From: a virus
Taxonomy: Duplodnaviria > Caudoviricetes
Strand: one strand, 5' to 3'
Virus record (IMG/VR): IMGVR_UViG_3300019874_000012
Coordinates: 1-40,213 of that record
DNA: 40,213 nt
Each line of letters starts with the position of its first letter. Position 1 is the first letter of the stretch. The notes under the pieces were generated by a model. The model searched no databases. It saw nothing but the letters and a program-made list of their open reading frames with translations, and was not told the origin of the DNA. The position numbers were made by a program, and so were the translations under genes. Positions 1 through 40,213 of this stretch are shown here, piece by piece.

Positions 1-140
1 TGTTTTGCGGGGTTTATCGATGAAGAAAGAGATGTTTATCTTCTTTATCCCTCTATTGGAGATGTTAGGCCAGCTCTCGTTGCGCTAGGATCATCTGATA
101 GGATTCTAGTATCTAACTTTGAAGAAGATAATTTTGCCAC
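1..140. repeat. Terminal direct repeat, left copy (circular assembly overlap)
   Basis: 1-140 matches 40074-40213 except at positions 7 (G vs T) and 131 (A vs T). Confidence 0.95.
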
Positions 141-978
141 TTATCGAATTCCCCTTTCATGCATGGGTAATTTTCAGGTAGCTTTTGCCATCTTATGGTC
201 TGACTTAACAGCGGCTAAGGGTTTTCCTAATTGGGATACTTTAGCCGAGAAATATGGCAATTGGAATAGCTTTCCTTTCTCAACAGGAACTCCGGTTGCT
301 ATAGGAGGAGGACATAAGGGTGAAATCTGGAGACTTAATGATACTCAAAATGAATACAATCCTCTGAAAATCAGAGGATTGACTGTCATAAATGGAAATA
401 CCCTTAGAGTCACAACTGATTGGAATAACTATAATCTTGGAGACAATATTGTTTTTGAGTCTGTAGGCGGAATGGTTCAGGTAAATGACAAACAAGCTGC
501 CATAAAGGCTATTGTAACACCTTACAACGTTTTTGATGTTGAGATACAGACTATGGGATTCTCTGCTTATACAGATGGCGGAATTGCTGCTAAAACGATT
601 TTCTTTGATGTTGAGTCCAAAAAGCTAAATCCTTGGGTTGAATCTGATAAAAAGATTAAATGTGGATGGATTTATTTCTATGTGACAGTAGCAGAAACAG
701 ATTTAACAGATGGAAATGGCTTGCCGGTTCCAGCATTTTTGACTATCGATGTATTAACAAATAACAACGAAGGGACAGATTTCTCAAACCCAACATTTAC
801 ATATCAAGTGGATTGTTCGCCGATTAACAATGAAAGAGGCGGAAAGAAATGGGTCAAGATTTGGATCAATCAAGTGGGACAGTTTTTACAGTTTCGAATG
901 AGAAATAACCAAGCAGGGGCAAATATTCAAGTGCATGCAATGATGCCAGGATTTGCGCCTTTAGGAAGGATTATATGA
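1..978 (+). CDS. C-terminal part of the tail hub / DNA-stabilisation protein (P22 gp10-like), continuing from 38862 across the circular join; contains an FCCH-like beta domain
   Basis: Frame is open from base 1 (TGT TTT GCG GGG TTT...) into ORF 163..978 and is the same frame as ATG 38862 once the 140-bp overlap is removed, giving ~729 aa. It lies after the adaptor genes and before the ejection genes. Confidence 0.75.
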   Translation, partial: CFAGFIDEERDVYLLYPSIGDVRPALVALGSSDRILVSNFEEDNFATYRIPLSCMGNFQVAFAILWSDLTAAKGFPNWDTLAEKYGNWNSFPFSTGTPVAIGGGHKGEIWRLNDTQNEYNPLKIRGLTVINGNTLRVTTDWNNYNLGDNIVFESVGGMVQVNDKQAAIKAIVTPYNVFDVEIQTMGFSAYTDGGIAAKTIFFDVESKKLNPWVESDKKIKCGWIYFYVTVAETDLTDGNGLPVPAFLTIDVLTNNNEGTDFSNPTFTYQVDCSPINNERGGKKWVKIWINQVGQFLQFRMRNNQAGANIQVHAMMPGFAPLGRII

Positions 979-1256
979 GTTCAAATCTGCCGCTTAGTCG
1001 AAATTGGGGACAAGCATCAAAGTCAGAAAATCCTCTTTTGATCAATGAATTGGATGATATGTATTTTGATATTGCAAATGCACTCAGTCCTTTAGTAAAA
1101 AAGAACATTATATCAGGAGCAAATCCTCCTGCAAATGATCAAAGAAACTCATTGTTTTCGATTGGAGATATTACGGTAAGAACAGATACAAATGCGGCTT
1201 GGATTATGACTTCTAGGACAACACCTAATGCAGTCACTTGGACTCTTATAACTTAA
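975..1256 (+). CDS. Small virion protein, hypothetical
   Basis: 93 aa ORF with an ATGA overlap to the upstream gene, inside the structural operon. Confidence 0.6.
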   Translation: MSSNLPLSRNWGQASKSENPLLINELDDMYFDIANALSPLVKKNIISGANPPANDQRNSLFSIGDITVRTDTNAAWIMTSRTTPNAVTWTLIT

Positions 1257-1274
1257 ATGTAAAGCGGCTTTACA
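1256..1274. promoter_or_regulatory. Palindromic element AATGTAAAGCGGCTTTACA, copy 1
   Basis: TGTAAAG-CGG-CTTTACA dyad, intergenic, identical over 19 bp to 12307-12325. Confidence 0.6.
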
Positions 1275-1286
1275 AAGGAAAAAATT

Positions 1287-1928
1287 ATGCCTAAACCAAG
1301 TTGGAGTGGAGGAGCGGGAGGTGCCGTTTCAGGAGCAGCAACAGGATCAGCTTTTGGTCCTATTGGTACTGCAGTTGGAGGAGTCGCGGGATTCTTCGGT
1401 GGTCTATTTGGAGGTGGAAAGAAGAAGAAAAAGAAGAAAGTTTCTACCCTAGATAAGAAACAACAAGAATTAAATGACACTCAGCATAATGCAGTCATGG
1501 GAAAAGGCCCCCTTGCTGACTTATATAACTACGATCCTAAAGCTGCAAACTCAGTATTTGATCAAACAATTGCTAATCCTTCTTGGAGAAATTTTCAAGA
1601 AAAAGGGGCGCCAACAATAACAGGATCTTTCCGCAATCAAGGATTGCAGAATTCATCTTATGTTGGAGATGCATTATCAAAAGCCGGTAGAGATATCCAA
1701 GAAACTTTAAATGGCGAAAGATCTAAATATCTTTATGGAGAGCAAAAAGATACAAAAAATGCTAAGAGAAATGCTGTTGAAAATCTACAAAATCGTCAAA
1801 CGTTTGCCTATGATCAAGCAGCACCAAGTGGCGGGGGCGGAATAGATAACATTCTTAAATCACTTACTCCTGATGCTTTGGAAGGAATTAAAGATTTCTT
1901 AGTCAATAAAACGCCTGGAGGAGTCTAA
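1287..1928 (+). CDS. Putative DNA ejection / internal virion protein (P22 gp7-like position)
   Basis: Gly/Ala-rich N-terminus (GAVSGAATGSAFGPIGTAVGGVAGFFGG) followed by a Lys run and an Asn/Gln-rich helical body, typical of podovirus pilot proteins; AAGGA RBS. Confidence 0.6.
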   Translation: MPKPSWSGGAGGAVSGAATGSAFGPIGTAVGGVAGFFGGLFGGGKKKKKKKVSTLDKKQQELNDTQHNAVMGKGPLADLYNYDPKAANSVFDQTIANPSWRNFQEKGAPTITGSFRNQGLQNSSYVGDALSKAGRDIQETLNGERSKYLYGEQKDTKNAKRNAVENLQNRQTFAYDQAAPSGGGGIDNILKSLTPDALEGIKDFLVNKTPGGV

Positions 1929-2953
1929 TGCCTAGCGCACAAGTCATCAATACAACTCGTGATAAGCCAGATCCAACACAAATCGAGCAATTCTTTTCTA
2001 AATTAGGGAAAGATTATAGAGATAAACAGGATAAAAATGACGTCAATAAGCTTTTAAATGAATATCAACAAAATAGACAAGATGCCAATGCTTGGGAAGA
2101 TCTACAACTCGGTCTAGAAAAGAGCAATATCTCACCTACTAAAAGACTAGAAGTTCAGCAAAACTTAAATGAAATGCAGAAGGGTATCATACAGAAAGAT
2201 AAAGCCCTGAACGCCCATGTTAAAAGCCAATATGATAATGCTCAAAAAAAATTAGAAGATGAGCAAAAAATACTTAAACAGAAAAAAGATGAACAAGAAA
2301 AATTAGATAAGTCAATAAAAACATCTGATGAAGTTAGGGAGATTTTGATTCAGGGAGGAGAAACTCCTCAAGAAGCTGTAAGACTTTCTAAAATCCTATC
2401 GCCTTCATCTGCAAATGCTCGTGCTAAACAAAATAATGAAGTTAAGAAAATTGATGCTAAACAAGCTCAAATAAATAAAGAAGAAGAACATTCAAAACAG
2501 ATTACTCAAAAGGCATATAATGAAATTGTTCAACTCATTCCAAAGGCTGGAAGAGGAACAGGAGCTTTAAGTGTTTTTGGAGGGGAAAATGCTAAAACAT
2601 TTGGAGAATTTACTTCTCTAACAGGTGCTCTAGAATCTTTACTTCTTGAAAAAGTTAACCGTGGAACACTTTCTAACGTGCGTTTTAAATATATTACTGA
2701 AACTCTTTTGCCGAAACCTACGGATACTAAGAATGAAATTAAAGGAAAAATGAAGGGATTATCTACTATACTTGAATTAGATCCATCTGAACTAGATAAG
2801 TTAGAAAATAAAGGATCAAAAAAAGAATCCTCAAAATCTGAAGTTCCAGAAGGAAAAGTTAGAGTTAAAATTAAAGGAAGTAATCCTCCTAAATATGGAT
2901 CTGTAACACCTTATGAGGGAATGGAAGCCAAATATGACATCATTAGTAAATAA
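1928..2953 (+). CDS. Putative ejection protein, coiled-coil
   Basis: 341 aa K/E/Q-rich helical ORF, TAATG-coupled; second gene of the ejection cluster. Confidence 0.55.
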   Translation: MPSAQVINTTRDKPDPTQIEQFFSKLGKDYRDKQDKNDVNKLLNEYQQNRQDANAWEDLQLGLEKSNISPTKRLEVQQNLNEMQKGIIQKDKALNAHVKSQYDNAQKKLEDEQKILKQKKDEQEKLDKSIKTSDEVREILIQGGETPQEAVRLSKILSPSSANARAKQNNEVKKIDAKQAQINKEEEHSKQITQKAYNEIVQLIPKAGRGTGALSVFGGENAKTFGEFTSLTGALESLLLEKVNRGTLSNVRFKYITETLLPKPTDTKNEIKGKMKGLSTILELDPSELDKLENKGSKKESSKSEVPEGKVRVKIKGSNPPKYGSVTPYEGMEAKYDIISK

Positions 2954-5645
2954 TAAAAAAGACGATTTTGTACAGGATGATTTCGAATCAGATACACCTA
3001 TAACTAACGAATCACAAGATGATTTTGTAGAAGATGATTTTGAACCCGAAGAACCTGAAAAAAATAAGACTAAAGATTTAGGTTGGTTAGAAAAGAAATT
3101 TTCACCTGAAGGTCAAAGATTAGAAGCTAAAGAAAATAGAAACTTTGCAAAAGGAATTACTTCAGGAGTTTTTGCAGGATTTTCTGAAATGGTTCCTGGA
3201 CTAGAAGTTGAAGATACAGTTGCAAAAGGTCAAACTGGAAAATTAATAGGATCTTTTCTTCCTCTTGGATTAGGAGCTAAGGCTATAGCATATCCATTAA
3301 AAGCTGCTGCATCTTTATCGCCTAAGTTTGTAAAACCCCTTCAATCATTAGGAAATTTATTAGGACTTTCTGCTGCTGGAGGTTTATATGAAGGGCTAGA
3401 AGAATCAGCAGAAAAATCTATAGAAAAAGGGGAATTTGTACCACCCTCACCTGAAACAATTCTTGAACAAGGTGGAAAATGGGCGGCTTTAGATATAACA
3501 TTAAGAAGTTTAGGCTGGACAGGTAGATTTGCAAGAGCTTTGTATGATAAATCTTATAATCTTGGAATCCCAGCAATGGATCTTCTTGAGAATGTTACTA
3601 GATATGCGGGAAGTGGAGATAAAGCAGTCGAAAAAGCGCTTTCAGTTTTAGAAGATAAACCAGTTCAAGCTATTGAAAAAGAAATTACTTTATCTAAAGC
3701 TAAAATCCCGGAAAAGACTGAATTATTAGCTAAAGAAAATTTTGATACTAGGGTTCAACAACGTTCACAAGATCTAAGAAGTAGAAAGATAGATCAAAAA
3801 GATTTCACAAAACTTGAAGAAGGTGCGGCTTCTGCACCAGAGCCATATCTTCCAAAGGAATTTGAATCCGAAGTGTTAGCAGAACAAGTTTTAGAAAATG
3901 ATCTTTCTCAAAGAATTGATAATGTTTCTCAGCGCGCAGTATCAGAAAAAGCTTTTGGTCAAAACATTCAACAAGATATCGAAAGATCTATAGCAACTCA
4001 TCAGAAGGAAACAGATGCCCTTTATGATATAGCTAAAGATGTTGAAAGCACTAAGACTCCAAGTGTTAAAAAAACTGCTAATTCTATTGTACAGCAACTA
4101 CAAAAGATAGAATCTGGGGGCTTGAACCTAACTCCTGAAGGATATAATAAAGCTAAGAAACAATTACTGGATGTTCTTGCAGATTTAGGTTATGGCGTTG
4201 AGACAGGAAAAGATGGGCTTATTGTGAGAGCTATTGAAAATACTCGACAGCCGTTATCTAAACTTGTAGAAATAAAAAAGAGACTTAACAAAATAATCAA
4301 CTACGATCTTTTAGATACTAGCGCTCAAGATTTTTTAAAAGGCCCTGTAAATGAATTAAGGGGAGAGATTAGGCAGGGATATGGGGCTAAGAATTCCAAA
4401 GCTAGAAAAGCTTTTGAACAAGCTGAAAAGCAATTTGGTGAATTTGCAGAGAAGAAAGGAAAGAAATCTATTAGAGCTACAAGAGCTTCAGAAAAACCAG
4501 AATCTTTGGCAAAAACTATTAGAACGCCCTCTGGTCTTGCAGATATCAAAGAAGTTGTTTCGAAAGAACAATTCGCCCAAGTTGAGCGTGAATTGTTAGA
4601 ATTTATGAATACACAAGATCAGCAAAGAGTTGCTTCATTATATCGAGAACTTCGACCTTCTTTGACTGAAAATACTAGAGCTATTGTTGAAGAGATGATT
4701 GAGTCAAAAGCTCCTGCTTCATCTCCAACACGTAAGATTGCGCAAAGAAATGCCATACAAAAGAAAGCTTTGGATGATATTGCTCAAGCAACATTAACTG
4801 GTCAAAGGCCAAAAGCAGCGTTAGATCTGTGGAAAACAAAAGAAGGCCAACAATTAATCAAGCAATCTTTAGAAAACAATCCAAATAAGGAAGAAGTTCT
4901 AAAATATCTTCAAGATCAGTCATTTAAAGATTTTTCTTCTTCCGTAATAATGCCTGATGGAAAGATTGATTTTAAAAAGTTGGATAGCTTTTTAAAAGAT
5001 CAAGCTACTGCTGAAAATATAAAGTTAGTGGCGGGGGAAGACGGGTTGACATTTTTTAAGCAATTAGAAACTTTGTCAAATCGCATAAAAAAAAATGCTT
5101 CTGTTATGGAAAATGTTATTGGTAAAGGAACTGCTTCAGATCGCAATAAAATTGAGAAAGAAATAGAAAAATTAGGAAAAAATAGATTGGAGGCCATCAA
5201 AAACAAAAAAAATGAACTGACGAAAGAAGAGAAAGTTTTTCAAGATAAGTTCAATAAAGATGCTATAAAGGAAAGAAAAGAAGCTGAACAGTCTAGAGAA
5301 AATTTAGGAAAAGAAAGATTTAAAAAGTCTAAACAAAAAACAGAAACTCAAAGAAAAGAACAAGTAGCAGCAGATGAAGCTAAAACAAAGTCTAACATTA
5401 TATATAAACTTGATGATTTAATCAGCAGTTATGGGTTAAAGGGAAAAGGATTATTAGCAGCTGTTGGAATATGGAAAATTGGAACTGTAGAAGGTCTTTC
5501 CTTGGCTGCATCTTATGAAATCTTCTCTAGATTAGCAAAAAACAAGTCAGTGCAATCTGCTATAAAAAGAGCTGCTGCACCAAATTCTAGTCCAGTTTCT
5601 TTAATACAATCCTTAATTTCCATAGAAAAAGAAATGGATAAATAG
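2934..5645 (+). CDS. Large putative ejection / internal virion protein (P22 gp16-like position)
   Basis: ~903 aa (ORF track starts at 2913; ATG 2934 is an alternative start) with acidic N-terminal repeats (DDFVQDDFE / DDFVEDDFE), Gly/Ala-rich amphipathic segments and an all-helical composition; last gene of the cluster. Confidence 0.55.
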   Translation: MTSLVNNKKDDFVQDDFESDTPITNESQDDFVEDDFEPEEPEKNKTKDLGWLEKKFSPEGQRLEAKENRNFAKGITSGVFAGFSEMVPGLEVEDTVAKGQTGKLIGSFLPLGLGAKAIAYPLKAAASLSPKFVKPLQSLGNLLGLSAAGGLYEGLEESAEKSIEKGEFVPPSPETILEQGGKWAALDITLRSLGWTGRFARALYDKSYNLGIPAMDLLENVTRYAGSGDKAVEKALSVLEDKPVQAIEKEITLSKAKIPEKTELLAKENFDTRVQQRSQDLRSRKIDQKDFTKLEEGAASAPEPYLPKEFESEVLAEQVLENDLSQRIDNVSQRAVSEKAFGQNIQQDIERSIATHQKETDALYDIAKDVESTKTPSVKKTANSIVQQLQKIESGGLNLTPEGYNKAKKQLLDVLADLGYGVETGKDGLIVRAIENTRQPLSKLVEIKKRLNKIINYDLLDTSAQDFLKGPVNELRGEIRQGYGAKNSKARKAFEQAEKQFGEFAEKKGKKSIRATRASEKPESLAKTIRTPSGLADIKEVVSKEQFAQVERELLEFMNTQDQQRVASLYRELRPSLTENTRAIVEEMIESKAPASSPTRKIAQRNAIQKKALDDIAQATLTGQRPKAALDLWKTKEGQQLIKQSLENNPNKEEVLKYLQDQSFKDFSSSVIMPDGKIDFKKLDSFLKDQATAENIKLVAGEDGLTFFKQLETLSNRIKKNASVMENVIGKGTASDRNKIEKEIEKLGKNRLEAIKNKKNELTKEEKVFQDKFNKDAIKERKEAEQSRENLGKERFKKSKQKTETQRKEQVAADEAKTKSNIIYKLDDLISSYGLKGKGLLAAVGIWKIGTVEGLSLAASYEIFSRLAKNKSVQSAIKRAAAPNSSPVSLIQSLISIEKEMDK

Positions 5646-5647
5646 GA

Positions 5648-5734
5648 TCAACTTTTGAAATCTTTCTCTGCAATAAGAAGAAAGTAAAAGCCTACGAATC
5701 CTAATACAAATATTTCGCAAATAGTATGAATCAT
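5648..5734 (-). CDS. 28-aa hydrophobic peptide MIHTICEIFVLGFVGFYFLLIAEKDFKS
   Basis: Read manually; its ATG overlaps the TGA of 5731..5931 (ATGA); one TM-like segment. Confidence 0.45.
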   Translation of the reverse strand: MIHTICEIFVLGFVGFYFLLIAEKDFKS

Positions 5735-5931
5735 TTCCCCTTATTCCTTTCCTCAATAGCGCACAGTCTTCCGTGGAAGTCCTTCATCTCTTGTTGGATG
5801 CCTAATAATATTTGAGTTGTCTCTTTGCGGTGTTCATCTATTTTCCTATCTGTTTGACAATATAAAGTGATTACAGTCCCCAAATTTGTGGCTATGACTG
5901 CAAATACTGTTATAATTTGTTCCCACTCCAT
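5731..5931 (-). CDS. Small membrane-anchored coiled-coil protein (EMKDFH-RL family), paralogue of 21031..21243
   Basis: GGAG RBS before MEWEQ (ATG 5931); N-terminal TM segment; C-terminus QQEMKDFHGRLCAIEE. Confidence 0.7.
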   Translation of the reverse strand: MEWEQIITVFAVIATNLGTVITLYCQTDRKIDEHRKETTQILLGIQQEMKDFHGRLCAIEERNKGK

Positions 5932-5952
5932 ATTTACTCCCATTTTCTTAAA

Positions 5953-6047
5953 ACAAGATGTTATCACATGTAAACACATCTTGTAAATGTCAAATAATTA
6001 CTTTACACCCATTTCGATGCATGGTATATGTAAAGAAATAATTTGAA
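5953..6047. promoter_or_regulatory. Divergent promoter region with operator-like dyads
   Basis: ACAAGATGT-N14-ACATCTTGT (5953-5984); GTCAA-N8-TTTAC (5989-6006) and an inverted copy GTAAA-N8-TTGAA (6030-6047); TTTACA-N17-TATATG possible -35/-10. Confidence 0.5.
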
Positions 6048-6064
6048 TATCTGCGGAGGCAATA

Positions 6065-6679
6065 ATGGCTGAATTAAATTTACGTACGCCGAATGGTTAT
6101 GATGGACAACCGGCAACACAACATAAAATGGGTATCGTTCGATTAGCTACAGATGCTGAAGCTACGGCAGGTACATCAAATAGGGTAGCATTAACACCTT
6201 CAAATGGAGTTTTAGCCATTCCTAATGCTAGCACTACTGTTAGAGGGATTGTATTTCTTGCAACAGATGCAGAAGCGGTTGCAGGTGTAAATACTACTGA
6301 TGCCATTGTCCCTTCTTCTTTAACTGCTAGATTAGCAGCACCAGGAGCTATCGGTGGAACAACTCCAGGGGCTGGAGCTTTCACAACACTTACTTCGACA
6401 GGTATTACAACATTGGGTTCAGGTGCTGGAGTAGCTTCTAAATTAGGTAATACCACAGGCACTTTAGGTTTCTTTGGTTCAACAGGGGCTACAAGAGTTA
6501 CACAAGGAGCTATTACAAATAGCGTAACTGCTGGTGGGGTAACAGGCACTATTGCTGATTACACTGATCTTTCTGTTTATGCTAATGATTCTGCAGCGAT
6601 TAGAAACGATATATATCAACTTTCATTGGCTTTGGCAAATGTTGTTGGCGCATTAAGAAGTTACGGATTATTAGCATAA
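6065..6679 (+). CDS. Head/tail fibre-like virion protein
   Basis: Two GIV(R/F)LATDAEA(T/V)AG fibre repeats; Gly/Thr-rich; GGAGG RBS. Confidence 0.65.
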   Translation: MAELNLRTPNGYDGQPATQHKMGIVRLATDAEATAGTSNRVALTPSNGVLAIPNASTTVRGIVFLATDAEAVAGVNTTDAIVPSSLTARLAAPGAIGGTTPGAGAFTTLTSTGITTLGSGAGVASKLGNTTGTLGFFGSTGATRVTQGAITNSVTAGGVTGTIADYTDLSVYANDSAAIRNDIYQLSLALANVVGALRSYGLLA

Positions 6680-6689
6680 GAGGGTCAAT

Positions 6690-7028
6690 ATGTCAGCCAA
6701 GAAAGTTTACTTTGACTCCTTAAGATCTTTAGCATTTGGAGGAATTTCAGGAACATATGCAGCTGTAGGAACTCCTTTAACAGTTGAAGCTAGAATCATA
6801 TGTTTTACAAACAAAACTGCTGGAGATGTGATCTTCAGCACTGATAGTACAAATACTAATGGGATGATTTTTGTACCTGCTGGATCATTTAAATTATTTG
6901 ATCTAACGGCAAATTTAGTTCCTGGTAAAGATGATAATTTCGTCATTGCAAAAGGCACTCAATTTTACGTTAAACAAGTCACTGCACCTGTAAGTGGAGC
7001 TGTATACATTGAACTTGTCTACGCATAA
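6690..7028 (+). CDS. Small beta-rich virion protein, hypothetical
   Basis: 112 aa ORF with GAGGG RBS in the fibre operon. Confidence 0.6.
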   Translation: MSAKKVYFDSLRSLAFGGISGTYAAVGTPLTVEARIICFTNKTAGDVIFSTDSTNTNGMIFVPAGSFKLFDLTANLVPGKDDNFVIAKGTQFYVKQVTAPVSGAVYIELVYA

Positions 7029-7677
7029 AAAAACTGAAGTAGATTTAAGGGTCGCTCAGGAATTAAAGAATAATCAAGATTTCATCTATCAGACGAATCA
7101 ATCCCTGCAATCTTTAAGTCAGGGAATTATATCTCTTTCTTTACAATTTGAAAAAAGTAAGGGCAAATTAGAAAGTGATCATAAAGCTTTACAAATCAAG
7201 TTCGAAAATCTAGAGAAAAAGGTCTTAGAAGAATGCGATGAAACGGGATATCTAATAGCAGATTATGCGAAAGCTATTATAGATTTGACTGAAGATTTAA
7301 CTAAAAAATTCGAAGATGTCTATAAAACTCTAACTTCTATTGAAGATCATAAAAATCTAGCTTGCAAGGTAGAAGATCAAATTTTATCTATAGAGAAGAA
7401 AACTTTAATTGATCGCTCTTATACGCAATCCGCTTTCATTCTTTTAAAGGCTCAATTAGACGAACAGAACTCATCTATACGCAAAGATCTTGAGCCAAAG
7501 ATACCTGAAGTAGACCCAATTCAAAAAGCTTTTGATGAGCGATTTAAACCTATACAAACAGATATCAATGGATTCATCAAGGAAGTGGGGTTATTAAAGA
7601 AAGCTGTTACGTATGCTGAGAAGAAGTTTGAGAATATCTATACCCTCATTGAAAGATTGAAAGAAGGCAAGAAATGA
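6994..7677 (+). CDS. Coiled-coil hypothetical protein
   Basis: 227 aa heptad-rich ORF that fills the gap; ATGA overlap with the next gene; start uncertain. Confidence 0.55.
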   Translation: MELYTLNLSTHKKTEVDLRVAQELKNNQDFIYQTNQSLQSLSQGIISLSLQFEKSKGKLESDHKALQIKFENLEKKVLEECDETGYLIADYAKAIIDLTEDLTKKFEDVYKTLTSIEDHKNLACKVEDQILSIEKKTLIDRSYTQSAFILLKAQLDEQNSSIRKDLEPKIPEVDPIQKAFDERFKPIQTDINGFIKEVGLLKKAVTYAEKKFENIYTLIERLKEGKK

Positions 7678-9542
7678 GTCAAGCAGGCGAAATTGATGTC
7701 TTAGGTAATCATCCAGAGATTCCAACAGAATTTATAGCAAATTCTGGTACGGCTATTCCTATTGCTAATACCATAGAACTTTTAGGTGCAGTAGTTGCAG
7801 CGGGCGCCAATCCTTTTAGGTCTATTGCTTCAGGAAATACTGTTACATATCAAGTTCAATATGCTTCAGCTTCTCCAACTTCTAATCCATTGCTTGCAGG
7901 TATTGCTTCATTTGATTCTGCTTCATTTGCCGTTGATGCAAATGGATTTGTTACTCTTACAAGTTCAGGAGCACCGGTTTTATCAGTAAGTGGAACAGCT
8001 AATAGAATTACTTCTACAGGCGGACAAAATCCCATAATTGATATCTCGGCAGCTTATGTTGGACAGACTTCTATTACCACTCTAGGAACTATTACAACAG
8101 GAGTATGGAATGGAACTGCAGTAAATGAAACGCATGGGGGTACGAATCAAACCACATATGCTGCAGGGGATTTATTATATGCTTCAGCAATTAATACCCT
8201 ATCAAAACTTGCAGCCACAACTAATGGTTTTGTTTTAACACTTTCTGCAGGTTTACCAGTTTGGTCAGCAGCGGCAGCAGGTACTGTAACAAGTGTTTCG
8301 GGAACTGTTAATAGAATTACTTCTACGGGGGGAGCAACTCCTGTTATAGATATTTCAGCTTCTTATGTAGGTCAAACATCCATAACAACTTTAGGCACGA
8401 TTGCAACAGGTGTTTGGAATGGTACAGCTGTAGATGCTACTCATGGTGGGACAAACCAAACAACATATGCTACTGGTGATATACTTTATGCCTCTGGCGT
8501 TAATACTTTAGCAAAACTTGCTGCTGGATCAAATACGCAGGTCTTGACTTTAGCAGGTGGCGTTCCTACATGGGCAAGCCCAACAACAGGAACAGTTACT
8601 AGCGTTACTGGAACTGCAAATCAAGTAGCTGTGGCAAATGGAACCACTACACCAGTTATATCACTAATAGGCCCTTATACGCCTGCTACATATACGGCTC
8701 ATGGAGTTTTAATAGGTGAAGGAACCTCTAGTATTGTAGCATTAGCAGCAGGAAGTTCTGGTCAAGTTTTGCAAAGCGGCGGTGCTAGCTCAGATCCTTC
8801 TTATTCAACAGCTACTTTTCCATCTACCGCTACAGGAACTGGAAAAGTTTTAGTGGCTGATGGAACAAACTGGGTAGCTTCAACTCCTACTTTTCCTAAT
8901 GCTTCTGCTACTTCTGGAAAGATTATTCAAAGTGATGGAACTAATTGGGTAGCTTCGACAAACACTTATCCTAATACAGCCACAACAGGCGATATATTAT
9001 ATGCTTCTGCAACTAATGTCATAGGATTTCTAGCAGATGTTGCAGTGGGGCAAGTGCTTATAAGTGGTGGCGTGGGAGCCGTTCCAGCATATAGTGCAAC
9101 TCCTACCGTTACTTCAATTACCTTTGGTTCTGGGACAGCATTATCTCAATATGTACAGGGAACATTTACTCCAACAATTGACAATTCTACAGGTTCACCT
9201 ACAGTTACATACACAAGTCAAATTGGAAGATATACTCGAATAGGTAATAGAGTATTTGTAGTAATAATCCTTGTATTAAATACTTATACTGCTGGAACAG
9301 GAAATGTCCAACTTAAAACATTACCTTACACTTCAGAAGCTACGACTAGTAATATCGGAGTTGTAACACTTGCGACTGTAACATTTGGAGCGGCAGTATT
9401 ATATTATAACAGCGTAGTTGGTAATAACGCTACTTTAGTAACTATACAGGGAATGAGAACAGGCCTAGGTGGTTTGAATTTAGATGCCGCAGGTCCAGCG
9501 GCAGGTGCTACTATAAGAATAAGTTTATCATACGAAGTTTAA
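7674..9542 (+). CDS. Tail fibre protein with internal 103-aa duplication
   Basis: Gly/Thr/Ala-rich; GDLLYASA / GGTNQTTY fibre motifs; C-terminal GTFTPT...GRYTRIGNRV receptor-binding-type domain. Confidence 0.8.
   Translation: MSQAGEIDVLGNHPEIPTEFIANSGTAIPIANTIELLGAVVAAGANPFRSIASGNTVTYQVQYASASPTSNPLLAGIASFDSASFAVDANGFVTLTSSGAPVLSVSGTANRITSTGGQNPIIDISAAYVGQTSITTLGTITTGVWNGTAVNETHGGTNQTTYAAGDLLYASAINTLSKLAATTNGFVLTLSAGLPVWSAAAAGTVTSVSGTVNRITSTGGATPVIDISASYVGQTSITTLGTIATGVWNGTAVDATHGGTNQTTYATGDILYASGVNTLAKLAAGSNTQVLTLAGGVPTWASPTTGTVTSVTGTANQVAVANGTTTPVISLIGPYTPATYTAHGVLIGEGTSSIVALAAGSSGQVLQSGGASSDPSYSTATFPSTATGTGKVLVADGTNWVASTPTFPNASATSGKIIQSDGTNWVASTNTYPNTATTGDILYASATNVIGFLADVAVGQVLISGGVGAVPAYSATPTVTSITFGSGTALSQYVQGTFTPTIDNSTGSPTVTYTSQIGRYTRIGNRVFVVIILVLNTYTAGTGNVQLKTLPYTSEATTSNIGVVTLATVTFGAAVLYYNSVVGNNATLVTIQGMRTGLGGLNLDAAGPAAGATIRISLSYEV
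7983..8600 (+). repeat. Tandem 309-bp diverged duplication within the tail fibre gene
   Basis: AATAGAATTACTTCTAC at 8001 and 8310; SVSGT.NRITSTGG..P.IDISA.YVGQTSITTLGTI.TGVWNGTAV repeated. Confidence 0.85.
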
Positions 9543-9551
9543 GAGGTTAAA

Positions 9552-9833
9552 ATGGATTTTTTCCAGGCTCAAGATTTTTTTAATCAGATGTATCCAGGAA
9601 AAGAAATAAAATACGAATTCGATGAAAAATGCCACCGCGTTCATGAATTGATTTATACTGATGGGAAACCTAATCAATATCATCAAGTAGAAAATAACAA
9701 AGTTAAGGTGACTGTTGAAGGTCAAGAGGCTGTTTATGTTTCAATTATGCCTCATAGAGAAACTTTCTCATGGGATGCGATCAAAAATGTAATTAATTCA
9801 AAGACTGAAGTCTTCATACAGGAACAATCTTAA
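9552..9833 (+). CDS. Hypothetical protein (possible fibre assembly chaperone)
   Basis: 93 aa, GAGG RBS, directly after the fibre gene; function inferred from position only. Confidence 0.55.
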   Translation: MDFFQAQDFFNQMYPGKEIKYEFDEKCHRVHELIYTDGKPNQYHQVENNKVKVTVEGQEAVYVSIMPHRETFSWDAIKNVINSKTEVFIQEQS

Positions 9834-9842
9834 GGAGACTAA

Positions 9843-10973
9843 ATGGGCGGCTTCAATCCTATAAATCCCACAAAATATAAAGGTACTGATAAGTACATCA
9901 CCTTTTTTGTCTCTAGAAATAGAAGTCCAACAAGTGCTGATTTTAAACAGCCAGAAACGGGAAGACTTTATAGCATAGGAACTGTTTGGCAAGTAGGTAA
10001 AGATCCAACAACGGGAGTTGAAGGGGATCTTTGGATGCTTTCTAAGATTGTGGCCAATGTAGCTTATTGGTTGATGCTTACTCAAAATACTGGACCCATT
10101 CTTAATATTGCAGTCCCATTAGGAGTTTCGCCTATTGAGCCAGATATTGGTGGAACCATAACATTTACTTCTACAGGCGGAACTTTAGCCATTACTGGAT
10201 CTTCTGCCAATCCTAATAATCATTTCATTAACTTTGACTTAGTTGGCGGAACTGGAGCAATTGACTCTGTAGCCGTGCAATCCATTACAGCCCCTGGAGT
10301 AACACCTGTTTTCCCAACAGCATTAGGGTTAATTACTGTAAATGGTGCAGTAGTAGCAAATCATTCGGTAGTATTAGAGACAAGATCTAGAGCTTTAAAT
10401 GCATATAATTTGGAAGTTCAATATGCCACCTCAGCAGCTGCTACAGATGGTACAAAAAGTGGAGTGGCACATTTCAACTCAGGTCAATTCAGTGTAGATG
10501 CAGTTGGATTTGTTTCCTTATCAGGTACTGGATCAGGTCAGACAATTACAGGTGATACTGGAGGACCATTAAGCCCTACGGCAGGTAATTGGAACGTATT
10601 GGGCAGATCAGGATCTAAGACTTCCGGCTCAGGTTCTACTCTTACAGTAAATAGTCCTCCTTTTTCACAAGTAGCTGCAACTTCAACAAGCGTTTTAAAT
10701 AGCGGGGAATTCGTCACAGCTGCCGTAACTCGTACATTGCCTGCAACAGCAGGATTGTTAGATGGAGATCTTGTTATATACTATTGTACAACTGCTAGCG
10801 CTCTTATTATAACAGCAAATACAGGTCAAACTATAAGAATCGGAACATTGGTTAGCTCATCAGCTGGAACTGCTACTAGCACTGCAATAGGTGATACTGT
10901 AACTCTTAGATTCGATGCAACCGCAGTTTCTTGGAGATGCGTTTCAGTAATAGGAACATGGCTTTTAGCTTAA
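9843..10973 (+). CDS. Second fibre-like virion protein
   Basis: AGGAG RBS; Gly/Thr-rich; shares a VQYA...G(I/V)A.F.S..F.VDA.GFV.L module with 7674..9542. Confidence 0.7.
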   Translation: MGGFNPINPTKYKGTDKYITFFVSRNRSPTSADFKQPETGRLYSIGTVWQVGKDPTTGVEGDLWMLSKIVANVAYWLMLTQNTGPILNIAVPLGVSPIEPDIGGTITFTSTGGTLAITGSSANPNNHFINFDLVGGTGAIDSVAVQSITAPGVTPVFPTALGLITVNGAVVANHSVVLETRSRALNAYNLEVQYATSAAATDGTKSGVAHFNSGQFSVDAVGFVSLSGTGSGQTITGDTGGPLSPTAGNWNVLGRSGSKTSGSGSTLTVNSPPFSQVAATSTSVLNSGEFVTAAVTRTLPATAGLLDGDLVIYYCTTASALIITANTGQTIRIGTLVSSSAGTATSTAIGDTVTLRFDATAVSWRCVSVIGTWLLA

Positions 10974-10980
10974 GGAAAAC

Positions 10981-12300
10981 ATGACATTTACACATGCTTT
11001 ATCAACAAATAGATATGGTGAATATGCTGCTATAGTAGCTACATCTGCAGCAAACGGAACTCATACTACTCTAGCTTCTGCAATGGCAGCCTGCGTATCT
11101 GGTGATACGATCATGTTAAGAGATAGCGTTACAGAGAATCTAACCATTACTCCAGGGGTTAACATAATAGGAGCAATGGGCGGATCATTGAATCTACCTT
11201 CAATTACTGGTACTCTTACGATGACAGGTGCTGGAACAAGTAATATTTCTAACATAAGATTAGTCACTAATTCGGCAGCTTTAATTGCAGTTACAGGTAG
11301 CGCCGCAAGCATTTTGAATTTGATGAATTGTTATTTAAACTGTTCAAATAATACAGGTATAACTTTTTCAGCAGCCAACACTTCAGCACAAATAAATCTA
11401 AATAATTGTTTGGGCAACCTTGGAACGACTGGGATTGCTTATTTTTCTGATAGCTCTACTGGACAAATGAATATTGTTAGCTGCAATTTTCTAAACACTG
11501 GATCATCTCTAACAGCAAGCACCAAGTCGGCTGGTAGGCTGTACATGAATACTTCAGTATTTACAAATGCTATAACTTACTCTTCTTCTAACAGTGCAAG
11601 TAGTTTCTTCTATAGCAATGTTGATATGTCATCCTTAAATACTACAGCACTAACAACAAGCGGTACAGGAACACTAACAGTAGTAGGAAGTTATTTTGCA
11701 TCTGGAACGGCATCGGCAATTTCTATTGGAACAGGAACAACAATTAATCTATCCAACTCAAATGCAAATAGCAGTAACACGAATAGCATCACGGGCGCAG
11801 GTACTATTTTATATTCAGGGATCACATTTGCTGGGACTTCTAAGGTTATAAACACAACTACTCAAACAGATTCAGGAACCTTGCAAGGATCTAAAAATAC
11901 TGCCCCTTCAGCTGGATTTTTAGGAGAACAAATAAGAGCCACTATTGCTTCAGGATCTGCAGCTAACTTAGTAAATAATACTCCTACCAACATAACCAGT
12001 ATTTCTTTAACGGCAGGGATTTGGGATGTAACAGGCATAGCTCAAGTTTCAGGAGCTGCTGGAACGACAACAAGCTGGCAAGGTTCTGTCGGGACAACGA
12101 GCGCAACTTTAGGGACTGGTGGAGATAATAATATGAATGGGTCAAATGCCACTTTAGGCGTTACAGATGGGTGCGCTACAGTGCCAGCATATCGATTAAC
12201 ATTAACTGCAACAACAACGACATATCTTGTTTGTCAAGCAACAATTGCAGCAGGAACAGTGAAGCCTTACGGCAGAATTTCAGCTACTCGAGTGGGATAA
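10981..12300 (+). CDS. Tailspike / pectin-lyase-like beta-helix protein
   Basis: N-terminal cap HTTLASAMAACVSGDTIML...TENLTITPGVNIIG followed by Asn/Cys-ladder repeats. Confidence 0.7.
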   Translation: MTFTHALSTNRYGEYAAIVATSAANGTHTTLASAMAACVSGDTIMLRDSVTENLTITPGVNIIGAMGGSLNLPSITGTLTMTGAGTSNISNIRLVTNSAALIAVTGSAASILNLMNCYLNCSNNTGITFSAANTSAQINLNNCLGNLGTTGIAYFSDSSTGQMNIVSCNFLNTGSSLTASTKSAGRLYMNTSVFTNAITYSSSNSASSFFYSNVDMSSLNTTALTTSGTGTLTVVGSYFASGTASAISIGTGTTINLSNSNANSSNTNSITGAGTILYSGITFAGTSKVINTTTQTDSGTLQGSKNTAPSAGFLGEQIRATIASGSAANLVNNTPTNITSISLTAGIWDVTGIAQVSGAAGTTTSWQGSVGTTSATLGTGGDNNMNGSNATLGVTDGCATVPAYRLTLTATTTTYLVCQATIAAGTVKPYGRISATRVG

Positions 12301-12305
12301 ATTTT

Positions 12306-12328
12306 CAATGTAAAGCGGCTTTACATTG
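12306..12328. promoter_or_regulatory. Palindrome CAATGTAAAG-CGG-CTTTACATTG, copy 2 (possible terminator or operator at the convergence point)
   Basis: 10-bp arms between convergent operons; core identical to 1256-1274. Confidence 0.6.
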
Positions 12329-12488
12329 GCGAAATTGGCAAAGATACATTTGCATCTACTTTAGGTGAAGTGCTTAGCTCATCATCTACTAAATCTGTTG
12401 CTGTACCATGCGTAGCAATATTAGTTAAGTTTAAGGTGCAACTAGGGAGTGATAGGATTAGCCCAATTATCAACAACTTTTTCTTCAT
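12321..12488 (-). CDS. 55-aa predicted lipoprotein (absent from the ORF track)
   Basis: MKKKLLIIGLILSLPS-CTLNLTNIATHGTATDLVDDELSTSPKVDANVSLPISPM: basic N-region, hydrophobic core, LPSC lipobox-like site; GGAGAGG RBS. Confidence 0.7.
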   Translation of the reverse strand: MKKKLLIIGLILSLPSCTLNLTNIATHGTATDLVDDELSTSPKVDANVSLPISPM

Positions 12489-12663
12489 TATCCTCTCCGG
12501 AATGTTTAATGTTTAGCAAATACATTAAGGATTTTCCTAATCCATTTCCTTCTTCTATCTTCTCTAGAACAATAGCGGTTTCTAAAAGATTTAGTCCACA
12601 TTCATATGTAAGCCACCGAGCAAGATGCAATTTCATCAATGTAATTTGTGTTTCTTTTTCCAT
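12442..12663 (-). CDS. Hypothetical protein
   Basis: 73 aa ORF overlapping the end of erf, in the same operon. Confidence 0.45.
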   Translation of the reverse strand: MEKETQITLMKLHLARWLTYECGLNLLETAIVLEKIEEGNGLGKSLMYLLNIKHSGEDNEEKVVDNWANPITP

Positions 12664-13289
12664 GCCTCAAATTTCTTTTTTAGATTAGATTCATCTTTTA
12701 GAAATGCTTCTGTGCAGTCAGATTTAGTCCACTTGAAATGCTTCATAACTTCATCCATATACTCTACAAACATGAACCTATCTTCTTTATCGAAAATTTC
12801 TAAAAGCTTTACGAATTTTTCTTCGCTTTTTTCTTCAGGCTTTTCAACTGCTTTTTTCTTTTGCTGATCATATTTCCCGCGTCCTGATGCTGTTTCTCCA
12901 TCATCATCTTCAGAGACAAGACCAAGTAGGGTTGCAATAGAATATCTACGCATATAGGTTACTGATGCGCCCAAGCCTTGGCTATCTTGTTTAGGGTTTA
13001 ATATAGGTAGATAGGATTTTAACCATTGGCCGCTCTCTGGATGTATTAAAGTAGCCACAATTAAAGGCTGAGAATAGCTTCCATTGCCTGCTTGCACTAA
13101 TATTAGGCCATTTTCTAGTAAGTGTTCTTCTGAAGCATCGATATAGGCATTTAGAGATGCATAATTTGATTTATGAAAAGGATTCTTAGAGTCTTTTTTG
13201 ACTGTGCCTATTTCTTGTTTAGCTTTCATAAGTTTTGCCAGAACGATATCATTTTTATCGCTCATCTGAGGCAATAAATTATCACTCAT
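12636..13289 (-). CDS. erf: ERF-family single-strand annealing protein
   Basis: KNPFHKSNYASL and QGLGASVTYMRRYSIATLLGLVSEDDDG signature motifs. Confidence 0.92.
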   Translation of the reverse strand: MSDNLLPQMSDKNDIVLAKLMKAKQEIGTVKKDSKNPFHKSNYASLNAYIDASEEHLLENGLILVQAGNGSYSQPLIVATLIHPESGQWLKSYLPILNPKQDSQGLGASVTYMRRYSIATLLGLVSEDDDGETASGRGKYDQQKKKAVEKPEEKSEEKFVKLLEIFDKEDRFMFVEYMDEVMKHFKWTKSDCTEAFLKDESNLKKKFEAWKKKHKLH

Positions 13290-13495
13290 TTATATCCCCT
13301 ATAAATTGGATTTCTAGCTTGTTCACGAAGCCAAGCTTCTTCATCTTTCTTTTCGAAATCTCGAATATCATCACCGAAATCTCTTTCAGCACGATAAGAT
13401 CTTTGTGGAGGACTTCTTGTCGTTTCAACAGATGGAACCGGTATGACATTTTTACGCCATTTATCTAAACGCTCTTGAAATTTTTGATCTAACAT
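13286..13495 (-). CDS. Hypothetical protein
   Basis: 69 aa ORF coupled between the nuclease and erf. Confidence 0.6.
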   Translation of the reverse strand: MLDQKFQERLDKWRKNVIPVPSVETTRSPPQRSYRAERDFGDDIRDFEKKDEEAWLREQARNPIYRGYK

Positions 13496-13498
13496 TTA

Positions 13499-14041
13499 TT
13501 AATCCTTTTGAAAGAAGTGGTTGTATATGCGTAATACGGCTAAAAAAAAAGAGTCATCCACAGGATATTCATATATTTTAGCCTCTTTCCCATGTTTATT
13601 AAGATGTAAGAAGAAGATTTTCTGAATGTCATAGCCTGCTTTCTTTGCGAGAAGGGCATAAGCAGAACCTTGTGCTGCCCAGGTTTTTGATGGTTTATTG
13701 GAAGTTTTAAGATCAACAATTGCTAAACCCTCTGGAATATTGATAATCAAATCAACTTGGCCAGTAATTTCTAATTCATCATCCCAAAAACGTTTCTCCA
13801 TAGCAACTATACTATGACCTTTTTCCCACCATTTCTTAAATGATTCAACATAACCCCATGTTTCTTCATCAATTCCAAATTCACCTATCCCTTCTATAAT
13901 ACCTTCACAAATCTTATGAACTTTTGTTCCTCTTTCAGCGGCATATGCTACAATTTCTGCATCAATTTTTTCTAATCCTGAGAGGGGATATAAAATATTT
14001 GTGACTCTTGTGTAGTTTTCTCTAGATTTTTTGTCTTTCAA
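13499..14041 (-). CDS. PD-(D/E)XK nuclease (RecB/Cas4-like phage exonuclease)
   Basis: TRVTNIL, RGTKVH, E...GQVDL...IVDLKTS, Q..AY motifs; adjacent to erf; TTG start. Confidence 0.88.
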   Translation of the reverse strand: MKDKKSRENYTRVTNILYPLSGLEKIDAEIVAYAAERGTKVHKICEGIIEGIGEFGIDEETWGYVESFKKWWEKGHSIVAMEKRFWDDELEITGQVDLIINIPEGLAIVDLKTSNKPSKTWAAQGSAYALLAKKAGYDIQKIFFLHLNKHGKEAKIYEYPVDDSFFLAVLRIYNHFFQKD

Positions 14042-14188
14042 AGTGTAAAGTTTCTTTATTTATTATTTTAGGTTGATATCTATAGAAGGTGATTTAAAAA
14101 TCAGTTTAGTGTTAAATACTTAATTTATTTTTAAGCTAACAGATATGTAGGAATGTGACAAGATTTTTTTTTAATTTACGGTAAAACC

Positions 14189-14371
14189 ATGTTTGAGATT
14201 TTTGACATCAATGAAGAATTGTTAAAGCAGGGATTGCCTTCTGAAATTCAAGAAACGGTTTTAAATAAAGTATTTGACATGTTAGGGTTATGCCAAAAAG
14301 AAGACCTAGAAAGAGACAGAGAATTTTTAAGGTTAAAGAAAGAAGCTGACAAGAATAAAGAAAGAATTTAG
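14189..14371 (+). CDS. Hypothetical protein
   Basis: 60 aa ORF, first gene of the rightward replication unit. Confidence 0.5.
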   Translation: MFEIFDINEELLKQGLPSEIQETVLNKVFDMLGLCQKEDLERDREFLRLKKEADKNKERI

Positions 14372-14387
14372 TTTATATTAACAAAAA

Positions 14388-14411
14388 CTTGAGGGGAAAT
14401 TTCCCCTCAAG
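14388..14411. terminator. Perfect 24-bp palindrome, terminator-like
   Basis: CTTGAGGGGAAATTTCCCCTCAAG; followed by a T-run on the minus strand. Confidence 0.6.
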
Positions 14412-14416
14412 CGTGT

Positions 14417-14524
14417 ACTATATACCTACACCAAGAAAAAAAATCCCTACCACAGGATTTTTAAAAAAGACTACTAAAGCAACCAATAATGACCAGTAGT
14501 CTATCTTGGTAGTAGGTATATAGT
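14417..14524. ncRNA. Candidate structured RNA (or DNA) three-way junction
   Basis: 20-bp outer stem 14417-14436/14504-14524 with one bulge, enclosing AAAAATCC/GGATTTTT and AGACTACT/AGTAGTCT hairpins. Confidence 0.5.
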
Positions 14525-14550
14525 CCATAACAAAGTTTGTTTGGAGACAT

Positions 14551-14832
14551 ATGGATTTATACGCTATTACCTCACAAGAGGTCCTTGATAGGATTTCTCG
14601 TCACTGTCCTGCCTCTCTTTCTGCATATTTACAATGCTTAAATAGAGCAAATGCCAATGGAACCATTTTCTTTTCAAGAGATTTGGTTGAAATTGATATG
14701 TCTGAAAGATGGTCACCATTTAAAAATCATATAAAGAAGCTTGCCTTAGAGAATCTTCTTGAATGGCATCCATTTGATAATGGAATTTCTGTAACTTTGG
14801 CAATTTTAGAAGGTGAAAATGAAGATGAATAA
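14551..14832 (+). CDS. Hypothetical protein, possibly winged-helix
   Basis: 93 aa, GGAG RBS; the pattern HIKKLALENLLEW resembles a wHTH recognition helix/wing. Confidence 0.55.
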   Translation: MDLYAITSQEVLDRISRHCPASLSAYLQCLNRANANGTIFFSRDLVEIDMSERWSPFKNHIKKLALENLLEWHPFDNGISVTLAILEGENEDE

Positions 14833-15091
14833 AGCTATATGCTGTGATGGTTGTTTTGAGCTTATTGGTATGAGAAATGTATACGCCGCCAGATTATGGC
14901 TAGATTTATGCAACTTAAAGGTTAAGAACGGTATTTTTGGGGTTAAGACTTCAGATTTACCAGAAATACGAATGTTAGAAGTATTGGGATTTATTACAAC
15001 AACAGACTCTGAAGAACATATTATGATTCGAGTAAACGGAGATAAAAATGACCAAGAAGGCCCTTTCTTCTGTTGCGGAAATTGCAATTGA
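14813..15091 (+). CDS. Cys-rich hypothetical protein
   Basis: CCDGC and CCGNC motifs; coupled to neighbours. Confidence 0.55.
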   Translation: MKMKMNKAICCDGCFELIGMRNVYAARLWLDLCNLKVKNGIFGVKTSDLPEIRMLEVLGFITTTDSEEHIMIRVNGDKNDQEGPFFCCGNCN

Positions 15092-15392
15092 CAACCTTAA
15101 AATTTGTTCAAAATGCAATGAAGCAAAAGACAAAAACGCCGATTATTATTTTATAAAAGGCAATGCAAGAAGTGACTGTAAAAAATGTACCATTAAAAGA
15201 AACATTCTTTATCAGCGCTCCGTGCAAAAATGGAAGCATCGTTATGTCGATAACGATACGCAAAGATCCTATATGGTTGAATATTACCGAAAAAATAAAG
15301 AGAAATTTGCTGCGTATCGACGTAAATTTAAAGAAGAATATCCAGAATATTATAAGAATTATGCAAGAGCAAGAAAAAACAAACCAATTTAA
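15048..15392 (+). CDS. Zn-ribbon protein (resembles the N-terminal domain of HNH/endonuclease VII proteins; no nuclease domain)
   Basis: KICSKC...SDCKKC followed by a Y/K/R-rich helix; start uncertain. Confidence 0.6.
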   Translation: MTKKALSSVAEIAIDNLKICSKCNEAKDKNADYYFIKGNARSDCKKCTIKRNILYQRSVQKWKHRYVDNDTQRSYMVEYYRKNKEKFAAYRRKFKEEYPEYYKNYARARKNKPI

Positions 15393-15393
15393 A

Positions 15394-15424
15394 TACAAAA
15401 ACCCGAGTAAAACGGGTTTTTGTA
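15394..15424 (+). terminator. Intrinsic terminator upstream of the replication initiator
   Basis: TACAAAAACCCG-AGTAAAA-CGGGTTTTTGTA. Confidence 0.65.
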
Positions 15425-15534
15425 GAGGAGACTAATGACTAATATAAAAACAATTAATTCACAAAAACCCGTAATAAGGAGACTAATGAGTAATAAAAAC
15501 CCAATCACCCATAATAAGGATTCTAATGACTAAT
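15425..15534 (+). repeat. Three imperfect direct repeats, each containing RBS+ATG
   Basis: AGGAGACTAATGACTAAT, AGGAGACTAATGAGTAAT and AGGATTCTAATGACTAAT, with ATGs at 15435, 15486 and 15526. Confidence 0.8.
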
Positions 15535-16476
15535 CTAGAACCAATTCTTCCAGATTCATCGATTAATGTCAATGATTCCAACATATCCGACAATTCCGAT
15601 ATGGATATGTCTATTCAAAGATGCCCCCATGATGAAGAAAATCCCTATGCGATCATAAGTAGGCAACTTATTAGAGACGCAAGCATTTCTCCCGAATGTC
15701 GTTGGCTTCTTATCTATCTTCTTTCTATGAAAGACGGATGGAAAATCAATGTGAAGCAATTGGTTGCACATCTTAAGCCCCATATGGGAAGAAATAGAGT
15801 CTATGCTGCGGTAAATGAAGCCATTGAAGCAGGCTATATGAAAAGGGAAGAAATAAAGACCAGTAAAGGCAAAAATAATTTAATCACTCAGTTTAAATAT
15901 TATGTCTCTGAGCGACCTAAATTCAAAAAATGTTTTCGACATCCCGGTTTTCGGGATACCGAAAACAAGGATATAAAAGATATAGTATTATATAAGAAAA
16001 AACATATAACTCCTCCTATACCTCCTCTTGCTACCGATCTGCCCAAAGGGGCAGAGGCAGCTAAAGCTGCCGAGATGGAGATCGAGCATTCTCCAAAGAT
16101 TAAAAGATCAAAGCCAGAATTCAATTCCAAAGTTAGGGAAGTTGGCAATCAAATTATCAATTCCCTTTTGCGGGCCAAACCTGATTACTCCCATCCAAAG
16201 AATCTTTCCCCTTTGCTAACGGAAGTTGATTTCTTATTGCGCTTAGACAAGCGAAATCCTGAAAAAGTGATTGATGTTTTGAATTGGGCGCTTGCTGATT
16301 CCTTTTGGATTGATAAAATGTTTAAACCAAACCCAGCAAAATATCTCCGTGAGAAATTTGACCAACTTGAAATGAAGATGAACGCTAAACCCTTTGCAAA
16401 TCCTAATCAAGTTGACCGTAGGTTACGAGACAAAGACGGCCAAGTTGTCGATGCTTATAAGGATTTAATGTTCTGA
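15526..16476 (+). CDS. Phage replication initiator protein
   Basis: N-terminal NPYAIISRQLIRDASIS...LLIYLLSMKDGWKI HTH; C-terminal W...D.FW......P..LREKFDQL domain; followed by a DnaC-like gene. Confidence 0.85.
   Translation: MTNLEPILPDSSINVNDSNISDNSDMDMSIQRCPHDEENPYAIISRQLIRDASISPECRWLLIYLLSMKDGWKINVKQLVAHLKPHMGRNRVYAAVNEAIEAGYMKREEIKTSKGKNNLITQFKYYVSERPKFKKCFRHPGFRDTENKDIKDIVLYKKKHITPPIPPLATDLPKGAEAAKAAEMEIEHSPKIKRSKPEFNSKVREVGNQIINSLLRAKPDYSHPKNLSPLLTEVDFLLRLDKRNPEKVIDVLNWALADSFWIDKMFKPNPAKYLREKFDQLEMKMNAKPFANPNQVDRRLRDKDGQVVDAYKDLMF
15931..16009. other. Candidate replication origin within the initiator gene
   Basis: GTTTTCG at 15932 and 15947 plus inverted CGAAAAC at 15960 forming a dyad (15931-15967), followed by a ~40-bp AT-rich tract. 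Confidence 0.5.
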
Positions 16477-16991
16477 TGACTAAAAAATTATTAAGTGAAG
16501 AAATTGTTTTAGATTTAAAAGACTATATTGAAAATCCTAATGGTTTTGTTTTATTAGTTGGAAAGAATGGAAGAGGAAAAAGCTTTGTGGCTATGCAAAT
16601 TTATGATGCTTCTACGCCCTTCAAATTGCCTGCTTATGACCACGATTGCGCATGGTTTATCAATCAAGCGGATTTGAATAGCCTATTTTCCGAAGCTAAC
16701 GAAATTTATGGGACTTCAATTGAATTACTCAAAAAAGCGCATAGGACTAACCTTTTAGTTTTAGATGACTTAGGCACTCGCTGCCCGTCACCTGCATTTA
16801 TGGATTTTATCTATGCAATTATTGACAAAAGATGGAATGAGAGAGATAAGAAAGCTACGATTATCACGACTAATTTAGATTCTACCCGAATTAGGAAAGA
16901 TTTTGGCGATGCAATATTTAGCCGAATTGCTTCAGGTAGGATTTATGTAACAATCGGTGAAGATCGTAGATTTACAGATTTAGGCTTCTAA
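16476..16991 (+). CDS. DnaC/IstB-like AAA+ helicase loader
   Basis: Walker A GKNGRGKS, Walker B LLVLDDLG, TIITTN, SRI, GEDRR. Confidence 0.9.
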   Translation: MTKKLLSEEIVLDLKDYIENPNGFVLLVGKNGRGKSFVAMQIYDASTPFKLPAYDHDCAWFINQADLNSLFSEANEIYGTSIELLKKAHRTNLLVLDDLGTRCPSPAFMDFIYAIIDKRWNERDKKATIITTNLDSTRIRKDFGDAIFSRIASGRIYVTIGEDRRFTDLGF

Positions 16992-17091
16992 GCGATTTTT
17001 TATATTCATAGGAGGTTTGGTATCCTAAATGAATTTTAGATCACTGGAGGCCATTTAAAGTGGCAAAAAACAGTATTCAAAAGGAGAACGT

Positions 17092-17415
17092 ATGATAGAA
17101 GTAGAAAATATCAATGCAATTAACAAAGGAACTCTATTGGCAACATGTGATGTGCATATCATTCCTTGGAAAATCAGATTGCATGAAGTGAAAATCTTTG
17201 AAAAAGGCACAAATCGTTGGATTGGTTTACCTGCTCGGGAATACATGAATGACAACAATGAAAAGAAATATATTGAGTTAATTTCCTTTGATGGGGAAGC
17301 AATAAAAAACCGATTTAGAAACCAAATTATGGGCGCGATAGATAAGTTTTTGCAGGGCAATCCAGAAATGAAGCCTATGGATGTGATTAAAGAAGATGAT
17401 GACTTACCTTTTTAA
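17092..17415 (+). CDS. SpoVG-like / SSB-like ssDNA-binding protein
   Basis: LLATCDV...IRLHEVKIF...RWIGLP pattern and acidic C-terminal DDDLPF tail; AGGAG RBS. Confidence 0.7.
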   Translation: MIEVENINAINKGTLLATCDVHIIPWKIRLHEVKIFEKGTNRWIGLPAREYMNDNNEKKYIELISFDGEAIKNRFRNQIMGAIDKFLQGNPEMKPMDVIKEDDDLPF

Positions 17416-17426
17416 ATTATAACTAT

Positions 17427-17795
17427 ATGAAAAATACAGAAAATAACTTTAAGGAATGTACTAGATGTAATCAGATTTTCGAGAAAAAAACATCTAGACA
17501 AATTTATTGTTTCACCTGCTCATTTAGGAAAAAAGCAAAGGTTCCTTATGTTAAAAAACCACAAGAATCTAAAATTTGTGTCATTTGTAACCAACAATTT
17601 ATGCCCGCTGCCAAAAATGAAAAGGTTTGTAGTCCATCTTGCAGAAATAATAAAAATGCCAAAGATTCTAAAGATAGATGGATAAATAGAAAAGAAAGAG
17701 ATACCCAACCAGGTTTAGAGGATTTTCTAAGTCGTGGAAGAGTAGCAAAAAAACGTACATCATGGATGCAAAAGTATAACCCATGTCAATCATGA
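17427..17795 (+). CDS. Zn-finger protein
   Basis: Two CxxC...CxxC/CxxxC units. Confidence 0.65.
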   Translation: MKNTENNFKECTRCNQIFEKKTSRQIYCFTCSFRKKAKVPYVKKPQESKICVICNQQFMPAAKNEKVCSPSCRNNKNAKDSKDRWINRKERDTQPGLEDFLSRGRVAKKRTSWMQKYNPCQS

Positions 17796-18070
17796 GCGAC
17801 CAAGAAGCAAGCGAATTATTTATTAGAAGAGTTTCATGGCTTAAGAAAAATCTTTCATATGATGAAATCTATGAATTTGCAGAACAAGCTTTAACTTGTG
17901 CAGATTTTTTCTTAGGTAAATGGAATGAATGGGAAGATATAGCCGATGAAGTTAACAAAAATACTACAGCGGGACAGTGGATTAAAAATCTAGTAGGTTT
18001 ACGGATTCTTGAAAAAAAGGGCTATGAAGGAAGGGTAAATGTAGTAATGAAAACTAAAAAAGAGATATGA
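17783..18070 (+). CDS. Hypothetical protein
   Basis: 95 aa coupled ORF. Confidence 0.55.
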   Translation: MSIMSDQEASELFIRRVSWLKKNLSYDEIYEFAEQALTCADFFLGKWNEWEDIADEVNKNTTAGQWIKNLVGLRILEKKGYEGRVNVVMKTKKEI

Positions 18071-18669
18071 AAATTATAATAGAAGGAATTCCAATCCCAC
18101 AAATCAGAATGCGCCATGCAACATTTAGAGGATTCACAACTACCTATGATCCAAAGGCTAAGGAAAAGAAAGCTATTAAACAAACTTTAACTTCAAAAGG
18201 TTTAGATGGCACTTACGATTTTCCTAGGGTATCTTTTATATTCTATATGCCTATTCCTAAATCATTAACAAAAAAAATGATATCATTATATCAATCCGAA
18301 AGGCTAAAGCATGATAAAAAGCCCGATGTGGATAACTTAATCAAACTTTATTTAGATTGTATGGATGGTATCATTTTGCAAGGGGACCAAAAGGTTTCTC
18401 TTGGCCCTTGCATAAAACTATATAGCCCTAATCCGCGTACAGTTATTTGGATTAATGAAACGGCAAGCATAATCACACCGCAAGAGCTTGATTGTACATT
18501 TCTTTCCGTTGAAGAACGCGATATACCGTCATTTTCTGAAGAGGTTTACCTTCGCGATTGGAATATCCTTGGGCATTCAGCTCATTTGCAATGTCTTGAT
18601 AACTTAGCCCCTGTTTGTGCCATTCAATCATTAAAAGGCATGCAGGATATTCCTTTTCATCGGGTATAA
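18067..18669 (+). CDS. rusA: RusA-family Holliday junction resolvase
   Basis: I.G.PIPQ.RMR, FYMPIPKS, KKPDVDNLIKLYLD..DGII..GDQKV motifs. Confidence 0.9.
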   Translation: MKIIIEGIPIPQIRMRHATFRGFTTTYDPKAKEKKAIKQTLTSKGLDGTYDFPRVSFIFYMPIPKSLTKKMISLYQSERLKHDKKPDVDNLIKLYLDCMDGIILQGDQKVSLGPCIKLYSPNPRTVIWINETASIITPQELDCTFLSVEERDIPSFSEEVYLRDWNILGHSAHLQCLDNLAPVCAIQSLKGMQDIPFHRV

Positions 18670-19186
18670 GTTTATAAGCTTTACCTGTCGATCTAACCTT
18701 TTCCCTTTTCTGGATAATGGTTTCATCGGTTTTATAGCCATACCAAGTAGTGCCCACTTTTTCCATCATGGCTTGTTTTCTTCTTAAGCCTGTTTGGGTA
18801 GTTTTTCTAATGCTCTCTCTTTCCATTTCAGCAACCATAGCAAAAACACAAATGATAGATTTATCAAGCTTTGGCTCTTGGATGGAGTAAACATTTACTC
18901 CCTTCCTTAGTAGCTCATTGTATATAACAATCATTTCTTCGCTGTCTCTGGCTAGCCTATTCATCTTGTAGACTATCAAAGTATCCCCACGTTTAATAAA
19001 TTCACGCATGGCCTTTAAAATTGGCCTGCTATCGGGGCTTAATCTAGTACTTGTTTCTGGCTCATCAAATTCTATGACTTCATCACCTTCTTTTCTAACT
19101 GTCTCAACATGATTGCGACATTCCCATATTTGATTTTCTGTCGTTTGCATGCTGGTAGATACTCGACCAAATATTATGTATCTCAT
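18473..19186 (-). CDS. Serine recombinase (resolvase catalytic domain plus short recombinase DNA-binding domain)
   Basis: GRVSTSMQ (catalytic Ser), SRP, GDTLIVYKMNRLAR, AEMERESI, YGY, GLSYQDIANELNAQGY. Confidence 0.92.
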   Translation of the reverse strand: MRYIIFGRVSTSMQTTENQIWECRNHVETVRKEGDEVIEFDEPETSTRLSPDSRPILKAMREFIKRGDTLIVYKMNRLARDSEEMIVIYNELLRKGVNVYSIQEPKLDKSIICVFAMVAEMERESIRKTTQTGLRRKQAMMEKVGTTWYGYKTDETIIQKREKVRSTGKAYKLIPDEKEYPACLLMIEWHKQGLSYQDIANELNAQGYSNREGKPLQKMTVYRVLQRKEMYNQALAV

Positions 19187-19911
19187 ATTTCATCATCCAA
19201 AAGGTTAACTTTGTTTGTATTACGCCAATTATTTATTTCCATTAGCATCTTGGCATAATCTGTAGAGGTTGCTTTTACCGTGCATCTTTCAACCATCTTA
19301 GAAAGATTATCCATCCATTTTTCATCGTTAAAATCGGGGTGCTTTACCAATTTCAATAAAGGATTCCAAAACTTTGATGTGTTTGTATAGATTGAACTGC
19401 CATTCATTCTCTTTATATAATTTATTGTTCTCCAACAAACATCTACTTCACCTGCAAAAATTTCATTTTTAAACTTATAATCTCCAGATTTAAATGCCTT
19501 ATAAGCGCGGTCACTAGAATTAGACGTCATTCTAAAAGCTACTCTTAATTGGAGATTGTTTTGCTTCATGAATTGTTGAAGTTTTAAATATTCTGGATAG
19601 TGATTTTTAGTGAAGAAATTCATATAATCATGAATGCCCCATGATTTGGCAACATTTAGAGTAATGATGTCTAAAGGGTTTAATTTTTTCTCTACTCGGT
19701 AATATACTTCAACACCTAAACTTTGAGCTGCAAGAAATCTATGTTGCCCGTCTATTATTTCCATATTTTCATTTACGATGATAGGACGCATTTCTAAAAG
19801 ATTTTTAGCTTGGATGGATTCAATTAACCTTTTTACATGAGATTGATTGATAGCTGAGCGGTTATCGGGTCTAAGTGAAAACTTACTGTAGTCATTTGTT
19901 TTATCAATCAT
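19183..19911 (-). CDS. ParB/Srx-like N-terminal domain protein
   Basis: NR.IN..HVKRL..SI...PIIVNENMEIIDGQHR motif. Confidence 0.85.
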   Translation of the reverse strand: MIDKTNDYSKFSLRPDNRSAINQSHVKRLIESIQAKNLLEMRPIIVNENMEIIDGQHRFLAAQSLGVEVYYRVEKKLNPLDIITLNVAKSWGIHDYMNFFTKNHYPEYLKLQQFMKQNNLQLRVAFRMTSNSSDRAYKAFKSGDYKFKNEIFAGEVDVCWRTINYIKRMNGSSIYTNTSKFWNPLLKLVKHPDFNDEKWMDNLSKMVERCTVKATSTDYAKMLMEINNWRNTNKVNLLDDEI

Positions 19912-20230
19912 TAGATAATTCCTTTATTTTATCGATTAATATTTCAATTTGCATTTCTAAATTTTGTATACGTTCTTTGTATAAAAAAACTTTAGGCACA
20001 TTCTTATTTAATTTATGTAAATTATTTCTCTTTTCAAAATTAGCTAAGTCGCTTCTATTTTGAGCATCATCGGCAGTATATGAACTACGCCCACCGTTTA
20101 CTCTGACTTCAACTACTACACAATTCTTACTCCTATTTAATTTCCTAGAAATTTCAGAAAGGCTAAGATTTTCATTTATTAACTTTTGGATTAGCTTTCT
20201 TTCTTTGAAGCTTAAACGGGTTATGCTCAT
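19904..20230 (-). CDS. HTH DNA-binding protein (IS30-type N-terminal HTH, no transposase core)
   Basis: LSFKERKLI......LSLSEISRKLNRSK..V..EV..NG....Y.A..AQ. Confidence 0.75.
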   Translation of the reverse strand: MSITRLSFKERKLIQKLINENLSLSEISRKLNRSKNCVVVEVRVNGGRSSYTADDAQNRSDLANFEKRNNLHKLNKNVPKVFLYKERIQNLEMQIEILIDKIKELSND

Positions 20231-20231
20231 C

Positions 20232-20558
20232 TTATTTATTTCTAGATTTTCTTGTTAACTTCTTAGCTGCAAGTATTTCATTAGCAGTAAGTTGAGCAAG
20301 AATGTTTTCAAACGTAAATCCTTCGGGCAACAATTCAAGTATGCTTTCGGCTTGATCTTGATAAAGTTTATTTAGCCTTTTGCAATCCCAAATGATGGTA
20401 TTACCTCTACAGTCTTGATCTTCCTTTAAAATGCCTAAATGCACGGCCCTTTCATGAAAAGATTGCAAGGTTTTGATAGAAATCATTCCAGTAATTAAAG
20501 CGCATAAGTAGTCCTCTAATGACTTCATTTTAGAAGCCTCAACGAATTTCAATTCCAT
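20232..20558 (-). CDS. Hypothetical protein
   Basis: 108 aa ORF in the leftward operon. Confidence 0.6.
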   Translation of the reverse strand: MELKFVEASKMKSLEDYLCALITGMISIKTLQSFHERAVHLGILKEDQDCRGNTIIWDCKRLNKLYQDQAESILELLPEGFTFENILAQLTANEILAAKKLTRKSRNK

Positions 20559-20724
20559 GTTTACCTATTAGCCTTACAATTTCTTGAATATACAACCTAG
20601 ATGGTGTGGATTGCCCGTTTTCCCATCTACTAATCGTTACAACTGTTGCGCCTAAAGTGAGCGCAAATTTAGCTTGTGTCATGCCTAATTTAGTTCTTAT
20701 TGCAAGAACTTCTTCTTTCTTCAT
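20539..20724 (-). CDS. XRE-family HTH regulator
   Basis: IRTKLGMTQAKFALTLGATVVTISRWENGQSTPS. Confidence 0.9.
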   Translation of the reverse strand: MKKEEVLAIRTKLGMTQAKFALTLGATVVTISRWENGQSTPSRLYIQEIVRLIGKHGIEIR

Positions 20725-21041
20725 GGATTCCTTTCATTTAAAATCTTAAATAGAGATGATGCTTGTCTAGGTTTAAACATATGATCTATTTCCATAAATT
20801 CCCCTTCACCATTCCATCTACCTAATAGATCTTGCATAAGGGTGTCTAAAACTAAAACCTCTTTTGCTTCATTAACCAAAATAACTTTGCATTCGTTCTC
20901 ATCGTTGGGATTGATGGCCAAAATATAGCATTCCCAACAAGAAAGAGGGTCGAAGAGCTTAATTTCAGCATTACAAGCTAAACATTCGGCTTTATCTCCC
21001 CAATTGTCTTTTAGTTTTTGGGTGGTCGCTTCATTTATCAT
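20721..21041 (-). CDS. Hypothetical protein (DUF2958-like)
   Basis: KLFDPLSCWECYI and E.D..F.P pattern; family call from recollection. Confidence 0.5.
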   Translation of the reverse strand: MINEATTQKLKDNWGDKAECLACNAEIKLFDPLSCWECYILAINPNDENECKVILVNEAKEVLVLDTLMQDLLGRWNGEGEFMEIDHMFKPRQASSLFKILNERNP

Positions 21042-21243
21042 TTCGGGCCTTTTCTAATGCATATAGCCTATAGTGAAAATCTTTCATCTCATCATGTATT
21101 GCTCTAACTAATTCTCTTGTCGACTCAAGCTTGGTATCCATATGCCTAATATCGGCGCGCGATTCGGCTCTATTCCATAAAAACAAGGGGATAATCAAAG
21201 CCCCATTGCCTACAATTAAAGCTAAAATTGGTAGAAAATCCAT
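21031..21243 (-). CDS. Small membrane-anchored coiled-coil protein (EMKDFH-RL family)
   Basis: TM segment followed by HDEMKDFHYRLYALE; AGGAG RBS. Confidence 0.75.
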   Translation of the reverse strand: MDFLPILALIVGNGALIIPLFLWNRAESRADIRHMDTKLESTRELVRAIHDEMKDFHYRLYALEKARNDK

Positions 21244-21308
21244 TGTGTTACTCCTTGTTTAAAACCATCATAATAAAAATAAATATGACTACTGGCGGTA
21301 TATACATG

Positions 21309-21560
21309 TTAAGTTTCCTGGTTAAAAAAATCGAAATCCGCAGAGTAAACCCAAAATAACTGTTGTGTTTCAGGATGTAATAAAATCATATTAAATCCAT
21401 CGGGGTTATCTGTTTCGATAAACGAGGTAGGATCTTCAGAATCTAATTGCATACATAAGAATTTTAATCTTTGCCATTCTTGTATAGTAATGCAAATAGA
21501 AGCTCTACAATAGTCTTCATCCTCAATTAATTCATGTCTTATTTTTGCGTAAGTCCTCAT
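21309..21560 (-). CDS. Hypothetical early protein
   Basis: GAGGAGG RBS before MRTYAK (ATG 21560). Confidence 0.65.
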   Translation of the reverse strand: MRTYAKIRHELIEDEDYCRASICITIQEWQRLKFLCMQLDSEDPTSFIETDNPDGFNMILLHPETQQLFWVYSADFDFFNQET

Positions 21561-21561
21561 G

Positions 21562-21873
21562 TTATTCCTCCTCTCGGCATTCATAACAGCCATCGTCATT
21601 TAATTGACAATCTTCTTGAAATCCTTCATGTCCACAATTTGGGCAGTTATGCCACATTTCCAGATCATCACCATTCATCATAGCCGTTTGAAAATCGCTA
21701 TTTGTAAGAAATACATTTCCACTGTTTTTATTCATCATGCATGTTACCTCATCATCAAAGAAATTATCGGGTAAACCTTGTTTTTCCCACGCATTAAGCA
21801 AATCTACGAGCATCCCTCTTTCTCTTGAGCCGAAATGTGCTAAATTTGTAGTTGTTATTTCTTGGGTTTTCAT
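21562..21873 (-). CDS. Hypothetical early protein with C-terminal Cys motifs
   Basis: Start MKTQEI after a GGCGG leader; CPNC and CYEC. Confidence 0.65.
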   Translation of the reverse strand: MKTQEITTTNLAHFGSRERGMLVDLLNAWEKQGLPDNFFDDEVTCMMNKNSGNVFLTNSDFQTAMMNGDDLEMWHNCPNCGHEGFQEDCQLNDDGCYECREEE

Positions 21874-21874
21874 A

Positions 21875-22048
21875 TTAAACCGCCGTTTGATAAATTTGTT
21901 TACAGTCTTTTTCACATAGGTAAACGCTTACTTCATATGAATTCTTAGCTTTAAATTGCTTGGCAGCTTCCAATTGAGCTTTATAAGAAGATTCTGCGTA
22001 TACTTCTATTTGCTTGTTTTTATACAGTGCAAGATATCCATTTTTCAT
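21875..22048 (-). CDS. Hypothetical early protein
   Basis: Start MKNGYL after a GAGGCGG leader. Confidence 0.65.
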   Translation of the reverse strand: MKNGYLALYKNKQIEVYAESSYKAQLEAAKQFKAKNSYEVSVYLCEKDCKQIYQTAV

Positions 22049-22049
22049 G

Positions 22050-22265
22050 TTAAACCGCCTCGTAGTAATATTCTTCACAGTCAATCAAAGAATCGTTGAG
22101 ATCTAGTTTTATCAATGTACCCCATTCAAAATGTCCGCTATCTAAACCACTTTTAAGCCATTCAATTGCAGTATTTTTGTTAAGCCATGATCGCTTAGAA
22201 GTTAAAGGCTCTCCACCATTCATTTTCATCATCACTTGATATTTTGTCTTATCTGCTATTCCCAT
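22050..22265 (-). CDS. Hypothetical early protein
   Basis: 71 aa, GAGGA RBS. Confidence 0.6.
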   Translation of the reverse strand: MGIADKTKYQVMMKMNGGEPLTSKRSWLNKNTAIEWLKSGLDSGHFEWGTLIKLDLNDSLIDCEEYYYEAV

Positions 22266-22293
22266 ATGTCCTCTTATTTGTTTTGTGTTATAT

Positions 22294-22455
22294 TTAAGGC
22301 AAAAGAGTTATTTTACCGCATTCAACCTTAAGTTCATTTATAGGCAATTCCTTGCCATCTATCTGAATGAAAAAATCAAATTCATCATGCATCATTCTGG
22401 ATAGCAATCCCGCCAGTTCATAAATGTTGTAGCTCTCATAATCTTCTTGTTTCAT
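22294..22455 (-). CDS. 53-aa hypothetical early protein (absent from the ORF track)
   Basis: MKQEDYESYNIYELAGLLSRMMHDEFDFFIQIDGKELPINELKVECGKITLLP; leader nearly identical to that of 22050..22265. Confidence 0.65.
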   Translation of the reverse strand: MKQEDYESYNIYELAGLLSRMMHDEFDFFIQIDGKELPINELKVECGKITLLP

Positions 22456-22560
22456 ATATCCCCTTATTTGTTTTGTGTCTTATAACCCTACTCGCCTTTC
22501 CACTTGACCATGAGATCTTATCACCATGAGTTACACGGGCTTTCTTTGTTATACGCCTAT

Positions 22561-22680
22561 ATTATCACACTACAACATTTATACACAACAAATAAAATAG
22601 CTTTACTTTCATCTATCTCCCACATAACCAACATTTTAAAATAATTAGTTGACAAAGAAATATCGTATATCCCATGATCC
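22561..22680. promoter_or_regulatory. Divergent promoters between the early operon and terS
   Basis: Minus strand TTGTGT-N16-GATAAT with TGn extension near 22561-22590; plus strand TTGACA (22649)-N18-CATGAT. Confidence 0.45.
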
Positions 22681-22806
22681 CATATAATCATACTTGATAT
22701 AGCCACCGCCGGCTTTGAGGCGGGCATAAAGGTTTTACATCTAATAGGCAATACATCAAGCTTGATTACTTATCGTTGCTTGTTAGGTGTTTTTTAATGA
22801 GGTTAC

Positions 22807-23226
22807 ATGGCTGGCTTTCCTACTGTTGCTAAAGGTAATAAGATCGGCGAAAAGGCTAAAAGACCTAAACCTGGAATGCCATTTGATAAAAAAATTATCG
22901 AAGATCTCATAATCACTCACCAAGGTAACCTGTCTAGGGCTGCCGATGCATTAGGGTCTAGTAGGGGTGCTATTAGGAACTTCGTTGATAGACATCCTGA
23001 TGTGCAACAATTATTAAAAGATCAAAGAGAAAGACAATTGGATACGTTAGAACAAAGTTGCTTTGATAGAGCTATAGAGTCTAATGATACCACTCTTCAA
23101 CTGTTCTTGTTAAAGACACAAGGCAAATCACGGGGTTATGATCAAGATGAAGCTAAGAATGCAGCTAAGGACATAGCTACAGCAGCCTTTGACTTCATAG
23201 TGAGCAAGAGCAAGCAAGCTACATAG
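22807..23226 (+). CDS. terS: Terminase small subunit
   Basis: HTH GNLSRAADALGSSR, then LDTLE......I...DTT..LFLLKTQGKSRGY, characteristic of TerS; GAGG RBS. Confidence 0.75.
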   Translation: MAGFPTVAKGNKIGEKAKRPKPGMPFDKKIIEDLIITHQGNLSRAADALGSSRGAIRNFVDRHPDVQQLLKDQRERQLDTLEQSCFDRAIESNDTTLQLFLLKTQGKSRGYDQDEAKNAAKDIATAAFDFIVSKSKQAT

Positions 23227-23650
23227 CAGTGTGAGGACATCATGTGCCTCAACACATACCCTACAACCTACATAACATATACATCTACCTAGTAACAACA
23301 TGAACATGGCGTTACACTAGGGTCCCATCCAACCTTTGGAATGCTAGAAAAGATGGTAGGGGTGCAACCTTAGTTAGAACCGTTACCTGTTATATCTATA
23401 TCTCATGCCCTCTCTCACATTCAACCCTACTTTACAAACAACAAACTCTTTACAACTTGCAAGCTGAATAACTGAATAAGGCGGATAGAAAATTTCCAAC
23501 TAAACAAAACCTTTACAACATCTACCCCCTACCATTTATATGGTGGAAAAATTTACCTTGTTGAAAATGACATAAAAAAACTTTAGGTAAAATTTCCTAC
23601 AGAAAAATTTTTATGGATGGTAAATTAAGTATTTACAAGATGGAGGATGT

Positions 23651-23824
23651 ATGGATGGATATGGGCTGGAGGATTTGCGGAAGATATTTGAAGGTCATGC
23701 CTATGAGTATAGTAATAGCCCGAAATATAAAGAGGATGACTTCAATTTGGCTATGGCGTTAAAGAATATTGTTGAGGAATTGATGATGTTAAAGAATGCT
23801 GACAAGATTGATCCTGAGTCGTAA
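23651..23824 (+). CDS. 57-aa hypothetical protein (absent from the ORF track)
   Basis: GGAGG RBS; MDGYGLEDLRKIFEGHAYEY...DKIDPES. Confidence 0.6.
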   Translation: MDGYGLEDLRKIFEGHAYEYSNSPKYKEDDFNLAMALKNIVEELMMLKNADKIDPES

Positions 23825-23894
23825 AGCAATTATTTTGCTTGGCAGATATTGTGAAAAAATATTTACTACTGTTTTTTGGATTTAACAAGAGAGG

Positions 23895-24119
23895 GTGAAG
23901 ATGAGTGAAGATTTTCAAGATGAGCTGAAAGAATTGATGAAGTTATATCAAGGGAATATGAAGGCGCATAAAAACAGTATGAAAGATATTATTCCCGTGA
24001 TGGTTCATTATATGGAGAATTTTTGTAAGAAATTTAATGAATATAGTATTGCAGAAAATAATTTATTATGCTTGAAAACAAAGTTAGGTTGTAAAGATCA
24101 GGACGGTGAAGATGAGTGA
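23895..24119 (+). CDS. Hypothetical protein
   Basis: 74 aa ORF, GAGAGG RBS. Confidence 0.55.
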   Translation: MKMSEDFQDELKELMKLYQGNMKAHKNSMKDIIPVMVHYMENFCKKFNEYSIAENNLLCLKTKLGCKDQDGEDE

Positions 24120-24333
24120 GATTCCTATGCATCAGAAGAAGCAATATTTGTTGATGATTGATGAGGTTGGCATGGCTATGTTGGCTAGATTGATGCCGTG
24201 TTTGGGGTTTGTTCCTGTTGAGGGGATGCCTTTAGATAATAATCCTGGTTATCAGGTATTGGTGAGTGCTTTATCTAAACCTGTTGATCCTGTTGTTTTA
24301 GAGGCTAAACCTGAAGAGTTTGTTGTGCAGTGA
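24106..24333 (+). CDS. Hypothetical protein
   Basis: 75 aa ORF; shares the GGTGAAGATGAGTGA start sequence with 23895. Confidence 0.55.
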   Translation: MKMSEIPMHQKKQYLLMIDEVGMAMLARLMPCLGFVPVEGMPLDNNPGYQVLVSALSKPVDPVVLEAKPEEFVVQ

Positions 24334-24338
24334 TATTT

Positions 24339-24386
24339 TAGCGGTTCCTTTTAGGAATGTAATATGCGCTATAACGCGTACCGCTA
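24339..24386 (+). ncRNA. Small three-way-junction RNA element
   Basis: TAGCGGT/ACCGCTA closing stem enclosing TCC-TTTTA-GGA and ATGCG-CTATAA-CGCGT hairpins. Confidence 0.5.
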
Positions 24387-24389
24387 TTT

Positions 24390-24518
24390 GAGGTGATGGC
24401 TGAGTGGCTTAAGGCGACCTTCTTCCAGTAACAAGGAAGATAAATTGGCTATAGGCTAATAGGTGAGTCTAGGGGTTAAAATCCCTGGGCTTCATATGTT
24501 CGAATCATATTTACCTCA
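24390..24518 (+). ncRNA. tRNA-like RNA with type-II body and branched insert in place of the anticodon arm
   Basis: Acceptor GAGGTGA/TTACCTC+A; U8-G9; D arm GCT-GAGTGGCTTAA-GGC; T arm ATATG-TTCGAAT-CATAT; ~12-bp variable arm 24465-24492; ACCT/AGGT stem enclosing two hairpins; no encoded CCA. Confidence 0.85.
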
Positions 24519-24521
24519 TTT

Positions 24522-24624
24522 GACATGAGCCTAATAGAGCAACCATATTTTAGCGGTCTTACTGAAAGGGAAGCGCGATCACAGGGGCACGTGACACTCG
24601 TGCCAATAGCTCATGTCTTTTTTT
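24522..24624 (+). ncRNA. Structured RNA element closed by a 9-bp stem and followed by a U tract
   Basis: GACATGAGC (24522-30)/GCTCATGTC (24609-17), internal GGCACG-TGACACT-CGTGCC hairpin, then TTTTTTT. Confidence 0.55.
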
Positions 24625-24634
24625 AGGAGTTGTT

Positions 24635-24856
24635 ATGTTATGTGATAATTGTTGCTCTGATATGCATAGAGCTATATCTCTATTGCAAGGTAAAACAGTG
24701 CTTAAGATTGTATATGAATGTGAAGGTGGAGATTGTGATATTCAATTGAAAGAGCGGTTATATAATTATTACAATCAATTGACAAAGAAAGATCCGACTC
24801 TAAAAAATAAGACCTATTATCTTAACGGACAAAAAGCTGATTTGGACAATTTATGA
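24635..24856 (+). CDS. Small Cys-containing hypothetical protein
   Basis: AGGAG RBS; CDNC...CxxxxC; ATGA overlap with the SPFH gene. Confidence 0.6.
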   Translation: MLCDNCCSDMHRAISLLQGKTVLKIVYECEGGDCDIQLKERLYNYYNQLTKKDPTLKNKTYYLNGQKADLDNL

Positions 24857-25689
24857 TAAGCCTTAGAAACAAAATAACTTTACTTTCCCTTGGATTATTG
24901 TTTTTTACTTGGTGTATGTTTTTTAAAATGATCTCTCCTGGATATGTTGGAGTGGTTGTTGATATGCTGGGTGATAATAAAGGGGTAGAGGCTAAAGAAT
25001 TGCATGTGGGGATGCATTGGATTGCACCTTGGAAAAACGTTTATGAATTTCCTATATTTGAACAAAATAACACTTGGGAAGGAGATCATGAAGGATTTAA
25101 TTTTCAAACTAGCGAAGGAATGGCTGTATCTGCAGATATCGGCATTACATATCATCTTAGACCAGAATCTATCCCACTTATTTTTCAAAGATATAGACGT
25201 GGAATGGATGAAATTACTAATGTTTTTATTCGCAACTATATTAGGGATGCTATCAATAAGTCTGCTTCTAAGACAGCCATTGAAGATTTATATTCAGGAA
25301 AAGAATTCTTCTTTGAGGATGTAGAAAAACATGTTAGGGATGATTTATCGCCTATTGGCATTGAACTTACTAGAATTTATCTTATCGGTAGATTTCACTT
25401 TCCGCAAAATGTCATTACTGCCTTAAATGCTAAGATAGAAGCCATGCAGAGGGCGCAACAAAGAGAAAATGAACTACGGGAAGCAGAAGCAGAGGCTAAA
25501 AAGCAGATTGCTAAGGCAGAAGGGCAGGCAAAATGTGCTATCCTTCAGGCAGAATCAGAAGCTAAAGCTAATTTAGTGCTGGCTAAATCCGTTACTACAG
25601 AATTAATTCAATGGCAAGCCGTTCAGAAATGGGATGGTAAAATGCCGCATGTTACTTCTGGAGCCATGCCATTTATTGAGGTGAAATAA
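24853..25689 (+). CDS. SPFH/Band-7 (prohibitin-like) membrane protein
   Basis: N-terminal TM, PGYVGVVV, G.HWIAPW, FQTSEG..V.ADI.ITY, AEAEAKKQIAKAEGQA coiled coil, KWDGKMP. Confidence 0.93.
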   Translation: MISLRNKITLLSLGLLFFTWCMFFKMISPGYVGVVVDMLGDNKGVEAKELHVGMHWIAPWKNVYEFPIFEQNNTWEGDHEGFNFQTSEGMAVSADIGITYHLRPESIPLIFQRYRRGMDEITNVFIRNYIRDAINKSASKTAIEDLYSGKEFFFEDVEKHVRDDLSPIGIELTRIYLIGRFHFPQNVITALNAKIEAMQRAQQRENELREAEAEAKKQIAKAEGQAKCAILQAESEAKANLVLAKSVTTELIQWQAVQKWDGKMPHVTSGAMPFIEVK

Positions 25690-26870
25690 TGCAAATAATT
25701 GATGGCATACCCGTTTGGGGAGAACCATTACCCGAAGCGGTAGCACAAATGAAGGCGGTAATGAATTATGAAAAAAAACCTGAGTATGTCGCTCTTATGG
25801 CAGATCATCATATTGGATATAGCGTGCCTGTGGGGGGTGTGGTGGCTTATGAACGAGCTATCAATGTCAACGGTGTTGGTTTTGATATCGCTTGTGGCAA
25901 TAAAGCTGTGTTGCTCGATTGTTCTGCTGAATCAGTCAAAGGAAATATCTACAGATCAATGAATGAAATCCAAAAGCACATCAGCTTTGGAATGGGAAGA
26001 AGAAACAATGAAAGGGTAGAGCATGAACTTTTTGATGATCCTGTATGGAATGACATTCCTATCTTGGCTAGCCTTAAGGATCGCGCCGCCGGTCAACTCG
26101 GTACTGTTGGTGGTGGAAACCACTATGTGGATGTTTTTGTGGATGAGTCCAATCGTGTTTGGGTTGGGGTTCATTTTGGTTCAAGGGGTCTCGGTCATAC
26201 TATCGCAACTCATTTCGTTAAAGTAGGAGGAGGAAAAGATGGAGTCCACGCAGAGCCAGTCATTTTTGATGAAGATTCAGACCTCGGACAGCAGTACCTT
26301 AAATGTATGGAGCTTGCTGGTCGATATGCTTACGCAGGGAGAGATTGGGTATGCGAAAGAGTTGCTAAAATTCTCAAAGGGAACATCGTCGAATCAATCC
26401 ATAATCATCATAACTTTGCATGGAAAGAACGACATTTTGATAAAGACCTTTGGGTTATTCGAAAAGGAGCAACTCCCGCTTTCCCAGGTCAAAAGGGTTT
26501 TGTTGGCGGATCTATGGGAGATATATCGGTTATCCTTGAAGGGATGGAAGAACCTGAGTCCCAAGCAGCTCTTTACTCTACGATTCATGGAGCAGGCCGT
26601 CAGCTTGGAAGAATACAAGCCAAAGGAAAATACGACAGAAAAGGAAATTGTATCCGACCTGGTATGGTTGATAAGACCGCCCACTCCGCCTGGATTAAAA
26701 GATTGGGTGTCGAATTGCGTGGAGGAGGTCTTGATGAATCACCGTATGCATATAAACGAATAGAGAGCGTTCTAGAAGCGCATAAATCTACGGTTAACAT
26801 TCTACACACTTTAACACCTATAGGCGTTTGTATGGCTGATGAACGCGAATTTGACCCATATAAGGACTAA
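25689..26870 (+). CDS. rtcB: RtcB RNA 2',3'-cyclic phosphate/3'-phosphate:5'-OH ligase
   Basis: ADHHIGYSVPVGG, VGFDIACG, LGTVGGGNHY, HFGSRGLG, HHNFA, RKGATPA, GSMG, HGAGR, DESPYAYK. Confidence 0.97.
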   Translation: MQIIDGIPVWGEPLPEAVAQMKAVMNYEKKPEYVALMADHHIGYSVPVGGVVAYERAINVNGVGFDIACGNKAVLLDCSAESVKGNIYRSMNEIQKHISFGMGRRNNERVEHELFDDPVWNDIPILASLKDRAAGQLGTVGGGNHYVDVFVDESNRVWVGVHFGSRGLGHTIATHFVKVGGGKDGVHAEPVIFDEDSDLGQQYLKCMELAGRYAYAGRDWVCERVAKILKGNIVESIHNHHNFAWKERHFDKDLWVIRKGATPAFPGQKGFVGGSMGDISVILEGMEEPESQAALYSTIHGAGRQLGRIQAKGKYDRKGNCIRPGMVDKTAHSAWIKRLGVELRGGGLDESPYAYKRIESVLEAHKSTVNILHTLTPIGVCMADEREFDPYKD

Positions 26871-26872
26871 CT

Positions 26873-27895
26873 ATGTGGCTCGGAAAATCCCCTGTCTCTG
26901 ACGCTTACATGAAAATTGCTGTTCAAGAGAGCGATAAATTGGTTTATGTTGGCAAAATTATTTCCTTAGAACCTATAGAAGGGGCTGATTTTATCGTTTC
27001 AGCCACTGTTGTCTGCGGGAAAGGAGGAAAATGGAAGGGGATTGTTAAAAAAGATCAATTTGAAATCGATAGTTGGTGTAATGTTTATCTCCCAGATGCA
27101 TTAATTCAGCCTAATGAAGCAATGCAATTCATGGAAGCAACTGGTTGGCGTGTAAAAATGCGTCGATTTAAAGGCGCGCCCAGTGAAGTAGTAATTATGC
27201 CTGTACCAAAAGCTTATCATGAGTCAATGGAAGTTGGGACTGATTTAACTTTATGGTTTGGTGTTACAAAATACCATAAACCAATCCCAACGCATCTTAA
27301 TGGCATTGCAAAAGGGTATTTTCCTGACTTTATTCCTAAGACCGATGAACCTAATTACCAGAAATGTGAAGATCTTGTAGATGCATTGCAAGGGAAATTC
27401 TATTATGTTACAGAAAAAGCTGATGGCTCTTCAACTACTGCTTATAGATATAAAGGAAACTTTGGCGTTTGTAGCAGAAATGTTGAATTGCTTAGAAATG
27501 AGGAAAATGGCTTCTGGAAAGTAGCTATTAAATATAAATTAGAAGAAAAGCTGCCAGATGGTATAGCTCTTCAATGGGAAACTTGTGGGCCGGGAATCCA
27601 GAAAAATCCTATGGGGCTTTCAGAAATTGACGGATTCGCATTTAGTGCTTATGATATTGTTGAGAAAAAATATCTTGAGTTTGCAGAGTTCTTAACGCTC
27701 ATTGATAGATTAGACTTTCCTACTTGTAAAATACTAGATATTAAAAGTAGCTTTGATAAGGAAAAGATAGCAACTCTTGGGGAAGGAAAATATTCTAATG
27801 GTCATGAGAGAGAAGGTGTTGTTGTCAGATCACAAGATAATATAGGACATGCACCTATCAGTTTCAAAGTTATAAATCTAAATTATGAGAAATAG
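26873..27895 (+). CDS. ATP-dependent RNA ligase, DRB0094/Rnl2-type, with N-terminal OB-like domain
   Basis: Motif I EKADGSS, CSRN, QWE..GPGIQKN, motif IV EGVVV, motif V FKVIN; N-terminus VGKIISLEPIEGADFI resembles a tRNA-binding OB fold; FPDFIPKTDE linker. Confidence 0.92.
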   Translation: MWLGKSPVSDAYMKIAVQESDKLVYVGKIISLEPIEGADFIVSATVVCGKGGKWKGIVKKDQFEIDSWCNVYLPDALIQPNEAMQFMEATGWRVKMRRFKGAPSEVVIMPVPKAYHESMEVGTDLTLWFGVTKYHKPIPTHLNGIAKGYFPDFIPKTDEPNYQKCEDLVDALQGKFYYVTEKADGSSTTAYRYKGNFGVCSRNVELLRNEENGFWKVAIKYKLEEKLPDGIALQWETCGPGIQKNPMGLSEIDGFAFSAYDIVEKKYLEFAEFLTLIDRLDFPTCKILDIKSSFDKEKIATLGEGKYSNGHEREGVVVRSQDNIGHAPISFKVINLNYEK

Positions 27896-28150
27896 ATGAG
27901 CGATCCTTATAAGATAACGGTATGGGCGCAAATGTTCTTTGATGATGGAAGCCTTACTCAAGGTGTTCGAATAAGTGCCGAATGGTTAGAAGAAACAAAT
28001 GCCGACAAAATTGATCAAATAGCTTCATCACTATTAAAATCAGTAAACCGTCAAGAAGGTTGGCTTCTTATCTGGGGCGCAGGAAATATGGAATTTAACC
28101 ATTACCCTACTTCTTTTTCTGGTAAGCAGGCTTTGGGGTTAGACTCTTAG
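27896..28150 (+). CDS. Hypothetical protein
   Basis: 84 aa ORF starting immediately after the ligase stop. Confidence 0.55.
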   Translation: MSDPYKITVWAQMFFDDGSLTQGVRISAEWLEETNADKIDQIASSLLKSVNRQEGWLLIWGAGNMEFNHYPTSFSGKQALGLDS

Positions 28151-28262
28151 GCTTTGTAACCTTTGATTGCTTAGCTCCTTCAACAAAAGATGTCTGAGGA
28201 CCTTGTTTCTTAGGTGGTTTTGCAGTGATTCTGATAGATTTTTCGTGCATGCCTTTAACCAT
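28107..28262 (-). CDS. 51-aa Lys/Pro-rich basic protein (absent from the ORF track)
   Basis: MVKGMHEKSIRITAKPPKKQGPQTSFVEGAKQSKVTKPKSLTPKPAYQKKK; leader TTTACAAAGGAAAAAAT matches the leader of gene 1287. Confidence 0.6.
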   Translation of the reverse strand: MVKGMHEKSIRITAKPPKKQGPQTSFVEGAKQSKVTKPKSLTPKPAYQKKK

Positions 28263-28389
28263 ATTTTTTCCTTTGTAAAATATTACTTTATCACAATGGA
28301 ATTTTTTGTGAAGAATTATCTATATAAATTTCATTGGCTTTTAATAGATTTCTTTGTAATTTTACCATAAATATCCTGTAGGTTTCAAA

Positions 28390-28845
28390 ATGAGTAGCCC
28401 AAATCCACAAGATCCAGACAGCCCCTTATACCAATTCATTGATACGCAACCTGAATCTCCATATCCTAATAACCCAGATTCTTCTCTTAGCCATTTTACT
28501 TATCGTCAATTCACCCCTGAGAATATCACAAATACTTTACCTATGATAGTGACTAAAACAGCACATGGATTATTAGATGGACAGGCTATTCGCGCAACAA
28601 AATTTATTAGAATGCCATTTGCTTCTAGCACAGGAATGGAGCAGATTAACATGGGGTTGTTCTATGTTCAGAGAGCTACTGTTAATGACTTTCAGCTTTT
28701 TGATGCTAATAGCCAGCCTATAGATGGACGTAATTTCACGCCTTATATTCAAGGGGGCCAATTCACTATAAATGGCCCAGAGATTCTTTGTGTGAATCCA
28801 TCTCATTTTCCACCTGCTGGCATTCCTCCTTTTCCTCCAGTATGA
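28390..28845 (+). CDS. Stand-alone FCCH-like domain protein (virion-type) with Pro-rich termini
   Basis: NITNTLPMIVTKTAHGLLDGQ...GMEQIN...FYV...TVNDFQLFD...IDGRNFTPYIQGG, similar to domains in 36260..37009 and 1..978. Confidence 0.7.
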   Translation: MSSPNPQDPDSPLYQFIDTQPESPYPNNPDSSLSHFTYRQFTPENITNTLPMIVTKTAHGLLDGQAIRATKFIRMPFASSTGMEQINMGLFYVQRATVNDFQLFDANSQPIDGRNFTPYIQGGQFTINGPEILCVNPSHFPPAGIPPFPPV

Positions 28846-29072
28846 TTTTCAGTCAGTATTTTGTAAATGATTTGAATAATATAGGGATGATTGTCTTTAT
28901 CGACATTTTGATACATATGGCAAGAAAGTGCCACACATAAACTATTCAATATTGTATCCATATCCTTAACAGAATTTTCAGGAAATTTATCTCTAAGTTT
29001 AAAATATATTTCTTTACCTTCTTCTAGACAAAGTTTATTTAATTGATCATCAGTAGGGCCAAATGTTTTCAT
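28803..29072 (-). CDS. Hypothetical protein
   Basis: 89 aa, ATGA-coupled to the DUF551-like gene. Confidence 0.55.
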   Translation of the reverse strand: MKTFGPTDDQLNKLCLEEGKEIYFKLRDKFPENSVKDMDTILNSLCVALSCHMYQNVDKDNHPYIIQIIYKILTENHTGGKGGMPAGGK

Positions 29073-29293
29073 AAAATCACATTCTCAGGTGGTTTTGGTA
29101 ATGGCATCCAGTGGGTTATAGGATCTATTTTTCCTTTAGGAGCTTCATGGTAATCATGCCAAGAGTTAAACTTTTTTACATATGTAGCAAAGAAAATTAT
29201 TCCATCCTCTATATCGACAGCTAAAACGCCTTTAGAATAAATGCAGCCTTTTTCATCTTCAGGCAATCTATCCTTAACGCTAATCCAATTCAT
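29069..29293 (-). CDS. DUF551-family protein
   Basis: MNWISVKDRLPE...ITHWMPLPKPP signature. Confidence 0.9.
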   Translation of the reverse strand: MNWISVKDRLPEDEKGCIYSKGVLAVDIEDGIIFFATYVKKFNSWHDYHEAPKGKIDPITHWMPLPKPPENVIL

Positions 29294-29325
29294 TTAGGCA
29301 CCTCGGGTAATGGCATACAGTTCAT
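29290..29325 (-). pseudogene. Internally deleted DUF551 remnant (MNCMPLPEVPK)
   Basis: Retains an AAGGTG RBS, an MN start and the MPLPEVP C-terminal motif; ATGA-coupled to the next gene. Confidence 0.55.
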
Positions 29326-29336
29326 TATTTCACCTT

Positions 29337-29504
29337 CTATAAAATCACACTCTCAGGATATTTAGGCATAGGAAACCAATATGAAGCATCATAATAATCA
29401 AAAGCGATAGAACCTACATATACGTGTTCATATTCATCAGAAAGTAGAAAAGGAGATGAAGGAACCGAATCAGATAAATTAATCTTAATCCATTCAATTT
29501 TCAC
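29337..29504 (-). CDS. Diverged DUF551-like protein, 55 aa (absent from the ORF track)
   Basis: MKIEWIKI...ASYWFPMPKYPESVIL; ends like 29069..29293 (PENVIL). Confidence 0.6.
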   Translation of the reverse strand: MKIEWIKINLSDSVPSSPFLLSDEYEHVYVGSIAFDYYDASYWFPMPKYPESVIL

Positions 29505-29593
29505 AAAATCCCCTTAAATTTTAAAATTATAAAAGATGTTATGCACCCTCCTAAAAATCCAGATATAAGTGCTATAATATGGCATTCATTCAC
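29501..29593 (-). CDS. 30-aa membrane peptide MNECHIIALISGFLGGCITSFIILKFKGIL
   Basis: GTGA overlaps with both the upstream and downstream genes; one TM segment. Confidence 0.5.
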   Translation of the reverse strand: MNECHIIALISGFLGGCITSFIILKFKGIL

Positions 29594-30225
29594 AAAATGA
29601 CCCTCACAGGTTTATTAACAGGTTGATATCTTTCGTTTACAATACTAGCGTTGACAAGTCTTATTCCATTCGTATGTTGACTATTACCGTAAGCTTCATG
29701 GATATGACCAAATACATGCAATTTTGGTAGAATCTGTAAAGATTTCATCCATAAACTTAGACTTCCAACGCTTGGGCCAATGGACCCATCTCTAGTTTTT
29801 ATCCAGTCATAATTCCCAAATGATGGGCTATGAGTAATCAAAATATCAGTATCATGAGGAATTAAGTCCCATTTTTCAGCTAATTGCTCGTCATTATCCA
29901 AAGTAAAAGCGCAACAATGGGGGTTAATTCCAGGAAAGCTGGCTGTCCAAGGCGATCCCCATATCTTTAGTCCTTCGAATTCGGTTCCTGAATCGCATAG
30001 ATATTTTATGTGACCATCACACGAATAATTCCCTATTAAATAGTTGTCGTGATTTCCAGATATTACAATAATCTGAATGTAATCTTGTATATTTAACCAG
30101 CACAAAAACTTATTATGTTCATCTTCTGTATCCCTAGCCGTCAAATCCCCAGCCACAATAAGAAGATCGCCTGCTTCTAACGTCGGGTAATGCCCATGGA
30201 GGTCGCTAATGCAATCAATGATCAT
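29590..30225 (-). CDS. Calcineurin-like metallophosphoesterase (MPPED/239FB-like)
   Basis: ISDLHG, AGDLT, SGNHD, ITH, FGHIHE motifs. Confidence 0.93.
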   Translation of the reverse strand: MIIDCISDLHGHYPTLEAGDLLIVAGDLTARDTEDEHNKFLCWLNIQDYIQIIVISGNHDNYLIGNYSCDGHIKYLCDSGTEFEGLKIWGSPWTASFPGINPHCCAFTLDNDEQLAEKWDLIPHDTDILITHSPSFGNYDWIKTRDGSIGPSVGSLSLWMKSLQILPKLHVFGHIHEAYGNSQHTNGIRLVNASIVNERYQPVNKPVRVIL

Positions 30226-30364
30226 TCTTATCCTTCATAATATTGGCCACCTTTCAGCTTATATATTTTCCTCTAAGCAAAGTTTCTTTGTCAATAAATA
30301 TCTTAAATATGTTGTCAAGTAATTATTTTACTTGTTAAAAGAAACATTTGATATAAGAAGACAT

Positions 30365-31858
30365 ATGACATTAACACAAGAAAAAGCTTTTGAATTGCTT
30401 GCAGATAGAGAATGGCGGTTATCTAATCTTTATAAGATTAAGGATAAAGAAGGAAATGTAGTTGATTTTTGTCCAAATTGGTCGCAGAAAATTCTTTTGA
30501 AAGATTCGCATACATTAAACATTGTACTTAAGGCCAGACAACTTGGGATTACTACTTTCCATGCTATTTTATTCTTAGATACCTGCTTATTTAATAAGAA
30601 CGTAAATGCGGCTATCGTTGCTGATAGCAAGCCTATTTCTCGAGAAATCTTCATTGATAAAGTAAAGTTTGCTTATGACAACCTACCTCAATTCGTTAAG
30701 GATATGTGCCCAGCATATAGAGATAACGTTCATGAAATGCGGTTCAGTAATGGTAGCGTATTTAGGGTAGCCACATCTTTACGCGGTGGAACTATCCAAT
30801 TCTTGCATATCACCGAATTTGCCAAGATATGTCAGGAAAATCCTAGCAAAGCTAATGAGATTATTTCAGGTGCTCTTAATGCTGTACAAGCAGGTCAATT
30901 TGTTTGCATAGAATCGACAGCTAGAGGTAGAGAGGGTCATTTTTACTCATTATGTAAATCAGCTCAAGCATTACAAGATCAGGGTATTGAACTTGGAACT
31001 TTAGATTGGAAATTATGGTTCTTTTCTTGGTGGGAACATCCCGACTATGTAATTGATTCAAAAAATGTATTGATAACTAAAGAGATGTCAGAGTATTTTG
31101 AGTCTTTAGAAAGTAAAGGAATTATTTTAATTCCTGAGCAAAAAGCCTGGTATGTAAAGAAGATGCAGACTCAAGGGGATTATATGAAGAGGGAATATCC
31201 CTCAACTCCTGAAGAGTCATTTGAAGCGGCTAATGAAGGGTTTTACTTTGCCAAGATGATGTCTATTGCTAGACAAGAAAGACGAATCTGCCATGTACCT
31301 TATGACGAAAGCGCCAGAACCTATACAGCATGGGATATAGGAATAGGTGATAGCAATGCGATTTGGATCTTTCAGACCATTGGAAAAGAGATCCATTGTA
31401 TTGATTACTATGAAAATAGTGATGAAGCGTTAACGCATTACATAAATTGGTTAAAGAATAAACCTTATATATATGAAAAACACTTTATGCCACACGATGC
31501 AGCTTCAAGATCTTTACAATCTGGGAAAAGCCTCGTTGATATTGCAAGAGGCATGGGTCTCAAAGTTGATGTATTGCCAAGAGATACCAATGAAATGTTT
31601 GGAATTGAATGCCTTAGAAATATGCTACCGAGATTTTTCTTTGACCAAACAAAGTGTGAAAAAGGAATAAAAGCTATTGAAAGCTTTAGAAAAGAGTGGA
31701 ATGAAAAGTTAGGTTGCTACAGAGAGAAAAGCCATCATGATTGGGCATCTCATGGGGCTAAGGCTTTAATTTATTGCTCTGAAGCAGTTCAAAGAACAGG
31801 ATCGGGAGCTGGAATGACAGCAGAAGAATGGGATCGCATGCGGCGACAGTGGCTCTAA
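30365..31858 (+). CDS. terL: Terminase large subunit
   Basis: LKARQLGITT Walker A, LHITE Walker B, ESTA, AWDIGIGD nuclease motif, PHDA, HDWASH; ORF track starts at TTG 30332, ATG 30365 is an alternative start. Confidence 0.95.
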   Translation: MTLTQEKAFELLADREWRLSNLYKIKDKEGNVVDFCPNWSQKILLKDSHTLNIVLKARQLGITTFHAILFLDTCLFNKNVNAAIVADSKPISREIFIDKVKFAYDNLPQFVKDMCPAYRDNVHEMRFSNGSVFRVATSLRGGTIQFLHITEFAKICQENPSKANEIISGALNAVQAGQFVCIESTARGREGHFYSLCKSAQALQDQGIELGTLDWKLWFFSWWEHPDYVIDSKNVLITKEMSEYFESLESKGIILIPEQKAWYVKKMQTQGDYMKREYPSTPEESFEAANEGFYFAKMMSIARQERRICHVPYDESARTYTAWDIGIGDSNAIWIFQTIGKEIHCIDYYENSDEALTHYINWLKNKPYIYEKHFMPHDAASRSLQSGKSLVDIARGMGLKVDVLPRDTNEMFGIECLRNMLPRFFFDQTKCEKGIKAIESFRKEWNEKLGCYREKSHHDWASHGAKALIYCSEAVQRTGSGAGMTAEEWDRMRRQWL

Positions 31859-31899
31859 AAAAATTTTGCTATGGCTATCAAATATTTATTTGAGAAAAG

Positions 31900-33966
31900 A
31901 TGAGCGGATACGTTACTACAGGCACTAACAACGAAAAAGTCTTTCAATTCAACCAGTTCTTCTATGATGCCTATCGCACATATGGAGTTTACTATGCTGC
32001 CGCTTACAGAGATCTTAGGGCATATGCTGGTGATAACTGGTCTAATCTAGAGAAAACTAAGTTAGAACGTCAAAATCGAATGATTTTGGAGCTAAATAAA
32101 ATCCGCCGTGTCGTAAATCTATATTCCGGTTATGAGAGAGAAAACAGAACTGCGACTGTATGCGCCCCAGTGGAAGGATCAGATGTAAAAACAGCTGACC
32201 AATTCTCTAACCTACTCTATTACATATACGATAAAGCTAATGCTGATTACATCATCTCAGAAGCCTTTGAACATAGCCTCAAGACAGGTTTAGCCATCAT
32301 CGGCTTATATATGGATTATTCACGAGATAAAGTGAATGGCGATATAAAAATGTACTGGAAACCGTTTAATGCACTGATGCTTGATCCCTACTTTACGAAA
32401 AGGGACCTTAGTGACTGCGACCAGGCATCTACTAGAGATCTATTATCCAAAGAACAAATCAAATTCATGCTCCCTTGGGTAGACCCATCTACAATTGATA
32501 ATCTTCCTACAGGTATACGAGATAACAAATATCAATATTTGGGCATCTATAGACAGTACAATTCAACTTACATTTCAAAGAATCTATGCACCTATGACCA
32601 ATATTGGAGAAGAATTAACGTACCACAGAAATACCTTGTTGATATGGAGACAGGTGTAACCGAGGAGTGGAATGGTGATAAACAAGATGAAAAAGACTTA
32701 ATTGCTCAACTGAGAGAAGAAGCTGCTAGAAGACAAGAGCAAGGACTTGGTCCTAGATTAGAGCTAATCAATTCACATAAAAGGACCGTTGAACTAAATA
32801 TCATTGTTTCTGGACAGCTACTTTATACAGGACCAGATCCCACAGGTTTGGATACATTTCCTTTCATACCTGTCTTGCTTTATCACGAGCCATTGATAGA
32901 TACATTTGAGTTGAAAATACAGGGAATTGTCCGATCTATTAGAGATGCTCAAAGACAATATAACAGACGCCATTCTCAAATCATAGACATTATGGAATCT
33001 ATCATCAATACAGGATGGATAACCAAAAACGGTGCAGTTCTTGATCCAAACATGCTTATGCAAGCGGGTCAGGGTAAACAAATTGTAATGAATGAGGGAT
33101 ATGATGTTAATGCAGATATACGAGAAATTTCAGCTCCTAATATTCCGCCAGGTTATTTGCAATATCAAGACATCATTGACAAAAACATCATGGAAATACC
33201 TGGTGCTTCTGATGAGCTGCTTGGCCTTTCTTCCGTTGGTGATAGCCAGGTGTCAGGGAAACTCGCAGAAGTTAGAGCCTCAAATGGCCTCAAAGGAAAT
33301 CGTGGGATCTATGACAACCTCGAACAAAGCAAGAAATACCTCGGCAAATTAGTCATTGAAGCTATTCAGAAGAATTACTCTCCAGGAAAAGTAGCAAGAA
33401 TAATTGGCGAAGAGCCTACTGAAGAGTTTTTATCAGGTCAATTTGAAGAATATGACTGCGCAATTAAACAGGCTGTCAAAACATCTACTCAACGAGAAGC
33501 GTACTACTATCAAATTCTGCAACTTATTTCAATGGGTGCTCCTATTCCTTGGGATAAAGCATTAGAAGTCGCTCCTTTACAAGGAAGTACAAAACTACAT
33601 GAAATACTCGCTCAACAACAAGAACAACAACAGGCTGCAGCTCAGGCAGAACTTGAAGCTGCACAAATGCAGAAAACTCTCGACATGGCATCTGTCAATC
33701 AATCCAATGCCCTTGCTGAAGAGCGTCGCGCTAGAGTTCTGGCTGATATTGGATTGGCTAAAGAACGTGAATCTGAAGTAGTACAAAATCATGCAAAAGC
33801 ATTCCTTGATAATGCGAAGACTATAGGAGAGATCAATGATCTACCGAGAAAACGCTTAATTGAGGTTTTACAACTAGCTGCAGAACTTAGGCAGCAAGAG
33901 AAGCAATCGGCGGAAGCTGAAATGCAAAAGGATATGAAACGCGCAGAAGCGCTTAAACAAGGATAA
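31900..33966 (+). CDS. Portal protein, P22-like
   Basis: 688 aa after terL; Y.G.NW...E, NKI...VN..SG.E..NR, GIVR..RDAQ..YN, SG.....R, Gln-rich helical barrel at the C-terminus. Confidence 0.92.
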   Translation: MSGYVTTGTNNEKVFQFNQFFYDAYRTYGVYYAAAYRDLRAYAGDNWSNLEKTKLERQNRMILELNKIRRVVNLYSGYERENRTATVCAPVEGSDVKTADQFSNLLYYIYDKANADYIISEAFEHSLKTGLAIIGLYMDYSRDKVNGDIKMYWKPFNALMLDPYFTKRDLSDCDQASTRDLLSKEQIKFMLPWVDPSTIDNLPTGIRDNKYQYLGIYRQYNSTYISKNLCTYDQYWRRINVPQKYLVDMETGVTEEWNGDKQDEKDLIAQLREEAARRQEQGLGPRLELINSHKRTVELNIIVSGQLLYTGPDPTGLDTFPFIPVLLYHEPLIDTFELKIQGIVRSIRDAQRQYNRRHSQIIDIMESIINTGWITKNGAVLDPNMLMQAGQGKQIVMNEGYDVNADIREISAPNIPPGYLQYQDIIDKNIMEIPGASDELLGLSSVGDSQVSGKLAEVRASNGLKGNRGIYDNLEQSKKYLGKLVIEAIQKNYSPGKVARIIGEEPTEEFLSGQFEEYDCAIKQAVKTSTQREAYYYQILQLISMGAPIPWDKALEVAPLQGSTKLHEILAQQQEQQQAAAQAELEAAQMQKTLDMASVNQSNALAEERRARVLADIGLAKERESEVVQNHAKAFLDNAKTIGEINDLPRKRLIEVLQLAAELRQQEKQSAEAEMQKDMKRAEALKQG

Positions 33967-33970
33967 ACAT

Positions 33971-34234
33971 ATGGCAAAAGGTACAGCTACATCTAACAAG
34001 ATGATGCCTCGTATGGAGACATATGGTGGACAAAATAACCCAGGTTATCAACCACCTACCGGCTCAGCGGGCGCTAAAGCTTTTGGTGATTATAGCACTA
34101 AAAGTAATCCATTGAGTGTTCCTAAGAAAGGGTCGTCTATTGGTCCTGGCTATGGCAACTCAGACAGGATGAAAGCTATGGCATCTAAAGATGCTGAGGC
34201 TAAGAAAGAAAGCCTTCGAGGAATGCCATGCTAA
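33971..34234 (+). CDS. Small basic Gly/Pro-rich protein
   Basis: 87 aa low-complexity ORF with AAGGA RBS after the portal gene. Confidence 0.6.
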   Translation: MAKGTATSNKMMPRMETYGGQNNPGYQPPTGSAGAKAFGDYSTKSNPLSVPKKGSSIGPGYGNSDRMKAMASKDAEAKKESLRGMPC

Positions 34235-34599
34235 TTACTTCTCCTAAAATAGCAATGCAACAACACATTGAAGCTAGAGAGGGCGTAACAGCTCATTTTA
34301 ATCAAGTGATGGAAAAGATCCTAAATGAGAATTCTCATAAGGATAAGTATTGGATTTTAGGAAAAGCAAAGGTTCATAGGAAGGGGGATAAACGCATGGT
34401 ACGTCCGTTTTTACAGATGTGCGATGAAAAGCCTCCAGTCGTGAAAGAGAGCTTCGTCTATGAAGTGGATAATAGACGCGGTGTCAAAACGTTGTTATGG
34501 GTCATGCACCCTGACGATACGTTAAGTTTTCCCACTTTAGGGAAGTCCATCCGCGTAACCGGCGGTAATTCGGGTTCAAAAATCTTGCTACCGAAGTAA
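34228..34599 (+). CDS. Hypothetical protein
   Basis: 123 aa, GAGGA RBS. Confidence 0.65.
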   Translation: MLITSPKIAMQQHIEAREGVTAHFNQVMEKILNENSHKDKYWILGKAKVHRKGDKRMVRPFLQMCDEKPPVVKESFVYEVDNRRGVKTLLWVMHPDDTLSFPTLGKSIRVTGGNSGSKILLPK

Positions 34600-34619
34600 C
34601 GGTAGGAATAGGGAGTTTT

Positions 34620-35255
34620 ATGACTACAGAAGAACAAGAAGATGTTGCAGTTGCTGTCTCCGAGCAACCGAATGTCGAGTCTCAAGAAAATCAACAAGAA
34701 GAACCAAAGATGGTTCCGCTTGCTGCCCTTCAGGCAGAGCGTAGGAAACGTCAAGAATTAGAAACCCGTAATAAGGTTTACGAAGACTTGATGGCAAAAC
34801 AACCTACTACAAAGCAACCTGAAGAAGAGGAAGAAGACCCAGAGGCATTAGTCACTAAGTCTGCCTTCCGAGAAGAGAAAGCTCTTACTAAAAGAGAGAT
34901 TCTCGAGCAGGTCTATCAAGACATGAATCCTGAGGCTGTTCAAAAGATTAACACATATTTGAAACCAATTTTGGACAAGAAACCGTGGTTAGCAGCAACT
35001 TTAGATAATGCCGTAAACCGTCTTTCTAGAGCGAATGAAATTGTGGATGATTACATGCATTTGGTAGAGGAAAAACCTAAATCAAAGGTAGTTGTAAATG
35101 ACGCAAAAAGGATTGTAGATAATGCTAATAAGCCAAGATCTCCTACAGAGATGGGGAAATCTGCGCAACCTAGCGGAACCGAATATCTTAAAAGCATTCA
35201 GGGTAAGAAAGAGTTTAGGGAATATCGACAGAAACTATTACGCGGTGAGGCATAA
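34620..35255 (+). CDS. Scaffolding protein
   Basis: Acidic N-terminus, VPLAALQAERRKRQELE motif, coiled coil; immediately before the MCP gene. Confidence 0.85.
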   Translation: MTTEEQEDVAVAVSEQPNVESQENQQEEPKMVPLAALQAERRKRQELETRNKVYEDLMAKQPTTKQPEEEEEDPEALVTKSAFREEKALTKREILEQVYQDMNPEAVQKINTYLKPILDKKPWLAATLDNAVNRLSRANEIVDDYMHLVEEKPKSKVVVNDAKRIVDNANKPRSPTEMGKSAQPSGTEYLKSIQGKKEFREYRQKLLRGEA

Positions 35256-35303
35256 AAAAAATTTGCCGCTCTTGTCAAAACATTTTTTGACTAGGAGAAG
35301 AAA

Positions 35304-36248
35304 ATGGCCGCAGGAACAACAACGACAGTACAAGTAGACCCAGAAGTCAACTTGTTCTTCGATAACATTCTTCTTGATCGTCATCAGCCATACTATGTTT
35401 ATGGCTATTTCGCTCAAGAAAGACGAATTCCTCAGAAGAATAGCAAGAACGCTATCTTCCGAAGATTCGATAACTTAGCCGATGCACTTACACCTCTTAC
35501 AGAAGGCGTTACGCCAGCTGCTGAACAGGTTACTAAGTTCGACATCACAGCAACAGTTTCGCAATACGGTAAAGTCGTTCAGCTATCTGATGATGTAATT
35601 ATCACAGTTCAAGACCAAACATCTAATGAAGTTGCTGACATGCTTGCACAAAACATGGCATCTACTTACGACAAAATCGTAAGAAATATGCTTGTAGCAA
35701 CAAGCGCTCAAATTGACTGCCTAAATGGTGTTAATGGAAATGCGATTACAGAGGTAACAACTACAGACTTAGAATTAGCTGTAGATTATCTCACTGGCAA
35801 TAACGGTAAGAAGTTATCTCCAAATCAAGAAGGAACTAATGCATTTGGCACAAGTCCGGTTTGGGCAGCTTTTTGGATGATTATTTCTACAGATTTAAGG
35901 ACTGATTTCAAGAATTTAAGCAATTTCTTGGCAACAGCTGATTATCCCCGTCAACAGAGCGTTCTTGAGAGTGAACTAGGATCTTGCGATGAGGTTCGCC
36001 TTGTCATGACATCTGAGGGCTATAAAGACGTCTCAGTTGCTCCAGCCGTATATTCCAACCTGCTTTTTGCAGCTAATGGATATGGAAGAATCATGATCGA
36101 TGATCAATCGATGGAAATGATAATTAAGCCCCTAGGAGCTGGTGAGGACCCGTTAAATCAAAGACAAACTATGGGTTGGAAGGGTCGTTTAGGCTCTGTA
36201 ATCCTAGATGACTCTTGGGTGATCAACTTAAGAAGCACTAAAGGTTAA
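35304..36248 (+). CDS. Major capsid protein (N4 gp56-like)
   Basis: IPQKNSK...FRRF..L....TPLTEGVTP, QYG....SD, DPLNQRQTMGWK motifs. Confidence 0.92.
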   Translation: MAAGTTTTVQVDPEVNLFFDNILLDRHQPYYVYGYFAQERRIPQKNSKNAIFRRFDNLADALTPLTEGVTPAAEQVTKFDITATVSQYGKVVQLSDDVIITVQDQTSNEVADMLAQNMASTYDKIVRNMLVATSAQIDCLNGVNGNAITEVTTTDLELAVDYLTGNNGKKLSPNQEGTNAFGTSPVWAAFWMIISTDLRTDFKNLSNFLATADYPRQQSVLESELGSCDEVRLVMTSEGYKDVSVAPAVYSNLLFAANGYGRIMIDDQSMEMIIKPLGAGEDPLNQRQTMGWKGRLGSVILDDSWVINLRSTKG

Positions 36249-36259
36249 GGAGGATAATT

Positions 36260-37009
36260 ATGACTGCACCAATTGGAACATCACTAAACGTCAACACAGG
36301 GACACGAGAACTTAGCCAGGTAACAAATACCTACGGCGGATATCTCCAGTCAGCTGGCGCTGCATACAATCTGGTATTGCCTTGGCAAGCTGATAAATTT
36401 GAATGGTTCAACTATACAAAGTTTGCAACCGATACAAATAACGTTGAAGGCGTTTGGTTTAGAGACTTCCCAGCAGGGGACGCTCTGATCATCGCTAGAG
36501 GCACCACTACTTTGACTTCTACATTAGAAGCTACAAATGGTGTGACAATCGCAAATACAACTGGTGGATTTGCAAATGAGCATCTGGTAATCACAGGTAT
36601 CACTACTGCAACACCTGGTGTCGTAACGACTTCTACTAATCATAATCTTTCAGATTTTGATCGTGTTGTTCTTACGAAAATCATTGGTACTGCTGCGGCT
36701 GAATTGAATAACAAAACTTATGTAGTTCAGGTTTTATCTGCTACCACATTCGCTTTGTATGACACATTCGGTCTACCAGTTCCAGTGGTTGGAGCTTATA
36801 CATCAAGCGGACAAGTCACTAAGATTGCTCCTCTTCTTGGGCAAGTTGGATCTCAAAGCAACTTTCCAGCTCCTCAGAACTCAATTCAAGACTATCCAAT
36901 CCAATATCGATTGCTATTAGGAACGGCTGTTATGGGAGCTGATAACGATATTATCTACTTCCAAGCAACTAAGTTCAATGCGTACTTCAATTTGGGTGAC
37001 GTAGCTTAA
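36260..37009 (+). CDS. Capsid decoration / minor capsid protein with FCCH-like insertion
   Basis: Follows the MCP gene with a GGAGG RBS; ITGITTATPGVVTT...HNLSD.D.V...ELNNKTYVV...TTFALYD...AYTSSG. Confidence 0.65.
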   Translation: MTAPIGTSLNVNTGTRELSQVTNTYGGYLQSAGAAYNLVLPWQADKFEWFNYTKFATDTNNVEGVWFRDFPAGDALIIARGTTTLTSTLEATNGVTIANTTGGFANEHLVITGITTATPGVVTTSTNHNLSDFDRVVLTKIIGTAAAELNNKTYVVQVLSATTFALYDTFGLPVPVVGAYTSSGQVTKIAPLLGQVGSQSNFPAPQNSIQDYPIQYRLLLGTAVMGADNDIIYFQATKFNAYFNLGDVA

Positions 37010-37014
37010 ACCAA

Positions 37015-37041
37015 AGAGAGGGGAGTATATATCCCCTCTCT
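37015..37041. terminator. 10-bp hairpin after the capsid genes (stabiliser or weak terminator)
   Basis: AGAGAGGGGA-GTATATA-TCCCCTCTCT; no U tract on the + strand. Confidence 0.5.
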
Positions 37042-37056
37042 ATAACAAGAGGAAAT

Positions 37057-37548
37057 ATGAAAAAAAGTCAGAAAGAAAAAGATGCAGAATTAATGGAAGC
37101 TGCTGTCATGAAAGGGGCAGTTGTTCAAACAGAAGAGCCTAAAAAAGAATTCGATTTCGATACTTTCATTTTCGAAAATGTCGCCGATTTTGATGTCTAT
37201 AACGCTCATGTTAGAAAACATAATAGATTATGCATACACGAACGCAACAAGATGAAAATTAAGGTCCCTGATGAGACATTTCATCGCAAAGTTAAAGTTA
37301 AATTCCAGCGTTTTGATCAGCCACAGAACGTTTTAAAAGTGAGAGTTAGAAACAAAGACATTGATTGGAAAGGTCAGTTGAAACCTGGCCGTACATACGA
37401 TCTGCCTATTCCTGTTGTTAAGTTTCTTAACAAATTAGCTGTTCCTGTTTTTGCTGAAGTCAAAGTAACCGATGGTGGTGACACATTAACAGAAACAAGA
37501 CAGGTAAGTGAAGATCCAAGATTTTCATGCCAAGTTATCGACTTTTAA
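37057..37548 (+). CDS. Hypothetical protein in the head module
   Basis: 163 aa, GAGGA RBS. Confidence 0.65.
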   Translation: MKKSQKEKDAELMEAAVMKGAVVQTEEPKKEFDFDTFIFENVADFDVYNAHVRKHNRLCIHERNKMKIKVPDETFHRKVKVKFQRFDQPQNVLKVRVRNKDIDWKGQLKPGRTYDLPIPVVKFLNKLAVPVFAEVKVTDGGDTLTETRQVSEDPRFSCQVIDF

Positions 37549-37560
37549 TAAGGATTTATT

Positions 37561-38265
37561 ATGACGGGGCCAGTTCTTCCAGCATCAGGTGCAAGTATAG
37601 TTCAAATCATTCGCAATACAACAGGACGGGTTGATAGGAATGATCCTGCCTTCACAGATCCTATTATGTATGACTATCTTAATGCCTTTTTGCAACAAGA
37701 ACACCCTCAAGAAGTCAGGATCTTCCAGAACCAAACATGGTGGGATTTCACTATTGGCCCTGCCTCTTTGGACCCCCTTCCGGTAGATCTTGACGAATTA
37801 GGTTATTCAACCATTGGGCCTTTAGCTTATGTAGGATATCCAGGGGTTCCCAATAACAATTCATTCAAAATGTTTTGGTATGTAGATCCAGGTGATTTTT
37901 ACTACAGATGGCCATGGGGAACAGTATTTACTCCGCAACAACCAACATATGTTTTGTATTACAACCAGGAATTGACTTTTCGTGGTCCTCCTGATCAGGA
38001 ATATAACATACGCCTTTCATCCTATAAAATTGATTTGTCTTTTGAAGGTGGGTCAAACCAAAACAGTCAGTCAATTTTAACTAATGTTCCAACTGCTTAC
38101 TTAGCCAGATATCTAGCCTATGGTACTTCCCTAGACATACTTAGTGATTATGGTGAAATGGATCGCTACAACGAAGTGTTTCAAGTTTATAGACGTTATA
38201 GAGGACAGGTTTTAGCCAGAACCTGGGATCAACTTTCCTCTCAAAGAACCGGCCCAGATTTTTAA
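37561..38265 (+). CDS. Head-to-tail adaptor (P22 gp4 / tubular protein A-like)
   Basis: IIR..TGR....D......DYLN, P..VLYY...L.FR.PPDQ.Y.I, YLAYG....I..D pattern; position before the tail hub gene. Confidence 0.7.
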   Translation: MTGPVLPASGASIVQIIRNTTGRVDRNDPAFTDPIMYDYLNAFLQQEHPQEVRIFQNQTWWDFTIGPASLDPLPVDLDELGYSTIGPLAYVGYPGVPNNNSFKMFWYVDPGDFYYRWPWGTVFTPQQPTYVLYYNQELTFRGPPDQEYNIRLSSYKIDLSFEGGSNQNSQSILTNVPTAYLARYLAYGTSLDILSDYGEMDRYNEVFQVYRRYRGQVLARTWDQLSSQRTGPDF

Positions 38266-38271
38266 GGTTAT

Positions 38272-38862
38272 ATGACATTTAATCCAGCAATTCCTTTAAA
38301 CAGTGATTCACCTGGGATTTTCCCCGCTCAATCACAAGCTAATTTTACTAGATTGCAAACAATCATGAGTTCTGACCATCAATTCAATTTAACAGCAGCT
38401 GCCAATGATGGATGGCATACTCTTATCCATTTAATCCCGCAGGCGCCATCTGGTATTTTAGCAAATACTGGGCGAGCCTATGTAAAAAGCACTGGAGGGT
38501 TAATTCAATTCTTCTACATGGATGATGCGGGTACAGAGTACCAACTTACTCCTCAATCTGTGACAGAAGTTAGTAAAATTATAGGTACTGCATTTTTAGC
38601 TTCAAACGGAACAATTTCTGTTCTTAATGCTTCTTATGATTATACAGGATATGGGGTGGTTTATATCAATGGAACCAACGTGCAAAGAAGTTACAATTTC
38701 ACAAAATCAGGCTCAGTAGTTTACCTGCATGAATTTGATAGCAATTCAGGATCTCCAAGCCGACCTACTTTATTTTATTCAGGCACTAATTTGTTAGCTA
38801 AAAACAATGACTCTTCAGGACAAAACATTGTTTGGTCCCTTATGGTAAACAGGATTTTTTAA
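38272..38862 (+). CDS. Virion structural protein
   Basis: MTFNPAIP..SD....SQ..NF......DH........G.H N-terminal motif of podovirus tail-associated proteins. Confidence 0.6.
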   Translation: MTFNPAIPLNSDSPGIFPAQSQANFTRLQTIMSSDHQFNLTAAANDGWHTLIHLIPQAPSGILANTGRAYVKSTGGLIQFFYMDDAGTEYQLTPQSVTEVSKIIGTAFLASNGTISVLNASYDYTGYGVVYINGTNVQRSYNFTKSGSVVYLHEFDSNSGSPSRPTLFYSGTNLLAKNNDSSGQNIVWSLMVNRIF

Positions 38863-40213
38863 TGAGCTATCAAGGATATTTAATATCAAATTATGCAACG
38901 GGATTAGATAGGGAGCTTCAGCCTTGGCTTCTTCCGAATGATGCATTTACCGATTTATTAGATGGTTATGTCTATAGAGGAGTGACTTATAAAAGAGAAG
39001 GCTATTCAGGATTTGCTAATGGGTTGAAGTCTACTTATGTTGAAAGCCGTATGGTGCATGCTATATCAGCAGAAGCATATGGCACAGGAAATGGAACTGC
39101 GGGACCTTATGTTCATGTAGCTGTAAGCACTCCTATTGCTAGAGGTAGTGTTGTTATAACTGCTGGGGCACAAACAGCTACAGATAATGGGGTTGGAGGT
39201 TTTACTACTTCTCCAGCTGGTGGTAGCGGAACTATTAATTACACCACGGGCAGCATTAGCATTACATTTAATGGAAATGTAGCAGGAGCTACGCCAATTA
39301 CTGTTACCTATGATTATCATCAAGGATTGCCCGTCATGGGCATAATGAGTTTTTATCCTAATAACAACGTAAGGGAAATGATTGTTGCAGATACAACTTA
39401 CGTTAATAAATATGATCCTAATACTGATAGGTTGGTTGATATTAGCCCAGCTACTCCTTATAACGGCACTTTTCAAGACTTTTGGTCATGGGTTAATTAT
39501 GCAGATGCCGCTTCAGTACCTAGATTACTTTTTTGTAATGGTGTAGCTGGAGATGTTATCCAACAATGGGATGGAACAACAGTTACAAACTACGCTCCAA
39601 CTTTTGCTGGTGGAACATTAAATGCTAGACAAATGTTTGAATTCCAAGATCGATTAATTTTGTTTCAAACATATGAAGCAGGTGTTTTCTTCCCAAGAAG
39701 GATTAGGATTTCAGGATTTGGAGTCAATACAGACAATTTCAATAATACAGCTCCAGGTGCAGGTTTCATAGACATACCGGACAATACCTTCTTCTTCGGG
39801 GCTGCCTTTAACCGAGATGATTTGATGTTCTTCACTGAATCATCTACTTGGTTACTCAAATATACCGGTAATGATGTCACTCCTTTTGTACTTAAGAAAG
39901 TAGATGGTAGCAGGGGATCTAAAGCTGCATTTTCTGTTATTACATACCTAAATAGAACAATGGCCGCGAGTCCTAGGGGTCTTCTTATTGTTGATGGCTA
40001 TACAGTTGAAAGGATGGATAACAATCTTCCTGACTTTGCATTCAATGAAATTAACAATCAATTTTTTGAGACATGTTTTTCGGGGTTTATCGATGAAGAA
40101 AGAGATGTTTATCTTCTTTATCCCTCTATTGGAGATGTTAGGCCAGCTCTCGTTGCGCTAGGATCATCTGATAGGATTCTAGTATCTAACTTTGAAGAAG
40201 ATATTTTTGCCAC
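38862..40213 (+). CDS. N-terminal part of the tail hub / DNA-stabilisation protein (continues at 1..978)
   Basis: ATG 38862 overlaps the upstream TAA; reads MSYQGYLISNYATGLDRELQPWLLPNDAF... and stays open to the window end; missed by the ORF track for lack of a stop codon. Confidence 0.8.
   Translation, partial: MSYQGYLISNYATGLDRELQPWLLPNDAFTDLLDGYVYRGVTYKREGYSGFANGLKSTYVESRMVHAISAEAYGTGNGTAGPYVHVAVSTPIARGSVVITAGAQTATDNGVGGFTTSPAGGSGTINYTTGSISITFNGNVAGATPITVTYDYHQGLPVMGIMSFYPNNNVREMIVADTTYVNKYDPNTDRLVDISPATPYNGTFQDFWSWVNYADAASVPRLLFCNGVAGDVIQQWDGTTVTNYAPTFAGGTLNARQMFEFQDRLILFQTYEAGVFFPRRIRISGFGVNTDNFNNTAPGAGFIDIPDNTFFFGAAFNRDDLMFFTESSTWLLKYTGNDVTPFVLKKVDGSRGSKAAFSVITYLNRTMAASPRGLLIVDGYTVERMDNNLPDFAFNEINNQFFETCFSGFIDEERDVYLLYPSIGDVRPALVALGSSDRILVSNFEEDIFA
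40074..40213. repeat. Terminal direct repeat, right copy
   Basis: Matches 1-140 with 2 mismatches. Confidence 0.95.

Follow-up and report, generated by a model that had tools for sequence, protein, structure and literature searches.

The genes and small RNAs that lie between the terminase genes of this phage probably act as separate aids rather than as one machine, because relatives mix and match them. We give a probability of about 0.6 to the reading in which two RNA ligases, a tRNA look-alike, the remains of a tRNA array and a membrane protein each act on their own. It builds on the gene identities, the intact catalytic motifs, the folds of the RNAs E1 and E2, and the reassortment among relatives that we established here. 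The window, that is the whole stretch of 40,213 nt that was analysed, is an environmental virus record with a P22-like portal whose host is likely a chlamydia-related bacterium. The region of interest is a variable accessory slot in a group of 40-kb phages (Table 1).

Table 1. Features of the accessory slot and its surroundings (positions in the window).
Feature	Position	Strand	Basis or remark
Terminase small subunit-like gene	22807..23226	+	Weak phrog_4044 match, E 1e-4; upstream landmark
74-aa and 75-aa ORFs	23895..24333	+	Upstream slot border
E1, 48-nt three-way-junction RNA motif	24339..24386	+	Comparative model; outside Rfam
E2, 129-nt tRNA-like RNA	24390..24518	+	Folding z -4.5; 0/200 shuffles equally good
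E3, stem-closed element	24522..24617	+	Four short motifs, same order in one other phage
73-aa ORF, four Cys	24635..24856	+	No family assignment
SPFH/Band-7, 278 aa	24853..25689	+	PF01145, 100.6 bits; phrog_200
RtcB RNA ligase, 393 aa	25689..26870	+	PF01139, 229 bits; phrog_1075
Rnl5-family (DraRnl/NgrRnl-type) ATP-dependent RNA ligase, 340 aa	26873..27895	+	PF09414; N-terminal PHA02142 OB-fold match
84-aa ORF	27896..28150	+	Conserved phage gene; downstream slot border
MPPED2-like calcineurin-family metallophosphoesterase	29590..30225	-	PF00149; MPPED2, E 6e-30
Terminase large subunit	30332..31858	+	Downstream landmark

The slot parts assort rather freely. In a terminase-selected set of 20 records of at least 31 kb, taken from 71 loci, SPFH is present in three, RtcB in three and Rnl5 in six, with all three genes together in one, a finding that argues against the single membrane-scaffolded ribonucleoprotein complex of the original prediction. 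RtcB accompanies 6 of 29 SPFH records. SPFH lies near 6 of 66 RtcB clusters and Rnl5 within 5 kb of RtcB in 13, counts that are limited to flanks and miss genes more than 5 kb away. No association exists between Rnl5 and SPFH (Fisher p 0.63), and the identities of SPFH and RtcB are uncorrelated (rho 0.23, p 0.19; Mantel test on only seven phages with both). The RNAs follow the same pattern: a tRNA-model match is absent from three of five SPFH+RtcB records tested, two of the three being complete, and one phage (G001) carries a swollen tRNA-like RNA 24 kb away from SPFH-RtcB. Reassortment without a conserved upstream RNA, a pattern that speaks against a unit, is thus largely what the relatives display, except that SPFH still precedes RtcB wherever both occur.

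This order bears on an unlikely alternative, in which the slot represents a phage version of the Band-7/b7a-tRNA/RtcB system, with SPFH oligomers tethering E2 and RtcB to the membrane in a single repair complex. In all seven phages with both genes, SPFH precedes RtcB in the same orientation and within 1.4 kb; these phages fall into one 20-row RtcB subclade (0/47 outside), and in L013 a short RtcB remnant sits between SPFH and Rnl5. Together, these findings point to a shared ancestral order, which could reflect cooperation with frequent later loss. In G002, the closest relative across the whole slot, E1, an E2-type RNA, SPFH, RtcB and Rnl5 follow one another in unchanged order; translational coupling is seen in the window, and a neighbourhood of RtcB, Band-7 and a predicted tRNA-like RNA is already on record in 10.1101/312249, which cites Burroughs and Aravind 2016. 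However, of the 18 complete SPFH phages 5 have RtcB and 13 lack it, 60 of the 66 RtcB clusters have no SPFH nearby, and an E2-type RNA adjoins SPFH in two of the seven phages with both genes. Chromosomal SPFH relatives stand alone. Moreover, the two genes can easily end up in the same accessory slot, since relatives of SPFH and RtcB occur in 479 and 658 annotated phage records, respectively. We therefore favour separate action of the slot parts, the SPFH protein probably included.

Five co-directional ORFs (24635-28150) lie downstream of the RNA elements (24334-24634), and of their four junctions the first two are overlaps (ATGA, then TAATG) and the next two are gaps of 2 and 0 nt. The tight coupling that had been noticed is thus real but confined to this genome: SPFH and RtcB are directly adjacent in one of the seven phages and 0.4-1.3 kb apart, separated by other genes or tRNAs, in the remaining six. 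The SPFH/Band-7 protein combines a PF01145 domain with a membrane anchor predicted from a single N-terminal hydrophobic segment (hydropathy peak at residues 9-27). It is 64-73% identical to stand-alone genes of three Chlamydiota genomes, in whose examined flanks neither RtcB nor a tRNA was found. RtcB scores above the PF01139 cut-off and is intact; its catalytic motifs were located by alignment to archaeal RtcB (4dwr), including those that we take to serve metal binding and guanylylation. In its closest relative (L037; 84%) a ParA-like gene replaces SPFH.

The 84-aa ORF, which has 53 relatives apart from itself, had been counted as part of the repair unit; it marks the slot border instead, as it is present in 9 of the 20 terminase-selected records and three of these nine carriers have no ligase at all. 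The terminase small subunit-like gene is present in 18 of the 20. For the 73-aa Cys ORF no family match was obtained and a large protein search returned only the ORF itself, while tblastn matched L073 at 46% and L098/L131 at 33%; two distant relatives sit inside tRNA arrays.

The second ligase belongs to the Rnl5 family and not, as first labelled, to the Rnl2 type. It consists of an N-terminal domain and an NTase domain with the motif I lysine, without a C-terminal appendage, and its best solved relative is the Naegleria RNA ligase (E 5e-32; residues 32-334 aligned, including that lysine). Its TIGR02306 (DRB0094 equivalog) score of 78.1 bits is below the curated cut-off of 151.15. An Rnl2 identity was rejected: the hallmark of that family is a C-terminal domain that follows the NTase domain (PMC4408790), and here the NTase domain itself runs to residue 333-335 of the 340-residue protein. 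Because nicked duplexes are what Rnl5 enzymes seal in vitro (PMC4408790), this ligase is no obvious mender of anticodon-loop breaks. The gene for the metallophosphoesterase falls outside the span first described (24333..28150). Such a gene is present near 12 of 14 RtcB+Rnl5 loci as compared with 7 of 53 RtcB loci without Rnl5, and Rnl5 is partnered by it more often than by SPFH. The enzyme is a candidate for healing ends in partnership with Rnl5. A polynucleotide kinase was not found in the window.

Three structured RNAs had been proposed, and comparison with relatives upholds E1 and E2. E3 has a single homologue and is weakly supported as an RNA element: the whole element folds somewhat better than shuffles (z -2.4; 4/200 equally good), its conserved core alone folds as shuffles do (z -0.09), and no Rfam 15 covariance model matched it. 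E1 constitutes the new item of this study, a conserved, uncatalogued folded RNA directly before tRNA genes. It is built from a 7-bp closing stem, a 3-bp hairpin with a variable loop, a conserved 9-nt linker bearing a UGNRA T-loop, and a second 3-bp hairpin whose UAYAA loop is conserved. Its own folding has a z of -2.1 (8/200 shuffles equally good), and a model from five other phages detected it at E 7e-9. Among the eight distinct members of the family, 9 of 13 pairs are changed on both sides, and an invariant single-stranded core is framed by these covarying stems. In seven of the eight, a tRNA body follows at a distance of 2-6 nt. E1 accompanies tRNA arrays, not SPFH, and is present in two of the seven SPFH+RtcB phages.

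It is tempting to speculate, although we consider it quite unlikely, that E1 forms an interdigitated double T-loop on its own, which grips the elbow of the adjacent or a host tRNA and thereby shields that tRNA or steers its processing. The linker reads A-UGWRA-UA-U in all eight members and conforms to the T-loop consensus (YGNRA)NY given in 10.1101/2022.12.26.521914. Both E1 pentamers, that of the linker and the UAYAA of the second loop, vary at position 3, and the T-box motif is composed of an AGAGA and a UGxRA T-loop (PMC7583486). The second pentamer, with A at position 2, fits equally well the U-ANA T-loop receptor of FMN and cobalamin riboswitches (10.1101/2022.12.26.521914); as a receptor it would make the loop-loop contact of E1 purely structural. 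Furthermore, the double T-loop motif alone is too unspecific to bind tRNA without a further contact (PMC7583486), and a position before a tRNA is expected for any member of a tRNA array. It is a long shot that E1 represents a minimal, free-standing 48-nt double T-loop and thus adds a fourth type to the known clamps of the tRNA elbow, those of RNase P, the T-box and the L1 stalk. If true, phages of environmental chlamydiae would put E1 before tRNA genes and so shield or hold tRNAs during repair by RtcB and Rnl5.

It is very improbable that E1, by self-cleavage or as a small processing element, frees array tRNAs and leaves cyclic-phosphate ends to RtcB. The fixed position directly before tRNA bodies, the invariant core inside covarying stems and the occurrence of RtcB within about 2 kb of five of the eight members are compatible with such a role. 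However, no Rfam 15 covariance model, those of self-cleaving ribozymes included, matched E1 in the window or at five homologous loci. Because its 7-bp closing stem and U-rich trailer resemble those of neighbouring tRNAs, E1 looks like a processing substrate, not an agent.

E2 has a tRNA body consisting of a 7-bp acceptor stem, a class II (Ser/Leu-type) D arm, a T arm and a discriminator A. Its variable arm has 12 bp, the anticodon loop is replaced by two hairpins, and CCA is not encoded. It is not a decoding tRNA: its RF00005 score is 18.8 bits (cut-off 29), and it lacks the usual anticodon arm of a 5-bp stem and a 7-nt loop. No decoding tRNA was found in this genome. The closest relative (L104) retains the build with a different insert sequence, others have a 7-nt loop (L164/L166) or a single long hairpin (L003), and the apex differs entirely among members sharing one D arm. 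In L164/L166 the E2-type body is solitary, with neither SPFH nor RtcB within 3 kb. At the loci examined, 17 of 72 distinct tRNA bodies have abnormal anticodon arms, a count from which two tandem-tRNA artefacts were dropped and in which one normal-looking class II tRNA was not scored as abnormal. Scarcely credible is the reading of E2 as tRNA-Gly(UCC) with an intron, from which a nuclease and then RtcB would make a functional tRNA by cutting and splicing. In its favour, ARAGORN run with introns allowed predicts tRNA-Gly(TCC) interrupted by 35 nt, both U33 and A37 are present, and archaea and animals use RtcB as tRNA-splicing ligase. Against it, the spliced form would combine A73 and the 12-bp variable arm with a U-U mismatch at 31-39, all unlike bacterial tRNA-Gly identity, L104 retains the two hairpins without U33, neither L104 nor L049 has U33 and an anticodon with an insert after position 37, apparent anticodons differ among members, and no tRNA splicing endonuclease was found in the window.

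Taking these data together, we return to separately acting parts. Because the catalytic motifs of both ligases are intact, repair of RNA broken by host defences, as originally suggested, is a sound deduction from sequence. RtcB would directly join 2',3'-cyclic or 3'-phosphate ends to 5'-OH ends, and Rnl5 would seal duplex 3'-OH/5'-phosphate nicks, perhaps after the nearby metallophosphoesterase has healed the ends; both ligases are thus predicted to mend damaged RNA. The two small folded RNAs probably belong to the remains of a tRNA array. E2 would be excised by host tRNA-processing enzymes; it retains acceptor arm and elbow, its anticodon apex being free to vary, and, devoid of an anticodon loop, is a putative decoy for tRNA-targeting host enzymes. 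From the same transcript E1 may emerge as a small stable RNA, with its T-loop docked on its second loop in a compact fold like the top of a tRNA.

The link between Band-7, RtcB and a tRNA-like RNA and phages with several ligases are both already published, the former as the original prediction had supposed (10.1101/312249). As in that neighbourhood, the Band-7 gene adjoins rtcB and a tRNA-like RNA lies nearby. Here, by contrast, the genome is that of a 40-kb phage, an Rnl5 ligase and two further RNAs are added, and the three-part linkage is lost in most relatives. The b7a-tRNA is said to resemble authentic tRNA strongly, whereas E2 lacks an anticodon loop, a comparison made by description only; no b7a-tRNA-type match was found among the Rfam families searched with the window. 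Jumbo phages carry RtcB, Rnl1/Rnl2, end-healing phosphatases and tRNAs in one genome, according to PMC7824862. Several ligase classes in one phage are therefore less unusual than supposed, as is also indicated by the RtcB-Rnl5 pairs counted above; our phage differs in its 40-kb genome, in having Rnl5, and in the lack of a detectable kinase and of decoding tRNAs. Phage homologues of Rnl5 have been reported as well (PMC4408790). The ligase shares domain layout and motif I lysine with DraRnl and NgrRnl, but it scores below the TIGR02306 cut-off and its nick-sealing activity is predicted.

For the RNAs, the double T-loops of T-box stem I, RNase P and the L1 stalk (PMC4810234 and PMC7583486) likewise have two conserved single-stranded pentamers with a short helix between them; E1 departs from them by an off-consensus second pentamer and the lack of a second tRNA-contacting element. 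T4 rnaC/rnaD and T5 RNAI, RNAIV and RNA2H are, like E1, small folded non-tRNA RNAs among phage tRNA genes, yet E1 is much smaller, and its model had no match in the T4 and T5 stretches examined. For YrlA, a tRNA-like domain that escapes cleavage and may act as an anticodon nuclease inhibitor has been proposed (PMC7790460). E2 shows no blastn similarity to T5 RNA1 in a search of annotated phages, by which short divergent RNAs may be missed. Nevertheless T5 RNA1 (NC_005859 30501-30644), annotated as a tRNA-like stable RNA, appears as modelled to share with E2 a class II body, a branched anticodon-loop insert and a long variable arm; both have a normal T arm and lie in a phage tRNA region, although T5 RNA1 has 144 nt and E2 129 nt and T5 is an unrelated, much larger phage.

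The stretch between the terminase small subunit-like gene and the terminase large subunit gene is best read as an accessory slot of modular build that holds parts for RNA repair and tRNA mimicry, a reading to which we assign a probability of roughly 0.6. The observation behind the original prediction is mostly right, and the five open reading frames (ORFs) and their junctions stand as given there; the single membrane-scaffolded complex that it proposed is not supported. Viral contig scans gave 35 loci for SPFH (the Band-7 gene), the best 80 of 211 for the RNA ligase RtcB, two for the second ligase, Rnl5, and 71 for the terminase. RtcB is encoded in 6 of the 29 SPFH records searched whole (the 35 loci minus four duplicates, one fragment and one weak match) and in 5 of the 18 complete ones. 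At 95% identity the best 80 of the 211 RtcB loci form 66 clusters, within 5 kb of which lie SPFH (6 clusters), Rnl5 (13), a phosphoesterase gene (18) or a tRNA call (30), and SPFH together with Rnl5 in a single cluster. The sample chosen by terminase, i.e. the 20 records of at least 31 kb, contains SPFH in 3, RtcB in 3, Rnl5 in 6 and the full trio in 1; the 84-aa gene that borders the slot is present in 9, three of which are without any ligase. Different small genes are found between the 75-aa and 84-aa border genes in every relative inspected, and a ParA-like pair replaces SPFH in the closest RtcB relative. Identities of SPFH and RtcB are uncorrelated across the seven phages with both (rho 0.23, p 0.19). 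A search run without a positive control found SPFH in 0 of 32 RtcB records, which had been picked for having no SPFH nearby.

Gene order, where both genes occur, is uniform: SPFH lies upstream of RtcB, on the same strand and within 1.4 kb, in 7 of 7 phages, all of which fall into one 20-row subclade of the RtcB tree (0 of 47 rows outside). The closest whole-slot relative repeats the whole slot order. In locus L013 all that remains of rtcB between SPFH and Rnl5 is a stretch of 20 codons for the C-terminal end of the protein (L013:6018-6080), which points to deletion of the gene there. Taken together, these data argue for an ancestral order in one lineage from which each part has been freely lost.

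Table. Positions of RNA elements and reference genes in the window
Feature	Position	Strand	Description
Terminase small subunit-like gene	22807-23226		upstream of the finding
E1	24339-24386	+	7-bp closing stem, 3-bp hairpin with variable loop, 9-nt linker, 3-bp hairpin with 8-nt loop
E2	24390-24518	+	7-bp acceptor stem, Ser/Leu-type D arm, T arm, 12-bp variable arm
E3	24522-24617	+	9-bp closing stem; four short motifs in the order and spacing of L104
Phosphoesterase gene	29590-30225	-	MPPED2-like metallophosphoesterase
Terminase large subunit gene	30332-31858		downstream of the finding

RtcB matches PF01139 at 229 bits, and in an alignment with archaeal RtcB its conserved Asp, Cys and His motifs are present. 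The second ligase is nearest to the RNA ligase of Naegleria, to which it aligns over residues 32-334 at E 5e-32 with the motif I lysine in place. Because of this likeness, the presence of an N-terminal domain and the absence of a C-terminal appendage, it is an Rnl5 enzyme, and the Rnl2-type label first attached to it has to be dropped on grounds of domain build. Rnl5 enzymes are described as joining 3'-OH/5'-phosphate nicks in duplexes, loop breaks being the speciality of Rnl1 and Rnl4 (PMC4408790). Thus, the proposal that the two ligases cover both break chemistries holds for the chemistry of the ends, but RtcB and Rnl5 do not cover the same kind of break. A kinase was not found in the window. 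The phosphoesterase gene lies 1.7 kb downstream on the opposite strand, and its product scores 200 bits on the PADLOC candidate PDC-S10, the only PADLOC match obtained. SPFH matches PF01145 and has a single N-terminal hydrophobic segment. No family could be assigned to the 73-aa and 84-aa proteins, for which the ESM Atlas likewise yielded no usable one. Relatives of RtcB and SPFH occur in 658 and 479, respectively, of 50,697 annotated phage records.

The phosphoesterase is found near 12 of 14 RtcB rows with Rnl5 versus 7 of 53 without it, in several gene orders (Fisher p 6e-7, uncorrected). This association is a lead only, because it comes down to just three independent pairs on supported branches (sign test p 0.5) and to 4 of 6 records with Rnl5 versus 4 of 14 without in the terminase-chosen set.

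The 48-nt element E1 is a well-supported, uncatalogued RNA motif, and it is new. A blastn search among the loci gave four relatives, and the exact pattern derived from these five sequences matched 9 viral and 10 metagenome stretches. Eight distinct members including the window remained after removal of duplicates, of the window's own record (L134) and of L135, a chance match in which the pattern lies inside an ORF, 6 of 10 stem pairs form and the model gives no match. A model trained on five other phages detects the window copy at E 7e-9 and recovers two more members outside that set. Pairing holds in 97% of the 104 cells of the alignment, which is model-fitted and composed of related members, and both sides are changed in 9 of 13 pairs; none of 500 shuffles does as well, and slid structures attain 40-59%. 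The closing stem, which was outside the search pattern, has 10 of 10 pairs in 6 of the 8 members, a result expected for about 4 in 10,000 random flanks. Seven of the 8 members lie 2-6 nt upstream of a tRNA body, and SPFH is nearby in only two. The model matches 8 of 80 records at E below 1e-4, a count that leaves aside two weak matches (E 0.02 and 0.04), and 2 of 42 terminase-selected records. It found nothing in the T4 and T5 stretches searched or in 121 Chlamydiota genomes (about 49 candidates scored per genome, without a positive control). Comparison of the RNA region and of E1 with annotated phages by blastn gave no match, nor did E1 match Rfam, and a literature search of main texts found no description of it.

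That E1 is a double T-loop RNA is possible, but the case is weak. Its linker agrees with the (YGNRA)NY T-loop consensus, the closing A-U pair being invariant, and its second loop, UAYAA, would suit a second T-loop; a U-ANA receptor fits that loop equally well, however, and 3 of the 8 members were chosen by the search pattern itself (for consensus and receptor, see 10.1101/2022.12.26.521914). More double-T-loop RNAs from viral transcriptomes have been called for in reviews (PMC4919913). By contrast, E1 as a DNA promoter element, suggested by an extended -10 look-alike, is rejected because the flanking stems covary, G-U pairs included.

Two further observations concern the surroundings of E1. 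An exact 13-nt direct repeat (24333-24345 and 24545-24557) ties the start of E1 to the middle of E3 and is possibly a relic of duplication or recombination. In L105 (2140-2300), about 170 nt of structured-looking non-tRNA sequence without an Rfam match follows E1 in a tRNA array.

E2 resembles a tRNA whose anticodon loop is replaced, in the predicted fold, by two hairpins on a 4-bp base; its discriminator is A and CCA is not encoded. None of 200 shuffles folds as well as E2, and the window's most stable tile, out of 617, overlaps it. Rfam gives a partial tRNA match below cut-off. ARAGORN passes over E2 by default and, with its intron option on, reports a tRNA-Gly containing an intron of 35 nt; its low-threshold output was rejected as noise. 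A scan with the D arm of E2 gave four matches, one being an ordinary tRNA-Ser. Of the others, L104 has the two-hairpin build with different sequence, and L164 and L166 have a plain 7-nt loop and stand alone, with RtcB and SPFH absent within 3 kb. L003 carries one long hairpin at the corresponding position. Thus, acceptor and elbow are retained and the apex can vary freely. Since, in addition, U33 is not conserved among E2-type RNAs, decoding or a spliced intron is disfavoured. By analogy with the proposal made for YrlA (PMC7790460), E2 may act as a decoy. RNA1 of phage T5, a tRNA-like stable RNA whose function is given as unknown in the annotation, is built in the same way.

tRNA bodies of this abnormal sort are a frequent feature of the phage group, making up 17 of the 72 distinct ones in the loci compared. 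A second tRNA-like family (L048:9815-9918, L049:9426-9529, L051:10035-10141, L062:9575-9679 and L096, minus strand, from 3014) has a class I body whose anticodon arm is replaced by a long hairpin with a conserved base containing a bulged G, and is part of tRNA arrays that have RtcB, Rnl5 and the phosphoesterase close by. Class II bodies with anticodon loops of only 3-6 nt occur in L068 (4769-4878, immediately preceding rtcB), L100, L096 and L074. A Trp-like tRNA variant, unusual in its T loop and anticodon arm, comes after tRNA-Asp in three E1-bearing arrays (L003:4840-4914, L037:3515-3590, L136:490-565). Isolated T-arm hairpin runs directly follow rtcB at L072:6170-6400 and L001:7745-7935, where full tRNA bodies are absent. 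A tRNA call with anticodon CUA (L139:1445-1524) lies in an array upstream of SPFH and Rnl5, and calls with anticodon UUA were made in L049 and L074.

E3 is probably a real element, two copies being too few for a description. The copy in L104 also follows an E2-type RNA and lies downstream of rtcB. Two pattern scans revealed no further member (one match, then five, four of them in ORFs of unrelated contigs), and the E3 core alone folds no better than shuffles. About 1.2 kb after tRNA-Pro, L104 (record G069) also contains a 235-aa ORF with an RNA-ligase-like KxDG motif that was missed by the Rnl5 query.

At 40,213 nt, the window looks like a complete virus record; it encodes a P22-like portal, terminase, major capsid protein, ERF, RusA and a serine recombinase. 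Its host is likely a member of Chlamydiota, an inference limited by the fact that the labels are those of metagenome bins: the capsid protein is 94% identical to a protein labelled Candidatus Rhabdochlamydia, a relative of the 84-aa protein carries the same label, and three Chlamydiota genomes contain SPFH genes 64-73% identical to that of the window. Against this host count the lack of a portal protein match in the 121 Chlamydiota genomes searched and the closer SPFH copies (85-87%) on two short contigs labelled Bacteroidales and Bacillota. One of these, L139, also bears neighbouring genes of the phage group and looks like a mis-binned phage piece. Elsewhere in the window, an AT-rich non-coding stretch of about 400 nt with short direct and inverted repeats (23230-23650) follows the terminase small subunit-like gene and is a candidate promoter or packaging region. 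A promoter and terminator scan was uninformative (21 promoter-like sites versus 17.1 expected, 2 terminators versus 4.0 expected). Two virion-region proteins (163-978 and 36260-37009) match the E1_FCCH domain of ubiquitin-activating enzymes (PF16190).

The data also point to a large group of tailed phages, with environmental Chlamydiota as their likely hosts, in which tRNAs, tRNA look-alikes and RNA ligases take up part of the genome; this investment implies that the hosts have defences aimed at tRNA. The size of E1 puts it within direct reach of probing, binding and structural studies. With relatives that have or lack each part, the slot offers a compact natural test case for the link between Band-7, tRNA-like RNA and RtcB. 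These three as neighbours are already published, as the suspicion that the SPFH-RNA-ligase link may not be new anticipated: 10.1101/312249 describes the neighbourhood, citing Burroughs and Aravind 2016, and by its account experimental validation was still lacking as of 2018. All three parts of this Band-7/b7a-tRNA/RtcB system are present in the window, but their linkage is missing from most of its relatives. For this reason we regard the window as resembling that system and do not file it there. Jumbo phages are reported to combine RtcB, ATP-dependent ligases, end-healing phosphatases and tRNAs (PMC7824862), a similar toolkit, whereas the window belongs to a small phage. The gene set is therefore a small-phage version of known RNA-repair neighbourhoods and no new machine; besides E1, the novelty lies in finding such a toolkit in small phages, probably those of Chlamydiota.
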